The notes beneath the pieces were generated by a model. It did no database searches, was not told the DNA's origin, and worked only from the letters and a program-made list of their open reading frames with translations. Made by a program: the position numbers and the translations under genes. Positions 1-64,000 of a stretch of DNA of 64,000 nucleotides are shown here, in pieces (position 1 is the stretch's first letter; every line of letters begins with the position of its first letter). This DNA is from a virus. The stretch lies in IMG/VR virus record IMGVR_UViG_3300020404_000006, one strand, 5' to 3'.

Positions 1-1215
1 ACCAGTTGCCTTGTCTCCATCACAATCCAATCCGTTCATACCAAATACGGAACGGAGTGATACGTTAAAGATATATGGAGAAGCAGATCCAACAGTATCA
101 GACTCAACTACAACACTAGAGTTCTGAATTTCTTGTGGTGTTGGTAATGCGTTAGCAGGAACATTTGGGGTTTGAACTGTGAACTGAGTATTACTTGTAA
201 CTTCATCTACAAGGAATGAACCATTGTAGGAGTTGATTGCAGTTGTAATACCAGTAATCAAGACAGGAGTATCTTTGAATAATCCATGTGACTTGTTAGT
301 ATTGATAGTCAGAGTTGCCGTTGGTGTGTTACCATCACCAGCCCTGATAGATGTAACACCAACTGGATCAGTTTGTAAGTCACCAACGATTCTAAACTCA
401 TCAACACTAGGTTCAAAGTCATCAAATGTAGGATAGTCTCCAACTGGTCTACCAGATGAGTCTCCATATGCCTTTGCAACCTTGAAGTAGAACATATCAA
501 GGTCTGTCAATCCACTGTCTGTGCCATCAATCAAGACGTTGTTTACACCATCAGCATAAGTAAATGTTGCTAACTTATGGTGTGAGTATGAAGGGGTTTT
601 TCTATTACTATCATAATCATAGTATGCAAGCTTGGTGATGTCTGCATCAAAAATGGTGAAGGCAGTGAAATAACAAGTACCTGTAACTCTAAGAACACCA
701 CCATATTCCATGGCATCATTCTGAGGATCAGGAACATAAAGTGGTCTTAGTTTGGTTTTACGAAGATCTAAACCAATGATAGATGTACCACGAGGCATGA
801 TAGCACCACCTTCGGTACTATTATACTTGTATAGTTCGTTATTAGGATCTAGAACATCAAAATTACTTTCTGTTGTAAACTGTTCTAGAGAAGTTACTTG
901 ATATCCAGCGTTCTTTCTGCACTTAAATTCTGCGTTACCACCACTATTTGTAACAGTAAATCCAGGCCTGTTGTCAATATAGTGTACGCCAGGATATGCT
1001 AAGATAGTTGTTCTGTCTATCTTATCGTTATTCTTACCAACTTGATATGAAAATCTTGCAGCCTCAATCAGCGCCCTCTGTATAGTTTTGAAGGGTCTTG
1101 TCTGAGAGTTACCTCTGTTTTCAATACTATCAGTCGCGTCAAAGTCACTAGGGTTTACATAGAGTATATTACCCTCAGCGTTCTTTAGAAAGTTTTCTAA
1201 TCTTGATAGAGGCAT
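1..1215 (-). CDS. Large cyanophage virion structural protein, N-terminal 405 aa (runs off window; missing from ORF track)
   Basis: ATG at 1215; reads MPLSRLENFLKNAEGNILYVNPSDFDATDSIENRGNSQTRPFKTIQRALIEAARFSY..., an N-terminus typical of cyanomyovirus structural/fiber proteins; no stop seen before base 1. Confidence 0.8.
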   Translation of the reverse strand, partial: MPLSRLENFLKNAEGNILYVNPSDFDATDSIENRGNSQTRPFKTIQRALIEAARFSYQVGKNNDKIDRTTILAYPGVHYIDNRPGFTVTNSGGNAEFKCRKNAGYQVTSLEQFTTESNFDVLDPNNELYKYNSTEGGAIMPRGTSIIGLDLRKTKLRPLYVPDPQNDAMEYGGVLRVTGTCYFTAFTIFDADITKLAYYDYDSNRKTPSYSHHKLATFTYADGVNNVLIDGTDSGLTDLDMFYFKVAKAYGDSSGRPVGDYPTFDDFEPSVDEFRIVGDLQTDPVGVTSIRAGDGNTPTATLTINTNKSHGLFKDTPVLITGITTAINSYNGSFLVDEVTSNTQFTVQTPNVPANALPTPQEIQNSSVVVESDTVGSASPYIFNVSLRSVFGMNGLDCDGDKATG

Positions 1216-1272
1216 TGCACCAACAACCTATAAAATTTCTTCTAACCTATTTAGACAGGATCAAATGACTAT

Positions 1273-1974
1273 CTATAAGAACAGTCTTTGACTCAACCTC
1301 ATTTCCTCTTCATACATGCCTGCCGTAACAAATGGTGCTTGCAACATATCAGCGGGAATAATAATCGCTCTATTGTATTCCATACCAAACATCATACATT
1401 GTTTCCATGCAAGAACTGATTCATAAACATCTTTTCTAAGTGAGAAAGCATCAGCATCTGCATACATATTCTTCATGTCCTCTTGAACAGAAGTCTTTCC
1501 AGCAAATGACCAAACATCAGTGCCACCGCAGTTGGGCATATTTTTATTGAGAAAAATTTCTATGGTAAATTGAAATGGACTTGGGTTTTCTGCATAGTAA
1601 ACTTGATGTGGTAGTAACTGTAATGGTTGTTTAGCAACAGTATCTTGGTCAATCCAATCCACTAGGAATGGCATGAAATCCATGTTCTTCTCTACAAAAC
1701 TTCTATCTGTTGGTCTACCCCAGAATTGGTCATCATAGAGTAATTCTTTGAATAATCTTTCAGTGTTCTTCCGTAACTCCTCAGTTTCAAGAACTGATCT
1801 AGTTCCTGAGTGATGATTAACTAATGGTATATCTTCTCTCTTTGGTAATCTAAGTGCCAGATTCCTTATCTCATCAGGATTCTGGTAAAAATTATCTATC
1901 AACATAGCAGACCTATTCTCAGGTCCTATCTCATTGATAGCAACAACTTCTAACTTTTCACTTAATTCAAACAT
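1273..1974 (-). CDS. DUF6445-like putative 2OG-Fe(II) oxygenase-fold protein
   Basis: IDNFYQNPDEIRNLAL N-terminal motif, YNRAII and RLSQRLF C-terminal motifs. Confidence 0.55.
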   Translation of the reverse strand: MFELSEKLEVVAINEIGPENRSAMLIDNFYQNPDEIRNLALRLPKREDIPLVNHHSGTRSVLETEELRKNTERLFKELLYDDQFWGRPTDRSFVEKNMDFMPFLVDWIDQDTVAKQPLQLLPHQVYYAENPSPFQFTIEIFLNKNMPNCGGTDVWSFAGKTSVQEDMKNMYADADAFSLRKDVYESVLAWKQCMMFGMEYNRAIIIPADMLQAPFVTAGMYEEEMRLSQRLFL

Positions 1975-2155
1975 CTTTGTTTCTTTCTTCTACTAAATGT
2001 TCAACTTCTGAGGCAACTTTGTCCATAACCTCTCTCACATTAGTTCCTGATCCAGAGGTGTGGTAGTAATTCTGCCCTTCGGGGGCATAATGTCTGGTGT
2101 GAAGTGTCCAATGCCACTCTTTAATATCTTTTGAATACCAGAATTGTAATCTCAT
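1967..2155 (-). CDS. Hypothetical protein (62 aa)
   Basis: ORF track; overlaps next start in operon fashion. Confidence 0.6.
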   Translation of the reverse strand: MRLQFWYSKDIKEWHWTLHTRHYAPEGQNYYHTSGSGTNVREVMDKVASEVEHLVEERNKDV

Positions 2156-2177
2156 GAGTGTTTTAATTTATATAGGA

Positions 2178-2192
2178 GGGGGCAAAGCCCCC
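2178..2192 (-). terminator. GC-rich hairpin closing the tmRNA coding piece
   Basis: GGGGGC-TTT-GCCCCC; no clean U-tract follows. Confidence 0.55.
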
Positions 2193-2236
2193 ACAGTCAC
2201 TTGGTTAACAAGGAGTGACTAATCCCCGATTGCCCC

Positions 2237-2332
2237 TTAGGCAGTGACGAGTTCGTCAGTGCGGGCAAATTCTCTTGTGAGAACACGAGAGAATGCTACG
2301 ATGTTGTTCGCAGCGGTGTCGATGTTATTAGC
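2237..2332 (-). other. tmRNA tag reading frame: ANNIDTAANNIVAFSRVLTREFARTDELVTA* (31 aa; 24 aa if resuming at 2311)
   Basis: GCT AAT AAC ATC GAC ACC GCT GCG AAC AAC ATC GTA GCA TTC TCT CGT ... GTC ACT GCC TAA read directly; resembles marine cyanobacterial ANNIVxFSR tags. Confidence 0.85.
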
Positions 2333-2486
2333 ATCTGTGTTTTGCTTATCCAAGCAGGTTTTCAGTCATGTTCCGTATACCCTGTCGAAGCCTGGGCATC
2401 CCCTTGAATGGAGATGAGGGGAATCGAACCCCTGTCCAGAATGTCGGTGACACCACCTACATGTCTTTTTGAGTCATACATCAGGA

Positions 2487-3077
2487 CTATACAATCCATG
2501 ATATCCACGAATATCTGACTCCTTTTGTAACTGGAGTCACTTCATGTGGAAACAAGTACAATGCTGGAAATACTAACACACTTCCCTTCTTTATATTGAC
2601 TGTGTGTTCCTTCCAAAACCTAAACTCACCTCCTTCAAAATCGTCATTCAACACACCCACCACACTGGTAACAGGTATGCCTCTAAATTGTCCTTGAAAG
2701 AAATCTCGTATATGATCGTAGTGAGGACTCAAATAATCGCCAACATTATACTTATTAAATTTTATACCTGAGCAAGCTTCCCAAAATGAACCGCTAGTTT
2801 GACCCTCCTCAACATCATAGTAATTATATTTTTCATGAAAAGCAGCAAACAACTCACCATTTATATGTGGTTGTATTATGTTTGTAGCCTCTGGAGCAGT
2901 TACGGTTGATTGCATATTTGATTCTTTATCAATATCAACCTGTTCAAAGTCCTGATACCACGAGAATTCACCCCATTCACGAGAATCTAAAAGAGATACT
3001 ATCTGATCACATTCCTGATCAGATAGCAAATCATATTCAAATATGTGGTCTTTAAGATTCGGGTATTTTAGGACCAT
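2487..3077 (-). CDS. 2OG-Fe(II) oxygenase (prolyl-4-hydroxylase-like)
   Basis: HYD...GGEF...FP...HEVTPVTKGVRYS facial triad and RxS motif. Confidence 0.9.
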   Translation of the reverse strand: MVLKYPNLKDHIFEYDLLSDQECDQIVSLLDSREWGEFSWYQDFEQVDIDKESNMQSTVTAPEATNIIQPHINGELFAAFHEKYNYYDVEEGQTSGSFWEACSGIKFNKYNVGDYLSPHYDHIRDFFQGQFRGIPVTSVVGVLNDDFEGGEFRFWKEHTVNIKKGSVLVFPALYLFPHEVTPVTKGVRYSWISWIV

Positions 3078-3154
3078 CTTTTAACACCTTCTTGCCAGTT
3101 TGTTTGGCAATATATGCCGCTAGTTCTGGAGTTTCTTCCCACTCCCAGATTTGG

Positions 3155-3457
3155 TTATGTTGTGGATTCTTCTTTTGAATCGTGAGTGTGCGTTTTACCA
3201 ATTTCAACCTCCCTAGATAGAACTTCGATTTCTTTTTCAAGGCCAATGATCCGAAGTTCTGCATCATTAGCCGATCTTTCCAGAGCCCTAACACTGGAAG
3301 AAATTTTTGCAATCTCAGCACCGAAGGCATCTATGTTTTGCAAAAGTAAATTGTTGCCAAATGTTTGAGGATGTCCCTTCTCTGCGTAGGCAGTATCTTC
3401 TACTTCCTCACACTTCTTAAGATATTCCTCCTTTGACATTCTGTTGTTGTCAGTCAT
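3155..3457 (-). CDS. Hypothetical coiled-coil protein
   Basis: ORF track, ATGA overlap with upstream gene. Confidence 0.6.
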   Translation of the reverse strand: MTDNNRMSKEEYLKKCEEVEDTAYAEKGHPQTFGNNLLLQNIDAFGAEIAKISSSVRALERSANDAELRIIGLEKEIEVLSREVEIGKTHTHDSKEESTT

Positions 3458-3981
3458 GAGTATTCCATGTAAATGTTTCCAGATATTGTAGTTCCCTCAT
3501 TGCCTGAGTTGACCATGTGCATGAGGAATGATGGGAATATAATTATACTCCCAGGCTCCAGATTCGGTTTATAGTCTAACGGAAACTGGGGCAAAGTGCA
3601 ACCAAAATGGTTCTGAATGTTATGAATTGAAGGATTAAAAAATGCAGTTCTTGATGTCACATCAACATATATCACATAACTCCATTGACTTTTAGGATGT
3701 ATGTGAGCATCTTGGTAATCATGTTTCTTATAAACATTCCTCCATATATGTCCAAACCTTGCGTTCTTTCCCATCAGTTGTGCTGAATAGAGATTTCTCT
3801 CTACCACACCAGATAAGTAACCCCAGATTGATTCTGGAATCTCTTCTTGTTTCTGCGATGAGAAACTAGACATAACTCCAGAATCCCAAGTGGGTTCTAA
3901 GGGAGCAAGAGGAATACAATCAAATTTAGTTACATCAACCTGATCATGAAAGATAGGTATTCCAAAGATTTCTTGTTTCAT
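3454..3981 (-). CDS. Putative 2OG-Fe(II) oxygenase (TIGR02466-like)
   Basis: HIH...WSYVIYV...IIIFPSFLMHMV...TISGN. Confidence 0.8.
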   Translation of the reverse strand: MKQEIFGIPIFHDQVDVTKFDCIPLAPLEPTWDSGVMSSFSSQKQEEIPESIWGYLSGVVERNLYSAQLMGKNARFGHIWRNVYKKHDYQDAHIHPKSQWSYVIYVDVTSRTAFFNPSIHNIQNHFGCTLPQFPLDYKPNLEPGSIIIFPSFLMHMVNSGNEGTTISGNIYMEYS

Positions 3982-4610
3982 TCTGAAGGTAATGGTACAG
4001 TTCTCATTGTTTTGTAGACAAGACTTGCTCTAAGTCCACGATATACTTCATTTGGTGGCATACCATGATGCCATATGTTCCCCTTGAAGAACACAACTCT
4101 GCCTGGGGCAGGGTCTACACCTTGCCATTCATCATTTAATTTATACTTTATCTGTCCTCCCCACTCTGGTTGCCAATGTTTATTAATATAGTAAACAAAA
4201 CTTATACCGTTATCACATGTGCAATCTTGATGAGGCGTTGTATTATGTATCCACTGTTGTCCATTTATCATTATCTCACCAAGTTCCACTTCAAATGGAA
4301 GTGTGTGCATAACTGCACTGTAGATCATTTTGAAGGAACTATCCTGTGCAATATCATTTCTGTCTGGAGGAAATATTTGTTGTTTCAATGCTGGTGCTTC
4401 TTCCCATGTTGGGTCTGCACCGACATCTCTACCATCTTCGGCATATCCACTGGTATGTCCCCAGAACCAGTTGTATCCTGTCATCACCATGTCATGTACT
4501 TGGTGAACAAACCAAGGCGGAAACATGTAGTCTACAACATAGACTTCATCCTTAGTCAGATCGTACTGTGACCAATCTAAGAATTGCTTTCTGCAATCAA
4601 TGTGTATCAT
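3978..4610 (-). CDS. 2OG-Fe(II) oxygenase
   Basis: PHQD...WQPEWGGQ...PGRVVFFKGNIWHHG...RASL. Confidence 0.85.
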   Translation of the reverse strand: MIHIDCRKQFLDWSQYDLTKDEVYVVDYMFPPWFVHQVHDMVMTGYNWFWGHTSGYAEDGRDVGADPTWEEAPALKQQIFPPDRNDIAQDSSFKMIYSAVMHTLPFEVELGEIMINGQQWIHNTTPHQDCTCDNGISFVYYINKHWQPEWGGQIKYKLNDEWQGVDPAPGRVVFFKGNIWHHGMPPNEVYRGLRASLVYKTMRTVPLPSE

Positions 4611-4612
4611 AG

Positions 4613-4774
4613 TTAATAAAGCCAGTCCTCATACTCGCCATCTACATCTAGTTCAGCGATTCTTCTCTCTTCTAATTCTCTCATGTCATCATGTAGTCTC
4701 TCCACAGGTGTTTTTTTCTTGTGCATTTTCTGATACTGATTTGCAGCAAGATTGTCTAAAAAATCATTCATCAT
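4613..4774 (-). CDS. Hypothetical protein (53 aa, MMNDFLDNLAANQY...)
   Basis: Shortened start of track ORF 4613..4810. Confidence 0.6.
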   Translation of the reverse strand: MMNDFLDNLAANQYQKMHKKKTPVERLHDDMRELEERRIAELDVDGEYEDWLY

Positions 4775-4886
4775 AAGTATAATGTTGGTTTTGAGATTTA
4801 AAACTTTCAACCTGTTCTTTGGTTTTAAAGAACTTAAAAAGTTTTACATCTGAATGTTCTTTAAGTTGATACTTTACCTTAATCAT
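4764..4886 (-). CDS. Small hypothetical protein (40 aa, MIKVKYQLKEHSDVKLFKFF...)
   Basis: Hand-translated; fills the gap with overlaps at both ends. Confidence 0.55.
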   Translation of the reverse strand: MIKVKYQLKEHSDVKLFKFFKTKEQVESFKSQNQHYTYDE

Positions 4887-6523
4887 AAGTCATACCCAAA
4901 CTCTGCCCAGTTGTAATCTTCTATCGCTAATGCGTTTTTTTCGTTTGTTTTCTGTCTAGAATTGATGTATCCTATTGCTTGTAGGAAACCCCAAGCCCTA
5001 GTCTCATCTTCATTCCTCAGACTCCTCATAGCTTTCGCTCCATTTATATAGTGGTTTATTTTGGGTACGTTTGCGTTGATCAATTCATTCATTTCTTGTG
5101 TTTTGACCACGATTGCGTTATCGTATGTACCACAATCGCCTGGTATAGATCCGCCTGGAGGAACATTAGCGTAACCAATGGCATTTCCACCAGCATCTGT
5201 ACCACCCACACCAATAAAAATTCTCTGTCCTTCTGTTGCATAAGTGGTGCTAGATGGAGAACCATCTTCATCAACTGTACTGTAGGTAGGCCAGTTGGTT
5301 GTTCCTACATAATATTCAGCTCTACCATTACCAACTGCTGGCTCTGGATCTTCAATAACCTGTCTCCATTGTGCGGTGATGTTAGGATCACCATTGTTAA
5401 TTAGATCTAATTGGTGTCCTTTTCCTATGTTTACATTCTTGGCAATACCAATCTCTACTGGGTCGATTGGATTCTTAGATGATTCAAACTGAAGATCTTC
5501 TATATCGCCTGGTCTTACAACTATGAAAGAACTGTTTATGCCTGCTGTGGTAGGTTGTTGACTCAAGTTTGCAAAGTAATAATCAGATACAATGCCAATG
5601 TAGAATGACGTTCCTATGTCCTTGTTAACTGTGATACTCACGGCATTACTCAATTCAAACACATTGAGAACCATTTGTGCAGCGGATGTAATACCTGTGT
5701 TATCAGTATAAGTTATAATACCTACAGCAGTTGAAATACCTGTGATGGTAGTTCCAGATGCAACCATCCCTCCTCCACTTTTACCTGTATCACCATATAC
5801 AAAATCTCCTACACTAAAGTGTGTAAATATACCAATTTTACCATCGGCATAAATTTTGTTATCACCAGATGTACAGAATCCAGATAGAGGATAAACCTCA
5901 GCAGGGTATGGTGTCAGTCCAAATCCAAGAACACTTGTAGCATTACCTGATGGAAATATGGTTGGATTTATAAGAGCATCAGTAATCAAATCTCCTGTTC
6001 TAATGCCAGGATTTCTACCTGTGGTAAAACCAGTTAAGTATTCTGCATCAGCGTCGAATATCACCATGGCAGTACTACCTACGTTGACATCAGCGTTATC
6101 AATAGTCTCTACAACATTAGCACCATACTCCATGTTCTTTGGATACTTGAAATACTTAGCTCCGTAGAATCCCAAGTACTGATATGTGCCAGAATCTTTT
6201 TGACACTCCCATACCTGTACTTCTACATCATCATCATCACCAAATCTACTAAAATCAGATGTCCCTACTTGAACCCATGCTAAGTCACTCCTACATCCAT
6301 GAGATATTCTCTCCAGATACGCATTTTGAACAGCCGTTATTGCTGTGTTGATGGGATCAATGAGTGGAGGTAGTTTACTATCCAGTTTAATAATTATCTC
6401 ATCGAACTCGTCAATGAGTGCATCAGTCAATGCTAACTGTTCTGCAAGAACTTTACCCTCTTGTTTTTGGGTTTCGTTACTATCTCGTAATCTTTTCGCA
6501 ATTTTCTTTGGATCAGCAGCCAT
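4883..6523 (-). CDS. Virion structural protein (baseplate region)
   Basis: 546 aa, Gly/Thr-rich beta-type composition, downstream of gp5 module. Confidence 0.6.
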   Translation of the reverse strand: MAADPKKIAKRLRDSNETQKQEGKVLAEQLALTDALIDEFDEIIIKLDSKLPPLIDPINTAITAVQNAYLERISHGCRSDLAWVQVGTSDFSRFGDDDDVEVQVWECQKDSGTYQYLGFYGAKYFKYPKNMEYGANVVETIDNADVNVGSTAMVIFDADAEYLTGFTTGRNPGIRTGDLITDALINPTIFPSGNATSVLGFGLTPYPAEVYPLSGFCTSGDNKIYADGKIGIFTHFSVGDFVYGDTGKSGGGMVASGTTITGISTAVGIITYTDNTGITSAAQMVLNVFELSNAVSITVNKDIGTSFYIGIVSDYYFANLSQQPTTAGINSSFIVVRPGDIEDLQFESSKNPIDPVEIGIAKNVNIGKGHQLDLINNGDPNITAQWRQVIEDPEPAVGNGRAEYYVGTTNWPTYSTVDEDGSPSSTTYATEGQRIFIGVGGTDAGGNAIGYANVPPGGSIPGDCGTYDNAIVVKTQEMNELINANVPKINHYINGAKAMRSLRNEDETRAWGFLQAIGYINSRQKTNEKNALAIEDYNWAEFGYDL

Positions 6524-7377
6524 TAGGTTCCATCTCCCTCATATTCTACAACTAATTTAGGAACATCTTTACGTTCAGCACAGACTAGATAACTGCAACG
6601 TATGTTGTGAGTTTTGAAATTATGTGGATTTACTATTATACTTAATGTATCTCCTTTTGAAACAGTATAACACAAATTTTGATTAATTCCAATAGGAGTT
6701 AAATGAACTGTTATGCTATCCTCATGAACCAGATCTTTCCAATAGTCTGGCAGTTCAATCACATTCTCTCCTTTCAATACTCCTCTAACATATACACCAA
6801 CCTCAGGACCCTCAATACAAGCATGTGCAAGACGATGACCTTCTCCTTTAGATGGGTGCGGAATATCAAACTTTTTGAAAGGTGCAGCAACTGAACCAAA
6901 TGCCCCAAAACCTGCAAATATCTTTGCACAAGTTATGTTGCCACCAACTGCAAGTAAACCAGCTATGGTAGCGAATCCAGCAACATTTATATTTGCGTTG
7001 AATTGAGATATGGCATTACCAACCTTCAATCCGTTCATGGTATTAATACCATTTGTAATACTTGCGGAGTTTCTAATCGTAGCACCAAACTTTGTACACA
7101 ATCCTGTAAAGTTACTGACTGCTATGACATTTAATACCCCATAGTAATTGGATATACCATGAACCTGTAAAGATAATGGTGCTGGAAAACTCATTGGAGG
7201 TCCAATCATGACCGTTGCCATTGGAACTCCAATATTAGGAACTAATCCAAAGTATGCAGGACCATTCGCCACCAAAGTGCCAGGAAATACCTTCGGTATG
7301 CCTGGCAAAAATGATGTGTCTAGTGCTCCGATGACAACCTTGTCACCGAACATTCCTATCGAAGCCGTTGCTGCCAT
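6523..7377 (-). CDS. Baseplate/spike-associated protein with tail-fiber-type C-terminal domain
   Basis: KKFDIPHP...LAHACIEGPEVGVYVRG...IELPDYWKDLV...TVHLTPIG domain common in phage fiber proteins. Confidence 0.55.
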   Translation of the reverse strand: MAATASIGMFGDKVVIGALDTSFLPGIPKVFPGTLVANGPAYFGLVPNIGVPMATVMIGPPMSFPAPLSLQVHGISNYYGVLNVIAVSNFTGLCTKFGATIRNSASITNGINTMNGLKVGNAISQFNANINVAGFATIAGLLAVGGNITCAKIFAGFGAFGSVAAPFKKFDIPHPSKGEGHRLAHACIEGPEVGVYVRGVLKGENVIELPDYWKDLVHEDSITVHLTPIGINQNLCYTVSKGDTLSIIVNPHNFKTHNIRCSYLVCAERKDVPKLVVEYEGDGT

Positions 7378-7949
7378 TATAAGAAGTCCTTAAATCTATC
7401 GAAGGCACCGATCAAAGCGCCAAGAAATCCACCCTGTATCTTATCGGTTTGTGTACCTATATCAACTGATGATCCACCAGAGACCTCAACGAAGTTACCA
7501 CCAAGAGAAAGGTTCTTAGTACCAAGAACATTTGTGTTACTGGCATCTAAGTTGAGAATAGGAGTCTTTCCTATGTAGATTTGCTCGCCTCCTCTCATAG
7601 TAAGTTCACCAGAGGCATCAAATCTTATATTTCTACCCTTTAATAATATATCACCATCTTGAGCTTCTATCACAATATGTCCGTATGCAGCACAAATAAT
7701 TTTACTGGGTTCGTCCTCCTTTCCTCTTATACCTACAGTTTCGTATGAACATCCATTTACAACTAACTTTTGAAGTCCATTCTTATAGAAAGAAATGCCT
7801 TGGTTATTATCAGTGATTACAGAATAGTCTGTCTCTTGTCCCTTTAAGTTTCCATCAGTAATTTTGACACCAGAAGTGACACGAAAGCCTGGATTGGTAA
7901 TGAAATATTCATTATCAGTTGTACTAACAACTTTTGGTTCAGTTGCCAT
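7377..7949 (-). CDS. Putative spike beta-helix protein (gp5 C-terminal-like)
   Basis: Alternating IxIxA/G beta-strand repeats (IVIEAQDGDILLKGRNIRFDASGELTMRGG); abuts gp5. Confidence 0.45.
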   Translation of the reverse strand: MATEPKVVSTTDNEYFITNPGFRVTSGVKITDGNLKGQETDYSVITDNNQGISFYKNGLQKLVVNGCSYETVGIRGKEDEPSKIICAAYGHIVIEAQDGDILLKGRNIRFDASGELTMRGGEQIYIGKTPILNLDASNTNVLGTKNLSLGGNFVEVSGGSSVDIGTQTDKIQGGFLGALIGAFDRFKDFL

Positions 7950-10900
7950 TAGTATCCACCTCCGTAGCCTCCGCCACCCGATCCACCAGACCCGCCGCCA
8001 CCAGAAGGAGGAGGACTAGGAGGAGGGGTGCTCGGCGGAGTTGATGGTGGAGTTTGTTGTTGAGGTTGTTGAGGCTGTTGTGGAGCTGGTGTAGTTTCTT
8101 GTGGGGCTGTTGTATTAACAGATGGTGTAGAACTATCAGGTGTAACGGCAGGGGCATTTGTAGTCTCCGTTGTTGTAGTTGTCTCAGTAGGACTCGCAGT
8201 TGGACTAGGTGTTGTAGTGGTTGATGAAGGAGTGTAGGTAATCACTGGTGGTTGACCTAGACTTTCTTCTTTCGTATTATATATTGTGGCGTGTGGTGAA
8301 GATATATGAGTAGGTCCTACCATCTTAACTACTTTTCCATCATCTCGTACATGAACATGGAAGTCGCCATAATATGGATTACCATTGACCCAACCAACTT
8401 GTGTTGTACGTTGACTGTAAACACAATCAACCACCTTGACAAACAGAGTTCCACCTCTACCTGACTCATCAGTTGGCAGAATTCCACCTCCAACAACACC
8501 TCCGTCTATACTTGGTCTCTCTCCAATATCTGAAACATAATCAGGACTGTATGACATAATTGGATACAATCTAGCACCAATTCCTGTTCTCGTATCTATC
8601 GAGACTGTCGGAATCTTTTTATGTTTATCTTGACACCTGATATTATTGATTCCAGCAATAGACCCTGCTGGAGTCACAACCAAATCAAAAGAACAATCTC
8701 CTACTCTACCTTTATCTCCAGAAGTATATCCAATTCCAGGCCTATAGGGAACAAGATCAGTAACAATACCAACTGCCTCACTACCAATACCAGAAACACC
8801 TCTGGTTGTAAAGTTATAGGTATCAGTTCTGGCCATACCAGCAAACTGATTATCAAAGAGATCCATGAATGAACCCTCAGACATAGAGATATAATACTCA
8901 GTATTGAATCTTAGGTCATTCTTTGGGTCTATCTTAATGATTCTATCAGATAGGAATGATATTCTATTATTATTTACATTAATTCTTTCATGTACAACAT
9001 TAGTGCCAGCTTCCGTAATGGTAACATCCCCATTACCTTTTGTTATTGGTTCATTGAATGTGATAGACAATGATACAGAAGTCTGAACACCTACTGCATC
9101 ATCAGCGGGTGTGGTAAATGTAATGAAAGGATTTTCATCATCAGTATCCTCTGTGACAGGGAATTTTGGAGGAACTACATTAGTCGAAGGGCAGTATCCC
9201 TCTCCAGGCGATAACATGTAGATGTCAACAATAGATCCATTTTCATCTATGATCGCTTCAGCATTAGCACCGCCACCATGTCTGGTCTTGTCTATAATTG
9301 AAATCTTTGGAACTACCGTATAATTTAAGCCTGGTTCTAGTATCTCTAGAGTAAGAATACTTCCATCTATAGCTGAAACTATAGGCATGAGAACAGCAGT
9401 TTTTGTTCCATCACCATGAACTTCTACCTTAGGCGGAATACACTCACTCCATGTAAATCCTGGCGGCACTGCATCACCAAGATCATCTTGTGTTTGTGGG
9501 TTCTGTGTTCTAGCAGTGCAATCAAAAAATTCGTCAGCACCCATGCCTATCATACTGAGAAGTGAGAATTTAGCTGTTGCACTATATGCTCCATCACCAG
9601 TAGTGTCTGCTGCTCCAACAAAATTTTCAAACTTCTGTAAGAATTTCATGTTGTCAAGAACTTTTCCAAATTTTAGATTTGGTTTTTCTATAGCACCTAC
9701 TCCCTGTGTCCAATCGTCATAGTCTTTACATTTTAAATTAGCACAAGCAAAGAATCCCAATATCATATTAGCATAACTACTGATCTTCGATAACAGACTA
9801 CCAACCTTACCCAAAGAACCAGTCAACCAATCTAATCCGTCTAAAAGTGGTTTTAATGCTGCGAGTATTTTATCATAGATATCTGCCAAAATATTTGCAA
9901 TGAACTGTTCAACGGCACATACGGAGGGATTCAGTGCCTTTCCTATCATATCCTTGAACATATTCAGCAACATACCCAAGAAGTCTATGTTGAAAAGACA
10001 GAATAAGATGTCAAGTATTTTTTGTAGAGCTTTTATAACAGGAGACTTCTGTGGTTCTGGTATGATCAGTGCTTGTAGATTTCTGAATACCTTTGTTACC
10101 AGAGCAATAACTTTGTCTCTGATCATATTGACTATCTTTTTAACCGCAGCAGATACTAACTTAGCAGCCTTTCTGACTAACTTATTAATATCTTGAAGCA
10201 GATTGTTTGCAGTATCAATATAAGAACCAGCAAACTCAGTAAGTGAGTTTACTGTGGTTAGAAAACTACCAATCGTATGTGCAATATCACTCAAAGGACC
10301 GTCTTCACAGCCATTGTTCATACTATGAGGACCTAGTTGAGTATTAGAAAATGTTGTTTCTGACTTCCTATCGTTAGATACACCTTCATTTCCATTCTCT
10401 AGTTCGCCTGGTGAGTTTTTCTTTTCTTCACCAACTTTATTATCTGCGTTTAATTTTGTTTGACTCTCTCCAGTTGGTGATGAGTCTCCCCCTATTGGTT
10501 TGTTTTCATCATTAGGCATGGTGGTCATCCCATCAATACCCGCTCTTCTACCTGACATTACCTTGAAGGCATTATTCTCAGCGTCTACATTATCACTCTC
10601 TTGAATAGAGGAGGTAGCATTTTGGGGACCTAATTCTGGATTTATATTCCTTGCTAATGCACCAAAGATGACTGGTTGTTGTGCCTCTTCACCATCCAAG
10701 AAGAAACCAAAGACAGTTTCTCCACCAAGCATTTTTGACTTTTCACCTATAGTCGCTCCTCCAGCACCAGAGTTGGGATCCACCATGACATGTGCCCAAG
10801 GCAATTCCGCCTCACTCATCACGGCTTCATCGAATGGGTGATAACCTATTATTCTTACTTTACATCTATATGCCCAACCCTTTTTAGTATCAGTAGACGA

Positions 10901-10996
10901 ATTCTTCCAAACTGCTGGATCGGCAACTCTACCAATCCACCATATAAATCCGTCTTTTCCAACAAAGTTGGTTTGTGCAAGGGTGGTATCTAACAT
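7949..10996 (-). CDS. gp5: Baseplate hub/spike protein gp5 (OB-fold N-terminus, Ig-like insert, low-complexity tail)
   Basis: VGKDGFIWWIGRV...CKVRIIGYHPF...LPWAHV N-terminal gp5 motif. Confidence 0.85.
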   Translation of the reverse strand: MLDTTLAQTNFVGKDGFIWWIGRVADPAVWKNSSTDTKKGWAYRCKVRIIGYHPFDEAVMSEAELPWAHVMVDPNSGAGGATIGEKSKMLGGETVFGFFLDGEEAQQPVIFGALARNINPELGPQNATSSIQESDNVDAENNAFKVMSGRRAGIDGMTTMPNDENKPIGGDSSPTGESQTKLNADNKVGEEKKNSPGELENGNEGVSNDRKSETTFSNTQLGPHSMNNGCEDGPLSDIAHTIGSFLTTVNSLTEFAGSYIDTANNLLQDINKLVRKAAKLVSAAVKKIVNMIRDKVIALVTKVFRNLQALIIPEPQKSPVIKALQKILDILFCLFNIDFLGMLLNMFKDMIGKALNPSVCAVEQFIANILADIYDKILAALKPLLDGLDWLTGSLGKVGSLLSKISSYANMILGFFACANLKCKDYDDWTQGVGAIEKPNLKFGKVLDNMKFLQKFENFVGAADTTGDGAYSATAKFSLLSMIGMGADEFFDCTARTQNPQTQDDLGDAVPPGFTWSECIPPKVEVHGDGTKTAVLMPIVSAIDGSILTLEILEPGLNYTVVPKISIIDKTRHGGGANAEAIIDENGSIVDIYMLSPGEGYCPSTNVVPPKFPVTEDTDDENPFITFTTPADDAVGVQTSVSLSITFNEPITKGNGDVTITEAGTNVVHERINVNNNRISFLSDRIIKIDPKNDLRFNTEYYISMSEGSFMDLFDNQFAGMARTDTYNFTTRGVSGIGSEAVGIVTDLVPYRPGIGYTSGDKGRVGDCSFDLVVTPAGSIAGINNIRCQDKHKKIPTVSIDTRTGIGARLYPIMSYSPDYVSDIGERPSIDGGVVGGGILPTDESGRGGTLFVKVVDCVYSQRTTQVGWVNGNPYYGDFHVHVRDDGKVVKMVGPTHISSPHATIYNTKEESLGQPPVITYTPSSTTTTPSPTASPTETTTTTETTNAPAVTPDSSTPSVNTTAPQETTPAPQQPQQPQQQTPPSTPPSTPPPSPPPSGGGGSGGSGGGGYGGGY

Positions 10997-11002
10997 CAGG
11001 CA

Positions 11003-11230
11003 TTAATCGTCATAAATTAAGCACTCAGGCTCGTCTGGGTTTACTTCACAAAATAACTCTAGTGCGGTAGGATCGTGATGATCTCCAGACTCAATCTCTT
11101 GACGGTGATTATGAGAGTAAACTTCTAATTCATGAAGTTCTTCTTTGATATGCCTACGAGCAGCAGGACTTGTTGTGGGATCTTCTAAGATCTCCTTATC
11201 TTTTTGAATGTGTTTCTCTAAACTTTCCAT
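11003..11230 (-). CDS. cp12: CP12 Calvin cycle inhibitor
   Basis: C-terminal LELFCEVNPDEPECLIYDD signature. Confidence 0.93.
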   Translation of the reverse strand: MESLEKHIQKDKEILEDPTTSPAARRHIKEELHELEVYSHNHRQEIESGDHHDPTALELFCEVNPDEPECLIYDD

Positions 11231-11239
11231 TTTTCCTCC

Positions 11240-12652
11240 TTATTGGATGCCATATGAATCTCTAATGAGATTTAGGGAGGTGACATTTCTCCCCTCAGTT
11301 ATTTCAAAGTGGTGTCGTACACTACGGATAACAAAGAATCCACTTTGTTCAGAGTCTGTTTGCTTCTGACCTCTAGGTGATTTGCTATGCGTATCACCTA
11401 CCTCTGGAAGTTCTACTCTAATTATACTCCCTACTCTTAATAGAGGATTACAGGGTACACTTATATTTAGGGACTGTTGGAAGAGCATTGTGTATCTAGT
11501 AAAGGCTTTTGCCATATCACTAGGATCTCTACCCTGTCCCTCTACATCTTCAGCAGATTCCTCAAGGCCTAGGTTCCACATTCCCCTATCACCCATTCTT
11601 ACAAGAACTCTTGAAGCATATTTGGTAAGATCTCCCTGTGGAATAGGAACATCTTCACCAGATCGCTTCAAATTGTCTTCTTTTACGTTATCCTTTAGAC
11701 TGTATTTCACCACATCTAACTTCCATTTTAACGGATCATACACATATGTCAAGTTACTATAAAGACCAACCCTTAAATTTTTCTGTAAATCTGTTGTTTT
11801 GTCTATACTAGCAAAAAGAATTTTATAATTATTTGATTCATCGTTTGAACTAATTAAAGTTGAATGAGTATATGTTGGGATACTATAGTCATTCATGAGT
11901 TTCTCTCCGTCATCTGGATAGTCCACTTGAGTAGCATCCACCATTTTATCTACTGACTTAAACTTATATCCATCATAATCTTCATAGAAAAAGAATCCAG
12001 AGGTTCCTTTTCCTTCTGCTTTTACTCCTTCTCCCGATGTACCTGATACTGTAGATGTTGTTGGAACTGCTTTTGGGCATAACCATTGTATAGTATAGAA
12101 TGGTTTTCTCATGTTACCTATGAAACCATAAGGAGTAATACTCTTCTCAATGCTCATCCTATCTTCATCAATTAGTAGAACATCTGTTAGTATGTTCTTA
12201 ACGTGTTCACTTATTAGTCCTTTTTCATATCTTTTCACGACTCTAGTAGTCTCATTTGAAAGATTACTCAGAGTACAGCACTTAAGAGTGAATGTCTCCT
12301 GTCCTTCAACTTGACTAACTTTTTCAATGGAAGAAACATATAAGGGATTTCCATTTTCCTCAGTAAACTTAACATCACCAAATGCAGTTCCTATAATAAG
12401 ATCAATTCTCTCATACCCTCTTATAGGTACTAAAGATAAGAGACCAGAAGTATCAGAGCATAACAATCTCACTGTTATTGCTGGAGATAAGAGATCCTCA
12501 AAATAATCACATTGCACAACTGAGTTCTTAATTTCGAGAGAATCTACTCCCTCTTTATTTGAGTCACTAGAACCACCCCTCTTGAGAGTAATGTTATTCT
12601 CAGGGGTGATTAAAACTTGTTTGAAATCAGCGTACAGTAAGGAATATGCCAT
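11240..12652 (-). CDS. Baseplate hub-type tail protein (gp27-like fold inferred)
   Basis: 470 aa; YFEDLLSP, FFFYE..DGYKFKS, LRVGSIIRVELP...SGFFVIRSVRHHF; baseplate context. Confidence 0.5.
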   Translation of the reverse strand: MAYSLLYADFKQVLITPENNITLKRGGSSDSNKEGVDSLEIKNSVVQCDYFEDLLSPAITVRLLCSDTSGLLSLVPIRGYERIDLIIGTAFGDVKFTEENGNPLYVSSIEKVSQVEGQETFTLKCCTLSNLSNETTRVVKRYEKGLISEHVKNILTDVLLIDEDRMSIEKSITPYGFIGNMRKPFYTIQWLCPKAVPTTSTVSGTSGEGVKAEGKGTSGFFFYEDYDGYKFKSVDKMVDATQVDYPDDGEKLMNDYSIPTYTHSTLISSNDESNNYKILFASIDKTTDLQKNLRVGLYSNLTYVYDPLKWKLDVVKYSLKDNVKEDNLKRSGEDVPIPQGDLTKYASRVLVRMGDRGMWNLGLEESAEDVEGQGRDPSDMAKAFTRYTMLFQQSLNISVPCNPLLRVGSIIRVELPEVGDTHSKSPRGQKQTDSEQSGFFVIRSVRHHFEITEGRNVTSLNLIRDSYGIQ

Positions 12653-14544
12653 CAGGTTCTAGCTAAATTGTTAAGTTGAATTTGAGAAAGAATTGCTCCA
12701 ACATCTGTTATTGGCATTATTTGTGGAGAACCATCACCTCCTGATCCTGTTGCAACCACTCCAGCCTGAGCAGTTTGCAACTGTGGAGTAAGTGCAATAA
12801 GTTGTGGAGGTGATCCAGCTGGATCATCATAAGGCATATATCCCTCTGGAGATAATTGAGCAATCATATTAGGATTATTTGGATTGAGAGATGACTGATC
12901 TCCCATAGGATCAGTAGATTCAGTGAATCCCATTGCTCCTTTATGACTCCTAACACTGGCAGCAGCCTCTGCCTTAGTAATACTTCCATCACCATTCTTA
13001 TCTAAACCTGCATTTTGATCGTATGCTATGCCTCTATATCCCTCTATTGCACCCTTACCAAAGAGAACAAAATCATCTGGTTTACCTACAGCAACAGGGA
13101 ATAAAATTGACATGTAAAGATCATCAAGATTTCCACCTTCAATTCCTTTATTTGAAAAATACTTGTCAACATATTTTAATTGTTCAGTTCTTGTCATCTT
13201 TGATAGTTCTTCAGTAGATGTTCCCAATCCTTTTGCTGTTGATGGCATGAATTGAATCAAACCAGTAGCACCAGACCCCTGCATATTTTTCTTTGATGGA
13301 TCAAATGTCCCACCAGACTCAAAGCTCATTACAGCATATAGATCTTGCACACTTACATTATATTTTTGTGCAAGTTCATTAACTCCTCGTTGAAAATCTA
13401 GATCATTTGCAACTTTTGTAGGCACTTCACCTGTGTCAACAGTTAGACTCAACATGCTACTTTGTGATGAAACACTACTGGGATTGGCAGCTGCCATGAA
13501 CTCTGCAACTACCTTAAAAGGATCTTTTTGAATTCGTTCCTGTAACTTTTCTAATTCAGTCTTAGTTCTAAGATAGTTCTTAAGTTCCTCTGAGCCAGGT
13601 GGTAGACTTATTCCCCCAGCATCTCGAAATTGCTTTTCATTTTCTTCCAACTGTGCTTTAACTACTTCATTAATTTTTTCAATATCACTTTTTTCAGTTT
13701 TCTTGTCTTTGTCGTTTTTAGGTCCAAACACGGTATTCCACAAGTTACTAGTCGTGTTCTTTATAATGTTCCTGCCTTTCTTTGAAAGAGGATTTACAAC
13801 ATTTATTCCAAAACCAAGAGAATATACACCGTCATCAACTTTACCACCAGTAACTTTTCTGATGTCTTTCATTACCTTTTTGCGTAAATTATTCAACTTT
13901 TCGCCTACGGATGGACCTTCCTCCTCACCCATAAAGGCACCTTGTTTAGCAAGAAATTTGAATCTATCCATCAACTCTCCAAACTGTTCTACATTTTTCT
14001 TATCCAGACTTTGATCCTCAGTTGCCAGTCTATCATTCATTCTTTCTAGAGTACTATCATCAGAGTTAACTTCTGACTCAGTAATTTCTTCTGGACCTTT
14101 CTGAGATACTGCTTGAAGATCTTTCTTCTTGTCTAATGCTATGTCTTTATTCTCATCAGCAGTGGTTTCTACTTTTTTTAGTCCTTCGTCTCTAACCTTT
14201 TGTTCTTCATCGAGATCTTTCTGCATTGCTTTTTCGTTTCCACCATATTGGGTTTGGAGAAGTTCCTCTGTAGATCTCTCCTTTGACATCATTTGTCCCA
14301 AAACTAGAGGCAACATTATAGCACCACCAAGTAACATTTTATTCACTTTTGCACTCCTCCCACCACCGAAATTTTTTGCAAATAATCTAGCTTTTTTTAA
14401 TGTTTTCTTACTAGGAATATCCTTTGAAATACCTTTAGATATGACACCCATAAAGCGGGAAAATCGATCTATAGATGATTCAGATTTATCTACAGACTTC
14501 TGAGCCTTCTGTCGGATACCTGTTATTTTAGATTTATTCTTCAT
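12652..14544 (-). CDS. Tail/tape-measure-like protein with lytic transglycosylase domain
   Basis: Coiled-coil N-half; LYAVMSFESG...ATGLIQFMPSTA lysozyme-fold motif with catalytic Glu. Confidence 0.75.
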   Translation of the reverse strand: MKNKSKITGIRQKAQKSVDKSESSIDRFSRFMGVISKGISKDIPSKKTLKKARLFAKNFGGGRSAKVNKMLLGGAIMLPLVLGQMMSKERSTEELLQTQYGGNEKAMQKDLDEEQKVRDEGLKKVETTADENKDIALDKKKDLQAVSQKGPEEITESEVNSDDSTLERMNDRLATEDQSLDKKNVEQFGELMDRFKFLAKQGAFMGEEEGPSVGEKLNNLRKKVMKDIRKVTGGKVDDGVYSLGFGINVVNPLSKKGRNIIKNTTSNLWNTVFGPKNDKDKKTEKSDIEKINEVVKAQLEENEKQFRDAGGISLPPGSEELKNYLRTKTELEKLQERIQKDPFKVVAEFMAAANPSSVSSQSSMLSLTVDTGEVPTKVANDLDFQRGVNELAQKYNVSVQDLYAVMSFESGGTFDPSKKNMQGSGATGLIQFMPSTAKGLGTSTEELSKMTRTEQLKYVDKYFSNKGIEGGNLDDLYMSILFPVAVGKPDDFVLFGKGAIEGYRGIAYDQNAGLDKNGDGSITKAEAAASVRSHKGAMGFTESTDPMGDQSSLNPNNPNMIAQLSPEGYMPYDDPAGSPPQLIALTPQLQTAQAGVVATGSGGDGSPQIMPITDVGAILSQIQLNNLART

Positions 14545-16262
14545 TATAACGCACCTATAATATTAAACAGTGATTTAGTTGTCGTAATGTGCATGTTGTC
14601 CATATCTACTGAAAGTAATATGGGAGGTTCATTTGCCATTCTACTCATTTTGTATTCACCTTTTTGATTATTACCTTGTCCTACTGGAACTGGTATTGAT
14701 ATTGGCATTGGAGTATCTTTTACATCACTACCTCCTCTAGCTGGTTGACTTATACCATCTGTTATCTGTTCTACTGCTCCAAGAGTTTTCAGATCAGGAG
14801 AAATATCTAGTTTAGGAATTTCTGTTGAACTGTCTACACCTGTATTTAATTGACCTTTTTCTCTGTCTTTAAATAGATCTCCTCTCCCATCAAGGTCAGT
14901 CATTCCAAAAGTTAAAAAATCACCCAGACCAGCGAGACCTCTCATAAGTCCCTCTGGTTTAGGTTTCTCTGCCTCAGGTGCCTCAGGTGCCGCTGGATTC
15001 GTGACCGTAGTTTTACTGCCTGGATCTCCTTGAGGTCCAAGAGCACCTCTGTTTCCCTTGATAAACTCTATATTCTGAGGTTTTAGTACTAAACTAGGTC
15101 CTCCCTGTCCACTCAAATCACTTGTTGGTTCAGTAAGTGGTGTTACTTTAGTTTCATCTGGATCACCACCAACAACAGTTCCTAGAGGAATATTCTTTCC
15201 AGAGGAATCAACATTTTGGTCGTGTTTTTTATTAGGATCAGGTAAATCTACTTCATCAATTTTTTTAGTTGTCGTAACTGGTTGATTATTCTCTTTTAAA
15301 TATTCCTCATAGGTATCAGGAAGCGAAAGATCTTCAACTTTGGCATTATTATACTCATTCTCCGTCATTATCTTCGGTTTCTCTCCGTTTACTTGACTCT
15401 GATCATCCCCACTACCATCGCCAGAGCCATCGCCTTCTGTTGGTGGTTGATCATCTTGACTCCTTTTTCTAAGTCTTCTACCAAGTTTACCTTTGAACTG
15501 CATTTCAATGAGACTCAAAGCTTCATCAAATGTATCTAAAGATTTTTTAAATTGTTTAGTTACTTCTGCTGTAGTTCCGTCAATTACTTCGTCATCTTTC
15601 TTACGTCCAAAAACCTTCTTAGCAAGAGTAGCACCCTTTCCCAAAGGACTTGCCTTAAATAATGCACCACCTATTGCACCAGCGGCACCTAAAGCTAGTG
15701 GTGCTCCCTTAACTGCCAGTGCGGCCAACCCAACAACTGCGGCACCTTTTAGTACTCCTTTTACCAGACCTCCCTTTGACTTTTGGGGTTTGGCCTTCGC
15801 CATCTTCTCGATAAGATCAATGACGATCCCCTTCGCTTCACTTAAAAATCCTAGAGATCTTTTTAGAGAAGATTGCAGACCAGTCAACCCAGATCCAAAT
15901 TTCTCTAAAGAATTTAAACCACCATCAAATATTTTACCTAAGAACGCCTGTGGGTCAAAATCACTAACCTTTGATTGTACAGACTTTACTAAATTAGGAA
16001 CTAAGTTTTGGACTTTATTTTCTACTAATCTTCCAACTCTTTTGACACTTGTTCTAGGTGTTACCGTTTCGGGAGGTTTTAAAGCTTGAGGAACCAGAGA
16101 CATCTTGCCTCTGACTTTACTTAACTTCCCCTTTGTAGGTAGTATTGTATTCTTTGCACCATCTATTTGACTCTTGGTGTTTTTTCCAAAAATCTTATCT
16201 GCTTTTACAACTTTCTTTGCTTTTGCAGCTGTTTCAAATAGTGATGTAGTTACTTTAGCCAT
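14544..16262 (-). CDS. Tail-associated structural protein (tape-measure-like)
   Basis: 572 aa helical/low complexity, Gly-Ala hydrophobic stretch; directly after gp51. Confidence 0.5.
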   Translation of the reverse strand: MAKVTTSLFETAAKAKKVVKADKIFGKNTKSQIDGAKNTILPTKGKLSKVRGKMSLVPQALKPPETVTPRTSVKRVGRLVENKVQNLVPNLVKSVQSKVSDFDPQAFLGKIFDGGLNSLEKFGSGLTGLQSSLKRSLGFLSEAKGIVIDLIEKMAKAKPQKSKGGLVKGVLKGAAVVGLAALAVKGAPLALGAAGAIGGALFKASPLGKGATLAKKVFGRKKDDEVIDGTTAEVTKQFKKSLDTFDEALSLIEMQFKGKLGRRLRKRSQDDQPPTEGDGSGDGSGDDQSQVNGEKPKIMTENEYNNAKVEDLSLPDTYEEYLKENNQPVTTTKKIDEVDLPDPNKKHDQNVDSSGKNIPLGTVVGGDPDETKVTPLTEPTSDLSGQGGPSLVLKPQNIEFIKGNRGALGPQGDPGSKTTVTNPAAPEAPEAEKPKPEGLMRGLAGLGDFLTFGMTDLDGRGDLFKDREKGQLNTGVDSSTEIPKLDISPDLKTLGAVEQITDGISQPARGGSDVKDTPMPISIPVPVGQGNNQKGEYKMSRMANEPPILLSVDMDNMHITTTKSLFNIIGAL

Positions 16263-16446
16263 TCTTCATTTGAGCTTCCCTAGCTTTTGCTTTTAGGTTT
16301 TCTTCTTCAATGTGAAGTCTAAGTAATCCAACATAGATGTCTCTTTCCCAAGGCATCCAATTCTCAATATCCCACAAATTGTATTTATGGTACTGCATGA
16401 GAGCGAAATTGATTCGGAAGTATGTCTCAAGATTAATGTGAGACAT
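16255..16446 (-). CDS. gp51: Baseplate hub assembly catalyst gp51
   Basis: NFALMQYHKYNLWDIENWMPWERDIYV motif, follows gp26. Confidence 0.8.
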   Translation of the reverse strand: MSHINLETYFRINFALMQYHKYNLWDIENWMPWERDIYVGLLRLHIEEENLKAKAREAQMKNG

Positions 16447-16448
16447 AC

Positions 16449-17165
16449 TTAGGCGAAAAAATCGGCTAAGCCCTCTAATACTACAGTGTTTTTCTTATTA
16501 GTGTTTGGATTAATTACAGTCACCGTATGTGACAATTTAGGCATGGTTTCAAAAAATCTTTCAAGTTTTTGAAACTGTTGTGAAGTCAACGCTTCGACCC
16601 ATTCTTTTAACTCTTTCTTAGTACAGTCTGATGCGGCAAACATCTCTGCATCATTATAAACCATCTCAATACAACTAGAGAGAACAGTAAATGATTTCTC
16701 AATAGTATCCTCACTATCAGTGAAATTAGTTTCAATGAACTGATTAAGAGAAGGATATTTCATCTTTACAGTCCAACCATCACCTATCTCAATTTCTGTT
16801 GTATGGTCTTCAGATCTTACAACTTGAATGGCAGAAATGGGAACATTTACACTCACTTCTGTTTTTCCATCATCACCACATGTAACAAGGAGATCAATAG
16901 ATTCACCTACAGACTTACCACGGATATTTAAAAATAAGTATTCAATATCAAAGGCAGGCAGATTATCAACCTTGAGTCCTTTTGTGATAACACACTCCTT
17001 AATTACTTGCTTGACTGCATTAGTAATCTCTTTTTGATTTCCACCCTCTAGAGCGAGAATAAGTATTTTTTCTTCTTTTACCAGAAACGGTCTGTACTTG
17101 ATAGTCTTTCCATTTGATGGCAATTCCAACTCATACTCAGTGGTCGTAATTTTTGGTAAAGGCAT
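16449..17165 (-). CDS. gp26: Baseplate hub subunit gp26
   Basis: MPLPKI...YRPFLVKEEKIL...FDIEYLFLNIRGKSVGE...LEGLADFF. Confidence 0.92.
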   Translation of the reverse strand: MPLPKITTTEYELELPSNGKTIKYRPFLVKEEKILILALEGGNQKEITNAVKQVIKECVITKGLKVDNLPAFDIEYLFLNIRGKSVGESIDLLVTCGDDGKTEVSVNVPISAIQVVRSEDHTTEIEIGDGWTVKMKYPSLNQFIETNFTDSEDTIEKSFTVLSSCIEMVYNDAEMFAASDCTKKELKEWVEALTSQQFQKLERFFETMPKLSHTVTVINPNTNKKNTVVLEGLADFFA

Positions 17166-17206
17166 AATATGTAATTATTCGTTATTATTTAGAAGGGTTT
17201 TTGAAG

Positions 17207-18190
17207 CTATTTTGCTGTGGTTGAAGATTCCTCCTCATTGGTGATAGCTTGCTTGTCTGAAAGAGGAGTACTGTTGTCATCAGTGTCATTAGATGGAAAT
17301 GTAAGGCTTCCTCCAGTAAATCCAATAACATCAGCACTCCTCACCATAACATATCTGTCATAAGCAAAATTAACTGTAACTTGTAACACCTGAGAATTTG
17401 AATATGATAGTGCAACGTCTTGTATTGATGTAGGGAAGATATTAACAAACCTATAACTTAGTGCTTCTGGAACCAGTTCTTCCGATGAATCTGATAGGCT
17501 TAATGCGACACTTGTTGGACGAATGAGTGTTGTATCAATATTCCTCTCAAATTTAGTTATAGTCATACTTCTCTTGTATGAGTTTGGATATCTATATCTC
17601 AAGAAATTATTACTTGAAACATGTTTATTTTCTGGATATCCTGTAGCTGACGGGAAGAATCCCTGACCAACCCGACGTGATTTATCACTTGGAAGTTTGC
17701 CTTGACCATCATAAAGTGGGTTTATGTAGTTAATCCATTCTTGGAACAGTGTAAGACTTCTATAGTCTCCTGTCAAGTAATAAGTGACTGCAACATCATT
17801 AAATGTTCTCTGTGCTGCAAATTTCTCAACTATACCTTGTCTACTTCCAACCTCTGAAGTGGTTGCAAAAGTTGCTCCAGGCAATATTGCTTCAGTTGCC
17901 ATTAAGGAGAATCTTTCTTGACCCAATCCACCATCACTAGTATATACACCACATGCCTGTAACCACTTCTCTAAAGTGCTCTCTGAATTAGTAGGCGCTA
18001 GATCTAATCTTACTTTATAAAAACTTGACAGAGATGGATGTCCCAGAGCATCCAAGAAACTAGTTTCAAATGTTTCACCAACATCTAATGCAGTATCTTG
18101 TATGTCAGAAAAGGGTCTAGGATTTTGGGGACTTGCTCCCAAGTTTCCCACTTTAGTCGCAAAATAACTTTTTGAACTATCTAAGGCCAT
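17207..18190 (-). CDS. Tail-tube-fold baseplate protein (gp54-like tail tube initiator)
   Basis: FQEWINYI...YRFVNIFPTSIQDVALSY...QVTVNFAY gp19/gp54 family motifs. Confidence 0.65.
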   Translation of the reverse strand: MALDSSKSYFATKVGNLGASPQNPRPFSDIQDTALDVGETFETSFLDALGHPSLSSFYKVRLDLAPTNSESTLEKWLQACGVYTSDGGLGQERFSLMATEAILPGATFATTSEVGSRQGIVEKFAAQRTFNDVAVTYYLTGDYRSLTLFQEWINYINPLYDGQGKLPSDKSRRVGQGFFPSATGYPENKHVSSNNFLRYRYPNSYKRSMTITKFERNIDTTLIRPTSVALSLSDSSEELVPEALSYRFVNIFPTSIQDVALSYSNSQVLQVTVNFAYDRYVMVRSADVIGFTGGSLTFPSNDTDDNSTPLSDKQAITNEEESSTTAK

Positions 18191-18202
18191 CTAAATAAGG
18201 TT

Positions 18203-18682
18203 ATGACTTACCATACTATGTATATGGCTTATAAGGGAAAATTTAAACCAAAACATACTAAAAAGTATAAAGGTGATCCCACTCAGATCATTTATCGCTC
18301 TCTATGGGAGAGAAAATTCATGGAATACTGTGATCTGACAGAGAACATAAGTCAATGGCAATCAGAGGAATTCTGGATACCATACAAGAATCCCTTAGAT
18401 AGAAAAATGCACAGATACTTTCCCGACTTCTTCATCAAATACACCGACTCAAATGGAAAGAAACGATCTGTTGTGATAGAAGTGAAACCCAAAAAACAAT
18501 GTAAGGCTCCTCCAAAGAATCCAAAAAGGAGAACTAAGGCATGGGCACATGATGTTCAAACATGGGTTATCAATGAAGCAAAGTGGAAAGCAGCAGAACA
18601 ATACTGTGCTGATAGAAAGTATGAATTCAAGATCATGACCGAAGACGATTTAGGTATATCTCATGATCGCAGAAGATATTAG
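18203..18682 (+). CDS. gp4: Head completion protein gp4 (start possibly 18224)
   Basis: MAYKGKFKP...KYKGDPTQIIYRSLWERKFM...YFPDF...EVKP. Confidence 0.92.
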   Translation: MTYHTMYMAYKGKFKPKHTKKYKGDPTQIIYRSLWERKFMEYCDLTENISQWQSEEFWIPYKNPLDRKMHRYFPDFFIKYTDSNGKKRSVVIEVKPKKQCKAPPKNPKRRTKAWAHDVQTWVINEAKWKAAEQYCADRKYEFKIMTEDDLGISHDRRRY

Positions 18683-19157
18683 ACAACAAGCTGGTAAGAA
18701 AAATAAAAGTGGGGCATGGTATGTAAGTGCTCTCTCACAAGCATTGTCTAGTGTCCAGAATCCAGATATTAGTGCCAGTGACACTAGTGGTGTGACAGAA
18801 GGAGACCTATTTTTCTTTTCATACAGCCCATCTTTTCCTGAGAGATATGAATTCTGGGATACCCAACCCCTTGCAGTAGCACTAAAATTCTATAGAGATG
18901 GGTTTCTAGGATGTAATTTACACTATGTAAATCCATCTTATCGTGATGCAGTTGCAATGAGCTTACTAAATAGTGGAGGCGGAGCTGCGGTTCCTAAAAA
19001 TACACTGCACAAATACCTGTACTCTGGTGTGGGTAGTTTATTAAAAGTTCCTAAAAATGAGGATTGGGGAGAAATTTCTAAACTTCCTACAGAACAATTC
19101 ATAGGCAGGAACGGTATGAAGTATCCAAAACACCGAGCATTTAACTGGAAAAAATGA
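18663..19157 (+). CDS. gp2: DNA end protector protein gp2
   Basis: YWD/FWDTQPL...GFLGCNLHY...LHKYL motifs, adjacent to gp4. Confidence 0.75.
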   Translation: MIAEDIRQQAGKKNKSGAWYVSALSQALSSVQNPDISASDTSGVTEGDLFFFSYSPSFPERYEFWDTQPLAVALKFYRDGFLGCNLHYVNPSYRDAVAMSLLNSGGGAAVPKNTLHKYLYSGVGSLLKVPKNEDWGEISKLPTEQFIGRNGMKYPKHRAFNWKK

Positions 19158-20845
19158 CATCATCAGTAACATTCCAAAACGACGTTCAAGAGTACGGTAA
19201 CGAACTTAGGCTTAAGACAAATCTGGAACAAAACGTTATCAATGCCGAAGGTGGTAGAGATACTGTAAAATATAAAGCATTCATTAAAGAAGGCGAAGTA
19301 AAAATATGGCCTGTTGACGACATTGGTAAAATTATTGCTGGATCAGAACCAATATTTGAAAATGGAGAGTGGAAGCCTGGTTCTGTAACAAAAAAAAGTA
19401 ATGAAAATAAAGTAACTTTTACTGGAGTTGTTTTTGATAGCAAAGGAAATGTAGATACAACTAAATCAGTTTTACAACAACAATTAGCTGAGGAAGTAAG
19501 AAGTTATGCTAGTGTAACAAATGAAGAGGTTGCGCCATGGGCAGAAAACACAGATCTTACACCTCTACAAAAAGCAGAAAAAGATTTAGCAAGACTAAAA
19601 GAAGAAGGTTATATTAAAACAGGAAATACAGTAAGCGACTGGAGAGCGGGTCTAACATGGAATAGAGCAGTAAGACATGCTGAAAATCAAGTTGCAATAG
19701 AAGAAGCAAAAGTAGCAAACAATCAACAGCCAGGAGGAACAGATAATGATTCTAAAGGGCTTGTTGGTGTAACAGAAAGGATTAAATATGCTTTTGACAG
19801 GGACAATGAGATCATGTTCCTTAGACCTGTTGTATATCCACAAGATCTATCAATGAGTCAGGATCATATGGTCATTCAATGTTATACATATGAACCTCCA
19901 TATACTAGAGAGTTTACTAAAACAGATGAAAATTCTGAAGGTGGCGGTGGTGCTGCTTATGGTGCTCAAAGAGGATCACCACTTAGAAAAAAACTAGGTG
20001 CTCCAATCATGTTACCCATGCCTAATAACATGCAAGATTCAAACCCAAGAATTTGGGAAGAGAGTAACATGAATAATGCAGCACTAGATGCTATCAGAAA
20101 AGCTAATTCCAAAACGGTTGTTAAGACTTTTCTCCGAGGTACAGGTATCTTTCCAACTCTTGACGCAATAAACAATTTCTTCCAATTAACAACACAACAG
20201 GCTGGTAGAGCTGATATAATGGCAAACAAAATGAGTCAGTTGCTTGCAGATGGAGGATTTGATATTAGTTCAGATCAAATATTATCTAGAACTGGTGGTG
20301 TCATTGCAAACTCCAACACTGAACTTCTATTTGCTGGTGTTGGTTTAAGAAATTTTCAATTCCAATGGTTATTAACTCCAAGAGATGAAAATGAAGCACA
20401 TATATGCAGAATGATGATTCGTGCTTTTAAAGAATGGTCTGCTCCTAGAAAACTGGTAAAACTAACTGGTGATGGACAGACTGGTGGAACTGGTGCTGCT
20501 GGAGGACCTAGTTACTTCCTAGGCACACCAAACGTGTTTAGGTTGAGATATCTTACTGATGGAAACAAACCTATCATGGGTGCAAATATGTTCAAAACAT
20601 GTGCTTTGACTAGCGTAGATGTTAGTTATACTCCAGAAGGTCAATGGATGGCATATGCACATGGTCAACCCACATCATATAGTCTGACACTCCAGTTTAA
20701 CGAATTAGAACCTATATACAACACAGATTATCAACGAGACTCTGCTAACGATAGAATGTTTAGTGATAAAAATATTATGGGAGATTTGATGCCAATCTAT
20801 ATCATTAATCAGGATGATCCAAAGACTTCAATGATAGGATACTAA
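19154..20845 (+). CDS. gp48: Baseplate tail tube cap gp48
   Basis: NSNTELLFAG...RNFQFQW...PNVFRLRY...FKTCALTSVDVSYTP...LQFNELEPI. Confidence 0.85.
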   Translation: MTSSVTFQNDVQEYGNELRLKTNLEQNVINAEGGRDTVKYKAFIKEGEVKIWPVDDIGKIIAGSEPIFENGEWKPGSVTKKSNENKVTFTGVVFDSKGNVDTTKSVLQQQLAEEVRSYASVTNEEVAPWAENTDLTPLQKAEKDLARLKEEGYIKTGNTVSDWRAGLTWNRAVRHAENQVAIEEAKVANNQQPGGTDNDSKGLVGVTERIKYAFDRDNEIMFLRPVVYPQDLSMSQDHMVIQCYTYEPPYTREFTKTDENSEGGGGAAYGAQRGSPLRKKLGAPIMLPMPNNMQDSNPRIWEESNMNNAALDAIRKANSKTVVKTFLRGTGIFPTLDAINNFFQLTTQQAGRADIMANKMSQLLADGGFDISSDQILSRTGGVIANSNTELLFAGVGLRNFQFQWLLTPRDENEAHICRMMIRAFKEWSAPRKLVKLTGDGQTGGTGAAGGPSYFLGTPNVFRLRYLTDGNKPIMGANMFKTCALTSVDVSYTPEGQWMAYAHGQPTSYSLTLQFNELEPIYNTDYQRDSANDRMFSDKNIMGDLMPIYIINQDDPKTSMIGY

Positions 20846-20846
20846 C

Positions 20847-21608
20847 ATGAAAGGTTATTTTTCATATTTACCAAATATAGATTACGTCTCTAGATCTCCA
20901 GACAGAAGTTCTAATGATGAGTATATTCCAGTAAAAAATATTTTCAGAAGAGCAAAACTTCGTGAGGATCTTGATCAAGTAGCCACATCCTTTGAAGATT
21001 TCTTTATTCATGGCAATCTAAGACCAGATCAATTAGCATACACTCTATATGGAGATCCTAGATTTGATTGGGTTATATTAGTAGCGAACAATATAACAAA
21101 GGTTAGAGATCAGTGGCCACTAAACGATAATGATTTCAGAAAATACTGTTTAGAGAAATATGGTAGTGATGAGGGATTAGAAAAGATACATCACTATGAA
21201 ACTTTGGAAGATGTAGATTGGGCTGGAAGAATAGTTGTTCCAGAAGCATTAAGAGTAGATTCTAACTTTGATCTTAAATATTTGAAGTATAGACCAGAAG
21301 AGCAAAGAATTGTCTCATACAGTAGAGTCACTCAGTTAAATGAGTTATCAACTATAGATTCAGCTGGAACTGCAAGAGATGCCAATGGTGATGTGATTCA
21401 AAATCCCAACGTAACTCCTGTAACGAACTATCAGTTTGAAGTATCTATGAATGATGCTAAGAGAAGAATCAGAGTTATCAGACCACTTTACCTAAGCACT
21501 GTGATACAAGATTTAACCAGAATAGGCAAATATAAGAAATCATCTCAATTCAAGAGTAAAAGACTTAAGAGAGCATACAATCCCAGAATTGCTAGTAGTC
21601 TTACTTGA
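20847..21608 (+). CDS. gp53: Baseplate wedge subunit gp53
   Basis: YFSYLPN...KNIFRR...RPDQLAY.LYGD...WVIL..NNI...WPL...IHHYET. Confidence 0.9.
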   Translation: MKGYFSYLPNIDYVSRSPDRSSNDEYIPVKNIFRRAKLREDLDQVATSFEDFFIHGNLRPDQLAYTLYGDPRFDWVILVANNITKVRDQWPLNDNDFRKYCLEKYGSDEGLEKIHHYETLEDVDWAGRIVVPEALRVDSNFDLKYLKYRPEEQRIVSYSRVTQLNELSTIDSAGTARDANGDVIQNPNVTPVTNYQFEVSMNDAKRRIRVIRPLYLSTVIQDLTRIGKYKKSSQFKSKRLKRAYNPRIASSLT

Positions 21609-21612
21609 TAAT

Positions 21613-21642
21613 AAAAAAAAGGGGTCTTGCGACCCCTTTCTT
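21613..21642. terminator. Bidirectional rho-independent terminator between convergent gp53 and gp32
   Basis: A8-GGGGTC-TTGC-GACCCC-TTTCTT. Confidence 0.85.
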
Positions 21643-21647
21643 ATTGT

Positions 21648-22562
21648 TTACTCTTCAGCGAGTTTTTGGAAGTAACTCAGTGCGTCGTCCTCTTCCTCTG
21701 TATCCGTATCAGCAGATGCAGCAGTGGCACTTGCACGGAGGTTAGATAGTTCCTCCTCAACTGATCCACGATCAGCATCTTCGTTGGATACTTCAACATC
21801 CTCTCTTGTAGGTGTTACAACAGCCTTCCTTGAAAGAACTGTGTCTAAACGTGCCTTGAGTTGTTCATATGTTTTGAACTGGTCTGCAGCAGTGAACTCA
21901 CTAAGATCATAGATCTTGTTATAGATCTCCTCTAGTTTGTCATCATCGTCCAAGAGTGCTTCTGATCTTGCAAACTCTGAACTATCATAGTTCCAGAATC
22001 CAGCAACCTGTTTGATCTTCAACTTGAAGTTAGCACCCTTCCAAAAATCAAATGGATTGATTGCTTCTTCATCATCGAACTCAGGTTGCATTGCAGCAGT
22101 GATCTTATCAAAGATCTTCTTACCAAACTTGTAAAGTTTTACTTGTCCTTCGTTCTCAGGATTACTAGAATCTTTTACAACATAAACATTTGCATAGTAA
22201 GAAAGCTTACGCTTTTGCTTACGAGCAATGTCTTTGTCAGATTCACGACCACTGTTCCAGAGACTGCGATTCAGTTCTCCAACAGGATCATCCTTGCCAA
22301 TAGTAGTTAAACTGTTCTCAATATACCAACCGCCTGGTCCTTGAAAAGCGTGACTCCAAACTTGAGTCCATGGCAGTTCACAATTAGCATGTGCAGGGAG
22401 GAATCGAACAACTGCGTATCCGTTACCCGCTTTATCTACAGCTGGTTTCCAAAGACGTTCATCAGTATTGTTACCTTTCTCGTTGAGTTTCTCAACTTTT
22501 TTCATCAATCTCTCTGTAAGAGAGCCTGCTTTAGATTGTTTCTTTAGTGCAGCAAATGACAT
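21648..22562 (-). CDS. gp32: Single-stranded DNA-binding protein gp32
   Basis: DERLWKP..DKAGNGYAVVRFLP...HAFQGPGGWYIENSLTT; acidic C-terminal tail. Confidence 0.97.
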   Translation of the reverse strand: MSFAALKKQSKAGSLTERLMKKVEKLNEKGNNTDERLWKPAVDKAGNGYAVVRFLPAHANCELPWTQVWSHAFQGPGGWYIENSLTTIGKDDPVGELNRSLWNSGRESDKDIARKQKRKLSYYANVYVVKDSSNPENEGQVKLYKFGKKIFDKITAAMQPEFDDEEAINPFDFWKGANFKLKIKQVAGFWNYDSSEFARSEALLDDDDKLEEIYNKIYDLSEFTAADQFKTYEQLKARLDTVLSRKAVVTPTREDVEVSNEDADRGSVEEELSNLRASATAASADTDTEEEDDALSYFQKLAEE

Positions 22563-22601
22563 TTAGTATTCTCCGTATTTTTGTATTGTAGGATTGTTTG
22601 T

Positions 22602-22629
22602 ATTATAACAGATAATTGTGTTTTGTCAA
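22602..22629 (-). promoter_or_regulatory. sigma70-type promoter of gp32
   Basis: TTGACA-16 nt-TATAAT followed by an A-rich unstructured leader. Confidence 0.75.
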
Positions 22630-22970
22630 TCTGGAATATTTTCTTCCAGTTTGTCTAAGGTTTCAGTCAGAGTGTCAAAAAATTCTGCAATATTTTGACC
22701 TGGCTGGAGTCCCAGAAACTTGGCAGACTCTAAGATCTGCTCTCTCATCTCAATAGCATCAGGATCGTCCTTCTCTAATTGCAGTCTGAACATAAAGTTC
22801 CTCTGCTTTTCGAGTAGTGTCCTCATCTTTTGAATATGCAAAAGACCACCATCTACGGTAGGATTCCTCATACCGTTGATTGCCAGTCCTGACATGATAT
22901 CTTCTTGTAACTCCTGTATCTCTGCCATGGCAGCTCTTACTGGAGCGGATCTAAAAAATTCACCCATCAA
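22626..22970 (-). CDS. DUF1825-like conserved cyanophage protein
   Basis: FFRSAPVR...IQELQE...LLEKQRNFMFRLQL..DDPDA.EM. Confidence 0.7.
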   Translation of the reverse strand: MMGEFFRSAPVRAAMAEIQELQEDIMSGLAINGMRNPTVDGGLLHIQKMRTLLEKQRNFMFRLQLEKDDPDAIEMREQILESAKFLGLQPGQNIAEFFDTLTETLDKLEENIPD

Positions 22971-22992
22971 TCGAATCTGATACTAGTACTAT

Positions 22993-23277
22993 TTATGTTT
23001 TTTCTGATAACCATTTAGGTATGTAAACTAGGGATAATACTCCACCCCACCATACGGCAAGTGAGAGTATATCTACGTTTCTATGTGGTCCCAATGATAT
23101 ACCTATGATCACTAGAGACAGCCACACCCAGTCAAGTGCTGAGTGAAATTTCTTAAAACCGTCTCCAAATTTACTTATTAATTCTTCTCTACGCTTTGCA
23201 AACCAAGGCGATACATGCCTCATGATTACAAAACCTTCGTTGAGAACCATTACAGTAAATCCTATCCAGAATATCAC
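22993..23277 (-). CDS. Hypothetical membrane protein
   Basis: Three hydrophobic segments. Confidence 0.65.
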   Translation of the reverse strand: MIFWIGFTVMVLNEGFVIMRHVSPWFAKRREELISKFGDGFKKFHSALDWVWLSLVIIGISLGPHRNVDILSLAVWWGGVLSLVYIPKWLSEKT

Positions 23278-23528
23278 AGCGGTAACTTAGATTTAGAAGT
23301 ACGTTTTAAGTAATTCAATTCAGTTGCTTCCGCTTTTAATTTATCCTTGAGAGGTTTTGCGATCAATTTCCCAACTGACTCAAACTCAATATTATTTTCT
23401 TCGCAATAACTAATGATTGCTTCAATATAATTGAGCTCAGTGTCAAGTACCAGTTGTTCAACATCAGTAGTGAACTTGTTCTGGTCGAGAAATTTCGCTT
23501 TTAGTAAGTCGTTAACTTCTTTCTCCAT
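23274..23528 (-). CDS. gp33: Late transcription coactivator gp33
   Basis: NYIEAIISYCEENNIEFESVGKLIAKPLKDKLKAEATELNYL; start trimmed to MEKEVND. Confidence 0.9.
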   Translation of the reverse strand: MEKEVNDLLKAKFLDQNKFTTDVEQLVLDTELNYIEAIISYCEENNIEFESVGKLIAKPLKDKLKAEATELNYLKRTSKSKLPL

Positions 23529-24201
23529 ACTCCCCGAGCTTGTGGGTGACGAATTCTTTAATATACTTGGTAAGAAGCTTAATATAGTCACGTTTGTTGG
23601 TTTTTTCATAAACTTTCACATCTCCATTATCAGCAACCATTAAGGTCACAATCTTCTCCACCGCAATACCTGTCATCTCAAAGTACATACAGGCATATGC
23701 AGTTTCTTGAACGAAATAGTTTTCTAACCACTTCTCTGGTTTAATCTTTTTAGATGTCTTGAAATCTATTACCGCTAACTCTCCGTTATATTCGGCAATG
23801 CAATCAACACGTCCAGCAATACCGAAGTACTCACTATATAGGGGTTTTTCCAAACAGTGAATATTATTGATATTGTTTAAGGAGTCCCTTGCTGCAATCC
23901 ACCTTGATTTTGTGGAAGGCAGAATGTCCTTCATAGAATTAATATCTTCATTTAAGAGATACTTTTCAACCAGATCATGAAACTTGGTTCCCCTGTCGGT
24001 GGCAACCTTTGTGATCTTATTGGCTTCTTCCTCACCAATCTTATTACGCCATTTGATAAACGTTTGGCGATTATAAAAACTGGTTATGGAAGTAATAGAT
24101 GGAGCTTTCTTTCCACTTGGAAGAGTGTAATATCTAACTCCATCTATAGTATTGGCTTCTAACTCAAAATCACCAAGTTTATTCAAATGAGTAAACGTCA
24201 T
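23512..24201 (-). CDS. PD-(D/E)xK exonuclease
   Basis: GIAGRVDCIAEY...VIDFKTS...Q..AYA; core position after phoH. Confidence 0.88.
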   Translation of the reverse strand: MTFTHLNKLGDFELEANTIDGVRYYTLPSGKKAPSITSITSFYNRQTFIKWRNKIGEEEANKITKVATDRGTKFHDLVEKYLLNEDINSMKDILPSTKSRWIAARDSLNNINNIHCLEKPLYSEYFGIAGRVDCIAEYNGELAVIDFKTSKKIKPEKWLENYFVQETAYACMYFEMTGIAVEKIVTLMVADNGDVKVYEKTNKRDYIKLLTKYIKEFVTHKLGEYGERS

Positions 24202-24974
24202 AAAGAAAGAGCGAGTTTAGTAACCAAGTAGTTTCTTACTAGACCAGAGCGAACAATATCATCTAAACCAAATTCAACCGTACCGAAATCATCTTCCATG
24301 ATCTCAATGATACGTTTAAAATCTAAGATGCCATTCTTCTCATTGGATTTTGTAAGATCCGTTTGAGTAGAGTCACCACAAAACATTATTTTACAGTTAT
24401 CTCCTACTCTTGTTATTATACTATCTAATTCATGAAAATTCAAGTTTTGCATCTCATCTACTAACACAATGCAATTATCAAGTGTTGTACCCCTGATAAA
24501 TGATGTGCTCCAGAATGAAATAGTCTCTTGTGCTTTCAAATTACCGTATAACATTTCAAAGTCATTGTCTGAGGGCATCTCAAACATATACTTTACCATA
24601 TTCTTATATGGAATCTGATAGAGTGATGACTTATCTTCATGGTCGCCTGGCAAGAAACCAATCTCTCTTGTGGAGACCAATGACCTAACAATATACACCT
24701 TATCATATGGTGTCATTTCGTCAAGTACATCTTTTAGTGCAAGATACAAACTAATGAATGTCTTACCAGTACCAGCACAACCATATGCAAAGATATTCTT
24801 ACCTTTAGCATATTCCTCAAAAAGAATCTTCTGATTATCTGTGATAGGTTCTACGTCAACCAACATAGCGTTGTTGATTGGTCTCTTCCTACGTCTTTGT
24901 TTAGCAGTCATTCCAGCTCCAACGTTACTATCACGATGTTGACTATTAGTGTTCCTTCTTTTTTTAGTTGACAT
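24198..24974 (-). CDS. phoH: PhoH-like ATPase
   Basis: GCAGTGKT Walker A, IGFLPG, RGTTL, DEMQN, GD..QTD, DIVRSGLV. Confidence 0.96.
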   Translation of the reverse strand: MSTKKRRNTNSQHRDSNVGAGMTAKQRRRKRPINNAMLVDVEPITDNQKILFEEYAKGKNIFAYGCAGTGKTFISLYLALKDVLDEMTPYDKVYIVRSLVSTREIGFLPGDHEDKSSLYQIPYKNMVKYMFEMPSDNDFEMLYGNLKAQETISFWSTSFIRGTTLDNCIVLVDEMQNLNFHELDSIITRVGDNCKIMFCGDSTQTDLTKSNEKNGILDFKRIIEIMEDDFGTVEFGLDDIVRSGLVRNYLVTKLALSL

Positions 24975-25233
24975 TAATACCTCTGTTAGCTAAACGACCT
25001 TTTACCCCAGCAGTTTTCTCAGATTTTTTGAGAATCTCACTCCAGCCTGGATGTTTGTTGTTGAGTTTATCTCTCCACTCTCCAACCTCTCCTACGCCTG
25101 GCATTGTGGATGGATCTGAGTAATCCCTTGTCCAATCGGGATTATCCTCTCTCCATTTGTCCCACTTCATAATACTCATTACAACCTCTTTCTGTTCACC
25201 AGTTTTTGTGTTGACTACAGGGTATGTTGCCAT
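24964..25233 (-). CDS. Conserved cyanophage hypothetical protein
   Basis: MATYPVVNTKTGEQKEV...DNPDW; between thyX and phoH. Confidence 0.7.
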   Translation of the reverse strand: MATYPVVNTKTGEQKEVVMSIMKWDKWREDNPDWTRDYSDPSTMPGVGEVGEWRDKLNNKHPGWSEILKKSEKTAGVKGRLANRGINVN

Positions 25234-25922
25234 TAAGTTTGTTCTCCGTGAAGTTCTTTTTTGATTTGTTTTTGAATTTCAACCACACCATTTCTCCATT
25301 CTAATGCCTCAGAAACGATTGGAAACTCTTCTATAAAGACAGTTTTACATGCCTGTGCAATGTCCATGTGTTCCTTTTGAGTTCCATGAGCGGATCTCAG
25401 TTCAATATAATGAATCCATGATCTGCAAGAACCTGTCATGTAGATTCTTGTCGGTGTGCAAAGTGGTAAGACCATTCTGGCACATTCTTTTGCAACTCCT
25501 TCCACTAACATCTGTTGATATAAGGCGGTTGCAGAGTCAAACAAAGTTTTCATTTGTAGTTCCAACTTCTGTCTGACAAACTCGTCAAGATCGTCTGTTG
25601 AGTTTTGACGATTCTTTAAATCTTGTTTCCTAAGTTTAGGAATAGGGATTACTCCCAACTGTGTACTATCAGCATATCGTTGGGAAAACTCTTGAAATGT
25701 AAATGATCTATGCCTCAGTATTTGAGCCGCTATAGCCCTTGTTGTCTCTATCTCTAGAGTCATGCTAGACTGTTCAAATACAGACCAATGTTGATGATTG
25801 ATACAATACTTGAGAAGTCCAGCAAACTTCTCATTATCTTGGTTGGATGGATTTGAAACTCTGGCGATATGTGCCATTGTTTTTTCTGCATCTGGTGTGA
25901 TACTTACCAGTTTTACGGTCAT
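25233..25922 (-). CDS. thyX: Flavin-dependent thymidylate synthase
   Basis: HWSVFEQ, RHRSFTFQEFSQRY ThyX motif. Confidence 0.96.
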   Translation of the reverse strand: MTVKLVSITPDAEKTMAHIARVSNPSNQDNEKFAGLLKYCINHQHWSVFEQSSMTLEIETTRAIAAQILRHRSFTFQEFSQRYADSTQLGVIPIPKLRKQDLKNRQNSTDDLDEFVRQKLELQMKTLFDSATALYQQMLVEGVAKECARMVLPLCTPTRIYMTGSCRSWIHYIELRSAHGTQKEHMDIAQACKTVFIEEFPIVSEALEWRNGVVEIQKQIKKELHGEQT

Positions 25923-26068
25923 AATTCCTCTATTTGGTCTCCATACGTCACTTTTTGTTTTTCATGATCAGAGGAATATTGAGATAAATCTGAATAAACC
26001 TCAGACTCAAGTGCCTCTACGAGTAACTTTAAGTTTTTTACAATGAGTTTTAGTTTTGCTTTTTCCAT
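25919..26068 (-). CDS. Small conserved hypothetical protein (49 aa, MEKAKLKLIVKNLKLLVEALESEVYSD...)
   Basis: Hand-translated; TGA overlaps thyX ATG. Confidence 0.7.
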   Translation of the reverse strand: MEKAKLKLIVKNLKLLVEALESEVYSDLSQYSSDHEKQKVTYGDQIEEL

Positions 26069-26069
26069 G

Positions 26070-26552
26070 TTAGATGAAGTAATTAAGGTTAATTACGCAC
26101 CTACGAAGGGTATCAGTCGGGGAGCATCCAGCATGTAAAGTATTTGAGTTAAATACTACCATCCTGTTTGCTATACTGTCAACCTTTGTACCATCTTCAA
26201 ATCGTGTGTAACCATCATTAGTATTTACATAATATATGGAAGTGATACAATCGTCAACATCTGTGTGAAGATCATATTCTTGCCTTTCGGGTGTTCTCAT
26301 ATTTAGATTAGCCTTGATCCTGACGATTGAAACAGGTTCCAACTCGTTTAGGATAGGCATAAGGTTGTAGAAGAAAGCACTTCTAGGTTCAAACTGTGCA
26401 TAAAACACATGACAAAATTGAAAATATCCATCATCAGGTGTATTAACACCGTTACCAAATTGCCATTGAAACGAAGAATCCTCCATCATCGTTTTGCGGA
26501 GGGCTTCGTAATCATCTGGTTTTAGGAAATCATCAATTACCTTCAATTTCAT
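26070..26552 (-). CDS. 2OG-Fe(II) oxygenase-like protein
   Basis: VIDDFL, LHTD, YYVNTNDGYT.F, NRMVVFNS..LHAG, RCVINLNY. Confidence 0.8.
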   Translation of the reverse strand: MKLKVIDDFLKPDDYEALRKTMMEDSSFQWQFGNGVNTPDDGYFQFCHVFYAQFEPRSAFFYNLMPILNELEPVSIVRIKANLNMRTPERQEYDLHTDVDDCITSIYYVNTNDGYTRFEDGTKVDSIANRMVVFNSNTLHAGCSPTDTLRRCVINLNYFI

Positions 26553-26778
26553 TCGCTTCTTTCTCTAATTGAGATACGACCTTTTCAGTGCCGTCCAAGA
26601 GTTTAACTTGAAATAGATTAGACTTCATATACTTTTTGATCTTTTTATATTTTTTCAACACTTTATTGAACTCTTCTTTATTGAGTTCTACCTTTCCTTG
26701 TTTAGCATCACCAGTATATTTGCTACCAGCAACGTTTCTACCATCTCCCATAGGAGAAGATCCACTAAATTCACCCAT
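26533..26778 (-). CDS. Hypothetical protein
   Basis: ORF track, operon packing. Confidence 0.6.
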   Translation of the reverse strand: MGEFSGSSPMGDGRNVAGSKYTGDAKQGKVELNKEEFNKVLKKYKKIKKYMKSNLFQVKLLDGTEKVVSQLEKEANEIEGN

Positions 26779-26928
26779 TTACAATATCTCCCTCAAAGTT
26801 CATCATAGCCAACAAAGTATCATATGGAATCCATGCAGGGTCTTCATTCTCGAACTGCACTTCTACTTCCTTGATATTTTTCTGTAAGAATCTGCTATAT
26901 GAGGTTCTTACATTTTTCACAACACTCA
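26779..26928 (-). CDS. Small hypothetical protein (49 aa, MSVVKNVRTSYSRFLQKNIKEVEVQFENEDPAWIPY...)
   Basis: Hand-translated; fills gap exactly. Confidence 0.65.
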
Positions 26929-26937
26929 TAGGATTAA

Positions 26938-27237
26938 TCATTTACGTTTTTGTGGTTTTTTAGCTGGTGTTTTTTTCTTATCTGGATTGAGCATATCCTC
27001 ATTCCAGAGTTTAGGATTGATACTGCCTCTAGATTGAACCCATCCCTGTAGTCCTGTTTTATACTTATCGTAATAGTAATCAAACATTTCCACTTGTTTT
27101 TGACATAAAGTTACGTCATAACACACTTTGTCGTCCTTTACATAAGTTACAAGATATGCCGTGTAAGGCAACTTTGGATTTTCTGCTAGTTTTGGATCGC
27201 AATTTTCGTGTAGGATTTTCAACTTCGGTTCCCCCAA
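26938..27237 (-). CDS. Conserved cyanophage hypothetical protein
   Basis: LHENCDP...LPYTAYLVTY...FDYYYDKY...G.INPKLW. Confidence 0.7.
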   Translation of the reverse strand: MGEPKLKILHENCDPKLAENPKLPYTAYLVTYVKDDKVCYDVTLCQKQVEMFDYYYDKYKTGLQGWVQSRGSINPKLWNEDMLNPDKKKTPAKKPQKRK

Positions 27238-27803
27238 GTAATTTCTGGATAGGCTTCTGACACTAACTCCTTAGTGATGTTATATTTGGTGTTGAGAGCT
27301 TTATCTTTCACAAGAACAAGGATTTCTGCCTCTGGTTGAGGTAGAGTCTGGAGAATATTAATAAAAATAGACTCTCTCTTGATCTTGTTAAGTTGGTCGT
27401 CTCCACCCTTCACAAAACGGTAGAACTGTCTTGCAGCATTACGAATAGTTGTTCTCTGAGGAACACCCTGTTCTTTAGATGCCTGCACATCACCCTCTAC
27501 AGGTTGATATGGGACGTTTCCATCTGGAAGTACGGAAATGACTGATTCATCAAAGTTCCAAATCATAACCATTTTGAAAGAGTCATCACCATGAGTGCGA
27601 AGAATCTCTAACTTTTTAGCCTTTACTCTTTCAGAATCGACTGCTTCTAAGAGTTCATGAACCATAGGATTTGGTGGCAGTTCTTTCTTTTTGACTGTCA
27701 CAGTCCTTGGTTTTGTTGCAGTTTTGCGAGTGGAAGTGGTTTTCTTCCTAGTTGACGCTGATCTAGTCCTCGTCGTCTTCTTCGCTGTCGTCATTGTTTT
27801 CAA
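27219..27803 (-). CDS. Conserved T4-like phage hypothetical protein
   Basis: IWNFDESVISVLP.G.VPY...FVKGG...KRESIFINILQTLP..EAEIL. Confidence 0.75.
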   Translation of the reverse strand: MKTMTTAKKTTRTRSASTRKKTTSTRKTATKPRTVTVKKKELPPNPMVHELLEAVDSERVKAKKLEILRTHGDDSFKMVMIWNFDESVISVLPDGNVPYQPVEGDVQASKEQGVPQRTTIRNAARQFYRFVKGGDDQLNKIKRESIFINILQTLPQPEAEILVLVKDKALNTKYNITKELVSEAYPEITWGNRS

Positions 27804-27993
27804 ACCTCACGGCTACTATTTCATCAGGAATAAGATTCCCATTTTCATCATACATCTCAGGATGCGTGTACGCCACTTGATTTTGTAAGTGAACGTAATT
27901 GTTTTGTTGGGCTAACCAGCCAATTATACCACCTATCAGCAGAAACGTAAAGCAAAGTATACTAAACATGACAAGAAGTACAGTGGTTTCCAT
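27763..27993 (-). CDS. Membrane-anchored hypothetical protein with acidic tail
   Basis: N-terminal TM helix, HPEMYDENGNL motif. Confidence 0.7.
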   Translation of the reverse strand: METTVLLVMFSILCFTFLLIGGIIGWLAQQNNYVHLQNQVAYTHPEMYDENGNLIPDEIVAVRFENNDDSEEDDED

Positions 27994-28002
27994 TTTGACC
28001 TC

Positions 28003-28149
28003 CTAAGGCTGTTTCTTTTTTATGTCCAACGATAATCTGAACTCTCTATTAAATAGACTCAGTTTAATGTCGAAGAACTTTGGTTTGTTTTGGGGTTTAG
28101 GTTGTCTCTCTCCTCGGAGTATAAGTTCTACGCCCTTATTTATGTCCAT
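28003..28149 (-). CDS. Small hypothetical protein (48 aa, MDINKGVELILRG...)
   Basis: Hand-translated; fills gap. Confidence 0.6.
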   Translation of the reverse strand: MDINKGVELILRGERQPKPQNKPKFFDIKLSLFNREFRLSLDIKKKQP

Positions 28150-28150
28150 G

Positions 28151-28399
28151 TCAGGAGGCATCATTGGAGAAAACCCTATGTTCTTTTAGATATTTTAATG
28201 TTTGATTTGCGTTTCCGATAACCTTATTATCTAACATTACTTGAGGCAAATCAATCACATCTGGGAATTTGAGTTCAAATTCCTCTGCTGTGTAGTCTTT
28301 GTTTAATTCTTTGTAGACATAATCTCTACCTAACATTTCAAAGACCGTTTTGACCTTATAACACATGGGGCATTCTTCTTTCCCATAAATTGTAAACAT
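28151..28399 (-). CDS. nrdC: Glutaredoxin
   Basis: FTIYGKEECPMC, LPQV. Confidence 0.85.
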   Translation of the reverse strand: MFTIYGKEECPMCYKVKTVFEMLGRDYVYKELNKDYTAEEFELKFPDVIDLPQVMLDNKVIGNANQTLKYLKEHRVFSNDAS

Positions 28400-28401
28400 A
28401 A

Positions 28402-28640
28402 TTAATACCTAATTACTTCTACTTTTTCCCACTCACATTGATAGACAAGTAAACCTCCGAGTGTTTCTTCGTTATAGCATACTGTAAAGTATGATTGTAG
28501 TTTTTTACCGTCAAGTCTCCTTTTGGGAGCGTCTTGAGAATCTACAAAAAGAACCCGACCTTCTAGTGGTTTTCCACCTAAAACATCAGGTACTCTAACT
28601 ACTGATCCTTCACGAATAGATCTCGTTTTCGCAGTGTCTA
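28402..28640 (-). CDS. Hypothetical SH3-like protein, start uncertain
   Basis: C-terminal part of track ORF 28402..28803 (IREGSVVRVPDVLGG...) looks protein-like; upstream part overlaps another ORF. Confidence 0.4.
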
Positions 28641-28810
28641 AGAAAATGGGCTTCGATTCCGTTGGTGTCTGCTTTCCCTTGCGATACCCAGATATCGCAG
28701 AATTCGTAGAGTTGTCGGACATGAGAGAGGGTGTTGTATTTTTTGAGAGCGAGGAAGGTCTTTTGACGGATGGCCATGCGCTCTTCATTATAACGCCAGT
28801 CATTCACCAT
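28610..28810 (-). CDS. Hypothetical protein (66 aa)
   Basis: DWRYNEERMAIRQ...YEFCDIWV; operon overlap. Confidence 0.6.
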   Translation of the reverse strand: MVNDWRYNEERMAIRQKTFLALKKYNTLSHVRQLYEFCDIWVSQGKADTNGIEAHFLRHCENEIYS

Positions 28811-29009
28811 CTTCCTTACTCTCCTTGATTGCTCTATCTAGTTTATCAAAGAGCCCATCGGTAGTCATCAAAGTCTCTATGTGAGATAACATACCTCCCA
28901 ACTCCCTACAAATGTAAGGTCTTTCTGTTCTTGCAGCGAAGGCGAGAGCTTCTCGAATGTTCCTCTCCGCCTCTTTCATACTGTCTTCTACTTGTTTAGA
29001 TAATGCCAT
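28800..29009 (-). CDS. Conserved hypothetical protein (69 aa)
   Basis: MALSKQVEDSMKEAERNIREALAFAARTERP; start abuts talC stop. Confidence 0.65.
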   Translation of the reverse strand: MALSKQVEDSMKEAERNIREALAFAARTERPYICRELGGMLSHIETLMTTDGLFDKLDRAIKESKEDGE

Positions 29010-29662
29010 CAGTTTTTCTGAATTGAATCCCAATCTTTCTGGAACAGGTCAAGTCCTTTGTCTGTAAGAATATGATTATACATCTTATCGAATACACCAA
29101 CAGGTAATGTACAAACATCACTACCAGCACCAAAACAACGTCCTACATGATGAACATCTCTTAGAGATGCAGAAAGAACCTGAGTTCTTGCAAGGTGTTC
29201 ACGATATACAGCAGAGATTGTCTGTACAAGTGAAACTCCAGAGAAGGAATTGTCATTCAACCTTCCAACAAAAGGAGAAACATATGTTGCATCTGCTTTT
29301 GCAGCAAGAATCGCCTGGGAAACAGAGAATACCAAAGTCACATTGGTAGTGAATCCATCGGATACAAGTAACTTACATGCTTTCAGTCCTTCAACTGTAC
29401 ATGGAACTTTGATAGTCACATTCTTCATTTCTTTGAAGACTTGAGCCTGTTCAATCATGTCCAGAGCATTATCTGCAACAACTTCAGCAGAGATAGACTC
29501 AAAATGAGGGAAGTCCTGAGAGAGTTGTCTAATGACCTCTACAGGGTCTCTACCGCTTTTGCGGATAAGTGTGGGGTTTGTAGTTACGCCGTCAATCAGA
29601 CCCGACTGGTCACGTTTGGCGATTTCATCATATTCTGCTGTGTCAAGAAAGATTTTCATCAT
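29009..29662 (-). CDS. talC: Transaldolase (TalC/MipB type)
   Basis: IFLDTA, GVTTNPTL, SAEV (Glu), VTIKVP (Schiff-base Lys), NVTLVFS, YVSPFVGR (Phe: transaldolase rather than FSA). Confidence 0.96.
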   Translation of the reverse strand: MMKIFLDTAEYDEIAKRDQSGLIDGVTTNPTLIRKSGRDPVEVIRQLSQDFPHFESISAEVVADNALDMIEQAQVFKEMKNVTIKVPCTVEGLKACKLLVSDGFTTNVTLVFSVSQAILAAKADATYVSPFVGRLNDNSFSGVSLVQTISAVYREHLARTQVLSASLRDVHHVGRCFGAGSDVCTLPVGVFDKMYNHILTDKGLDLFQKDWDSIQKN

Positions 29663-29807
29663 TTGGTTTGGGTTTTTTGTAAAGTTTCTTTATTAACTTG
29701 GCGTATTTCACGTCCTCTTCAGTATACCAGCTAGGATGCTTTTTTGCAACCTTTATTAGTCGTTTTGCTGTTTTTCTCTGATCCTTTCTAATGATTTCGT
29801 CCAACAT
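29643..29807 (-). CDS. Small basic hypothetical protein (54 aa, ...AKKHPSWYTEEDVKYAKLIK...)
   Basis: Hand-translated; overlaps talC start. Confidence 0.55.
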   Translation of the reverse strand: MLDEIIRKDQRKTAKRLIKVAKKHPSWYTEEDVKYAKLIKKLYKKPKPNDENLS

Positions 29808-29938
29808 GTTCGCTCTTTTTCTCTACTCCGTGTTTTACTATTTAACACACCAGATAGGTAAAAGTACGCTTTGGAACCATAACATCCAGATTCTCTTAAC
29901 TTTCTGACAATCAAGAGTTGTTCTTCTAGTATGTTCAA
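29756..29938 (-). CDS. Hypothetical protein
   Basis: ORF track; ATGA overlap with upstream ORF. Confidence 0.45.
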   Translation of the reverse strand: MNILEEQLLIVRKLRESGCYGSKAYFYLSGVLNSKTRSREKERTCWTKSLERIREKQQND

Positions 29939-30129
29939 CGTCTTAGTGTCTGCAAGTAGTTCAGAACCTCCTCACGAATCCACATTAGTTCGTTATAGCA
30001 ACCTTGATTATGAGCACAAGATCTAAGTTTAGAGTCTGGTTGATGAACAGATTCAATAAAGATGTCAAGTCCACGATTCCATTTAACATCTTGAGATTCA
30101 TGTTCGTCTATCTTAAGTCTGTCATTCAT
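29935..30129 (-). CDS. Conserved cyanophage hypothetical protein
   Basis: KWNRGLDIFIESVHQPD..LRSCAHNQ.CYNELM. Confidence 0.7.
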   Translation of the reverse strand: MNDRLKIDEHESQDVKWNRGLDIFIESVHQPDSKLRSCAHNQGCYNELMWIREEVLNYLQTLRR

Positions 30130-30431
30130 AATTCTAAAGGTTTCGGAGGGTTTTCTGGGTGTTCGGTGCAGTATTTATCAGCACCAGTGACTATTTTTAC
30201 TTGTTCAATGGTCATCCACTGCTTTTCCATCTCCGATACCAAATAAGAAATCTTTTTGTTCTGTATATCTACAGTTTCTAAAAGATATGCAATGGTATGA
30301 GCAAGAGTTTGCCTATTACCATCCTCATCTTTGAGGTAAATTGAGTAGGATGTTCGGAATTTACGAACCAAGTGGATTCTTAGTATAACATAAAGAATCA
30401 GGTTAGTAAAGAGAATCCAGAAAAAAGTCAT
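30126..30431 (-). CDS. Membrane-anchored coiled-coil hypothetical protein
   Basis: N-terminal TM, ATGA overlaps. Confidence 0.6.
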   Translation of the reverse strand: MTFFWILFTNLILYVILRIHLVRKFRTSYSIYLKDEDGNRQTLAHTIAYLLETVDIQNKKISYLVSEMEKQWMTIEQVKIVTGADKYCTEHPENPPKPLEL

Positions 30432-31120
30432 TTCTTAAATTTCGATTTAACAAATCCAAAGGTCATTTTGGCGAAACTCCACAATACTGTCATGGCAGGG
30501 TATGGATCTCCCTCTGACAATTCATTGAACATATACATGTTCAAACGAAATGCGTAATTTGCTTCAACTATTACATCATTTTTTTCTGAACTCTTTAAAG
30601 GTAGAGAATCCAGTGCTTTACGATACTTATCTTTAAAGATTTTAGAATGAGGTATTTCGTCAAACTTGTAGAAGTCAAGACCTCCATCATACAAGTTAAG
30701 TGCCTTTTGTGCAATATTCTTAAGAATCATTCCACCAGATAAGTCACCCAAGTAACGTGTGTAGTGATGTCCTACAAGTAATTCTGGTTCTACCTCTTCA
30801 ATACGAGCAATGTACTGTTTGGCAGCGGCAGAAGGAGATACTGTCTTTTTCCAATCAGATCCATAAAAATACTCACAATCTCTTGCTAAAGAATCAACTC
30901 TCTTGAGTTGATCAAAGGCAATAGGAGCGATTGCAGGGTGTTCCTTATTTTTGTCAATTTCTTTTTCAAGAGCTTGATAGACAAAATAGAAATTAGCAAC
31001 CAGTTTCCTGTAATTCTCCTTACTGATGACACCAGAGAGAAAATTGGAAACAAATCCAGTGTTTTCTGCAGCGGTATGAGAAACCTTGGTGCCTTCTTTG
31101 ATTTCTTTTGAAAAATTCAT
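30428..31120 (-). CDS. ho1: Heme oxygenase
   Basis: IKEGTKVSHTAAEN (proximal His), HHYTRYLGDLSGG, EANYAFRLN. Confidence 0.95.
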   Translation of the reverse strand: MNFSKEIKEGTKVSHTAAENTGFVSNFLSGVISKENYRKLVANFYFVYQALEKEIDKNKEHPAIAPIAFDQLKRVDSLARDCEYFYGSDWKKTVSPSAAAKQYIARIEEVEPELLVGHHYTRYLGDLSGGMILKNIAQKALNLYDGGLDFYKFDEIPHSKIFKDKYRKALDSLPLKSSEKNDVIVEANYAFRLNMYMFNELSEGDPYPAMTVLWSFAKMTFGFVKSKFKK

Positions 31121-31126
31121 AATGTC

Positions 31127-31155
31127 ATTATAGTGTGTCTTTCTCTTTTTGTCCA
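31127..31155 (-). promoter_or_regulatory. sigma70-type promoter of ho1
   Basis: TGGACA-17 nt-TATAAT. Confidence 0.65.
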
Positions 31156-31242
31156 GCTGGATGGAAAGAGTATTCATTATCCCATTTAAACTTGGTATTG
31201 TTCAACACATGCTTTTTTTTAAAAAGTCTATTAAACAGTCTT

Positions 31243-31719
31243 TTAATCTTCTGAATCATTTTTCTTTATATAATCAACAAATAAAATGCCTTCTAGATGG
31301 TCAATTTCATGTTGAACTACCCTTGCGGCAATACCATCTAGTTTCCATTTCTTATATTTACCCTCTTTATTCTGGAAGGTTATTTTTATCTCTTTTGGAC
31401 GTAATACCTCCCCATTTTGGTCTGGAACGCTCAAACACCCTTCATCAAATAAGACCTTTTCTTCACTTTTCCACGTTATTTTTGGATTTACCATCAAATG
31501 AGCATATTTGCCATGTTCCTCTGTTGTCTCATCTACTATTATCACTCTTTTATTGATTCCTATCTGTGGTGCTGCTAAACCAATACCATCTGCTTCCCAC
31601 ATAGCATCACACATGTCTTTATAGAGTTCTGTCATTTCCTTTTTATCAAAAACGACTTCCTCAGAGATAACTCTGAGGCATCTATCTCCAATAGTTTTAA
31701 TCTTCTTCGGGGAAGTCAT
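31243..31719 (-). CDS. def: Peptide deformylase
   Basis: All three motifs: GIGLAAPQIG, EGCLS, QHEIDHLEG. Confidence 0.96.
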   Translation of the reverse strand: MTSPKKIKTIGDRCLRVISEEVVFDKKEMTELYKDMCDAMWEADGIGLAAPQIGINKRVIIVDETTEEHGKYAHLMVNPKITWKSEEKVLFDEGCLSVPDQNGEVLRPKEIKITFQNKEGKYKKWKLDGIAARVVQHEIDHLEGILFVDYIKKNDSED

Positions 31720-31822
31720 ATGGTCCTTTTAGTTTACGTTCTAGTTCTCTTTCATCAAGAACTTCATGTAATAGTTTTTTAATTTCTTGTTTTAATTTAT
31801 CTGAGAGCAATTCAAGAGTCAT
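31697..31822 (-). CDS. Small hypothetical protein (41 aa)
   Basis: Hand-translated MTLELLSDKLKQEIKKLLHEVLDERE...; overlaps neighbours. Confidence 0.5.
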   Translation of the reverse strand: MTLELLSDKLKQEIKKLLHEVLDERELERKLKGPYDFPEED

Positions 31823-32054
31823 GGTCATGTCCACCAAGATTACTGAACCTCTCATTACGCCCATGTCCGTGAGCAATACCTAATTCATGCTCTCTTGCAT
31901 GTTCGGCAATTTCATCTTTGAGATCTTTACCCCCTGCACCAAAAGTCATGTATAGTCCGTACACAACTGTTGCCAGTAGTAAAACACCTAAAAATACTGC
32001 ATATGCAGCTCCACCTTGCAATTCTGCATGTGGTATTAAAGTAATAAAAGTCAT
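31812..32054 (-). CDS. PsbN-like single-TM protein with His-rich extension
   Basis: TM helix then YGLYMTFGAGGKDLKDEIAEH, resembling PsbN YALYTAFG...LRDPFEEH. Confidence 0.6.
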   Translation of the reverse strand: MTFITLIPHAELQGGAAYAVFLGVLLLATVVYGLYMTFGAGGKDLKDEIAEHAREHELGIAHGHGRNERFSNLGGHDHDS

Positions 32055-32296
32055 CTTCGTACAATAAAAACATCATCTTCGCCATCTTCATCTTCATCTC
32101 TTTGAGGATTGAAGACTAATAGCTGTTCTCCAGACTGTACATCTTGCATTTCTGGATGTAAGTCGGATCTCTTGGTTTTTGTCGGTTTGTTCATTTCATC
32201 AAACGTCGCAGTCATAGTTTTGAACATAAACGCAAATGTCGCCCCAAATAGAGCGACAAAAAAGGTCAAATACAAAAATACCATGAAATCGTTCAT
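32051..32296 (-). CDS. DUF2973-like membrane protein
   Basis: TM helix, HPEM....GEQLLVF motif. Confidence 0.65.
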   Translation of the reverse strand: MNDFMVFLYLTFFVALFGATFAFMFKTMTATFDEMNKPTKTKRSDLHPEMQDVQSGEQLLVFNPQRDEDEDGEDDVFIVRR

Positions 32297-32625
32297 CTGT
32301 TGAATATCTTTTGGATAGGAACTTGCCTCAATTTATCTATAACGTCAACTTCGACTCTATCTACGATCTTGTCTAATAAATCGATATCAATCTGCATGAA
32401 TGGAGGAATGACACCTAGTAAACGAAGTAATCCGTCTACAAATAGAGCAAGAGTGGTAAATCCAAGAATCATAGAGATAACTGTTGCATCTCTATTGTGT
32501 TTTGCCATAGATGCCTCATCAATCTTTCTCGCCTCGTCTATAGCGTATTTGATGAGTTCGTCAACTTCTTCTTTTGTGTATGTATCCCTTTTTGGTTTAT
32601 ACACGTCGGAAATAGGTAAATCCAT
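32293..32625 (-). CDS. Conserved cyanobacterial/cyanophage membrane protein
   Basis: KHNRDATVISMILGFTTLALFVDGLLRLLGVIPPF; start trimmed to MDLPI. Confidence 0.7.
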   Translation of the reverse strand: MDLPISDVYKPKRDTYTKEEVDELIKYAIDEARKIDEASMAKHNRDATVISMILGFTTLALFVDGLLRLLGVIPPFMQIDIDLLDKIVDRVEVDVIDKLRQVPIQKIFNR

Positions 32626-32650
32626 AAGCTGACCCTGTAGGACAGAAAAA

Positions 32651-32696
32651 TACCCGAATTTTTTTTGCAGCTTTTTAGGTTTTAAAAGCTGATTTT
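32651..32696. repeat. 46-bp dispersed intergenic repeat, copy A
   Basis: TACCCGAA-T8-GCAGCTTTTT-AGGT-TTTAAAAGCTGATTTT; 43/46 identical to 36362..36407. Confidence 0.85.
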
Positions 32697-32704
32697 CGTT
32701 TTGG

Positions 32705-32974
32705 CTAGTATCGATCTGGAATTTTGTCATAACTTTCACGGTAGTCTAGAGGTTTCGCTTGTCGGATACATCCAACAGCTCTTTCAAAACAAACTGAATT
32801 GAATCTGCCATCTACTCCGATCAACTTTATCTTAGTATGTTGAGAACGAATCTCAACTTCTTCTACTAAGTATGTATTTCCTTTGATAAGTTTGAGCTGA
32901 GGATCATCGTTGTTCCCCCACCTAACTTGCTCAGGTGTACAACCCAAAAATCTGACTTGATCTCCTATTTTCAT
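32705..32974 (-). CDS. Hypothetical SH3-like protein
   Basis: MKIGDQVRFLGC...Y.VEEVEIRSQHTKI.L.GVDG.FNSVCF. Confidence 0.7.
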   Translation of the reverse strand: MKIGDQVRFLGCTPEQVRWGNNDDPQLKLIKGNTYLVEEVEIRSQHTKIKLIGVDGRFNSVCFERAVGCIRQAKPLDYRESYDKIPDRY

Positions 32975-33073
32975 AGTCCTCTGTGTGGATCATAATATAA
33001 AAGTGTCCATGCAATGTAAATGGTTGCTAGGACACTAGGAATTAGTACTAAAGGCATTGTAATGCGTAATTGT

Positions 33074-33223
33074 TTAAATTATATCGGGATTTTGCTCCTC
33101 TGTCAAGGGGAATCCCATTGTTTTTATTTCGAGTAACTCTCTAAGGAAGCGAACCTCCTGTTTAAGTTTCTCGTTTTCCTTTTCTAGGAAGTCGCAGTGT
33201 TCTGCGTAGATAATAATGCTCAT
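33074..33223 (-). CDS. Small coiled-coil hypothetical protein (49 aa, MSIIIYAEHCDFLEKENEKLKQEV...)
   Basis: Hand-translated. Confidence 0.6.
   Translation of the reverse strand: MSIIIYAEHCDFLEKENEKLKQEVRFLRELLEIKTMGFPLTEEQNPDII
33078..33106 (-). promoter_or_regulatory. Consensus sigma70 promoter
   Basis: TTGACA-17 nt-TATAAT. Confidence 0.75.
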
Positions 33224-33232
33224 AAATGCGAA

Positions 33233-33254
33233 GAGACCCCCTTTCGGAGGTCTC
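33233..33254 (-). terminator. GNRA-capped hairpin, probable terminator or processing site
   Basis: GAGACCTCC-GAAA-GGGGGTCTC then TTCGCATTT. Confidence 0.6.
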
Positions 33255-33278
33255 AGAGTTTAGTTCATTGGTTTTTAA

Positions 33279-33443
33279 TTACCTTAAGATTTCGGTACAT
33301 ACTTGTCTGCAATAATTGTCCGTACAATCTATCATGCAGTCGAAGTATTCGTCGATTAGATTGTCTTGAGAATATTCAAGCGTCTTTATATCGTCGTGAT
33401 GAATCCATTCTGCCATTTGATTGTGGGACATCCGATTTCGCAT
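33279..33443 (-). CDS. Small Cys-rich hypothetical protein (54 aa, ...EYFDCMIDCTDNYCRQVCTEILR)
   Basis: Hand-translated, AGAGGAG-like RBS upstream. Confidence 0.6.
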   Translation of the reverse strand: MRNRMSHNQMAEWIHHDDIKTLEYSQDNLIDEYFDCMIDCTDNYCRQVCTEILR

Positions 33444-33713
33444 AAATTTCTTCTCCTCTGAATTGTGGTCTACATAACGAAGTTTAGCATCACTTCATCT
33501 TGTTCGTCCTAATTCTACCATTATTTATATAATGATCCCCGATATTTGTGTTGAACTTCACACACTGTAATGGCGTATTTTTACCCAAGAATTAATACTT
33601 ACGATCATTCATATAAACCATTGTCAGAAAACATGCAGTAATGGCAACAGTTCCTGACAATGCTAATATTGTTGTTTGTACTACGTCCACTAAATTTACT
33701 TAACATAACGTAA

Positions 33714-33721
33714 TATTTATA
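33714..33721 (-). promoter_or_regulatory. T4-type late promoter
   Basis: TATAAATA consensus (another at 33522..33529). Confidence 0.45.
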
Positions 33722-33904
33722 CTACCAATCACCTTCTGAGTTCAAAGAGTCCTGATATTCCATATTGTTTTTACAATAGGCGTGAACATCTATCTCCATT
33801 TTATGATGAGCACGAGTGTGAATTACTTGTATCATTCCCACTGATCCTACAAGACATAGGTTCATAACTGTCAATGGATGACCCAAATACCTCAGATACT
33901 TCAC
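33722..33904 (-). CDS. Hypothetical membrane protein
   Basis: ORF track. Confidence 0.55.
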   Translation of the reverse strand: MKYLRYLGHPLTVMNLCLVGSVGMIQVIHTRAHHKMEIDVHAYCKNNMEYQDSLNSEGDW

Positions 33905-33910
33905 GGCAAT

Positions 33911-33937
33911 AAAAAACCTCTACAATATGTAGAGGTT
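33911..33937 (-). terminator. Rho-independent terminator after DUF4278 gene
   Basis: AACCTCTACA-TAT-TGTAGAGGTT followed by T-run on minus strand. Confidence 0.8.
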
Positions 33938-33968
33938 AAACGACAAGTATGTATTTGTCAACTGTCCA

Positions 33969-34112
33969 TCAGCTCTTAGATGCGAACTTGCGTTCTACCT
34001 TAATACCACGATACATTAGTTCGTGACGTTGCTTTTGAGCAGCTTCTGCGAGTACCTTTGCGTTGTACTCTGCGGTGTCATACTCGACACCTCTGTATGT
34101 GACCTTAGCCAT
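33969..34112 (-). CDS. DUF4278-family small protein (47 aa)
   Basis: MAKVTYRGVEYDT...LMYRGIK duplicated YRG motifs; AGGAG RBS. Confidence 0.85.
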   Translation of the reverse strand: MAKVTYRGVEYDTAEYNAKVLAEAAQKQRHELMYRGIKVERKFASKS

Positions 34113-34151
34113 TTGGTTTCTCCTGTAAGTAATAGGGGTTTGTGAAAACTC

Positions 34152-34333
34152 CGTTCCTTCAGTCGGCATTTGCGTCCCAGCACCCAGGCGTTGCGTCTTG
34201 TATAACAAGAACTAGTTCCGCCTTCTCGTACTCATTCATTGTGTTGTTCTTTACCACCCGATCTGTAAGATCGTATGCTTGGGAACACTCCAGTGAAGTA
34301 TAGAGTAGCAAGAGAGGTATCATGGGATGAACG
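34152..34333 (-). promoter_or_regulatory. Glutamine riboswitch-family aptamer 2 (glnA/Downstream-peptide type) with greatly expanded P2 loop
   Basis: CGTTCA-TCCCA...TGGGA-CGCAAATGCCGACTGAAGGAACG; directly upstream of DUF4278. Confidence 0.7.
34159..34323 (-). CDS. 54-aa ORF nested in aptamer 2 (MIPLLLLYTSLECSQAYDLTDRVVKNNTMNEYEKAELVLVIQDATPGCWDANAD)
   Basis: Hand-translated ATG..TGA, signal-like N-terminus, two Cys; not in ORF track. Confidence 0.65.
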   Translation of the reverse strand: MIPLLLLYTSLECSQAYDLTDRVVKNNTMNEYEKAELVLVIQDATPGCWDANAD

Positions 34334-34336
34334 ATC

Positions 34337-34397
34337 CGTTCCGTGTCGGCTTACTTGCGTCCCGCTTGGTCGCCAAAGGCAACTTGGGGGATGAACG
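34337..34397 (-). promoter_or_regulatory. Glutamine riboswitch-family aptamer 1
   Basis: CGTTCA-TCCC...GGGA-CGCAAGTAAGCCGACACGGAACG; P1 CGTTC/GGAACG. Confidence 0.8.
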
Positions 34398-34406
34398 TGT
34401 GTGTTA

Positions 34407-34435
34407 ATTATAACACATTTCAATTATTTATGCAA
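34407..34435 (-). promoter_or_regulatory. sigma70 promoter driving the riboswitch leader
   Basis: TTGCAT-17 nt-TATAAT, 10 nt upstream of aptamer 1. Confidence 0.8.
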
Positions 34436-34471
34436 GTTTTTTGTATCAATACCTACCGTAGTGATACAATT

Positions 34472-36007
34472 TTATGAAGATTTAAGATTGTCACCTAGCA
34501 CTAGAGTGTCTAGACCAGTTTCGTAAAATAGTTCCAAGGCATCCCCAAACCTTCCAGCTATGGGTTTACCACCATTATTTAGAGAGGTGTTGAGCAAGAC
34601 AGGTGATCCTGTCAACTTCTCAAACTCCTGTAGTAGACTGTAATAATCTTCCTGAGATTCATTTACTGTGTTGATTCTACATGTTCCATCTGCATGTGTG
34701 ATTGTAGGATACCTGTCTGGTTCTAATACATCAGTCACATATAACATGTATGGACTAGGACCATTCCAATCAAAATTTTCACTCACTTTCTCTTCTAATA
34801 CTGAGGCACCGAATGGTCTGAATGGTTCTCTGTGTTTTACCTTATTATTAATGTAGTCTTTACCATGAGGGTCAAAGGGGTTCATAAGAATACTTCTGTT
34901 ACCCAATGCTCTGGGACCTACCTCACCATGTCCTTGATACCATCCAACAATCTCACCTTTGGCGAGTCTCTCTGCGGTCTCCTTGATAGTTTTAGTGGAA
35001 GGTCTGTCAACAGGAGCCTGATCATCTTGCATGAAGGGGAATCCTTCTACAGGAAGTCTCATCATGTTATGTTCCCTTCTCAGAAACTCAATAGCACCGA
35101 GACTTAGACCCTGATCATATGCGTGTGGAGGTATGACCAGATTAGGTATAGCATCTTTCAATACCTTATTAATAATAGTATTTTGTGCTACACCACCAGA
35201 GTATCCCACTACATCATCTGGTTTGATGAACTCTTGGAAATGTCTGAGATAAATCTGTTCTGTATATTCATGTGCTGTATGAATATAATCCATGATGTAT
35301 TGTTGATCATGAAGATGTTGATCTATTACATCAAAATCCCATAATATTTCCAGATCATCTATACCTAGACTCTTATCACATACGTCTGGATTGTGTTTAC
35401 CAAACGCTTTCAGAGCCATGATCTTCCCTGCCTGATCTAAGTAGTGTCCACCTAATTGTAAGGCAGCACCCATCCTAGTCATAATAAATCCAAGACTGGG
35501 CGAACCCACTTGACTTGGATATATGCCTTCAGTCTTACCATAGTCTATGAGTTTATCATCTCTCCACACACTACGGTACATCCAATCATCACCAAATCCA
35601 TCAAAGACAAAGTGAAGATTAGGTTTGACCTTCATAGGCCAGAAACTTAGTGTATGTGCATAGTGATGATCTATTCTATGAATAGGGCATCTAAATCCCA
35701 AGTCTCTAAAGAAAGGTATTTCTACTACTTCTGATATCTCTTTGGAATTTATGGCAATGGATTGATGTACGACACCCATCCTTTCATATTCGGTTCCAGC
35801 ACAGTCCATGATGATACAGACACCATCAATAAACCAAGGTTGAATATTCCAATCCTCAAGTATTCTTGTCCATTGATATACTCCGTTCTCAAAACCAACA
35901 TGCTTACATTGGTAATCTCTCTCGAAAGATCTGTATCTTACAGTCTCACCATCATAGTATGTTACGTTTGCGTCATGAGCATCTAATCTCAAACCCAATA
36001 ATTTCAT
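34472..36007 (-). CDS. Carbamoyltransferase (NodU/CmcH family)
   Basis: HHYAH, DGFGD, GKIMAL..FG, GWYQG..EVGPRALGNRSIL, VKHREPFRPF, NTSLN. Confidence 0.92.
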   Translation of the reverse strand: MKLLGLRLDAHDANVTYYDGETVRYRSFERDYQCKHVGFENGVYQWTRILEDWNIQPWFIDGVCIIMDCAGTEYERMGVVHQSIAINSKEISEVVEIPFFRDLGFRCPIHRIDHHYAHTLSFWPMKVKPNLHFVFDGFGDDWMYRSVWRDDKLIDYGKTEGIYPSQVGSPSLGFIMTRMGAALQLGGHYLDQAGKIMALKAFGKHNPDVCDKSLGIDDLEILWDFDVIDQHLHDQQYIMDYIHTAHEYTEQIYLRHFQEFIKPDDVVGYSGGVAQNTIINKVLKDAIPNLVIPPHAYDQGLSLGAIEFLRREHNMMRLPVEGFPFMQDDQAPVDRPSTKTIKETAERLAKGEIVGWYQGHGEVGPRALGNRSILMNPFDPHGKDYINNKVKHREPFRPFGASVLEEKVSENFDWNGPSPYMLYVTDVLEPDRYPTITHADGTCRINTVNESQEDYYSLLQEFEKLTGSPVLLNTSLNNGGKPIAGRFGDALELFYETGLDTLVLGDNLKSS

Positions 36008-36336
36008 AATGATCTATCACAAGCCCATCTTCTAACTTCCATTGCATGAAAGTGTTGTCGTAAGTATTCTATTGCTTCTTTTGGTTTATTGTCATCACTA
36101 CAAGTAAAGATGTCACACTTAGCAATATTTTTTTCAGGCCAAGTGTGAATACTCATATGACTCTCTGCAAGAAGAGCGAATCCTGTCACTCCTTGTGGTT
36201 CAAATTTATGTGTATGTACTGTGATTACTTTGCACCCTGCTTTCTCTGATGCCTCTAGTAAACAATCCCTAACATGGGATTCACTATCCAACAGAGTGGG
36301 AGAGCACTCAATTAAATCAAATAATATATGTTTCAT
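36004..36336 (-). CDS. speD: S-adenosylmethionine decarboxylase proenzyme
   Basis: HKFEPQGVTGFALLAESHMSIHTWPE...DIFTC. Confidence 0.93.
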   Translation of the reverse strand: MKHILFDLIECSPTLLDSESHVRDCLLEASEKAGCKVITVHTHKFEPQGVTGFALLAESHMSIHTWPEKNIAKCDIFTCSDDNKPKEAIEYLRQHFHAMEVRRWACDRSL

Positions 36337-36361
36337 TATGCGACCCTACGGCTCAAAATTT

Positions 36362-36407
36362 TACCCGAATTTTTTTTCCAGCTTTTTGTGTTTTAAAAGC
36401 TGATTTT
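36362..36407. repeat. 46-bp dispersed intergenic repeat, copy B
   Basis: TACCCGAA-T8-CCAGCTTTTT-GTGT-TTTAAAAGCTGATTTT. Confidence 0.85.
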
Positions 36408-36678
36408 ACATTGGAGGCATCGAAGGATCATCGACAGGCATACCAGAACCAGGCATACCGTATCCGAAATCCATTCCACCACCACTACCCATGCCAGGAG
36501 GCATGCCAGGAGGTCCTTGTTGATCTTGTCCGCCACCAAACTGTCTGTTGACTCCGCCTGGTTGCATCTTCTCGAACCCATGTTCCACCCTATGAGCTTC
36601 AACAATTTCTTTAATTGATGTCAACTCTTTCTGTAGATCCTTTAACTTGTAGAGGATCAGATCAATCTTATCTTCCAT
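36406..36678 (-). CDS. Coiled-coil plus Gly/Pro/Met-rich low-complexity protein (90 aa)
   Basis: Start trimmed to MEDKIDLIL. Confidence 0.6.
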   Translation of the reverse strand: MEDKIDLILYKLKDLQKELTSIKEIVEAHRVEHGFEKMQPGGVNRQFGGGQDQQGPPGMPPGMGSGGGMDFGYGMPGSGMPVDDPSMPPM

Positions 36679-36859
36679 ACTGAGATCTATTCCTAATGAT
36701 GATTTGGTTGTTAGCGTAGTCTGGAATGAAGTCCAGTACATCTTCGTGAGGCCAGTGCATTTCCTCGTACAAAGCATTCAATCTTTCCATGTCTTCCCAA
36801 AGATCATTAATATGTTCTTTCGGAAAAACATTTTCTTCTGGCTCTAAGTTTCCGTGCAT
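36668..36859 (-). CDS. Conserved cyanophage hypothetical protein
   Basis: HINDLWEDMERLNALYEEMHWPH. Confidence 0.7.
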   Translation of the reverse strand: MHGNLEPEENVFPKEHINDLWEDMERLNALYEEMHWPHEDVLDFIPDYANNQIIIRNRSQYGR

Positions 36860-36861
36860 TG

Positions 36862-37077
36862 TTATCTTCCTAAGAAATAGTGATTGATTACTTCAATCTT
36901 CTCATGTGCTTGAGCGACAGCGTTAAGTTCACCATCTATGGCTCCCATGAGGTCTGGATGCTCTCCAATTCCCACAGGTTGATTGAGATAGATCTCAACG
37001 TTCTGCTGATGTTTAGCGATTAATCCTTCATAATAACGGATTTGTGACTTTAGAATGTCATCACGCAAGTTAACCAT
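36862..37077 (-). CDS. Conserved hypothetical protein
   Basis: NVEIYLNQPVGIGEHPD. Confidence 0.75.
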   Translation of the reverse strand: MVNLRDDILKSQIRYYEGLIAKHQQNVEIYLNQPVGIGEHPDLMGAIDGELNAVAQAHEKIEVINHYFLGR

Positions 37078-37079
37078 AA

Positions 37080-37316
37080 TTAAACCAGTTTGTATTGTTG
37101 TAAGTATTTAACAGTTTCTGCAGCGCCTCCAATGGTGCGGTCATCAACTGAGACTTGAGGGAATGTAGATCCCTCTCCAAACTGAGAGATAAATTCTTTC
37201 TTGTCGAAGTGTTCGTCAAGTTTGTATTCTACAAAGTTTAGTTGTGCTAATTGTAACACGGAAATAACTTTCTCGCAATGACCACAACCTAATTTTGAGT
37301 AAACGGTGAAATTCAT
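37080..37316 (-). CDS. nrdC: Glutaredoxin
   Basis: FTVYSKLGCGHC, TFPQV, IGG. Confidence 0.88.
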   Translation of the reverse strand: MNFTVYSKLGCGHCEKVISVLQLAQLNFVEYKLDEHFDKKEFISQFGEGSTFPQVSVDDRTIGGAAETVKYLQQYKLV

Positions 37317-37534
37317 TTTGCCTCGTATGTTTGGAACCACTCTTTGAGTGAAATTTGATAACCAGATTCACGATAAGGAGGTTCCTTGATCCCCTTCATC
37401 TTTTTATAGTCATTGTGCATTGCCATGAGTAACCAACTCTGGCTAAGGGAATGAGGTCCTTCTTCCAAGAGTTCTCTTTGTCTCTTGGACACCACCTTCA
37501 TCCCTAAGTATTCTTTTCTCCAAGATGTATCCAT
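37313..37534 (-). CDS. Conserved hypothetical protein
   Basis: LLEEGPHSLSQSW. Confidence 0.65.
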   Translation of the reverse strand: MDTSWRKEYLGMKVVSKRQRELLEEGPHSLSQSWLLMAMHNDYKKMKGIKEPPYRESGYQISLKEWFQTYEAK

Positions 37535-37695
37535 CAGAGAAGTATCGCTCCAATAATAAATCCTTTAGCGAAAGCAATACATTTGATTTGATAGTCTGTT
37601 AGATTGAATTTCTTTTGAAACTTATCAATCATTTTCTTATCCCATTCTACTGCCTTATCGAAAGCACCTTTTGCTTTATGCTTGAAACAACTCAT
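37534..37695 (-). CDS. Small hypothetical protein (53 aa, ...NLTDYQIKCIAFAKGFIIGAILL)
   Basis: Hand-translated; TGA overlaps next ATG. Confidence 0.6.
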   Translation of the reverse strand: MSCFKHKAKGAFDKAVEWDKKMIDKFQKKFNLTDYQIKCIAFAKGFIIGAILL

Positions 37696-37726
37696 ACGTT
37701 ATGTGAAAAAAACTATTTAGATTATA

Positions 37727-38350
37727 TCACTTCAACTTGAAAGTGTAAATGTGTTTGCCTGGCGTGTTGACATAATGTGCATCTCCTGACTCCAGTGCAT
37801 CTCTAAGTTTCTGTGCAAATGGTTTTAATTTATTCTTATACTTTGTTCTGATTGCCTTATCATGATAAGTTTTATCACCGTACTGTATGAGTCTGCCTGG
37901 CGAAGTTAAACCCTCATATTTGAAATTGGTCGCCTTGTATATGACCCCTCTGTGACCGTGAAATGCGTCTGCATAGGACACGATGACCTTGTGGTCGGTA
38001 TTCTTTTTCAACCACCTCTGAGTCTTTCCTATGAAGTAACTCTCTGTACACTTAGGGGTGGCATCAATGCAACACAGTCTCCTGAGTTCAATGACATCAC
38101 TCTCACTCTCTCCATACTTCCTCCACGCATTTGCCATACCTAGAGGACCATATATCATTGCACCTATCAAGGTAGAGTCACAGTAAAGTCCAAACACATG
38201 AGATATTCTGAGTCCATTGACACTCTTAGAGTAGTGCCATGTCTCTATAAAATCTCTCACACATTGTATGTTAGTTACCTTGACATCAAAATCCGTTACC
38301 CTTTTACCCAAGGGCACTGAATAATCGTCATAGAGAAGTGACTTCAACAT
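37727..38350 (-). CDS. Mom-family GNAT-fold DNA modification protein
   Basis: WHYS, FGL...LIGAMIYG, IELRRL, SYAD..HGHRGVIYKATNFKYEG. Confidence 0.75.
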   Translation of the reverse strand: MLKSLLYDDYSVPLGKRVTDFDVKVTNIQCVRDFIETWHYSKSVNGLRISHVFGLYCDSTLIGAMIYGPLGMANAWRKYGESESDVIELRRLCCIDATPKCTESYFIGKTQRWLKKNTDHKVIVSYADAFHGHRGVIYKATNFKYEGLTSPGRLIQYGDKTYHDKAIRTKYKNKLKPFAQKLRDALESGDAHYVNTPGKHIYTFKLK

Positions 38351-38356
38351 ACAATA

Positions 38357-38385
38357 ATTATATCAATCAAATGATCTTTTGTCTA
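38357..38385 (-). promoter_or_regulatory. sigma70 promoter of the Mom-like gene
   Basis: TAGACA-17 nt-TATAAT immediately after tRNA-Leu. Confidence 0.65.
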
Positions 38386-38469
38386 TGGGAGAGGAGGGAC
38401 TCGAACCCTCACGACATTGCTGTCAACAGATTTTAAGTCTGGTGTGTCTACCGATTCCACCACACTCCC
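38386..38469 (-). tRNA. tRNA-Leu(TAA)
   Basis: GGGAGTG acceptor, anticodon loop CTTAAAA, long variable arm, GTTCGAGTC T loop. Confidence 0.93.
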
Positions 38470-38472
38470 GAA

Positions 38473-38546
<74 letters not shown>

Positions 38547-38621
38547 TGGTAGGACTGTCGGGAATTGAACCCGATTGACTCCGTTATAAGCAGAGCGCAT
38601 TAACCAATATGCGACAGTCCC
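38547..38621 (-). tRNA. tRNA-Ile(TAT) with encoded CCA
   Basis: GGGACTG/CAGTCCT acceptor, CTCTG-CTTATAA-CGGAG anticodon arm, ends ACCA. Confidence 0.9.
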
Positions 38622-38638
38622 TTGTGCGTCACTCCGTT

Positions 38639-38647
38639 ATTATACCA
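38639..38647 (-). promoter_or_regulatory. Extended -10 promoter for tRNA cluster
   Basis: TG-G-TATAAT 18 nt upstream of tRNA-Ile. Confidence 0.6.
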
Positions 38648-38657
38648 CAGTTGCCAT

Positions 38658-38686
38658 AAAAAAAACCCTCTCAGAGAGAGGGTTTT
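38658..38686 (-). terminator. psbA terminator
   Basis: AAAACCCTCTC-3 nt-GAGAGGGTTTT with long T-run on minus strand. Confidence 0.85.
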
Positions 38687-38708
38687 GAAAGATTTAAGAT
38701 TTAGTATC

Positions 38709-39794
38709 TTAACCAATAGAAGGTGCAGTTAAAGCAACTTCACTTGTCTCGGCAGCAGCCAAGTCTAGTGGGAAGTTGTGAGCGTTACGCTCGTGCATTA
38801 CTTCCATACCAAGGTTAGCACGGTTAAGAACATCTGCCCATGTAGGAATCACTTTACCAGAGTTGTCTAGAACAGACTGGTTGAAGTTGAAACCGTTAAG
38901 GTTAAATGCCATTGTGCTGATACCCATTGCGGTAATCCAGATGCAAACAACTGGGAAAGCGGCAAGGAAGAAGTGTAAACTTCTTGAGTTGTTGAACGAA
39001 GCATACTGGAAGATTAATCTACCGAAGTAACCGTGTGCAGCTACGATGTTGTATGTTTCTTCTTCTTGTCCGAACTTGTAACCATAGTTCTGAGACTCTT
39101 GCTCAGTTGTCTCCCTGATCAAAGAAGATGTTACAAGTGAACCGTGCATTGCAGAGAAGAGTGAACCTCCGAATACACCAGCTACTCCAATCATGTGGAA
39201 TGGGTGCATAAGAATGTTGTGCTCTGCCTGGAAAACAAACATGAAGTTGAATGTTCCAGAAATTCCAAGTGGCATACCGTCAGAGAATGAACCTTGACCG
39301 AATGGATACACAAGGAATACTGCCATTGCAGCAGATACAGGTGCGGAATAAGCAACACAGATCCAAGGTCTCATACCTAATCTGTATGATAATTCCCACT
39401 GACGACCACAGTATGCTGTGATGCCGATTAGGAAATGGAATACAACTAACTGATAAGGGCCTCCGTTATAGAGCCACTCGTCTAGTGAAGCTGCTTCCCA
39501 GATTGGGTAGAAGTGTAGTCCGATTGCGTTTGAACTTGGGACAACAGCACCAGAGATGATGTTGTTACCATACATTAAAGAACCAGCAACTGGCTCTCTG
39601 ATTCCGTCGATATCGACAGGAGGTGCAGCGATGAAAGCTACGATGAAACAAGTGGTAGCTGCGAGGAGGCAAGGAATCATTAAGACTCCGAACCAACCGA
39701 CGTAGATACGATTGTTAGTGGATGTAGTCCACTCGCAAAACTCGTCCCATCCAGCTAACAATCCGCCACGTTTGCGTTGTGAAAGAGTTGTCAT
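38709..39794 (-). CDS. psbA: Photosystem II D1 protein, uninterrupted
   Basis: [14 protein letters not shown]...[33 protein letters not shown]...[13 protein letters not shown]. Confidence 0.99.
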
Positions 39795-39823
39795 TGAAAG
39801 AGTGCGATGTTATGTGAGTAAAA

Positions 39824-39860
39824 TAGAGACGTAATTTAACGACCCATAGGTCTCGGTTAG
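39824..39860 (-). ncRNA. PhotoRC-II-like RNA motif in psbA leader
   Basis: ACCGAGACCTATGGGTCGTTAAATTACGTCTC with GAGAC/GTCTC pairing in psbA 5' UTR; family assignment from memory. Confidence 0.6.
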
Positions 39861-39903
39861 CGGGTCGAAGGAAGTGTTGAAATCAACACCCCTACATTTA
39901 TAT

Positions 39904-39932
39904 ATGTTAACAGTTATTTACATTCTTGTCAA
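39904..39932 (-). promoter_or_regulatory. psbA sigma70 promoter
   Basis: TTGACA-17 nt-TAACAT. Confidence 0.7.
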
Positions 39933-40062
39933 CCGTTTCTTGGACTTCTTCCTTTTCTTTTAATCTTTCCAGAAACTCCTCGTCAGGTGTGAATACTATT
40001 GGTCCTTCTAAAATTCTCTCCTCCAATTCATCAAGCAGTGGATCCTTTTCATTCTGATTCAT
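39907..40062 (-). CDS. Small acidic hypothetical protein (51 aa)
   Basis: Trimmed from track ORF 39907..40122. Confidence 0.5.
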   Translation of the reverse strand: MNQNEKDPLLDELEERILEGPIVFTPDEEFLERLKEKEEVQETVDKNVNNC

Positions 40063-40708
40063 GGCGTTCTTTGCTAGTTTTCCAAAAATAATTTTCTTCT
40101 GATCCCAGTCCATCCCGATCATGACCGTTCTCTACTTGGTAGTAGACAGTAGACACCTTGAAGTCAGGGTCTGTTGGTTTCTCAGGAGTCAGACTGTTAT
40201 CGTAAATTCTCATCCTATTGTTAGGGTACAAAGCGAACTGTCCGTTGTCAAGCTCTATAAGGTTATGACTTTTATGTTCTGGAGGTTGTTCACTCGTGGA
40301 ATAATCTACTGCGTCTACGTCCTGATGATAGTTGTCAAGAGTACAGATGTATGTTCCTGTTTGGTTGCCGAAATCTCTAGTCATGATCTCGTAGTGCATT
40401 GATCCAATGAACTGTTTCTGTACTGCTACCACACCATAGTCCATACAGTTCCAGAACTGTAAGTTGTGAAGTGTCAGGTCTGGTGTTGGTAACTCTGGTG
40501 ATGATACGAAAGCACTGATAGGTAACTTATCATACATCGCTGCATAGTCTGGCAAATATGTCTCGAAGTAGAAGGCACGGCCTGGAATTGACTTTGCAGA
40601 TACCCAATATCCTTCTACAAATTCTCCGTGTCCACTCTTATGGTCTGTTAAATATTCTTTTCTTACCCACACATGATAGGAGGGTAGATTACAAATTAGT
40701 GCTGGCAT
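40049..40708 (-). CDS. Conserved cyanophage hypothetical protein
   Basis: LICNLP...VWVRKEYL.DH..GHGEFVEG.W...KSIPGRAFYFETYLP. Confidence 0.8.
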   Translation of the reverse strand: MPALICNLPSYHVWVRKEYLTDHKSGHGEFVEGYWVSAKSIPGRAFYFETYLPDYAAMYDKLPISAFVSSPELPTPDLTLHNLQFWNCMDYGVVAVQKQFIGSMHYEIMTRDFGNQTGTYICTLDNYHQDVDAVDYSTSEQPPEHKSHNLIELDNGQFALYPNNRMRIYDNSLTPEKPTDPDFKVSTVYYQVENGHDRDGLGSEENYFWKTSKERHESE

Positions 40709-40896
40709 CTTTCGTACTGTGGTGGTGTGTAGTGATCATTCCAATGGCGAATATTGCCTGCAATGATAAAGCAATTAGTTACTACAAGTTGGACAAAGAT
40801 AAGAGTTCTTATTAAAGCAACCTTGTCGGCCTCTTTATCAGACTTACCAGACTTGTCTCCAAGTGCTTTTGCCCATACTCTCCAGAATTTTTTCAC
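40696..40896 (-). CDS. Hypothetical membrane protein
   Basis: WRVWAKALGDKSG..D.EAD.VA.IRT. Confidence 0.7.
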   Translation of the reverse strand: MKKFWRVWAKALGDKSGKSDKEADKVALIRTLIFVQLVVTNCFIIAGNIRHWNDHYTPPQYERCQH

Positions 40897-40922
40897 TCAA
40901 TTAATAGTTCTATTATAATAAT

Positions 40923-41279
40923 TTATCCTACTTTCTGCAACCCCTTTAATACGTTTGACTTCACATCTAAGAGTCCTTCCGCACTAAACCAAGGAGCACT
41001 CTCCCAGTCGAAACCTTCTCCAAATGTGTTGTCTGCATTGGCAACATACCAATGGCAAGATGTGTCTGGTAGATCTACTGCACACTCAGACCAGTCATCT
41101 TCCCACTGAGGAACCTGTACCCACAATGTTTCTGCGTGGGCGAGTGCTGGGTATGCTAAAGAAAATGAAATGAAAGATATAAATGCCCAGAAAATTGAAG
41201 GTATATATTTGACACTCATTGGTCTCTTATATACTTCCATAACATCATGGTATGATTGTGGGAACATGTCTGACATCAT
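40923..41279 (-). CDS. Secreted/membrane hypothetical protein
   Basis: TM/signal then WVQVPQWEDDWSECAVD; start trimmed. Confidence 0.6.
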   Translation of the reverse strand: MMSDMFPQSYHDVMEVYKRPMSVKYIPSIFWAFISFISFSLAYPALAHAETLWVQVPQWEDDWSECAVDLPDTSCHWYVANADNTFGEGFDWESAPWFSAEGLLDVKSNVLKGLQKVG

Positions 41280-41389
41280 AATAATCCTAAAGACCCTGCT
41301 GTGATACCTACGAAAACGAAAAAACCAAACTCCATAAGATCTCTGGAGCCTGGTGGGATAGTATTTAATAGTGAGGCGAGGAATATCAT
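41276..41389 (-). CDS. Small membrane peptide (37 aa, ...IPPGSRDLMEFGFFVFVGITAGSLGLL)
   Basis: Hand-translated, ATGA overlap. Confidence 0.5.
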   Translation of the reverse strand: MIFLASLLNTIPPGSRDLMEFGFFVFVGITAGSLGLL

Positions 41390-41470
41390 GCGAATACGAA
41401 TGACATTCCGCCGTTTGCACAAGCTATTACACTTACTAGGAATAGACTTGTTGAGATAAGATGGATCATG

Positions 41471-41674
41471 TTATGCACCTGATGGAACTTGAACTGGGAC
41501 TAACTGTTGGTCTGAAACCCTGACACCTAATCCACCACCGTCATCATCGTCGTCATCATCATTGATGATTCTGAGATATAACTCTAACAATACGAGAACA
41601 GCCATGGGGTAGAACAACCAGACTATTGCTTTCCATACTGGATAAGAGTCGGCAGCAAACTGATATTCATTCAT
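41471..41674 (-). CDS. Small membrane protein with DDDDDDDGGG motif
   Basis: ORF track; downstream of hli cluster. Confidence 0.7.
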   Translation of the reverse strand: MNEYQFAADSYPVWKAIVWLFYPMAVLVLLELYLRIINDDDDDDDGGGLGVRVSDQQLVPVQVPSGA

Positions 41675-41758
41675 ATATTGTCCCTATGTGTTGGATTGAA
41701 AATTTTTAATATGTTTTTATTTAGTTTTGTAAAGTTCTAGGGGAAAAAAAATTTGACC

Positions 41759-41932
41759 CTAGAACATACCGAAGAACATGTGACCTGTGGTTAAGTCAGA
41801 GATACATGCTGCTAATAGACCAACCATTGCTGCTCTACCATTCCATGTCTCTGCCCAGATTTTCTGGGGTTCTACTCTTGCGTTCTTCTCAAAGAGTTTA
41901 TCCACTGATTTTTGCTTAAGTGTTTTAGTCAT
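41759..41932 (-). CDS. hli: High-light inducible protein (57 aa)
   Basis: AETWNGRAAMVG. Confidence 0.9.
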   Translation of the reverse strand: MTKTLKQKSVDKLFEKNARVEPQKIWAETWNGRAAMVGLLAACISDLTTGHMFFGMF

Positions 41933-42045
41933 TAAACAATGCCTGGTATAAGTTGACCTGTGAAGGCATAAACTGTGCAAAGTGTGACGAATCCCATCAT
42001 TGCAGCACGTCCTTGTGCCTTGACGAAAATATCTTTGTTAGACAT
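41932..42045 (-). CDS. hli: High-light inducible protein, divergent (37 aa)
   Basis: VKAQGRAAMMGF...TGQLIPGIV; lacks the E and N of AExxNGRxAM. Confidence 0.8.
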   Translation of the reverse strand: MSNKDIFVKAQGRAAMMGFVTLCTVYAFTGQLIPGIV

Positions 42046-42152
42046 TAAAAGATGCCTGGGATGATATTTCCTGTTGTTGCATATGCGCCTACTGCTGCAA
42101 CGAAACCGAGCATAGCTGCCCAACCATTAAATCTTTCTGCTTCTGGAGTCAT
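42045..42152 (-). CDS. hli: High-light inducible protein (35 aa)
   Basis: MTPEAERFNGWAAMLGFVAAVGAYATTGNIIPGIF, hand-translated. Confidence 0.93.
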   Translation of the reverse strand: MTPEAERFNGWAAMLGFVAAVGAYATTGNIIPGIF

Positions 42153-42182
42153 GATAGTGTACCGTTTGTGTGTTGATTGTGT

Positions 42183-42296
42183 TTAGAAAAAGCCTGGAAT
42201 TATCCAGCCTGTGAATCCGTAATTAACTACGGCTGCGAACAAACCCATCATCGCTAGACGACCGTTGATCTGTTCTGCGTTCTTCCAATAATTCAT
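42183..42296 (-). CDS. hli: High-light inducible protein (37 aa)
   Basis: MNYWKNAEQINGRLAMMGLFAAVVNYGFTGWIIPGFF, hand-translated. Confidence 0.93.
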   Translation of the reverse strand: MNYWKNAEQINGRLAMMGLFAAVVNYGFTGWIIPGFF

Positions 42297-42297
42297 T

Positions 42298-42501
42298 TTA
42301 GAATATGCCTGGAATGATTTGACCTGTTGTTGTGTATGCAACAAGTAGTGATACAAAACCTAACATAGCCCAACGACCATTGGTTTTTTCAGCGTTCTTG
42401 CCATACCCTTCATAGGATTCGTCAAGAGTCATACGAGGTTCGATAGAATAGATGTTCTGTCTTCCGCCCGATTCTGTAACTTTACCTTTTGCGATTGTCA
42501 T
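42298..42501 (-). CDS. hli: High-light inducible protein (67 aa)
   Basis: TESGGRQN...AEKTNGRWAMLG...TGQIIPGIF. Confidence 0.95.
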   Translation of the reverse strand: MTIAKGKVTESGGRQNIYSIEPRMTLDESYEGYGKNAEKTNGRWAMLGFVSLLVAYTTTGQIIPGIF

Positions 42502-42525
42502 TGAATTATTAAGAAACGTAACATA

Positions 42526-42554
42526 ATTATATATAAAAGATAAAATTTTGTCAA
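42526..42554 (-). promoter_or_regulatory. Consensus sigma70 promoter of hli operon
   Basis: TTGACA-17 nt-TATAAT. Confidence 0.85.
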
Positions 42555-42582
42555 GTTTCTTAACATTAATTATTTCTGTATT

Positions 42583-42747
42583 CTAATATTCGTACTCTTG
42601 TAAGATCTCTAGGGCGCAGTTTAAAGCCTGCTGTGCTGCCCATCTTTCCTTATCATCCCAAGTGGGATACCAATTCTTTGTGTCAATGCCATGTTTGATC
42701 TTTAAGAGTCTAGATTCCATATAGCATTTGGTTAATCTTCCGTTCAT
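42583..42747 (-). CDS. Small hypothetical protein (54 aa, MNGRLTKCYMESRLLKIKHG...)
   Basis: Hand-translated, ATGA overlap. Confidence 0.6.
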   Translation of the reverse strand: MNGRLTKCYMESRLLKIKHGIDTKNWYPTWDDKERWAAQQALNCALEILQEYEY

Positions 42748-43277
42748 GAGGGTCCTCTAGGCGGTTCTGTTAGATATACGTTGCCTGATATAGTAGTTCC
42801 TTCTCCACCACTCGTTACAAAGTGTTCTATCCACGAGGGAAAGATAATGATACTACCAGCAGGAGCATTGGGAATGAAATCCATAGAGATTGCAGTACCA
42901 TACATTGCCCACTGATTCATTATCAGTTTACGAGAAGGATTCATGAAAACAGTTCTGGAATAATCCACAGACTCCACAATAACGAAACTCCATTGAGCTC
43001 CTGAGTGGATGTGTGGATCTTGCCAGTCGTGTTTACCGTATTTGTTACGCCATACCTGTCCAATTACAAAATCATCTGGTATGAACTGTTGTATGCACTC
43101 TGAGATAAGTCCTTTAACATATTCATATGATTCCTCTGTAAAGTTATCATTTCCTAGTGTTGTAGGACAAGCACTGAGGAATGTAGGTTGAAAATTCTCT
43201 GACACCAAGTTTACTTTATCGAGGTCAATTTCCTCAATGAAAAATGGTGCAGCGAATATAGCGTGTGGGTTTCTCAT
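42744..43277 (-). CDS. Putative 2OG-Fe(II) oxygenase (TIGR02466-like), paralog of 3454..3981
   Basis: WRNKYGKHDWQDPHIH..AQWS...IIIFPSWIEHFV..G.GTTISGN. Confidence 0.8.
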   Translation of the reverse strand: MRNPHAIFAAPFFIEEIDLDKVNLVSENFQPTFLSACPTTLGNDNFTEESYEYVKGLISECIQQFIPDDFVIGQVWRNKYGKHDWQDPHIHSGAQWSFVIVESVDYSRTVFMNPSRKLIMNQWAMYGTAISMDFIPNAPAGSIIIFPSWIEHFVTSGGEGTTISGNVYLTEPPRGPS

Positions 43278-43293
43278 ATAATAATTATAACAG

Positions 43294-43326
43294 AAAAAAG
43301 ACCCACTGCAATCACAGGGGTCTTTT
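43294..43326. terminator. Rho-independent terminator
   Basis: AAAAGACCC...GGGTCTTTT. Confidence 0.7.
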
Positions 43327-43352
43327 GTTTTTATATACTAACGTATTTGTAC

Positions 43353-43703
43353 TTAGAAAACGTACTTAGCACCGATTTTAGCACCGTATCCGTTGTCTGC
43401 ACCATCAGCAGTTTGGAAGGTGAGTTCGCCGTAACCAACAACAGACTCAGACAAATCAACAGATCCACCTGCCTTTGCAAGGAATTCTGTGTCAGAGTCA
43501 CCACCATCAGGTGAGTTTACAATAGGACCACCTTGGACATACCAGTTAGATCCTTCGTAACCAAGTGCAAACTCGGCTGTAGTTGCAGTGTAGTCTCCAC
43601 CAGTGAATGAAGAATTGGTTTCAACGTTTACATAAGGTCCTGCGAAAGCAGCACCAGCGAAAAGGGGAGCAGCAGCTGCGGCTGCGATTACATTTTTGAA
43701 CAT
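43353..43703 (-). CDS. Secreted outer-membrane beta-barrel-like protein (picocyanobacterial family)
   Basis: Signal peptide ...AGAAFA, GPYVNVETN, alternating beta strands, C-terminal GAKYVF. Confidence 0.7.
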   Translation of the reverse strand: MFKNVIAAAAAAPLFAGAAFAGPYVNVETNSSFTGGDYTATTAEFALGYEGSNWYVQGGPIVNSPDGGDSDTEFLAKAGGSVDLSESVVGYGELTFQTADGADNGYGAKIGAKYVF

Positions 43704-43715
43704 TTAATTTCTCTC

Positions 43716-43885
43716 TAATTTACTTGCTGAGTTTTTTTACCAGCAGATGATAGAAGTCTCGACATGACTTCGTGTTAGGTTTGAATCGAAGATAGACCTA
43801 GCGCGAGTAATTGAGGCATTCGGAATACTTGTTCCTCCACAACACGTCTGTTATGGAATCGTGACACTAGCGGGATCGCTAGTTC
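43716..43885 (-). ncRNA. Multi-hairpin structured leader RNA, probably manA-motif-like
   Basis: Stems CTAGCG/CGCTAG, TCCATAAC/GTTGTGGA, GGAA/TTCC, TAGGT/ACCTA, GAAGTC/GACTTC, CTGCTG/CAGCA; family name is recall, not a search. Confidence 0.6.
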
Positions 43886-43919
43886 CATTTATTTAGTTTA
43901 ACAAATTTTTTAGGATTTG

Positions 43920-44729
43920 TCAAGCTCCCTGTCCTTTGTTTCTAGGATCACCACCAGCAATCCTACCTAGATAAGGATCAAAGTCGGATAACATATCAAT
44001 AGTGATGTCCCCACCCCTTGTAGTCCAGAGTTCTCTGAGACCATCGTGACTCCCCCTATGGAAGATCTCAATGTGTTCTTCATGGATTGAGGAACCTAGT
44101 TCGATCTTGTATAGGAAGACAGGACAGGCATAAGATGCACCTGAGTTGTAGATCAGGTCATCAGCGACAGGTCTAGGTTTCACGCCATTGTCGAGTTTAT
44201 ATTTCTCTCCTCTGACATGAAGTTTCAATAGTTTCTCAGCATGATGTCTAGTTATGACATAACATGCAGTAGAAAAGTCATTAATAAATCTACGATGAAC
44301 CTGTACATGTAGTTCGCCAGGGCAGATCACTGCAACTTGAACTGTGTCCCAGTCGTATGGCATCCTAGAGATGAATTGTCTCCATGTGAATGTCCAGAAC
44401 TGTGCGATACTAATGTCACAATCATCTTCCATGATGATTGCGTATGGTTCATCAGTCTCCTCAACAAAATGTTTGAGTGCCTTGAGGTGAGAAGTCACAC
44501 AACCAATCTCACCAGGCGTAATACTGTCAGGATACTTACCAACCAAGATCTCACTCAGGTCGTCACCTGTGGAAGGTCTACCATCATATGCAGAGATACG
44601 AGTGTAGTTTTCAATCTCCCATTCTTTGAGTTGTTCTTCCATCCACTTCATCCTCTCTGGTTGTTCATCCAGATTAATGATGTAAAGCGGACCGAATCCT
44701 CTAAGTTTGTATGCAGATTTATTTGACAT
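43920..44729 (-). CDS. Glycosyltransferase family 25
   Basis: YIINLD...R, GEIGCVTSHLKAL, IMEDD, STACYVI. Confidence 0.85.
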   Translation of the reverse strand: MSNKSAYKLRGFGPLYIINLDEQPERMKWMEEQLKEWEIENYTRISAYDGRPSTGDDLSEILVGKYPDSITPGEIGCVTSHLKALKHFVEETDEPYAIIMEDDCDISIAQFWTFTWRQFISRMPYDWDTVQVAVICPGELHVQVHRRFINDFSTACYVITRHHAEKLLKLHVRGEKYKLDNGVKPRPVADDLIYNSGASYACPVFLYKIELGSSIHEEHIEIFHRGSHDGLRELWTTRGGDITIDMLSDFDPYLGRIAGGDPRNKGQGA

Positions 44730-45225
44730 CGAAAAAGAATGTTTGTGTGAGTCTACTTGTTTCTAGCGTGTTGCCAAAACCAGGCAGAATACTTCTATGA
44801 TACAACACTTTGCCACGATACGCAACCAGTCTATTGTAAATATTTCCTACACCGATATTCATATCAGTGTCGGGCGACTCATAGATACCAGTTCCAGAAT
44901 CAAGAATAGGATCGGGAGTCAGATATAATACTGCTGCCCACTCTCCTTGATTTTCTCCCTGACTATCAACATGAACCCAAGTTTCTGTTCCTTCTTGGCA
45001 TGATTGAAAACAAAAAGTGTCCTGTGTCCAATCCCATACAATCTCTCCTCCGAGAGCAGTCTTTAGTTTAGTCTCTACTTCTTTTTGTAGATCCCCACCT
45101 AACCTATGAGACCTTACACCAGGCACAGATTTTTGAATCCTATCAAAATCTAAGGATAAGGCATGAAACCTTATCCTGTCTGGGTCATCTAAAAAATTAT
45201 CTATTACAATTAAATTACGATCCAT
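44719..45225 (-). CDS. DUF6445-like oxygenase-fold protein
   Basis: IVIDNFLDDPD...PGVRS...WVHVD...AAVLYL.P...YNRLVAY...HRS...RLTQTFF. Confidence 0.7.
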   Translation of the reverse strand: MDRNLIVIDNFLDDPDRIRFHALSLDFDRIQKSVPGVRSHRLGGDLQKEVETKLKTALGGEIVWDWTQDTFCFQSCQEGTETWVHVDSQGENQGEWAAVLYLTPDPILDSGTGIYESPDTDMNIGVGNIYNRLVAYRGKVLYHRSILPGFGNTLETSRLTQTFFFDVK

Positions 45226-46067
45226 CCGTCACAATATAAGTCCTTAAGATTTTTGTCTTTATAATCTGGACCGAACCATTGTTTAGGTGCTACGACTTTT
45301 CCTCTACCATTTTGTAACCATGCACCCCACCATGATAGGGATGAGTTAGCAATGATTGCACCAGAACATAAACTCATGATGCAGAGATCAACGAATGGTT
45401 CATAAGATCCATCGGGATATTTGTCTGTTGGTTCTGATACAAGGAATCTATCATCAGCAAAGAACTCCTGTTCGTTTACCCACTCAGGAGAGTCTGAACA
45501 AACTACTATGGGTTGATCCTCTGGAAACTCCTTGAGTGCCTTCTCATAGTATTCTACAGGTTGTGGTGGATGTTGACCAGAACATTCGGTGTAAGACCAT
45601 TTAAACCCTCTGGCATCTACTAGATTAGGATCTCCTCTCCTTACATGTAAGAACAATGGAACCTGATCTAATGAATCTACCATTTCCTTACAAGGTCCTA
45701 GAATAGAATCATGGAAAGTAAAATCTCTCCTGATATCTTGTTCTATATTTTTGAAATATTTTTCTGTCTGAAAGAATCCAAATAAACTTACATCATTGGG
45801 GCACATTCTATGGAGTTCTTCATCAAACTCAAAATGTTTTTCGATTACTACAGGAGCGTGACCTCTATCAAGAACTGCAAGATTACTTCTTCCTACACTC
45901 TCTAATGTAAAGGCTCTGTGTAAACTATAATTATCTACTCTCTTAGATTCAAAAGGTGGAATACCAAATTCATATCCACGCATAGCAGAGATACCCCTAA
46001 CGGCAGCATACTGAAACATTTGATTACCTAGTCTGCCTAGGTTACCCATTTGATTAAAGGCTAGCAT
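45210..46067 (-). CDS. GT11 alpha-1,2-fucosyltransferase-like protein
   Basis: GRLGNQMFQYA, HVRRGD, YYEKA, IIANSSLSWWGAWL. Confidence 0.9.
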   Translation of the reverse strand: MLAFNQMGNLGRLGNQMFQYAAVRGISAMRGYEFGIPPFESKRVDNYSLHRAFTLESVGRSNLAVLDRGHAPVVIEKHFEFDEELHRMCPNDVSLFGFFQTEKYFKNIEQDIRRDFTFHDSILGPCKEMVDSLDQVPLFLHVRRGDPNLVDARGFKWSYTECSGQHPPQPVEYYEKALKEFPEDQPIVVCSDSPEWVNEQEFFADDRFLVSEPTDKYPDGSYEPFVDLCIMSLCSGAIIANSSLSWWGAWLQNGRGKVVAPKQWFGPDYKDKNLKDLYCDGWIVI

Positions 46068-46890
46068 TTAGTTCGTTCCCCCTGCGTTTGATGTAGTCTA
46101 ACTTTGCATAGTATTGTGTCAAAGACTCTTTATCTTGAGTCCTAATCCAGTTCCACAATCTATCGTTATCTTGAAACTTAGGATTGTGATAATGTGAATT
46201 GAATGTTCTGCCATGTTCAAAGTGATAGATGTCATCAATGACTCTGCCAACTTTAAATCCAAAACAATTTAGTCGGTAATAAAACTCACAATCTTCTGCT
46301 CCCCATGATATGAATTCTTCATTCCATAGTCCAGCAGATACTTCTGCGGTTTTGGTTATCATTTGACCCCATCCAATAGATGATGGAATCCTAACTTTGT
46401 GATCCTTGAGAACTTCAAAGTCAGCATCGTTACCATCATGTGATGATAAAAACTTATCCAATAGTTGATCGGAGTAAGTTACTGCCCACTGGTAGATACC
46501 ACATCCAAAAGGATAGACAGCATCGGATCCTTCCTGTGTGATGGCACGGTGAGCAAGTTGATGTGAGTTCTTTAGGACAACAACATCCACATCATGATTG
46601 TATAGAATAGGAGTATCAGCGGCAACGCATAGGTCATTTAGTATTCTTGTTTTATGAAAAAACTTCTCTGAACTTTGTTCAAAGATATGTTTCAGTTGTG
46701 AAGTATCTCCCACATAACTTTTGATGCGAGGCAAAGCACTCTCACTGAAGTGTGATTGCGTGTCTACTTCTTTTACAATAACTTTTGCTTCGGGAAAGCA
46801 TTTCATTATGTAAGTAATGGAGGTGATTACATTTCGTAGTCTGTCCTCCGTCTCTATCCTACATGGCAGTAGGTAGGTTATATCTTTCAT
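46054..46890 (-). CDS. GT2/GT7-like glycosyltransferase
   Basis: HDVD (DxD), GLWNEEFISWGAEDCEF..R, YHFEH. Confidence 0.75.
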   Translation of the reverse strand: MKDITYLLPCRIETEDRLRNVITSITYIMKCFPEAKVIVKEVDTQSHFSESALPRIKSYVGDTSQLKHIFEQSSEKFFHKTRILNDLCVAADTPILYNHDVDVVVLKNSHQLAHRAITQEGSDAVYPFGCGIYQWAVTYSDQLLDKFLSSHDGNDADFEVLKDHKVRIPSSIGWGQMITKTAEVSAGLWNEEFISWGAEDCEFYYRLNCFGFKVGRVIDDIYHFEHGRTFNSHYHNPKFQDNDRLWNWIRTQDKESLTQYYAKLDYIKRRGNELNASL

Positions 46891-47817
46891 TTATTCAGGC
46901 TCAATGTAAGAGGGATCATTGTGTAATTTAATCCAACGTGGGGGAATCAAATCGCTCATGTCATACATGTCATACTTAATTCCAAACCAAGGATCAGGAG
47001 CAACAACTTGCCAGTGTCTTTGGATAGAGTTTTTACCCATCTTATCTCCACCTTTCTGCAACCATGCACCCCACCATGATAGAGATGAGTTGGCGATAAT
47101 ACCACCACCGCATAGTGTCATAAGACAGAGATCAATATAAGGAACAGATGCACCATCTCCAAACTCCTCATAAGAGGCATCAGAGAATAGGAATCTATCT
47201 CCCTGTAACCAATCCTGTTTCTTACACCAATCAATAGTGTCAGAAACTACAATAACATTTTTATCTTCTGGAAACTTTGATAGTGCCTCAATATAATATT
47301 CTTTCTTACAAATAGGATGATACTCTTGCACCATCTGATAAGACCATTTCTCTCCTCTTCTGCCTGTCACATTAGGATTACCTCTGCGAACATGTAGGAA
47401 GATATTATTATCTTGTCCACCGTTCTCTTCAATAAACTCTGTACAGGGTTCTAGATATTCTTTCTTAAATGTAAAGTCATGTCTAATATCAGCAGAGATA
47501 CTTTCAAAGTATAATTCTGTTTGAAAATTACCAGAGAAATTAGTATCGTCTTCAGCCCAATCCCATATCTCTTTATTGAACTTCATGTCTCTATAGACTT
47601 TCTGTTTATGGAAGAATGGTTCTCCCTGATTTTGTGGGAGGCAACCATACAATTCAAACGCATCGAACAAACCATAGTTGTCAAGTCTATCTGCATCAGG
47701 GCCTGGGATGACCCAATCATATTCTTTATGTGCAGCAAGTCCTCTTACAAAAGCATACTGGAACATTTGATTTCCTAGTCTACCTTCGTTTCCTAATCCT
47801 TGAAATGAAATTGCCAT
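46891..47817 (-). CDS. GT11 alpha-1,2-fucosyltransferase-like protein
   Basis: GRLGNQMFQYA, HVRRGN, IIANSSLSWWGAWL. Confidence 0.9.
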   Translation of the reverse strand: MAISFQGLGNEGRLGNQMFQYAFVRGLAAHKEYDWVIPGPDADRLDNYGLFDAFELYGCLPQNQGEPFFHKQKVYRDMKFNKEIWDWAEDDTNFSGNFQTELYFESISADIRHDFTFKKEYLEPCTEFIEENGGQDNNIFLHVRRGNPNVTGRRGEKWSYQMVQEYHPICKKEYYIEALSKFPEDKNVIVVSDTIDWCKKQDWLQGDRFLFSDASYEEFGDGASVPYIDLCLMTLCGGGIIANSSLSWWGAWLQKGGDKMGKNSIQRHWQVVAPDPWFGIKYDMYDMSDLIPPRWIKLHNDPSYIEPE

Positions 47818-48677
47818 TATTTACTCCAATAGTGTGTCTGCCAACGGGCAGGAACCATCATACTTGTATCCAAGTGTGACATGGAAGAACCATACCACTT
47901 CTCTGGGTCGGGGGCGATGACTTTACCCCTATCTCCTTGCAACCATGCACCCCACCAACTGAATGAACTGTTGGCGATGATGGCACCAGAACAAAGACTC
48001 ATCAAACATAGATCAACCTGAGGCAGAAGAGTGTTCTGCATCTGGCCTGTGCCATCGATAGTTTGATATTCATATCTCTCAGGATTATCATTAAAGATAA
48101 ACCTATCGTTGTCAAAGAATGATTGATTCTTACACCAATCTAAATCATCTGTGAATACAAAACATGGAGTATCAGGACTCCAAAATTCTAGCGCAGTTTT
48201 AAAAAATGTAAGCGGGAGGATGGGGTGGAATTCCTCTCTTCCAATATTATCGGACTGACGAATGTGCAGAAAAATAGGAGGGCTATCCAAAGACCTGATG
48301 TAATCAGTACAAGGTTCGAGAACATCTTTTTTAAATGTGAAGTCTTCACGGATCTGATCTGCAATGTGTACAAAGTAATCTTCTGTTTGTAGATAGGCAT
48401 CTATGTTGACACCATCTGTACAGTAAAATAAACTCTCATCAAAAGCATGTGTAGATTCTTTGACTGTCATGCCATCATTGAACCCAAGATTCTCAGGTTG
48501 TACATGCTTCATTTCAAATGTATCAAACAATCCATAATTATCTTTATGGTTACAATCAGGTGGCGGAATCATCCACTGATACTGATTGTAATTTGCGATT
48601 CCTCTGAGTGAGGCATACTGAAACATTTGGTTTCCAAGTCTACCATTACTACCGAGGCGATTATAACTAATCGTCAA
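47817..48677 (-). CDS. GT11 alpha-1,2-fucosyltransferase-like protein
   Basis: GRLGNQMFQYA, HIRQSD variant, IIANSSFSWWGAWL. Confidence 0.88.
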   Translation of the reverse strand: MTISYNRLGSNGRLGNQMFQYASLRGIANYNQYQWMIPPPDCNHKDNYGLFDTFEMKHVQPENLGFNDGMTVKESTHAFDESLFYCTDGVNIDAYLQTEDYFVHIADQIREDFTFKKDVLEPCTDYIRSLDSPPIFLHIRQSDNIGREEFHPILPLTFFKTALEFWSPDTPCFVFTDDLDWCKNQSFFDNDRFIFNDNPERYEYQTIDGTGQMQNTLLPQVDLCLMSLCSGAIIANSSFSWWGAWLQGDRGKVIAPDPEKWYGSSMSHLDTSMMVPARWQTHYWSK

Positions 48678-49825
48678 AGGTCAATCCTCCATGTCTTCTC
48701 ATGTATTTCATTATGGTTCTTGACAAAGATAATATTATCTCCATAATCTTCTTCGAGTTCTTCGCCATACTCATCTACGACATCATCAATCTCTTGCACA
48801 TATACTGTGTGACCATCCTTCAATAGATCTTCTACGAGTCTAAGTCGTGGACTTTCAACTACCAGATCACATCCTACCTTGTAACCAATACTATCAATGA
48901 AAAAAGCAAGACCTTCTGTATTGCACTCTACACAGTAGTTCTTAATGAACTCTGCATGTGCTTCATTAAAATCATCAGTCACTTGAGGAAGACTATACTT
49001 AAGACCAACCTTATCAGCATAGTATCCTAAAGCACGGTTGTCACGGGGCAAGCAAGGACCTCCGAAACCCAAACCATAGTTCAAATATTTAGACCCAATT
49101 CTGCTGTCCGCTCCAATGGATGACAGGATCTTTTCAATCTCCTTACCACACCCAGAGTTGTATAGAATCTGACCCATCATGTTAGCATAACTGATCTTGT
49201 ATGTAAGGAAACAGTTGATACCAATCTTAGTGATCTCTGCAGCAGTATTAGACATGGGATAGAAGTTTACCTCTCTCTCCATGAATGAAAGATAGATTGA
49301 TTTGATAAGTTCAAATCCTTCCTCATCATTGCCACCACACAGAATCATATCTGCATTTTTCATGTCTCTGATGATTGTTCCTTGTGCAACAAACTCAGGA
49401 CTATAGAATACACTTATACCTCTTCCTTCTAATTTCTTATCTACCCTATCTACAAAGCCTGGATTGGTTGTGCATCCGACAATAAATTTCTTTCCTTCCA
49501 AGTTGGGAGACCTGAGAAGATCACACACAACATCATCAACTAAACTACAATCATAACTGCCATCATCTAGAGAGGGAGTAGGAACAAAAGTAAAGATAAC
49601 GTCAGAGGATTTAATAACATCTTGATTGTTGGTACTCGCTCTTAGTTTCTTAGATCGAAGCAAAAGATCTTCTACTTCTGGTTCGTTACTATAAAGTTCT
49701 TTAGCATTAAGTTTACTGACATAACTTTGTTGTATGTCAGAAACGAATACATCATGACCAGCGGACTCAGCAAGAAGGGCAAAGCAAATGCCAAGTCTCC
49801 CTGCACCGATAACACCGATTTTCAT
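48674..49825 (-). CDS. UDP-glucose/GDP-mannose 6-dehydrogenase family
   Basis: GVIGAGRLG, VPTP, SPEF, AEITK, GFGGPCLPRD. Confidence 0.9.
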   Translation of the reverse strand: MKIGVIGAGRLGICFALLAESAGHDVFVSDIQQSYVSKLNAKELYSNEPEVEDLLLRSKKLRASTNNQDVIKSSDVIFTFVPTPSLDDGSYDCSLVDDVVCDLLRSPNLEGKKFIVGCTTNPGFVDRVDKKLEGRGISVFYSPEFVAQGTIIRDMKNADMILCGGNDEEGFELIKSIYLSFMEREVNFYPMSNTAAEITKIGINCFLTYKISYANMMGQILYNSGCGKEIEKILSSIGADSRIGSKYLNYGLGFGGPCLPRDNRALGYYADKVGLKYSLPQVTDDFNEAHAEFIKNYCVECNTEGLAFFIDSIGYKVGCDLVVESPRLRLVEDLLKDGHTVYVQEIDDVVDEYGEELEEDYGDNIIFVKNHNEIHEKTWRIDL

Positions 49826-49832
49826 TTTGAAA

Positions 49833-50594
49833 TTAAACCTCTAATTTATACGTTGGGATAGGATCCATTTTGTGTTTGTTTTGTGCATTAAATTTGTTCA
49901 AGATCTCTAAGGCAGGACCTGCACCAGTTTCCATTGCCTCTTCTAGTTGTTCGTATGAAGCGCCAATCTGGTCTTCATCGTTTCTACCATCCTCCCACAG
50001 TCCATCTGTAGGAGTTGCATTGATGATCTCAGGGATCACTCCGAGTTCTCTTCCGAGTCGTCTGACTTCGGACTTGTAAAGGTCCGCAATCGGAGCAATG
50101 TCAACCCCACCATCACCATACTTAGTATAAAAACCGACTCCATAATCTTCTACCTTGTTACCTGTACCTACTACGATACCTCCTACATTTGCAGCGACAT
50201 GATATAGTGTCACCATGCGGAGGCGTGATTTTGTATTGGCTTTCGCCAATGGATTTCCAGTATACTCCATACCAAACTCATTTGTCAAATCCGACATTAA
50301 CTTGGCGTAACTTTCGGAAAGATCTGCCTTGAGATGTTTTACATTGGTATAGTTTTTTGCCAACCAAAACATGTGTGCATCAGAGAGTGTCTCCTGATCT
50401 TTCTTTTGATTCAGTGGCATACCAATAACGAAAGTTGGTAATCCTGTTCTTGCAGCAAGGGTAGAAGCAACGGCAGAATCAATTCCACCAGAAACTCCTA
50501 CCACAAAACTGGTCACATGATTATCATGTGCATACTTACACAACCACCCAACCATATCAATAGTCAGTGTTTTGTAATCTTCAATTCGATTCAT
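49833..50594 (-). CDS. nadE: NH3-dependent NAD+ synthetase
   Basis: VGVSGGIDSA, ANTKSRLRM, GTGNKVED..VGFYTKYGDG, PIADLYKSEV, PTDGLW. Confidence 0.93.
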   Translation of the reverse strand: MNRIEDYKTLTIDMVGWLCKYAHDNHVTSFVVGVSGGIDSAVASTLAARTGLPTFVIGMPLNQKKDQETLSDAHMFWLAKNYTNVKHLKADLSESYAKLMSDLTNEFGMEYTGNPLAKANTKSRLRMVTLYHVAANVGGIVVGTGNKVEDYGVGFYTKYGDGGVDIAPIADLYKSEVRRLGRELGVIPEIINATPTDGLWEDGRNDEDQIGASYEQLEEAMETGAGPALEILNKFNAQNKHKMDPIPTYKLEV

Positions 50595-51403
50595 TTTCTA
50601 GTTGCTAGAATGACAGTGTTTTCATAATCACGACCTGTATCAAAGGTGTAATCTTTTTTGATCTTCTCAATGAAATCATTATAATAGAATTCATTAAAGT
50701 TGACAAGGTTGTATATCATATAAACATATTTTGAATTCGTGATAATCTTATCGTAATATGCCATCTGTGTAGGCAGATCACATTCAGATAGAGCATAGTT
50801 ACTAATGAAAAGATCTACATCTTTGATCTCTTCGTACTCTGTACACGGAATACATGTTACCTTATCTTTTAGATCTTCAAACTGATCTAGATATTTTCTT
50901 TGCAAGGCAGATACCTCTGGTAAATCAATGAGAATGTATTGATCAAACTCACACACTTTACTCAAGACTCTACAGAGTCCACCATATCCACCACCTACTT
51001 CTACAATCTTACTAACAGGAGCACCATCAAGTAAGAATCCACACTCAAAAGTATTCTTCATATACCTGAGAGTTGTAGGAGATATCGTACCTGTCATGCC
51101 TGGGTAAGGATACAATTCTGGATTACCAATCTTGTCATTCTCTTTAAATGCTTCGATGTTATCCCATACAGCATCCTCATTCATATCCTTACAGATGTTT
51201 AGGTATGCTTGTCCTTGATCCTTAAGTACATGTTCTAGGATAGTCTTGTACTTTGGATTAGATTTAAAGTTTGCAAAGGCATCATCAGATGCAACTGCTT
51301 CTTTACATGCTTCAAGATACTCTACGGCAATCTGATCTTCTGCTTGCCATCCACTACGGTCATCTGTGACAGTAGTTGCAGATACGTCAATAATTTCACT
51401 CAT
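50591..51403 (-). CDS. Putative sugar O-methyltransferase
   Basis: FANFK, SPTTLRY, IVEVGGGYGG, IDLP, DLFISNYALSE. Confidence 0.75.
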   Translation of the reverse strand: MSEIIDVSATTVTDDRSGWQAEDQIAVEYLEACKEAVASDDAFANFKSNPKYKTILEHVLKDQGQAYLNICKDMNEDAVWDNIEAFKENDKIGNPELYPYPGMTGTISPTTLRYMKNTFECGFLLDGAPVSKIVEVGGGYGGLCRVLSKVCEFDQYILIDLPEVSALQRKYLDQFEDLKDKVTCIPCTEYEEIKDVDLFISNYALSECDLPTQMAYYDKIITNSKYVYMIYNLVNFNEFYYNDFIEKIKKDYTFDTGRDYENTVILATRK

Positions 51404-52377
51404 GATACTCTAGGTTTTTGATGTCTAAGTGGGTCGATTTGTGCAAAATAATTTCCATACATGTAATCCTCTGCGACTCTCATGCACTGAGCAATCTCAA
51501 AGTTTTCTTGTATTACATCTTTCTTGGATTCATAATACTCTGGTGTGAGTTTATCCCAAGGAATATTATCCCAAGGTTTTTTCTCATCTAGGAAAATGAT
51601 ACCTTCTGGATTGAAGTATTGTGCCACTCCAGCAGTACCATAATACACTGGAATAGTTCCACACGCAAAACAATCTGTCAACTTCTCAGTAAAGTAAGTT
51701 GGATAGTTTGCGTTCTCTACTGCAAAGGAGAACATATAATCTCTCAATGCTCTTGACTTTTCTTTTAGTGGTAACTCTTGAGGTAATCCCCAACCAAATA
51801 AATCATCGCCACCTTGTTTTTTATAGTATGATTCTACGACTTTGAGGCGACGTTGATGTCCCACTGTATACCCTTTGTTAGATGCGACCATTGAGACGAG
51901 TTTTGATTTGCGATAGACTGCCCTATCCATGACCCAAGGAGCAGCGTTAGATAAACAATAGAGAAATTTACCATCAGGGCCAGCCTCAGTTGTGAGTCTC
52001 TGATCACAAGTAAAGATACCATCAACACGACTAGCAACAAAATCATAATTCTCCTCTATAAATCTATACTGATCTGGGATAATCTCCCTAGACTCTAACA
52101 ACCAAATAAATTTTGGTTTGTCGCTATCGTCCTCCAAGACTTTTAGTGCCTCTCCATTTACATAGAGATTCACAAGTCCAGTACCATTACGAATCCATCT
52201 AGTATAGACCGACCTATTGTTTGCCGAAGTAGATGGTTCTAATGAATCATTACAATAAAGATTGATAGGAAATTTTGACTCAGGTCCTAGAACAGGAAAG
52301 TCAATTCCTGTAGGACTCTTCTTCGCCTTTTCAACTGCCTCTCTTAGTGCTGCCGCTTCGGCATCATACTTATTCAT
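51400..52377 (-). CDS. GT10-like fucosyltransferase-fold glycosyltransferase
   Basis: YMFSFAVEN..YPTYFTEKLTDCFACGTIPVYYG. Confidence 0.75.
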   Translation of the reverse strand: MNKYDAEAAALREAVEKAKKSPTGIDFPVLGPESKFPINLYCNDSLEPSTSANNRSVYTRWIRNGTGLVNLYVNGEALKVLEDDSDKPKFIWLLESREIIPDQYRFIEENYDFVASRVDGIFTCDQRLTTEAGPDGKFLYCLSNAAPWVMDRAVYRKSKLVSMVASNKGYTVGHQRRLKVVESYYKKQGGDDLFGWGLPQELPLKEKSRALRDYMFSFAVENANYPTYFTEKLTDCFACGTIPVYYGTAGVAQYFNPEGIIFLDEKKPWDNIPWDKLTPEYYESKKDVIQENFEIAQCMRVAEDYMYGNYFAQIDPLRHQKPRVS

Positions 52378-53284
52378 AATCCTTTTTCATCTCCTCAAAT
52401 ACTTTTTTCAAACCTTCTGGGACAGATGTTTTTGGTTTCCAAAACTTCTGGATGAATGGGTCGGGGACGTTCCTAGCATCCTTCTGCACTTCGTCCTTCG
52501 ACTGTGCTGGAGTAATCGTGATCTCCTTGCCAATACCCGAAAATAATGACTTAATTTCAGACGCAATCTCCAACACAGTTGTATAAACACCAGTAGTAAT
52601 ATGAAGTTCATCGTCAGAATGGAGATCATGGTATGTCTCCATAACAGTCTCCAGCGCCTCACAACAGTCTTCCGCATAAAGAAATTCCCTCGCTTCGGTT
52701 CCGTCTGTCATCATATCTATATCACCAGACTCAAACCCTTTACGGATGAAATCTGTAATGACATGTGCCTTGTCCATGTCTTTCTCAATACCATATACAT
52801 TCCAGAACTTGACGATCAATCCACCAAGAGACTTGGTATAAAGTTCGCCAACTCTTTTCAATACACCATAGGGAGAGTAAGACATATTACTCATCTGTGA
52901 TGATGCAAATACAAATGGTTTATTGTGTTTCTCAAGTAGACCAAAGGCATTTGCCATCAATCTTGTATTGTTATCGATGAACTGAAAAGTATGTTGATAC
53001 TTTTTAAGATAGTGTGATCCTCCCACATCAAAGGCAAGGAAGTACACAAAATCTGCCATATAAATTTTGGCTTCAAGTTCACCATTAGGAATGACTGTCA
53101 TGTCCTGTTCACTACCATTAGTGATATCAAACTCAAGGACTTCATTCCCCATACGATTAAGGTAGTCAGTCAGATATGCTCCAACTTGACCACCAGATCC
53201 TAGCACCAATATCTTACGAGCCCTTTGCTCGTAATACATGTCTTCATAATCCATTTTTGTAATAACAACCTCCATCAAAGCCAA
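52370..53284 (-). CDS. NAD-dependent epimerase/dehydratase (start uncertain)
   Basis: ILVLGSGGQVG, FASS, YGVLK (YxxxK), NVYG. Confidence 0.85.
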   Translation of the reverse strand: MALMEVVITKMDYEDMYYEQRARKILVLGSGGQVGAYLTDYLNRMGNEVLEFDITNGSEQDMTVIPNGELEAKIYMADFVYFLAFDVGGSHYLKKYQHTFQFIDNNTRLMANAFGLLEKHNKPFVFASSQMSNMSYSPYGVLKRVGELYTKSLGGLIVKFWNVYGIEKDMDKAHVITDFIRKGFESGDIDMMTDGTEAREFLYAEDCCEALETVMETYHDLHSDDELHITTGVYTTVLEIASEIKSLFSGIGKEITITPAQSKDEVQKDARNVPDPFIQKFWKPKTSVPEGLKKVFEEMKKDYE

Positions 53285-53862
53285 GCAACGGAATGTTTCT
53301 CATCAAAATTGACAAGACCTGTACCACTCATGTGTCCAATCTCAGTGACATTAATTTTAGGGAATGTGATTCTGTTCCAGAAGTCTTCGATCTCAGGCCA
53401 CTGAGGACCGATATCATCGAGAAGAACAATACCAGACCATCCTTTCTCTTCTAGGTATTCAAACATCTCTTCCTCTGCCGTTCCATCATGAGGGTCAACG
53501 TCAATCATTATAATAGAAACGTGATCCCAATTCAAGTCATCAGTTCTAAAGTCTTGAACCTTAAACTCAACATTATCTTTTTTGATTCCTTCGGATGCAC
53601 CCTGCTCAACTAAGTCATAACTAATAACTTTATTCTTATCATTGTAAGATAGTGCAAGGGCAGAACCTCCTGTCCTTGTACCAACATCTAAGATGATAGA
53701 ATCATTGAACTGTGTAGATAACCAAGAATACAATCGGTATTCACTCTGACCAGCAGTGAGCCAATCATTTGGGTTGAGTGATTGTTCTGCAAGATGCGAA
53801 ACATCTAGAGAACGGATTGCATCCTTATCAAGTTTGATATTCTTCTTAGTTACTTTTCGCAT
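53275..53862 (-). CDS. Class I SAM-dependent methyltransferase
   Basis: ILDVGTRTGGSA, IDVDPH, LLDD. Confidence 0.75.
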   Translation of the reverse strand: MRKVTKKNIKLDKDAIRSLDVSHLAEQSLNPNDWLTAGQSEYRLYSWLSTQFNDSIILDVGTRTGGSALALSYNDKNKVISYDLVEQGASEGIKKDNVEFKVQDFRTDDLNWDHVSIIMIDVDPHDGTAEEEMFEYLEEKGWSGIVLLDDIGPQWPEIEDFWNRITFPKINVTEIGHMSGTGLVNFDEKHSVAWL

Positions 53863-54901
53863 GTTCTAGTTCCTTTGATGTAATTTCAACTACGCCATGT
53901 TGACGAGATTTAATTTGTTCAGTGATCCAAGCATAAGTCTTGGAGATACCTTCTTCAAGAGTCTGTGAATAATCCCATCCAAGTTTCTCACGAATAAGAT
54001 CGTTGTTTGAATTACGTCCACGGACACCCAAAGGTGCATCAAGTTTGTGTGCCTTTCTAACAACCTTACCTGATACCTTAGCAGCAGTTTCTACCAACTG
54101 ATTGATAGTAACCATTTCTTCAGAACCAATGTTGACAGGTCCTTCAAAATCAGAATCAATCAACCTACGAGTTGCTTCAATGCACTCATCAATGTATAGG
54201 AATGATCTGGTTTGTAAACCGTCTCCCCATACCTCAATAGTTCCTCCTGTGTCTGGTAAAGATGCGACCTTTCTACAGATTGCTGCAGGGGCTTTTTCTT
54301 TTCCGCCATCCCAAGTCCCTTCAGGACCAAAAATGTTATGATAGCGAGCCACAGAAACGTCAAGGTTGTAGTTGCGAGCATAGGCAAAATACAATCTCTC
54401 CGAAAAGAGTTTTTCCCATCCATACTCTGAGTCTGGATTGGCTGGGTAGGCAGAGTTCTCACGGCAATCAGGATTGTCTGGATCTAATTGATTATGTTCT
54501 GGGTACATACAAGCAGAACTAGAATAGAAGATCTTAGTTTTGTTTGTACCAAGTAATCTATTAAGTTGAACTTGTTCGTTCAGAACATTCAAATTAATAG
54601 TTGCTGAGTTGTGCATGATGTCAGCAGAGTGTTCATCTGTAAAGATGTATCCAGCACCACCCATGTCGGCAGCGAACTGGTAGATCTCATCAAAAGAATC
54701 TCCATTTACATCTAAGACTTGTGCTACAAGTCCTACTTCTCTAAGATCACCTTGAACAAAATCATCGGCAGCACTCATAGAGAAATCGGGGTACTTAATA
54801 TCAACGCCACGAACCCAATACCCTTCTGATCGTAGTCGTTTTACCATGTGACTTCCAATGAAGCCGCCTGCACCCAATACTAGTGCTGTCTTCTTATCCA
54901 T
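53846..54901 (-). CDS. GDP-mannose 3,5-epimerase-like SDR
   Basis: GAGGFIGSH, AADMGGAG, YSSSACMYP, YGWEK, RYHNIFGPEG, EKAPAA, WGDG.QTRSF. Confidence 0.88.
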   Translation of the reverse strand: MDKKTALVLGAGGFIGSHMVKRLRSEGYWVRGVDIKYPDFSMSAADDFVQGDLREVGLVAQVLDVNGDSFDEIYQFAADMGGAGYIFTDEHSADIMHNSATINLNVLNEQVQLNRLLGTNKTKIFYSSSACMYPEHNQLDPDNPDCRENSAYPANPDSEYGWEKLFSERLYFAYARNYNLDVSVARYHNIFGPEGTWDGGKEKAPAAICRKVASLPDTGGTIEVWGDGLQTRSFLYIDECIEATRRLIDSDFEGPVNIGSEEMVTINQLVETAAKVSGKVVRKAHKLDAPLGVRGRNSNNDLIREKLGWDYSQTLEEGISKTYAWITEQIKSRQHGVVEITSKELEHAKSN

Positions 54902-54936
54902 ACAAGTTTGAAATAAACTTCATCTTATTTATTGTA

Positions 54937-55680
54937 TCAGACTTCAGCGGTTTGTGCAATAATGTTTACAGTTGGAAACCAACCGAGTTCCATCATAGGT
55001 TCTACATTTGCACATAACTCGTCAGGTTCGTTGGGAGTTTCCTCCTTGATAGGAAGATGACTCATACCTAAAGACTCAGCAAGATCCAATACAGATGTCA
55101 TCTGTCCTGTTCCGATATCAATAGTTCCTGTGTATGTACTGGTAATCAAGTAATGGATTGCTCTCACAACATCCAATACATGAATCCAATCTCTCTTATG
55201 TCTTGTCAAATATTTTGCAGTTCTTTGTTTCAACATTTCATATAACATATCATCTCTACTTCCTTCTTCTGCCCACACATTAAAAAATCTCATGCCCACA
55301 CTGTTAGGTGGTGCCATGAGTTCATTTGCTTTCTTTGTGATAGCATAAGGATTCTGCCACCACTCGTGTGCTCCAGCAGAACTTGCATACAATAACCTAA
55401 CGTTATTCTCTCTACAATAATCAAAGATAGGTTTAGACTTCTCTACATTATTATTCCAGAACTTATGTGGATTATCCACACTATCTCTCAGTGCAGCGTA
55501 GGCTGCAAGATGTATAATACAATCCCAATGTTCTGCGAACATACCAGAAGGACCTACAAAGTCTCCAATGTCATCTGGTCTGTCTAATCCTTGAACACCG
55601 TATCCAAAAACTTCTCTTAGAGAAGAGAACAGTTCCTTGCCAATAAAACCTTTGTGGCCAGTTATTAAAATTCTAGTCAT
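54937..55680 (-). CDS. NAD-dependent epimerase/dehydratase
   Basis: ILITGHKGFIG, HLAA, YASS, YAITK, RDWIHV. Confidence 0.85.
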   Translation of the reverse strand: MTRILITGHKGFIGKELFSSLREVFGYGVQGLDRPDDIGDFVGPSGMFAEHWDCIIHLAAYAALRDSVDNPHKFWNNNVEKSKPIFDYCRENNVRLLYASSAGAHEWWQNPYAITKKANELMAPPNSVGMRFFNVWAEEGSRDDMLYEMLKQRTAKYLTRHKRDWIHVLDVVRAIHYLITSTYTGTIDIGTGQMTSVLDLAESLGMSHLPIKEETPNEPDELCANVEPMMELGWFPTVNIIAQTAEV

Positions 55681-55886
55681 TTTCTTTTCTTCCTGTGGCG
55701 TGCAATCCAATTCCTTGCTGTGTCATCATTAAGAGCTGTGTGTAGGATCTCTCCTTCATATACTATCACTCTTTTGGATTTACCGCATGGTACAGCAGCG
55801 TATCCATCTTTAGTAAAGAAACCCATCTTAGTATCCTTATAATAATTATAAGTTGATCTGAGTTCCTTCTCTTCTGGAGTCATCAT
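55677..55886 (-). CDS. Conserved hypothetical protein
   Basis: GFFTKDGYAAVPCG; ATGA overlaps. Confidence 0.65.
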   Translation of the reverse strand: MMTPEEKELRSTYNYYKDTKMGFFTKDGYAAVPCGKSKRVIVYEGEILHTALNDDTARNWIARHRKKRK

Positions 55887-56533
55887 GTTTTAACTTCAAA
55901 TGTGAGATGATTATTACAATCCCCAAAGAACTTGCCGTCTAGATTGTAATTGAATGAGATACTATATCTTTCCTCATTAGAAAATGAAGGAGTCACATAG
56001 TGATCTAGGTGTGCAGGGAAAAGAAATAGACCACACTCTTCTGGTTCAAATTTTTTCTCAAAACTATTGAGATCATCATAGCCAGTCACGGATGGTTCCC
56101 AATGACTAGTGATCCAAGTAGATTGTTTGGTTGTAAAAACAATGTCGCCACTGTTCTCAGGAACCTGTAGATAAAACACTCCAGCAAACTGAGTATTGTT
56201 GTGACGATGTTCTGCAATATAATTTCCCTTCGTTTGTAGGTTACCCCAAGAATTGATTCTTTTCAACCCATGTTTTTTCAAATCAAGTTGTAGGGACTTA
56301 GCGAACTTATAAACTTCATTCTCAATACTATTTTCTAACAACCTCAACTCTGGACTTGACAATAAATCCGCTTGCAATTTTGTTGTCTCTCCGTTAGGTC
56401 TGTTGACTATATCCGTATCTGGTGCCCATTCACATGTCTTTAAAAAATCTAACATGTGTTTCAATTCAGATGGTCTGAAGTCTAAGACATTTTGATAAAC
56501 TGGTGTTGGAAATAGAATATGAATATGAGACAT
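55883..56533 (-). CDS. Putative 2OG-Fe(II) oxygenase (TIGR02466-like)
   Basis: LFPTPVY, SWGN, HRH, GVFYL, LFPAHLDHYV, RYSISFN. Confidence 0.85.
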   Translation of the reverse strand: MSHIHILFPTPVYQNVLDFRPSELKHMLDFLKTCEWAPDTDIVNRPNGETTKLQADLLSSPELRLLENSIENEVYKFAKSLQLDLKKHGLKRINSWGNLQTKGNYIAEHRHNNTQFAGVFYLQVPENSGDIVFTTKQSTWITSHWEPSVTGYDDLNSFEKKFEPEECGLFLFPAHLDHYVTPSFSNEERYSISFNYNLDGKFFGDCNNHLTFEVKT

Positions 56534-57150
56534 CAGTTTGCGTTTAAACTTTCATTGTATTGGTTATCAAGAATCCCTGCTGTGTTTACTTGTTGCAGTC
56601 CAATGTTTCCTTGCCACCAACCAGTAGCAATATACTTATCACTCATAGGAGGATTGCCTCTATGTAAATGAGTATATCCACCAGGCCAAATAAGAATAGT
56701 TCCTTTCTTTGGTTTTACTTTTCTCTTTTGATATAAAAATTCTGTCTCTCCACCCTCTTCTACATCATTCAAATATACCATCCATGCCATAGTTCTATTA
56801 CCTAGATTCCAATTCACATTTTCTGCATGGAACAAATGATATCCGTTAGTGGGTTCTGTCTTTTGAAGTAGACACAGAGAACTTACATAACTGAAATTGC
56901 CTAGGTAGGTATATTCATTGATGTAATGAAATAAACAATTAGTAACATACTTCATCAACTGGGAACACTCACTAGGAGAAAATCCATCCAGACATATTTG
57001 TTTATCTTTTACATGACTAAAATTTCTTTTAAAATCTGTAAACTCTGCCTTGTCCATGTAGTCTACAAGGAAGTCACAGAAGCGTGGGTCTACTGCGTTC
57101 TCAAATATTCCAATAAAGTCATGGAATTCATATTTAATTTCGGTGTCCAT
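56533..57150 (-). CDS. 2OG-Fe(II) oxygenase
   Basis: YHLFHAE, YLNDVEEGGETEF, GTILIWP...HLHRGNPP...KYIATGW. Confidence 0.9.
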   Translation of the reverse strand: MDTEIKYEFHDFIGIFENAVDPRFCDFLVDYMDKAEFTDFKRNFSHVKDKQICLDGFSPSECSQLMKYVTNCLFHYINEYTYLGNFSYVSSLCLLQKTEPTNGYHLFHAENVNWNLGNRTMAWMVYLNDVEEGGETEFLYQKRKVKPKKGTILIWPGGYTHLHRGNPPMSDKYIATGWWQGNIGLQQVNTAGILDNQYNESLNAN

Positions 57151-57154
57151 TATG

Positions 57155-57397
57155 TTACCAAAGATTTAGTGGGCAATGTGCTGCACTAAATTTGACCTTA
57201 TTTACTAAAAAACAACCACACTCTTTACACAAGTGTCGGTCTGGATCAAATCGATTACAGTCTCTACATATATCTATTCGTGCTTTTTTGACCTCATCAG
57301 GAACAAGCAAGGTTCCGTCAAAGACGAAACCTTTAACAATATCATAGGCGGTCTTTGATAAGTTAGCCGCCTTCTCTGGTAGAGAAGGATCAGTCAT
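57155..57397 (-). CDS. Small Cys-rich protein (DUF6171-like)
   Basis: RIDICRDC...CKECGCF...K......CPLNLW. Confidence 0.7.
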   Translation of the reverse strand: MTDPSLPEKAANLSKTAYDIVKGFVFDGTLLVPDEVKKARIDICRDCNRFDPDRHLCKECGCFLVNKVKFSAAHCPLNLW

Positions 57398-57620
57398 CCT
57401 TGATATAACATGGAACCCCAGCTGGGTCTAACCACTTTGTATATTCAAAGTCATCAATGGCAAGTTTGAACTGCATGTAATTATCACATAGATACATGTC
57501 TTTGTATCTACCTGAGAACTGATTGTACTTTTGAATACGGTAATCGGGATTACCATTATCCAAGAGTTCTTCCATTTGAACGTACCTATATGGTTCGTTG
57601 TGGCATACTACATCAATCAT
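57390..57620 (-). CDS. Conserved hypothetical protein
   Basis: NEPYRYVQM...DYRIQKYN...LDPAGVPCY. Confidence 0.7.
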   Translation of the reverse strand: MIDVVCHNEPYRYVQMEELLDNGNPDYRIQKYNQFSGRYKDMYLCDNYMQFKLAIDDFEYTKWLDPAGVPCYIKDD

Positions 57621-57832
57621 TTAGAAACTCCTAGATCTTCCGCAATCAGACTCATTAGCAATGAATACTCCTGTTCTGGATCCTCATCGCTGAACTCATA
57701 ACCTTCTCCCTTATAGTACCTCAAAACTTTTTTGTAAATCTTTGGATACTTGAAGTCGAGTGCAAACTCTTGGTCTACTGCTCCCTCCAAAGCATCAAGA
57801 TTTTTCTTGAACTTAGAAATGAAAGTGGACAT
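57617..57832 (-). CDS. Conserved hypothetical protein
   Basis: ORF track, own promoter upstream. Confidence 0.65.
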   Translation of the reverse strand: MSTFISKFKKNLDALEGAVDQEFALDFKYPKIYKKVLRYYKGEGYEFSDEDPEQEYSLLMSLIAEDLGVSK

Positions 57833-57855
57833 TTTCCGATTGTGTTTACGTTACT

Positions 57856-57884
57856 ATTGTAGTCCTGTATTTAGTTTTTGTCAA
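57856..57884 (-). promoter_or_regulatory. sigma70 promoter with late-promoter-like CTAAATA in the spacer
   Basis: TTGACA-17 nt-TACAAT. Confidence 0.65.
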
Positions 57885-58081
57885 GCACCGTCATCATGAT
57901 TCCACATGTGCTCTATATCCTGAGCCTGTCCAGAATCAATAAGTGGTTTTAGAATATCATTATGAGGAACAAGTGCTACCTGTCCATCAGGAGTATCTAT
58001 TAAAAAGGTCTCTCCAGCTGACGCTCGATCGACCAATTCTTCAAAGTTTTCTTCAAGATATTCAAGAGAAATTACTTGCAT
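57881..58081 (-). CDS. Phd/YefM antitoxin-like protein
   Basis: MQVISLEYLEENFEELVDRASAGETFLIDTPDGQVALVP matches the Phd N-terminal pattern. Confidence 0.6.
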   Translation of the reverse strand: MQVISLEYLEENFEELVDRASAGETFLIDTPDGQVALVPHNDILKPLIDSGQAQDIEHMWNHDDGA

Positions 58082-58722
58082 TACATTTGCGGTTGTTTAG
58101 GTAAATGTTCAAATGATCCTGGCATGTGTGCGCTGTCTTTAGCCGTTGCTGCGTTTACCTCGTTAATATGATCAATCTGATCTCTGTTCTTTAAGAACTC
58201 TAACATCTGACTTGCATGTGTGAGTTCAAATGGATCATTAGGTAAGTTGTCTCTACTTCCAACACCATCTGGTGTCTCTTCCTCAAGGTAAACCATCTGA
58301 ATATTATTTTCAATTAGCATAACCCAACGCCATGCTCTCATTCCCATACCTTTATTGTACATCTTGACGGAACATTGAGTTGCAGCCATTCCACCTTGCT
58401 TTGCAAGTCTTAGAACGTATGCTCCATTTCCATCTGGAAGATACTTAAGTTTTTTGATCTTCATGTCTTTAAACCACTTGTCCATCACAAATGAATCGTT
58501 CATAGAAACGACATAGATCTCATCAACAATAGTTTCTTTGATGAAGCTGTCATAGAGTTTCTCATACTCCTTGACCATCTCTGTACATGGAGGTGTGAAA
58601 GCACCGCACACAGAGACAAGAAGAACATCTTTACCCTCGAACAATGAGTGTACTGATTTCTTCACTAATTTTTTTGATTTGTTATTCCAAAAGAACAACT
58701 CTGCATCAGGCAATAAATTCAT
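58081..58722 (-). CDS. Peroxiredoxin (Prx5/redoxin type)
   Basis: GAFTPPC, VSMNDSFVM..W, LPDGNG, RAWRWVMLI. Confidence 0.85.
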   Translation of the reverse strand: MNLLPDAELFFWNNKSKKLVKKSVHSLFEGKDVLLVSVCGAFTPPCTEMVKEYEKLYDSFIKETIVDEIYVVSMNDSFVMDKWFKDMKIKKLKYLPDGNGAYVLRLAKQGGMAATQCSVKMYNKGMGMRAWRWVMLIENNIQMVYLEEETPDGVGSRDNLPNDPFELTHASQMLEFLKNRDQIDHINEVNAATAKDSAHMPGSFEHLPKQPQM

Positions 58723-58758
58723 TTTTCTAATTTACTTTCATGTATAGTATGTATAAGG

Positions 58759-58971
58759 TTACTCGGAGAGTTCTCTGAGTGCCTCAAGTTTAATAAATTG
58801 TTCGTTGAGATTATAGTGTAACTTATAATTTACAGTTGTCAAGTAAAACCCAACAATTTCTGATCCGTCACAACTGTATCCATAGCCCGTAAGTTTTTCA
58901 TTTACGCCATCAATTTTCAATGACTTACCTTTTTCAAGGTAGCTATGGTACTTCTCGTCTAGACTGATCAT
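58759..58971 (-). CDS. Hypothetical protein
   Basis: ORF track, ATGA overlap. Confidence 0.6.
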   Translation of the reverse strand: MISLDEKYHSYLEKGKSLKIDGVNEKLTGYGYSCDGSEIVGFYLTTVNYKLHYNLNEQFIKLEALRELSE

Positions 58972-59216
58972 CGTTCCTCGTAGATTAATTTTTTAACGCC
59001 TCTTCTTCGGCGTTCCTCTTGGTATTTTAGATCATCAAATGTCAGAATACCATCATATTTAATAGTTTTGTCATATTCTGTAAGGATTACCTGATTAAGA
59101 TCGATAGCCCCAACAGTCTCATCAACAACCATCATTTGATTTTCACATCTACAGACTTGAACTTTAGTCGTTGCTCGCAACTCTGTATTACATAGTTTAC
59201 ATCTCGCTTTCAACAT
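58968..59216 (-). CDS. Zn-ribbon-like hypothetical protein
   Basis: RCKLC...CRCEN. Confidence 0.65.
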   Translation of the reverse strand: MLKARCKLCNTELRATTKVQVCRCENQMMVVDETVGAIDLNQVILTEYDKTIKYDGILTFDDLKYQEERRRRGVKKLIYEER

Positions 59217-59631
59217 TGTCTTCTACCTTCAAAACTAACTCAAACTCTTTTAATATATCAGCTTCTGGATCTTGATCTCTAATGTTACAGTATTCCAACC
59301 ACCTAAGAGCAGTCTTCTCTGGATCTTTCAATCCCTTTCCACATAAAATAGTATAAGGTCGATCCTCTAAACTGTTAAATTTTGCTACCAAGTATTCTGA
59401 ATAATTTCCAATCAAGTAACAGAGTTCATCTCTGTCAACATCAACTTTGTACATCTGAAATTCATTACCATAAACAGAGTGAAACAACCCTGCCTTCACC
59501 TCATCTTCTGGTCTTCCATAAGAATACAACATACCAGCTACTCTCATGCAATGTGATAAGAGATCGCCTTCCAAATGAGGTATGTGATCTACCCCAAGTT
59601 TGACCATGTAGTTTATATATTCATCCATCAT
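59197..59631 (-). CDS. DUF6817-like HD-type helical protein
   Basis: HLEGDLLSHC..V..ML...AGLFHSVYG. Confidence 0.6.
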   Translation of the reverse strand: MMDEYINYMVKLGVDHIPHLEGDLLSHCMRVAGMLYSYGRPEDEVKAGLFHSVYGNEFQMYKVDVDRDELCYLIGNYSEYLVAKFNSLEDRPYTILCGKGLKDPEKTALRWLEYCNIRDQDPEADILKEFELVLKVEDNVESEM

Positions 59632-60209
59632 CCTGACATATTAATAGTTAATGACAATCTAGGTTCTGGGTTGGCTATGACAGAGTGCATAGTTCCCTCT
59701 GGTATGATAAGAACACCTGATGGATCTGCTTCTTTAGTCTGTCCATTGATACTCCATGTGCAAGTGCCATAGATTGGTTTTACTATGACATGGTAGTCAT
59801 GATTGTGTGGATCAAAACTTGCTCTATTGAAAACAGTTCCAGCACTCAAGTACATATTAGCATTAGTTTCTGATCCCTTGTATTCAAATAATTTTTGATC
59901 AAGAGATCTAAGATCTGATGTCAGATCCATGACGTTACTTAAGAGACTAGTGAACCCCAGATCAAATAACCTCTTCCATTTATCATAGATTATGTAACCT
60001 CTAGAATCAAAGAATCCATTAGATTTTTTCTGGCACTGATTGATGACCTCAAGAGATGGTTCTGGCCATCTATATTTTATTTGAAGCAGATCAAGAATAC
60101 CTTCTTCATCTAAATTTATTTCATGTGATTGTATAATATCTGCCGCCTCTTGAAGATACGGCATAGGATCGGGAACAGGTGGTCTCTGCCACTGTTGATA
60201 ACTATTCAA
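59628..60209 (-). CDS. JmjC/cupin-4-like oxygenase
   Basis: NANMYLS...SFDPHNHDYHVIV...G...W...IPEGTMHSV. Confidence 0.7.
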   Translation of the reverse strand: MNSYQQWQRPPVPDPMPYLQEAADIIQSHEINLDEEGILDLLQIKYRWPEPSLEVINQCQKKSNGFFDSRGYIIYDKWKRLFDLGFTSLLSNVMDLTSDLRSLDQKLFEYKGSETNANMYLSAGTVFNRASFDPHNHDYHVIVKPIYGTCTWSINGQTKEADPSGVLIIPEGTMHSVIANPEPRLSLTINMSG

Positions 60210-60369
60210 TATCCTCTCTCCATTCTTCGTAGAAAGCTACCGCTTCCTCATAGGCACCTTGATCGTACAGGTCATGAATCCTGTCGATGATATAATCTTG
60301 TGTAAGTTTCTCCTCTTCATAATCTTGAGTGAATTGGAAGAGATCGGATTGAAATGAGGGGTCAAGCAT
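60202..60369 (-). CDS. Small acidic hypothetical protein (55 aa, MLDPSFQSDLF...)
   Basis: Hand-translated; fills gap with overlaps. Confidence 0.55.
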   Translation of the reverse strand: MLDPSFQSDLFQFTQDYEEEKLTQDYIIDRIHDLYDQGAYEEAVAFYEEWREDIE

Positions 60370-60799
60370 CGAAATAGTCCTTTCGGTAGTAACGTCCTAG
60401 AACATTAGAATTATAGTAGGCAGGCTCTCCATTGTCAAGAGCCTCAGTCAACACGTTATTTAGAAAGAGTTGTCTGGTCTCCTCATAATTTGTTCTTCCG
60501 AGGGTTCTATGAAGGGATATGATCTCTCTTGAAAAATTTGTCTTTCCATATTCGGATACGTCGGCTTTGAGCTCGGGGGATGATCCATAATATTTCTTCC
60601 AGTCTGACTCAGAGGTAACTCGTCTCTTACCTCCCTTAGGCTTTCGTTTCTGTACGAAATATTTTCTACCGATGTACTTCTTGCCTGTTGTCTTATTAGT
60701 AATGAGGTAGACGTAACCGAAGAAATCGCCAATGTCGTCAGAAGTAAAAGGTTTACCCTCATATAGCCAGGGGTTTTCGTAAACTCCTCCTTCAACCAT
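60362..60799 (-). CDS. GIY-YIG-family nuclease (freestanding)
   Basis: FGYVYLITNKTTGKKYIGRK...Y.GSS...RTNYEE. Confidence 0.8.
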   Translation of the reverse strand: MVEGGVYENPWLYEGKPFTSDDIGDFFGYVYLITNKTTGKKYIGRKYFVQKRKPKGGKRRVTSESDWKKYYGSSPELKADVSEYGKTNFSREIISLHRTLGRTNYEETRQLFLNNVLTEALDNGEPAYYNSNVLGRYYRKDYFDA

Positions 60800-60934
60800 T
60801 TCATCATTTTCATATCTTCACACTATGTATATGAGGTCTCTGATCCTGTTGTACCCACCAGTGCATCGAGCAAACATACAACGTTTGGAATAACACTAGG
60901 GATAATATAATTACTACGTTCGACCATTGAATTG

Positions 60935-61627
60935 TCATTTGAGTTTGCTCCATGTATCTTCCCAACCTTTCACTTCAATAACCTGACCCAATCTATTTCC
61001 AATGATCTTATCTGCCAGTGGTCTATCATTACCGTGTTCATCCATTCTATCACCAAAGAATGCTACATCACCATCCATGAAGTCTCTAACAATTTGACTC
61101 TTATCACTTCCCTTACTTGAAATATCCACACCTGTTTGTCCACCAACAAAAGCATAGAGTTCTGGGAACTGTTTGTTAAATCTATTTGCTATCTCTACTC
61201 TTTCTTTCTTTATATCATCCCAATCACAATACACCTGTCTCTCTACCAGAGTCGCACCTCTACCTACGATACTAAAATTGACACATCCAGGCCTCTCCTC
61301 AATGTGTGTTCCAGTTCTTACTGGAAATGTACTATTGTGTAGTTCCTCTGTGAGAAACTCTCTTGCTTCTTCGGGAAGTTCCCACGGATTTGTATATACT
61401 CTAATATCACCTTCGTACACATCATTGCCAGCACAATTATACACCCTCTTACAATTACAGTAGAGAAGGTGCGTAATTTGTTCTATAGTTTTCTCTCTAT
61501 TACTTCCTGTGACGAGATATACTTCGTTCGCTAGAACAAAACTATTGAAGAATATCAGAAAATCAGGATCAATTTTTTGTCGGCTGGGAGTAAGAGTCCC
61601 ATCGACATCAAAAATGTATTTTGTCAC
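60935..61627 (-). CDS. HAD-IIB phosphomannomutase-like protein
   Basis: FDVDGTLTPSR, LVTGS, NFSIVGR, GGQTGVDI, GD....GND. Confidence 0.85.
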   Translation of the reverse strand: MTKYIFDVDGTLTPSRQKIDPDFLIFFNSFVLANEVYLVTGSNREKTIEQITHLLYCNCKRVYNCAGNDVYEGDIRVYTNPWELPEEAREFLTEELHNSTFPVRTGTHIEERPGCVNFSIVGRGATLVERQVYCDWDDIKKERVEIANRFNKQFPELYAFVGGQTGVDISSKGSDKSQIVRDFMDGDVAFFGDRMDEHGNDRPLADKIIGNRLGQVIEVKGWEDTWSKLK

Positions 61628-61651
61628 GAATTACAAAAGGTTACATACACT

Positions 61652-61679
61652 AGTATAACCTATTTCCTCAGTTTGTCAA
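61652..61679 (-). promoter_or_regulatory. sigma70 promoter
   Basis: TTGACA-16 nt-TATACT. Confidence 0.6.
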
Positions 61680-64000
61680 GCATCTCCTCCGTTGGATCCA
61701 CCATTGCCACCATGAGACCCGCCATTGCCATTACCATTACCATTACCGCCATTGCTACCATTACCGTTCTTTCCTTTAGTTTCTTCTGATTCGTTTTCTG
61801 GTTTTAACATTCCACCATATCCTACACGATATCCTTTAGGAATGGGACGACATTTCTTCATATCATTACAATAGTATTCACCTTCACCACACTTTTTCTT
61901 TCCCTCACTGATGCCTGCTTTCCTTAATCTACTTGCCTGACTAGAGTGCATCTTTACTGCAGCATCTAATTCTTTGGCAATCTTTTTAACACCTTTAGGA
62001 ACTTCTTTTGTTTCAATTACAGGAGTATACTCATCCTTTAAATGATCTGGAATGATGTCAGACACATATCTTTGATGCTCTTTTCTCTGTAAGAGTCTCC
62101 TCCCTCTAGCACCAGCATCCATAGCTTTCATAGGCTGTTTCAATACTGCCTTTTTTCTTTTGACTGCCGCCACCATACCACCAAGTTTCTCAGAAATCAA
62201 CTCACCTGTCTCTGGTTCGTAACCACAGTTCCATGCTCTGAGAGACTTATTGATTCTAGAATCAGGATCTCTTGCAGTCTTAGCTGAGGTAAGTTTCTTT
62301 TTCATACCTTTCATTCTTGCACAGAATGATGCTCTTCTCTTGTTACCTTTCTTTTTACTAGGTGCTTTTAGATCTGAGCCTGGGTTCTCACGTTCGTAAG
62401 ACTTACGACCCTTCTCATTCAAACCACCTGACGAGTTCTTACCAGCCTTTCTTGTCCATGCTGCAGCCTCTGTCATAGAAGTATCAGGAGTGTAGTCTGC
62501 TGCAAGATTTCTATAGTCTGGTTCACCCTTCTTTACTGTTCCCTTTTTCTTTGCCATGTTGGCAGGGTCTTTTGGTTCTTCTTTTGGTTTGCTCCTTGTA
62601 GGATCAATAGAACCCTCAGTAAATTTTACAGGACTTGAGACAGTTCCCTTTCCATCAACGTATCTTGTGACTCTAGGGTTCTTTTCATCATCATTTCTAA
62701 AATCCTTATGTGTCTTCTTCCATTTTTTCCTTGACATCTCAACAGTTTCTTTCAACTTTTTCTTTCTAGACACCATCATATCTTGCAATCTATTTTTCTT
62801 AGAGATTGCAATAGCAGCCTGTTGTGCTGGATTTTTTGCCTCATCCATCGTATTCTTTCTCACATACTCTTTTCCACCAGCCCCTATGTCAGTAACCTTG
62901 ACTCCAATTTTTTTATCAGGATTCAGTTTCACCTTGACTACAGGTTTTTTTGCCTCACCCATCATTTTAGGACCGCCTGCTTTCTTCTCTGCAACTTTCT
63001 TCTCATTAGAATTCTCATTGCCTATGGCAAGATTCCTCATCTTCTGTTTCTTCTGTGCATCCTTATGCTTCTTAGGATCAATCTCAAAGCTATCGTTAAT
63101 CTGAGTAGTAGGATTTAGATTTTCTTTCTTCGCTTTATCTTGTCTCCTCTTCTTTTCTTTCTGTATTCTCTTCAACATAAACTTATTAGATGGCATACTC
63201 TGATCCATCTTACTAAACTTATCGTGAAGTCTATCTAAGTTGATGTCAGTCTGTCTGTGCATCTTAGCATCTTCTAAGATAGCAGCGAATTGTTCTTTTG
63301 TGAGTTTGCCAGTTTTCACGATCTTGTTACCTACAGGATACTTAAGGTCTTTTTTCTTTTCTGGATAATATTTATCAGTAAACCTAGATCTGTTACCAGA
63401 TTCTACTTGTTTCTTTGCAGTTTTCTTTTCCACTCTGATCTTAGCAGCGTCTTTGTAAGACATATCAGGATGGTCTTCGTGTTTGTCAGGATGATTAGGA
63501 TGATCCTTAGATACCTTCTCTTCGTTCACCTTTTTCTTTTTATCCGTACTAACATATGTAGGTTTTGCAGCACCTGACTTTGATTGTTGGCCTGGATCTG
63601 CTGCCTTCTTTCTTCTTGCCGCAGACTTTCTTTCTGCCTTGGTCATACTCGCACGTTTAGATGATGACACACACTTGGGAGTACCCTCGCCTGGTTCGTC
63701 ACTAGCACAGGTTCCACCTGTAACTACGTTGACCCAACCACCTTTACCATCTTTTGATTTAGATTTACCAAACCAATCACGGAGGCCTTCTTCTGTGGTT
63801 AGTGTTCTAGATCTTTTTGGGAGGGAAGATTTAATATTTTTACCAGCACCCTTTATAGGTTTAGTGACTGTCCCTAGTGCCTTGTCCACAGTTCTTCCAA
63901 CCATTCTACCTTTTAGTCCAGCGAGTTCGCCACCAGCGATTGATCCTAAAACTCCTCCAGCTAATCCCCCTGCAGCAGTGCCTGCGAGAGGCACTGCACT
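61676..64000 (-). CDS. Large modular Lys-rich protein, N-terminally truncated by window (candidate internal head polyprotein)
   Basis: Frame open to base 64000 (AGT GCA GTG...); modules such as AAAWTRKAGKNSSGGLNEKGRKSY...SFCARM...WNC and GLRDWFGKSKS...; Gly-Asn tail. Confidence 0.75.
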   Translation of the reverse strand, partial: SAVPLAGTAAGGLAGGVLGSIAGGELAGLKGRMVGRTVDKALGTVTKPIKGAGKNIKSSLPKRSRTLTTEEGLRDWFGKSKSKDGKGGWVNVVTGGTCASDEPGEGTPKCVSSSKRASMTKAERKSAARRKKAADPGQQSKSGAAKPTYVSTDKKKKVNEEKVSKDHPNHPDKHEDHPDMSYKDAAKIRVEKKTAKKQVESGNRSRFTDKYYPEKKKDLKYPVGNKIVKTGKLTKEQFAAILEDAKMHRQTDINLDRLHDKFSKMDQSMPSNKFMLKRIQKEKKRRQDKAKKENLNPTTQINDSFEIDPKKHKDAQKKQKMRNLAIGNENSNEKKVAEKKAGGPKMMGEAKKPVVKVKLNPDKKIGVKVTDIGAGGKEYVRKNTMDEAKNPAQQAAIAISKKNRLQDMMVSRKKKLKETVEMSRKKWKKTHKDFRNDDEKNPRVTRYVDGKGTVSSPVKFTEGSIDPTRSKPKEEPKDPANMAKKKGTVKKGEPDYRNLAADYTPDTSMTEAAAWTRKAGKNSSGGLNEKGRKSYERENPGSDLKAPSKKKGNKRRASFCARMKGMKKKLTSAKTARDPDSRINKSLRAWNCGYEPETGELISEKLGGMVAAVKRKKAVLKQPMKAMDAGARGRRLLQRKEHQRYVSDIIPDHLKDEYTPVIETKEVPKGVKKIAKELDAAVKMHSSQASRLRKAGISEGKKKCGEGEYYCNDMKKCRPIPKGYRVGYGGMLKPENESEETKGKNGNGSNGGNGNGNGNGGSHGGNGGSNGGDA

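Follow-up and report, generated by a model that had tools for sequence, protein, structure and literature searches.

A permuted, cyanobacterial-type tmRNA gene and its phage lineage in marine cyanomyovirus DNA

In 2014, the tmRNA website paper recorded phage ssrA genes only in mycobacteriophages and phage G (PMC4131195), and the tmRNA database paper of 2025 holds 79 phage sequences (PMC11915505). Buchholz et al. 2022 screened 18,146 phage genomes and found tmRNA in 402 of them, in 133 distinct structures (PMC9004378). ARAGORN called 53 of these 133 structures as two-piece, 50 of the 53 being from marine or aquatic phages, a share at odds with the view in a preliminary description of the DNA studied here that phage tmRNAs are mostly one-piece genes. 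The roles proposed for such genes were that the hijacked machinery is kept running or that host proteins are tagged for recycling (PMC9004378).

Table S1 of the same study lists permuted tmRNAs in the cyanophages S-SSM7, S-SSM6a, S-CAM1, S-CAM3 and S-CRM01 (PMC9004378). These include the closest relatives of the gene described below (S-SSM7 is 94% identical), and the suggestion that a tmRNA might be new in cyanophages thus falls away: the nearest relatives are already documented to carry such a gene, the one reported here is a further example, and its weight as a discovery is therefore modest. Our literature search found no paper analysing cyanophage tmRNA genes themselves, and the S-SSM7 genome paper (Sullivan et al. 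2010) mentions tmRNA only in a reference title. What may be undescribed is a phage-only clade with a duplicated tag start, variable C-terminal tag ends and an ancestral position in a tRNA array. More broadly, phage-borne tmRNA genes mean that some viruses invest in the ribosome-rescue pathway of their hosts.

Anatomy and genomic setting of the gene

The window, that is, the whole stretch of DNA analysed, comprises 64,000 nucleotides of viral sequence (IMGVR_UViG_3300020404_000006). On its minus strand, ARAGORN calls a permuted tmRNA that spans 2146-2498 and reads the tag as ANNIDTAANNIVAFSRVLTREFARTDELVTA, followed by a stop. An Infernal search with the Rfam model cyano_tmRNA (RF01851) matches 2178-2481 (-) over model positions 1-288 of 288 with 111 bits (gathering score 70, E 3.3e-29), and tmRNA_permuted (RF04321) matches 2237-2457 (-) with 84.2 bits against a gathering score of 47. 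Together, the ARAGORN call and the full-length RF01851 match bear out the earlier claim of a complete permuted ssrA gene of cyanobacterial type in a cyanophage genome. We use the RF01851 extent, 2178-2481 (-), for the whole gene; the range given previously, 2178-2460, leaves out only a 5' leader hairpin (2461-2477) and is otherwise complete.

All elements lie on the minus strand and are described here from 5' to 3'. The leader hairpin (ATGACT..AGACAT, 2461-2477) carries one A.A mismatch in the window and has counterparts at the same place in relatives, either ATGACTT..AGTCAT or TTCCAC..GTGGAA; it is 74% paired, with weak covariation support. The leader AGTCCTGATG on its 5' side is kept in relatives despite differing upstream genes. 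The acceptor-piece strand of the inter-piece helices follows at 2437-2457 and then the T arm (AGGGG-TTCGATT-CCCCT, 2417-2433), the acceptor 3' strand CATCTCC (2410-2416) and the discriminator A73 at 2409. Behind the linker TTCAA (2404-2408), which would be removed when the RNA is cut into two pieces, lies the acceptor 5' strand GGGGATG (2397-2403), with G1 at 2403 as the expected RNase P cut site. This order of T arm, CATCTCC-A, TTCAA and GGGGATG, read directly from the minus strand and as described beforehand, is a circular permutation in which the acceptor piece lies upstream of the coding piece. That the five-nucleotide linker is a special trait is not borne out: phage genes have linkers of 4-9 nt and host genes of 5-39 nt, with 6 nt in Prochlorococcus-type hosts. 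The acceptor stem reads G1-C72, G2-C71, G3.U70, G4-C69, A5-U68, U6-A67 and G7-C66. As A73 is followed by UUC, CCA is not encoded, and the alanine identity elements G3.U70 and A73 are intact, both as first reported.

The coding piece continues with a D-loop-like element, GGCTTCGAC (2384-2392), and with the coding-piece strand of the inter-piece helices (2364-2384); the Rfam structure contains the four helical segments proposed earlier, of 8, 2, 4 and 3 pairs. Hairpin 1 (TGCTT-GGAT-AAGCA, 2343-2356, Rfam structure) is the counterpart of the pre-tag hairpin in host tmRNAs. The tag reading frame, as called by ARAGORN, spans 2237-2332 with 31 codons and a stop, from GCT at 2330-2332 to TAA at 2237-2239. 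Its start is the first copy of a 21-nt duplication (2312-2332; GCT AAT AAC ATC GAC ACC GCT, encoding ANNIDTA), and a small hairpin (hairpin 2, 2321-2335) is formed by the duplicated copy. A 3' pseudoknot occupies 2195-2229: its first stem, CGGGGA/TCCTTG, comes from the Rfam model, and its second, in which the loop AGTCA pairs with a downstream TGACT, from RNAalifold. The coding piece ends in a terminal hairpin (GGGGGC-TTT-GCCCCC, 2178-2192), the last RF01851 helix, which is kept in relatives as GGGGGTGnAATGCCCCC and is possibly a terminator without a T run. Small ORFs overlapping the gene in the window gave no protein family match, and an Rfam search of the gene gave no match to riboswitch families.

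The first 19 kb of the window are syntenic with the Synechococcus phages S-SSM7 and S-SSM6a at ~84.5% identity, with genes for a baseplate hub and tail fibres among them; the window is T4-like cyanomyovirus DNA of a marine Synechococcus phage. The tmRNA gene is flanked by a 2OG-Fe(II) oxygenase ORF (2487-3077, PF13640) and a small ORF (1967-2155) and takes up the space between them, just as in S-SSM7. Host chromosome on the flanks would have pointed to a chimera; both flanks consist of cyanomyovirus genes in S-SSM7 order, and a chimera is excluded because the flanking DNA is of phage origin and syntenic with S-SSM7. In S-SSM7, a RefSeq hypothetical protein of 72 codons, SSSM7_025, is drawn over the tmRNA gene, and no equivalent ORF is kept in the window. 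The def gene (31246-31728; PF01327, 176 bits) and the three tRNA genes (ARAGORN) named in the preliminary description are present, the tRNA array lying at 38386-38621; def and the tRNAs, which might form the translation-rescue toolkit first proposed together with the tmRNA, are 29-36 kb away from the tmRNA gene. In 11 of 25 relatives, the tmRNA gene sits directly within a tRNA array; there a tRNA-Thr(UGU) gene abuts the tmRNA 5' hairpin and more tRNAs follow downstream. In the subgroup of the window, the tmRNA gene has left the tRNA array, with its conserved leader and hairpin retained.

A conserved sigma-70-type promoter, TTGACA-17-TACTAT, precedes the tmRNA gene in S-CAM1, S-CAM3 and a related contig. 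A scan of the window with the sigma-70 consensus gave four sites against 3.5 expected by chance, none of them at the gene start, and of three terminator-like sites in the window none lies at the 3' end of the tmRNA gene. Reading by eye, we noted an extended -10-like sequence, TGTATAGT, at 2486-2493, which overlaps the upstream stop codon. Marine metatranscriptome contigs from three studies cover parts of the region, for example 2129-2370 without mismatch. In four such runs, contigs lie over parts of 1781-2370 and 2596-3565, and the tRNA-like part (2371-2595) had no contig coverage in run X1. Such contigs show neither strand nor transcript ends, cannot separate RNA from carried-over DNA and speak neither for transcription nor against it.

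Compensatory change in the RNA and selection on the tag frame

To assess selection on the structure, we aligned 26 distinct genes of the same lineage from GenBank phages and IMG/VR and counted helix pairing over 25 distinct relatives. Compensatory changes occur in 24 of 86 base pairs among the 26 phage relatives. With no input from the Rfam model, RNAalifold arrives at the same acceptor stem, T arm and inter-piece helices, and 18 of its 49 pairs show compensatory double changes. Its TAGGT/GCCTA pairing across the stop codon shows one-sided changes only and was rejected, and the Rfam helices were kept. We then combined the Rfam helices with hairpins and a pseudoknot identified in the alignment into a fuller structure, in which the share of paired cells is 82.8%, compared with 44-52% when the partners are slid by 1-3 columns; pairs with double changes number 24, compared with 6-13 for slid partners. 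None of 500 shuffles attains the observed pairing or double-change values.

The single elements follow this pattern. Over the 25 distinct relatives, the acceptor stem is 100% paired with compensatory changes, the T arm is 100% paired with compensatory changes in 2 pairs, and the 17 inter-piece pairs are 92.6% paired with compensatory changes in 5 of them. Acceptor pair 5:68 covaries among the phages as AU, GC, CG and UA, and pair 6:67 as UA and CG, while U70.G3 is kept in 26 of 26 relatives as the neighbouring acceptor pairs change in compensated fashion. G3.U70 and A73 are found in all 96 genes read (39 viral, 57 host). The TTCGAC motif is invariant in 26/26 relatives and the flanking GG-T nearly so. 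Hairpin 1 is 92% paired, with UA replaced by CG in six relatives, and its S-CAM-type version has another sequence with the same fold. The second pseudoknot stem carries compensatory changes at all five of its pairs and is 88% paired. For hairpin 2, the register derived from the window pairs only 32% of cells and was set aside; the majority register, one column over, is 84% paired with two covarying pairs, and the window version is a 4-bp stem. Compensatory changes thus maintain the tRNA-like part as well as the helices and the pseudoknot.

The reading frame is likewise conserved. Among 104 loci of the lineage, 92 carry complete genes, and the tag frame is open in all 92. Across 22 distinct frames, codons 7-16 (AANNIVAF[S/T]R) vary at the third position only, except for one S/T change; the first tag codon varies solely as GCT, GCA and GCC, and tails differ in length only by multiples of three. 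These patterns in the coding sequence show that selection on the encoded amino acids maintains the tag frame. Taken together, covariation and third-position codon change thus show that selection acts on the RNA in two capacities, as a tRNA mimic and as a message.

Seven extra codons precede the conserved core of the tag in all genes of the lineage. They represent a 21-nt tandem duplication of the tag start, as follows from a comparison with a viral gene (L106) which lacks it, has the same hairpin and ACAGAT spacer, and resumes directly with GCA AAT AAC ATT GTA. In the window, the duplication is still visible as ANNIDTA-ANNIVAF. The stem of the hairpin formed by the duplicated copy covaries (AGATG/CATCT versus ATCTG/CAGAT), which accounts for the amino-acid differences in codons 3-6.

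The resume codon is ambiguous. The first GCT (2330-2332) has the canonical spacing from hairpin 1 (10 nt, compared with 12 nt in hosts) and an A at -4; a GCG 21 nt further downstream is homologous to the host resume codon and stands in the nearly identical context GCGAACAACATCGT. In E. coli, position -4 matters for frame choice. We lean slightly towards the first GCT over the downstream GCG, and the two possible tag junctions would be X-ANNIDTAANNIV... and X-(A)ANNIVAFSR..., respectively.

Lineage, tag ends and possible roles

Of 121 sampled genomes in the family to which Synechococcus MIT S9507 belongs, 104 have RF01851 matches above the cut-off, with scores of 274-326 bits, compared with 109 bits for the S-SSM7 gene and 111 bits for that of the window. 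A maximum-likelihood tree of 98 distinct cyano-type genes, obtained by a quick search and rooted at the midpoint only, places all 59 host genes in one clade (SH-aLRT 99, branch length 1.02) and all 39 viral genes outside it; the window gene pairs with S-SSM7 among the viral genes and is not a member of the clade of chromosomal tmRNAs from Synechococcus, Prochlorococcus and Cyanobium. Since the host clade excludes the viral genes, the phage tmRNA genes are not recent captures from any sampled host; either they evolve faster or they have long been resident in phages. The gene of the window is part of an old lineage confined to phages. Some host genomes gave second tmRNA-like matches, which we considered as phage-type genes and rejected: two are degenerate copies of the host type (mutated GGGACTG, TTGCAAC) and one is a separate divergent gene.

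The lineage counts 101 IMG/VR contigs and five cultured phages (S-SSM7, S-SSM6a, Sf-FS3, S-CAM1 and S-CAM3), with Synechococcus WH8109, WH8102 and WH7803 among the hosts of the latter; cultured members with known hosts make the question of benefit testable. In a phage collection of August 2025, cyano-type tmRNA was found solely in these five, in S-CRM01 and in the uncultured AG-345-P14. This amounts to about seven phages in 50,697 records, a rarity among isolates which means that the gene is dispensable for most cyanophages. No tmRNA feature annotation is listed under the matches in the records of these seven phages. In the public records inspected, the gene is unannotated or overlaid by a hypothetical protein, so cyanophage annotations need a tmRNA pass.

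Statements on whole genomes rest on S-SSM7, Sf-FS3, S-CAM1 and S-CAM3. In these four complete genomes, SmpB (PF01668), the CCA-adding enzyme (PF01743) and the RF-1/ArfB domain (PF00472) are absent, with working controls for these searches; tblastn with host SmpB found none in the window either, in agreement with the initial reading. Host Synechococcus has one smpB. With neither SmpB nor a CCA-adding enzyme nor an ArfB-type factor in the four relatives, host factors are needed, and the dependence on host SmpB and CCA-adding enzyme assumed at the outset is upheld; the tmRNA would have to use host SmpB, AlaRS, RNase P and CCA-adding enzyme. As a whole, we consider it highly probable that the locus is a working phage-encoded two-piece tmRNA gene which relies on such host factors.

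The steps of its processing and function are modelled on the established biology of two-piece tmRNAs in Caulobacter and cyanobacteria. The whole gene would yield one precursor transcript, which host RNase P would cut 5' of G2403; the 5-nt linker would be trimmed back to A2409 and CCA added by the host enzyme. The expected products are an acceptor piece of ~50-75 nt and a coding piece of ~226 nt, joined by the four short helices. Charged by host AlaRS via G3.U70/A73, the RNA would be delivered by host SmpB and EF-Tu to ribosomes stalled on broken or stop-less mRNAs, where translation would resume on the tag frame (2332-2237) and end at TAA, freeing the ribosome. Such a gene might provide a high capacity for ribosome rescue during infection as host mRNAs decay and host RNA synthesis fails, and its phage-specific tag may also alter the fate of the tagged proteins. 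As to the biological role, the gene might add rescue capacity, alter what becomes of tagged proteins or serve as a spare for RNA cut by nucleases.

The tag ends bear on the second of these roles, namely that the main value of the gene lies in the tag. The phage RNA would compete with host tmRNA and append a longer tag with a different C-terminal end. Unlike the host ...APVAA degron, the ...ELVTA end would be a poor protease signal or a signal for a different protease. Host tags are near-invariant (ANNIVRFSRQ[A/T]APVAA or ANKIVSFSRQTAPVAA), and all 59 distinct ones have Ala-Ala at the end, as part of PVAA in 55 and of LVAA or PIAA in the others. Phage ends are diverse: the 92 complete genes of the lineage comprise 34 LATA, 25 TVAA, 10 LATV, 4 LVAA, 4 PVAA, 4 LVAV and 3 LVTA ends, the last being the type of the window, besides others. 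A second group of viral tags, which lacks the extension, mostly ends in V, and the 7-codon N-terminal extension itself is found in all genes of the lineage. In E. coli, recognition by ClpX is determined mainly by the final LAA, and tags with variant ends such as AAV or ASV lead to slower degradation, a dependence on the final tag residues that favours re-routing. Against it, about a third of the lineage has a host-like VAA end and a non-host end is thus not required, and the last tag codons sit inside covarying RNA helices, so that the C-terminal variation may partly be driven by the RNA. Judging from these sequences, a changed degron appears common in the lineage, not universal. That the tag is the main value of the gene seems to us possible, if doubtful; this reading partly overlaps with that of a working tmRNA.

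A bolder version, which we regard as unlikely, holds that cyanomyoviruses keep their own old tmRNA lineage with a rebuilt message and thereby take over translational quality control, changing the fate of stalled proteins. Here, the duplicated first seven tag codons would have been fixed as an N-terminal extension or as a new structured leader, and the C-terminal degron would have drifted from the host-invariant PVAA, which would be more than topping up host tmRNA.

Phage tRNAs are known to compensate for defences that cleave tRNAs, a precedent for a third role in which the gene would replace host tmRNA cut by anti-phage nucleases or toxins, as the phage tRNAs would replace host tRNAs. Its position inside the tRNA array in many relatives would suit such a function, as would a sequence far from that of the host (109-111 versus 274-326 bits) and an acceptor stem that varies where the host has an invariant GGGGCUG and could escape a sequence-specific nuclease. 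We know, however, of no nuclease that targets cyanobacterial tmRNA, and the divergence is equally explained by long, fast evolution in phages; we consider this role improbable. Less probable still is a decoy that binds SmpB or AlaRS without trans-translation and blocks ribosome rescue in the host. A phage gene of this type exists, since the tRNA-like-domain-only gene of mycobacteriophage DS6A is reported as such a decoy (PMC4131195), and an RNA without a phage SmpB must compete for the host protein; however, a decoy would not need a tag frame, yet ten codons vary at the third position only, indels leave the frame intact, and covariation shows the pseudoknot to be maintained. Finally, although integration at tmRNA genes is common and prophages can contain pieces of such genes (PMC9004378), a misassembled host fragment, integration-site remnant or decaying pseudogene is scarcely credible for a full-length gene that lies between cyanomyovirus genes in S-SSM7 order, groups with 101 viral contigs apart from every host gene, shows continued selection in its compensatory changes and does not resemble the degenerate second copies of hosts (GGGACTG, TTGCAAC).

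Comparison with known tmRNA systems

The nearest known genes are those of S-SSM7 and S-SSM6a (Kyanoviridae, Lipsvirus), which are ~94% identical to that of the window over the whole gene, occupy the same genome position and share the 31-residue tag with the same ...TREFARTDELVTA end. The first seven tag codons differ (ANNIDTA in the window, AKSSDTA in S-SSM7), and the S-SSM7 genome around the gene is only ~84.5% identical to the window. GenBank and RefSeq annotate the hypothetical protein SSSM7_025, not a tmRNA, over the S-SSM7 gene.

With the two-piece tmRNA of marine picocyanobacteria (Synechococcus, Prochlorococcus, Cyanobium; RF01851), the window gene shares the permutation, the T arm, G3.U70, A73 and the absence of an encoded CCA, as well as four inter-piece helices, the pre-tag hairpin, the 3' pseudoknot region, the terminal hairpin and the tag core ANNIV.FSR. 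It differs in its score of 111 bits, compared with 274-326 for hosts, in its place outside the host clade and in its acceptor stem, GGGGAUG instead of the host-invariant GGGGCUG. Its tag has gained a 7-residue N-terminal extension through the 21-nt duplication and a longer middle through a 24-nt insert and ends in LVTA, not PVAA; moreover, the phage gene has no neighbouring or genome-encoded smpB.

Other cyanophage tmRNAs (S-CAM1, S-CAM3, Sf-FS3, S-CRM01, AG-345-P14 and IMG/VR contigs) are likewise permuted, of cyano-type and embedded in T4-like cyanophage DNA. Those of S-CAM1, S-CAM3 and Sf-FS3 share the 7-codon extension and the AANNIVAFSR core with the window, whereas a short-tag group (S-CRM01, AG-345-P14 and IMG/VR contigs) lacks the duplication. 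These other genes are 72-75% identical to that of the window, or less, and they adjoin or sit inside tRNA arrays, with a sigma-70-type promoter of their own in S-CAM1 and S-CAM3; their tags are shorter (21-23 residues) and end in STVAA or ELATA.

The OM43 phage Melnitz and pelagimyophages such as HTVC008M also carry phage-encoded, permuted tmRNAs in marine T4-like genomes for which no phage smpB is reported (PMC9004378). Unlike the window gene, they belong to the alpha structural class with tags such as ANDD...ALAA, and Melnitz has a glutamine riboswitch in the 3' domain of its tmRNA (PMC9004378), whereas the window gene matches no riboswitch family. The tmRNAs of mycobacteriophages (Bxz1 group) and Bacillus phage G, which are one-piece, and that of DS6A resemble the window gene as phage-borne, host-SmpB-dependent ssrA genes (PMC4131195); they differ in their standard unpermuted form and their non-cyanobacterial hosts. 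DS6A has no tag frame and inhibits tmRNA, whereas the window gene keeps a tag frame that is under selection.

Genes and promoter-like sequences around the tmRNA

The tmRNA gene lies within a series of 2OG-Fe(II) oxygenase-type ORFs (PF13640, PF13759) and an ORF matching DUF6445 (23.4 bits, slightly below the cut-off of 24), which together occupy 1276-1974, 2490-3077 and 3457-3981 on the minus strand. Directly 3' of the terminal hairpin of the tmRNA, we also observed a sequence resembling a T4-type late promoter, TATATAAAT (2166-2174, minus strand), which is kept in the relatives similar to phage S-SSM7 and is positioned upstream of a small ORF (1967-2155).

A sigma-70-type promoter, TTGACA-17 nt-TACTAT, is conserved immediately upstream of the tmRNA genes of S-CAM1, S-CAM3 and a related contig (loci L003:1400-1460, L004:1400-1460 and L093, upstream of 477). 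The conserved element suggests that the tmRNA of the S-CAM1/S-CAM3 subgroup is transcribed early by the host polymerase.

Inspection of the public phage records revealed no tmRNA feature among the features listed under the blastn matches (records of S-SSM7, S-SSM6a, S-CAM1, S-CAM3 and Sf-FS3) or in four inspected regions. Instead, a CDS annotated as 'hypothetical protein' overlies the tmRNA gene in several of the records, e.g. SSSM7_025 in S-SSM7 (L001:2543-2761). The overlying CDS is not kept in the window, and these CDSs are probably spurious gene calls.

Translation-related genes and an RNA motif match elsewhere in the window

At 38547-38621, the minus strand carries a tRNA-Ile gene that encodes its own CCA end and whose anticodon, in the loop CTTATAA, is a true UAU. 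Directly after it come tRNA-Arg(UCU) and tRNA-Leu(UAA), both of which lack an encoded CCA. The phage peptide deformylase (31246-31728, minus strand; PF01327, 176 bits) retains all three motifs, i.e., GIGLAAPQ, EGCLS and HEIDH, and its gene is separated from the tmRNA by 29 kb. The window further contains a match to the PhotoRC-II RNA motif at 39802-39879 on the minus strand (Rfam, 42.5 bits versus a cut-off of 39).

Short-tag viral tmRNAs and second copies in hosts

A further group of permuted tmRNAs of the cyano type, present in IMG/VR viral contigs, is devoid of the 7-codon extension (loci L016, L020/L025/L105, L006/L011/L108, L069/L121, L083, L087, L094, L097, L098, L100 and L063). Most of their tags end in V, as exemplified by ANKIVAFSRSKVATLV, ANNIVSFSRTAVAV and AANKIVKFTRHSAPVAV, and these tags were absent from all sampled hosts. 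The flanks of L016 and L006 are cyanomyovirus-like and tRNA-array-like.

Second tmRNA-like copies also occur in host genomes. Two of these genomes, G016 and G009, carry degenerate copies of the host type. In a third, a Synechococcus-family chromosome, a divergent and short tmRNA-like gene (L277; G039:C1:926930-927148) accompanies the normal copy, scoring 66 bits on RF01851, slightly below the cut-off of 70. Its acceptor reads GGGGGTG/CACCTCC and its tag, read by eye, ANNIKRTERTLAIAA. The nearest matches of its tRNA-like part are viral genes.

Follow-up and report, generated by a model that had tools for sequence, protein, structure and literature searches.

The closest described relatives of the element analyzed here are the glutamine-I riboswitches (glnA RNA, RF01739), among them the leader of gifB (IF17) in Synechocystis (PMC6212724). 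Tandem glnA RNAs and their association with DUF4278 genes have already been published (PMC2864571, PMC6212724), and phage genome papers have noted that T4-like cyanophages carry glutamine riboswitches (PMC9964418). One survey counted no more than two glutamine aptamers in cyanophage genomes, from which its authors inferred that riboswitch use is rare among phages (PMC5473149). The locus described here is located in a stretch of viral DNA of 64,000 nt (IMG/VR record IMGVR_UViG_3300020404_000006), the whole of which is referred to as the window. It shows the core letters of glutamine-I, namely CGUUCA, a hairpin, GGACG(C/G)AA and GAAGGAACG, and it precedes the same gene family as in the gifB leader, DUF4278 or IF17-like. 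In contrast to glutamine-I, the variable hairpin of the phage element holds a complete protein gene and the core doubles as codons. Furthermore, the phage element has no three-way junction or E-loop arm, and the closing-helix strands of its two copies appear exchanged. Each known example acts on a single gene; the phage element encloses one gene and precedes another.

For the glutamine-II riboswitch (Downstream-peptide motif, RF01704), the crystal is a strand-swapped dimer with glutamine bound, in which one molecule supplies the 5' strand, the hairpin and the ligand strand and the other the 3' strand, an exchange just like that suggested for the phage cores; additionally, a two-piece aptamer works (PMC6698751). 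Both are precedents for ligand pockets built from non-adjacent parts. The phage element shares with this class the CGCA after the hairpin and the 3' strand GGAACGG, and in both cases a further helix (P3 in the phage, P2 in glutamine-II) encloses the 3' strand in its loop, which results in a pseudoknot. Unlike the crystal dimer, the phage element would swap its strands within one RNA, apparently obligatorily in some clades, and its inner core would be permuted. Moreover, it loops out about 150-450 nt of coding sequence, and its P3 includes a stop codon and extends to the Shine-Dalgarno sequence (SD) of the next gene.

The mgtA leader of Salmonella senses Mg2+ and harbors the mgtL ORF, a 17-codon peptide which senses proline or translation speed. 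As in mgtL, the ORF of the phage element (ORF-B) lies inside a sensing leader in which translation and folding would influence each other; ORF-B, however, represents a conserved family of 53-56-aa proteins without sensing codons and shares letters with the ligand-binding core. In group I introns such as T4 td, the ORF of the homing endonuclease I-TevI is looped out from a peripheral stem; these introns are self-splicing mobile elements. There, too, a protein gene resides in a helix loop of a structured RNA that has to fold around it, and translation into the core can disturb folding. In contrast, the RNA that holds ORF-B is a riboswitch which does not splice, and ORF-B shows no sign of mobility functions. 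In full-text literature searches, no published account was found of a gene inside a glutamine aptamer or of exchanged strands, although an earlier passing remark is possible.

Genomic setting of the cassette

The source of the window is a marine T4-like cyanomyovirus. The closest records are those of S-SSM7 and S-SSM6a, with about 82% identity across the riboswitch region. The whole cassette is encoded on the minus strand, downstream of a carbamoyltransferase gene (36007..34472). At 34443..34456, 59 nt upstream of the riboswitch, the sequence contains a putative NtcA-box-like motif, GTA-N8-TAC, within an inverted repeat. This motif was found in 54 of 86 related loci, mostly 58-60 nt upstream of s1, the strand which opens the first aptamer core. 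A TATAAT sequence at 34407..34412 reads as a -10 box, and transcription probably starts a few nucleotides ahead of the riboswitch. A consensus scan of the window did not return a complete sigma-70 promoter, owing to a weak -35 element; in 52 of the 86 relatives, TTGAY-N16-19-TANNNT was present and ended 5-12 nt before s1.

As expected for the glutamine riboswitch class, the element is followed by a DUF4278 (IF17-like) gene. It encodes 47 amino acids (34112..33969, ATG at 34112) and is preceded by the SD AGGAG at 34124..34120, so that both together occupy 33969..34124 of the minus strand. The gene matched Pfam PF14105 with 26.9 bits (cut-off 25.3) as well as phrog_5049. An intrinsic terminator ends the cassette (33915..33937, minus strand). 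The cassette is self-contained: it comprises a promoter, a double glutamine sensor with a 54-aa gene nested in hairpin P2b, the DUF4278 gene, and a terminator.

Two glutamine aptamer cores

Both aptamers contain the strand pair CGUUC ... GGAACGG, which is conserved in 133 related loci and is located in the window at 34397..34393 with 34342..34336 in aptamer 1 and at 34333..34329 with 34157..34151 in aptamer 2. The four closing-helix strands were named s1 and s1' (core 1) and s2 and s2' (core 2). Core 1 (34397..34336) starts with s1, the 5' pseudoknot or P1 strand CGUUC (34393..34397), followed by the P2a hairpin (34360..34391, assigned by Rfam alignment), which is ORF-free here and holds ORF-A, known as gp196 in Syn9, in others. 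Then follow core a (34342..34359), consisting of the CGC ligand-site strand, a linker and G35 (nucleotide roles from PMC6698751), and s1', the 3' strand GAACG with G41 (34336..34341). After a linker of 2 nt, core 2 begins with its 5' strand s2, CGUUC (34329..34333), and it ends with its 3' strand s2', GAACG with G41 (34151..34156). In aptamer 2, a hairpin UCC/GGA right after CGUUC-A and then the ligand-site CGC are likewise present. All these elements are on the minus strand.

At the Rfam gathering thresholds, no glutamine riboswitch was matched in the window. Aptamer 1 reached 20.8 bits against a threshold of 35 and 22.3 bits against a threshold of 33; aptamer 2 was missed because of its 143-nt insert. 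Compact homologues are found in P-TIM68 and AG-345-P14, which have the same tandem layout with a short hairpin instead of ORF-B and a near-identical core. Their ORF-free aptamers 2 scored 35.4 and 37.8 bits with RF01739 (threshold 35); therefore, ORF-B occupies the hairpin loop of an otherwise standard glutamine aptamer. The flanks of the insert in the window, CGTTCA (34333..) and GGGACGCAAATGCCGACTGAAGGAACGG, match the core of these compact aptamers. In the glutamine-II structure, the ligand site is built by C1, G2, G18, C19, C39, G40 and G41 (PMC6698751), and all of these nucleotides are present in both phage cores. Judged by this conserved aptamer core, the sensor is real, and it would presumably bind glutamine.

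A protein gene nested in aptamer 2

An earlier note on this DNA, made from the letters alone, had described a 54-codon ORF nested inside aptamer 2. This nesting was confirmed: ORF-B extends on the minus strand from ATG (34323..34321) to TGA (34161..34159) and occupies 34159..34323 including the stop codon. It belongs to phrog_504 and T4-like gene cluster 430, and its homologue in phage Syn9 is gp197. The anatomy, too, was as the note had it. The last A of TCCCA (34327..34323), the 5' strand of the P2 stem, is the A of ATG; TCCCA and TGGGA (34179..34175) are spaced by 143 nt, where about 140 nt had been given; and the C-terminus W-D-A-N-A-D-stop is spelled by the aptamer core. At the RNA level, the 5' strand of P2b is UCCCA (34323..34327), paired in 100% of the sequences in alignments of 71 and 42 sequences, and its 3' strand UGGGA (34175..34179) is made up of the Trp codon and the first two bases, GA, of the Asp codon. 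Core b (34163..34174), the CGC ligand-site strand with its linker, is read as the codons D-A-N-A-D. The two halves of aptamer 2 are CGUUCAUCCCA (34333..34323) and UGGGACGCAAAUGCCGACUGAAGGAACGG (34179..34151). ORF-B has no strong SD in the window; GGAU is found 10 nt upstream.

The shared letters are constrained accordingly. The only changes in the 5' strand of P2b are from C to U, which still allow G.U pairing with a frozen GGGA. TGG GAC GCA, encoding W-D-A, was identical including the third positions in 56 of 56 distinct ORFs, and synonymous diversity was 0.13 in the tail of ORF-B as compared to 0.65 in its body. Besides encoding W-D-A-N-(A)-D, the final five to six codons spell what is by homology the glutamine-site strand, and gene and sensor share these letters.

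The ORF is conserved. A tBLASTn search for small cyanophage homologues gave ORF-B relatives in 298 phage records, and every one of the 133 related loci that could be parsed, which represent 95 distinct regions, showed the same nesting; it is therefore not a product of chance. In these loci, ORF-B begins directly after CGUU(C/G)AUCCC and ends with D-A-(N/H/Y)-(A)-D-stop-AG-(G/A)AACGG. The match to phrog_504 had an E-value of 7.3e-15 and covered residues 5-53 of 54. The homologues in S-SSM7 and S-SSM5 are annotated as hypothetical 'T4-LIKE GC: 430', and a profile search with ORF-B yielded 983 protein clusters, nearly all from marine metagenomes. Syn9, S-SSM7 and S-SSM4 carry a single copy per genome, always in the aptamer slot, and none was found elsewhere in the genomes checked. 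In P-HM1, the slot is occupied by a distant relative, GC541; the genome of P-TIM68, with its compact aptamer, contains no relative of ORF-B. A scan of 185,579 prokaryotic genomes, one per species, gave no host copy; the one match came from a 'Euryarchaeota' MAG, on a contig of 10 kb which is most likely of phage origin and mis-binned.

Each of the 92 distinct nucleotide versions of ORF-B was open over 53-62 codons, whereas the other five frames contained 232-568 stops. Entropy in the body of ORF-B was 46.5, 24.4 and 66.1 for the first, second and third codon position, and was thus highest at the third; pN/pS was 0.48-0.50, indicating moderate constraint. Invariant residues are encoded by varied codons; in alignment columns of 56 distinct ORFs, Cys15 is TGT in 31 and TGC in 25, and Arg24 is encoded by five codons. 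The two Cys which had been noticed in the peptide are real and invariant (C13, C48). An AlphaFold model based on an alignment of 73 sequences (pLDDT 83) showed two helices, spanning residues 13-25 and 31-44; the hairpin that they form carries the invariant Cys at its ends. A search with Pfam gave no match for ORF-B, Foldseek of the model against the PDB nothing better than E = 4, and the protein atlas only unnamed clusters. A signal-like N-terminus, also proposed earlier, was not adopted: the hydrophobic stretch is too short (about 10 residues), a basic n-region is missing, and AlphaFold confidence is low there. By its pattern of substitutions, ORF-B is a genuine conserved protein gene, with a body under protein-level selection and last codons whose synonymous sites the aptamer core holds fixed.

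ORF-B contains only two separated Gln codons and no runs of them. Since such runs are lacking and the protein is conserved (phrog_504, T4-GC 430), ORF-B is not a leader peptide. Additionally, five distinct contigs (type D) retain ORF-B, although aptamer 1 has been lost and replaced by an upstream gene; hence, ORF-B does not need the complete sensor.

RNA structure was also found within the gene. The interior of ORF-B, taken without the start and the last seven codons, had a mean z-score of -3.39 relative to dinucleotide shuffles in 36 diverse versions (92% below -2), and that of the window had a z-score of -3.0. Random windows of the same phage gave a mean of -0.51; ORF-A (z -3.0) and the DUF4278 ORF (z -2.3) are likewise structured. 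RNAalifold across all clades revealed no shared interior structure beyond the base of P2b. In a single clade, the local hairpin CUGAU-AUG-AUCAG covaries via changes that alter two amino acids together. The z-score for folding of the whole leader was -0.87 and not significant.

Other genes nested in the cassette

Aptamer 1 also holds a gene, ORF-A, in 26 loci and in Syn9, Syn19, S-CAM1, P-HM1 and others (47 records). ORF-A encodes 65-68 amino acids (T4-GC 429; Syn9 gp196). Its AUG directly follows CGUUCAUCC. The stop codon belongs to the 3' stem; where ORF-A uses a second frame, it is the UAA of the core instead. The closing stem covaries, with UCC/GGA, UCUCAC/GUGAGA and UCUUAUG/CAUAAGA as variants. 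In the podovirus P-GSP1, an aptamer-free relative of ORF-A is located between hli and psbA; this free-standing copy argues that the nested genes are ordinary proteins which moved into the loops. P2 loops also take ORF-free inserts, aptamer 1 then having lengths of 60-73 nt.

Pairing of the closing-helix strands

What the earlier note had called aptamer 2 is probably not an independent aptamer, as covariation pairs its strands with those of aptamer 1. In the window, all four strands are CGUUC or GAACG; the sequence of the window thus fits both the textbook pairing (s1:s1', s2:s2') and the swapped pairing (s1:s2', s1':s2). The relatives discriminate between the two. In 24 distinct regions, s1' is CAACG where s2 is CGUUG, an exchange of G-C for C-G, and eight further regions additionally have s1 = CGUUU with s2' = AAACG; region L079 reads CGUUU / GAACG / CGUUC / AAACG. 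The strand s1 thus covaries with s2' and not with s1'. The fifth pair was Watson-Crick for both swapped helices in 95 of 95 distinct regions, as compared to only 56 of 95 for the textbook pairing. In the other 39 regions (about 40%), the textbook fifth pairs are mismatched as C.C with G.G or as U.C with G.A. Furthermore, s1' was CAACG in 49 of 49 contigs with s2 = CGTTG in a scan which left the s1' base unconstrained. Some of the data come from variant-directed scans, so that frequencies are biased while the association of s1' with s2 is not.

In an alignment of 42 sequences, the swapped structure had 100% paired cells and 26 compensatory cells, and none of 500 shuffles was as good. The textbook structure showed no compensatory changes and 25-26 broken cells in each fifth pair; a closing helix made from strands of the same aptamer is accordingly broken in 25-26 of the 42 relatives, and the swapped one in none. 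Each swapped pair requires at least three changes on a tree built without these columns, and the interlocking rests on two variable base pairs with correspondingly few independent events (at least three each). Nearest-neighbour folding gave the swapped fold as the minimum free energy structure of the window (-73.7 as compared to -71.3 kcal/mol for the textbook fold); it was better by 6-9 kcal/mol in variant clades, the overall range being 2.5-9 kcal/mol. A scan for compact ORF-free tandem aptamers with a variant s2 gave only random matches. Matched flanks could also travel together through recombination between phages.

From this covariation, the two cores are most likely interlocked and not arranged side by side, with s1 pairing with s2' across the whole gene and s1' forming a small hairpin with s2. 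An outer pseudoknot of s1 with s2' would then enclose an inner core, which is a circular permutation because its 3' strand precedes its 5' strand; both pockets may form in this arrangement.

A helix at the ORF-B stop codon

A helix joining the ORF-B stop codon to the ribosome-binding site of DUF4278, designated P3, was absent from the earlier account. Its 5' strand CUGAAG (34157..34162, minus strand) combines the final base of the Asp codon with the UGA stop and the AG after it. The 3' strand CUUACAG (34123..34129, minus strand) contains one bulged A, and its final AG starts the SD. In the window, CUGAAG pairs with CUU(A)CAG through five of six pairs, or six with the bulge; the consensus across relatives is (C/U)U(A/G)AAG with (C/U)UU(U/C)AG. 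The partner strand is fixed 2 nt into the SD, although loop length ranges between 21 and 55 nt. P3 corresponds to P2 of the glutamine-II fold (RF01704), with GGAACGG in its loop.

The partner strand follows the stop codon. UAA stops face U in 19 of 19 cases, UGA faces C or U, and an A.C mismatch never occurs. The tree requires no fewer than 11 changes in the type of stop codon; among phylogenetically independent pairs, the P3 partner follows in 4.6 and does the opposite in none (median sign-test p = 0.06). These comparisons place the ORF-B stop codon in a covarying helix which touches the SD of DUF4278; with 5-6 bp, P3 is short, and it overlaps that SD by no more than 2 nt. In partition-function, nearest-neighbour modelling, accessibility of the SD was about 0.4 in every fold, also with a ribosome on the ORF-B stop codon. 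This thermodynamic test thus gave no support for coupling of the two genes, SD accessibility being unchanged. Host glutamine riboswitches switch translation on (PMC6212724). Unlike in these ON switches, P3 would be stabilised by the ligand-bound fold; the accessibility test favours neither direction.

Proposed regulation and alternative explanations

The earlier note had combined its observations into a dual-coded switch with both riboswitch and leader-peptide logic. The dual coding stands, whereas the leader-peptide logic had to be given up and aptamer 2 is probably not independent; the regulatory consequences we infer. One of them follows from geometry: as the start codon is located in the P2 stem, a ribosome translating ORF-B and a folded aptamer 2 cannot coexist. 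We consider it likely that the locus is an interlocked double glutamine sensor with P2b stretched around a real 54-aa gene, resulting in mutually dependent control. The nascent RNA would allow early translation of the nested gene. A ribosome reading ORF-B would melt P2b, the ligand-site strand, P3 and, by its footprint on s2', the long-range helix; translation of ORF-B would thereby dismantle both glutamine pockets. The folded RNA, presumably stabilised by glutamine, would bury the start codon of ORF-B, and P3 would link termination at ORF-B to access to the SD of DUF4278. Because translation opens the sensor and the folded sensor hides the start of ORF-B, the nested protein and the IF17-like peptide would be under glutamine-dependent, mutually dependent control.

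A more far-reaching reading is possible but somewhat doubtful: the double sensor is obligately strand-swapped, with an outer glutamine-II-type pseudoknot around a permuted core, and its hairpins are gene slots (Syn9 gp196 and gp197). Ribosome traffic and glutamine would then have reciprocal effects: by locking the start codons, glutamine would switch off the nested proteins, and it would set the IF17-like peptide via the helix of stop codon and SD. If true, this would be a translation-gated riboswitch, one RNA controlling three small proteins during infection.

Alternatively, the tandem aptamers could be ordinary ones, in which the textbook pairing s1:s1' and s2:s2' binds the ligand and the swapped helices are a ligand-free alternative fold kept complementary by selection. 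The four strands do fit either pairing in 56 of the 95 regions, window included, and riboswitches require a competing fold. The pair C5:G36 is outside the positions with >97% conservation and away from the ligand (PMC6698751), and a mismatch there might be tolerated. Also in favor of the textbook pairing, the 2 nt that link G41 of s1' to C1 of s2 may, by a geometric estimate, leave a complete pocket little room. Both textbook helices are, however, mismatched at once in 39 distinct regions, and the swapped pairs never are. In those variant regions, the textbook fold is 6-9 kcal/mol less stable, a deficit that weak glutamine binding is unlikely to repay. Additionally, the strand-swapped crystal form binds glutamine (PMC6698751). 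Taken together, we regard ordinary tandem aptamers as a minority prospect that deserves to be kept in mind. The insertion of the gene could also have broken aptamer 2, leaving decaying halves which are kept only as codons for protein ends. The failure of Rfam to detect aptamer 2 in the window and the type-D contigs lacking aptamer 1 would fit such a dead sensor, yet its non-coding 5' half CGUUCAUCCC is nearly invariant, the W-D-A codons show no change at synonymous sites, covariation links s2 and s2' to partners as far as 270 nt away, and the non-coding GGAACGG past the stop codon is conserved in all loci; loss of the sensor is thus very improbable.

The gene can be questioned in the same manner. 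That the frame is open merely because selection acts on a long and structured extension of P2, with the RNA alone being functional, would agree with the strongly structured interior (z -3.4), the covarying local hairpin which alters amino acids, the missing domain or fold match, and the weakness of the SD in the window. Nevertheless, the frame is open in 92 of 92 versions while other frames are full of stops, variation is highest at third positions, and invariant residues show synonymous changes. Interior RNA structure is not conserved between clades, the helical hairpin predicted by AlphaFold from the alignment is confident, and relatives of ORF-A exist outside any aptamer; a locus without a protein is scarcely credible, even less so than a dead sensor. 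A milder view takes the gene as passive cargo: the loop is a tolerant insertion site, DUF4278 is the sole target of the riboswitch, and translation of the nested gene proceeds on its own and has no regulatory meaning. This is unlikely, albeit with more in its favor than the two preceding views. The ORF-free inserts in P2 loops, the compact versions without ORF-B, the aptamer-free ORF-A relative in P-GSP1, the five contigs which keep ORF-B without aptamer 1, and the thermodynamic model without coupling are all consistent with it. In contrast, ORF-B, GC541 and ORF-A (in two frames) all fit tightly, with the AUG in or against the stem, the stop codon in the 3' stem or core, and no spare nucleotides. 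The stop codon of ORF-B covaries with a helix touching the SD of the next gene, ORF-B occurs nowhere else in the genomes checked, and its start codon is geometrically unusable while P2b is closed. We therefore retain the interlocked sensor around a real gene as the preferred reading.

Significance

The layout is a variant of a known riboswitch class and is widespread: hundreds of related phages share it, the model phage Syn9 among them. Aptamers of riboswitches are regarded as compact modules that do not code for protein; a conserved gene inside an aptamer, with letters in common with its ligand site, breaks that rule, as does the apparent exchange of strands between two aptamers of one RNA. 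Phage riboswitches are apparently undercounted: scans with covariance models miss these elements, yet 298 phage records and 983 clusters hold relatives of ORF-B. Syn9 carries both nested genes (gp196 and gp197) and infects culturable marine Synechococcus, so that the layout can be tested. The cassette would tie nitrogen status, sensed through glutamine and possibly NtcA, to small phage proteins. Host relatives of the IF17-like peptide inactivate glutamine synthetase; because the cassette joins nitrogen status to such a peptide, it may show how abundant viruses of the ocean manipulate the nitrogen metabolism of their hosts.

Upstream motifs and other RNA genes

A GTA-N8-TAC motif corresponding to the NtcA-box consensus is located 59 nt upstream of the riboswitch (34443-34456, minus strand), within an inverted repeat GTATCA...TGATAC. 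This motif is shared by 54 of the 86 relatives with a preferred spacing of 58-60 nt; between it and the -10 box, a late-promoter-like (C/A)TAAATA motif recurs. The minus strand of the window additionally carries a permuted tmRNA gene of the cyanobacterial type (2146-2498; Rfam, 111 bits), for which ARAGORN gave the tag peptide ANNIDTAANNIVAFSRVLTREFARTDELVTA, three consecutive tRNA genes (38386-38621), and a PhotoRC-II RNA (39802-39879) scoring 42.5 bits at a threshold of 39.

Genes nested in the aptamers

Aptamer 1 of the window does not contain an ORF. Besides the gene in aptamer 2, many related phages carry an entire gene within aptamer 1, namely ORF-A, encoding 65-68 aa (T4-GC 429, Syn9 gp196); examples are found at L022:449-680, in Syn9 (L154:692-925), and in P-HM1 (L156:580-810). 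The stop codon of ORF-A overlaps the aptamer by two alternative reading-frame solutions, and the closing stem around the gene shows covariation. An unannotated relative of ORF-A, flanked by hli and psbA, is present without a surrounding aptamer in the T7-like cyanopodovirus P-GSP1 (L155:500-655).

Aptamer 1 was lost in five distinct metagenomic contigs (L080, L082, L087, L088, and L090), where an upstream gene ends 1 nt ahead of s2, the 5' closing-helix strand of aptamer 2. All five retain ORF-B, the gene nested in aptamer 2, together with its hairpin P2b, helix P3, and the variant strands CGTTG and AAACG, which are now without matching partners.

The ORF-B slot is filled by very divergent proteins in L131 (2736-2921, 62 aa), L100 (6431-6601, 57 aa), and P-HM1 (GC541; L156:825-1001, 58 aa). 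All three retain two Cys, and their C-terminal endings, D-A-N-D in L131 and L100 and D-A-K-A-D in GC541, are encoded by the RNA core. An ORF-B homologue was also identified by tblastn (E = 3e-9) on the 10-kb contig NHGE01000043.1 (L153), binned as 'Euryarchaeota archaeon TMED129'; this is probably a mis-binned cyanophage contig.

RNA structure up to and within DUF4278

In many relatives, the stretch from s2' to the Shine-Dalgarno sequence of DUF4278 contains an additional hairpin element that is conserved, ACGGAUCC-hairpin-GAGAAGGUUAA (L004:760-815, L022:865-905, L154:1110-1160); therefore, the P3 loop occurs in two length classes of about 22 and about 50 nt. The DUF4278 coding sequence (33972-34109, minus strand) and its homologues folded much better than shuffled sequences, with a mean z of -2.3 for 30 homologues. 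Since the coding sequence is structured too, the entire small operon is an unusually structured RNA.
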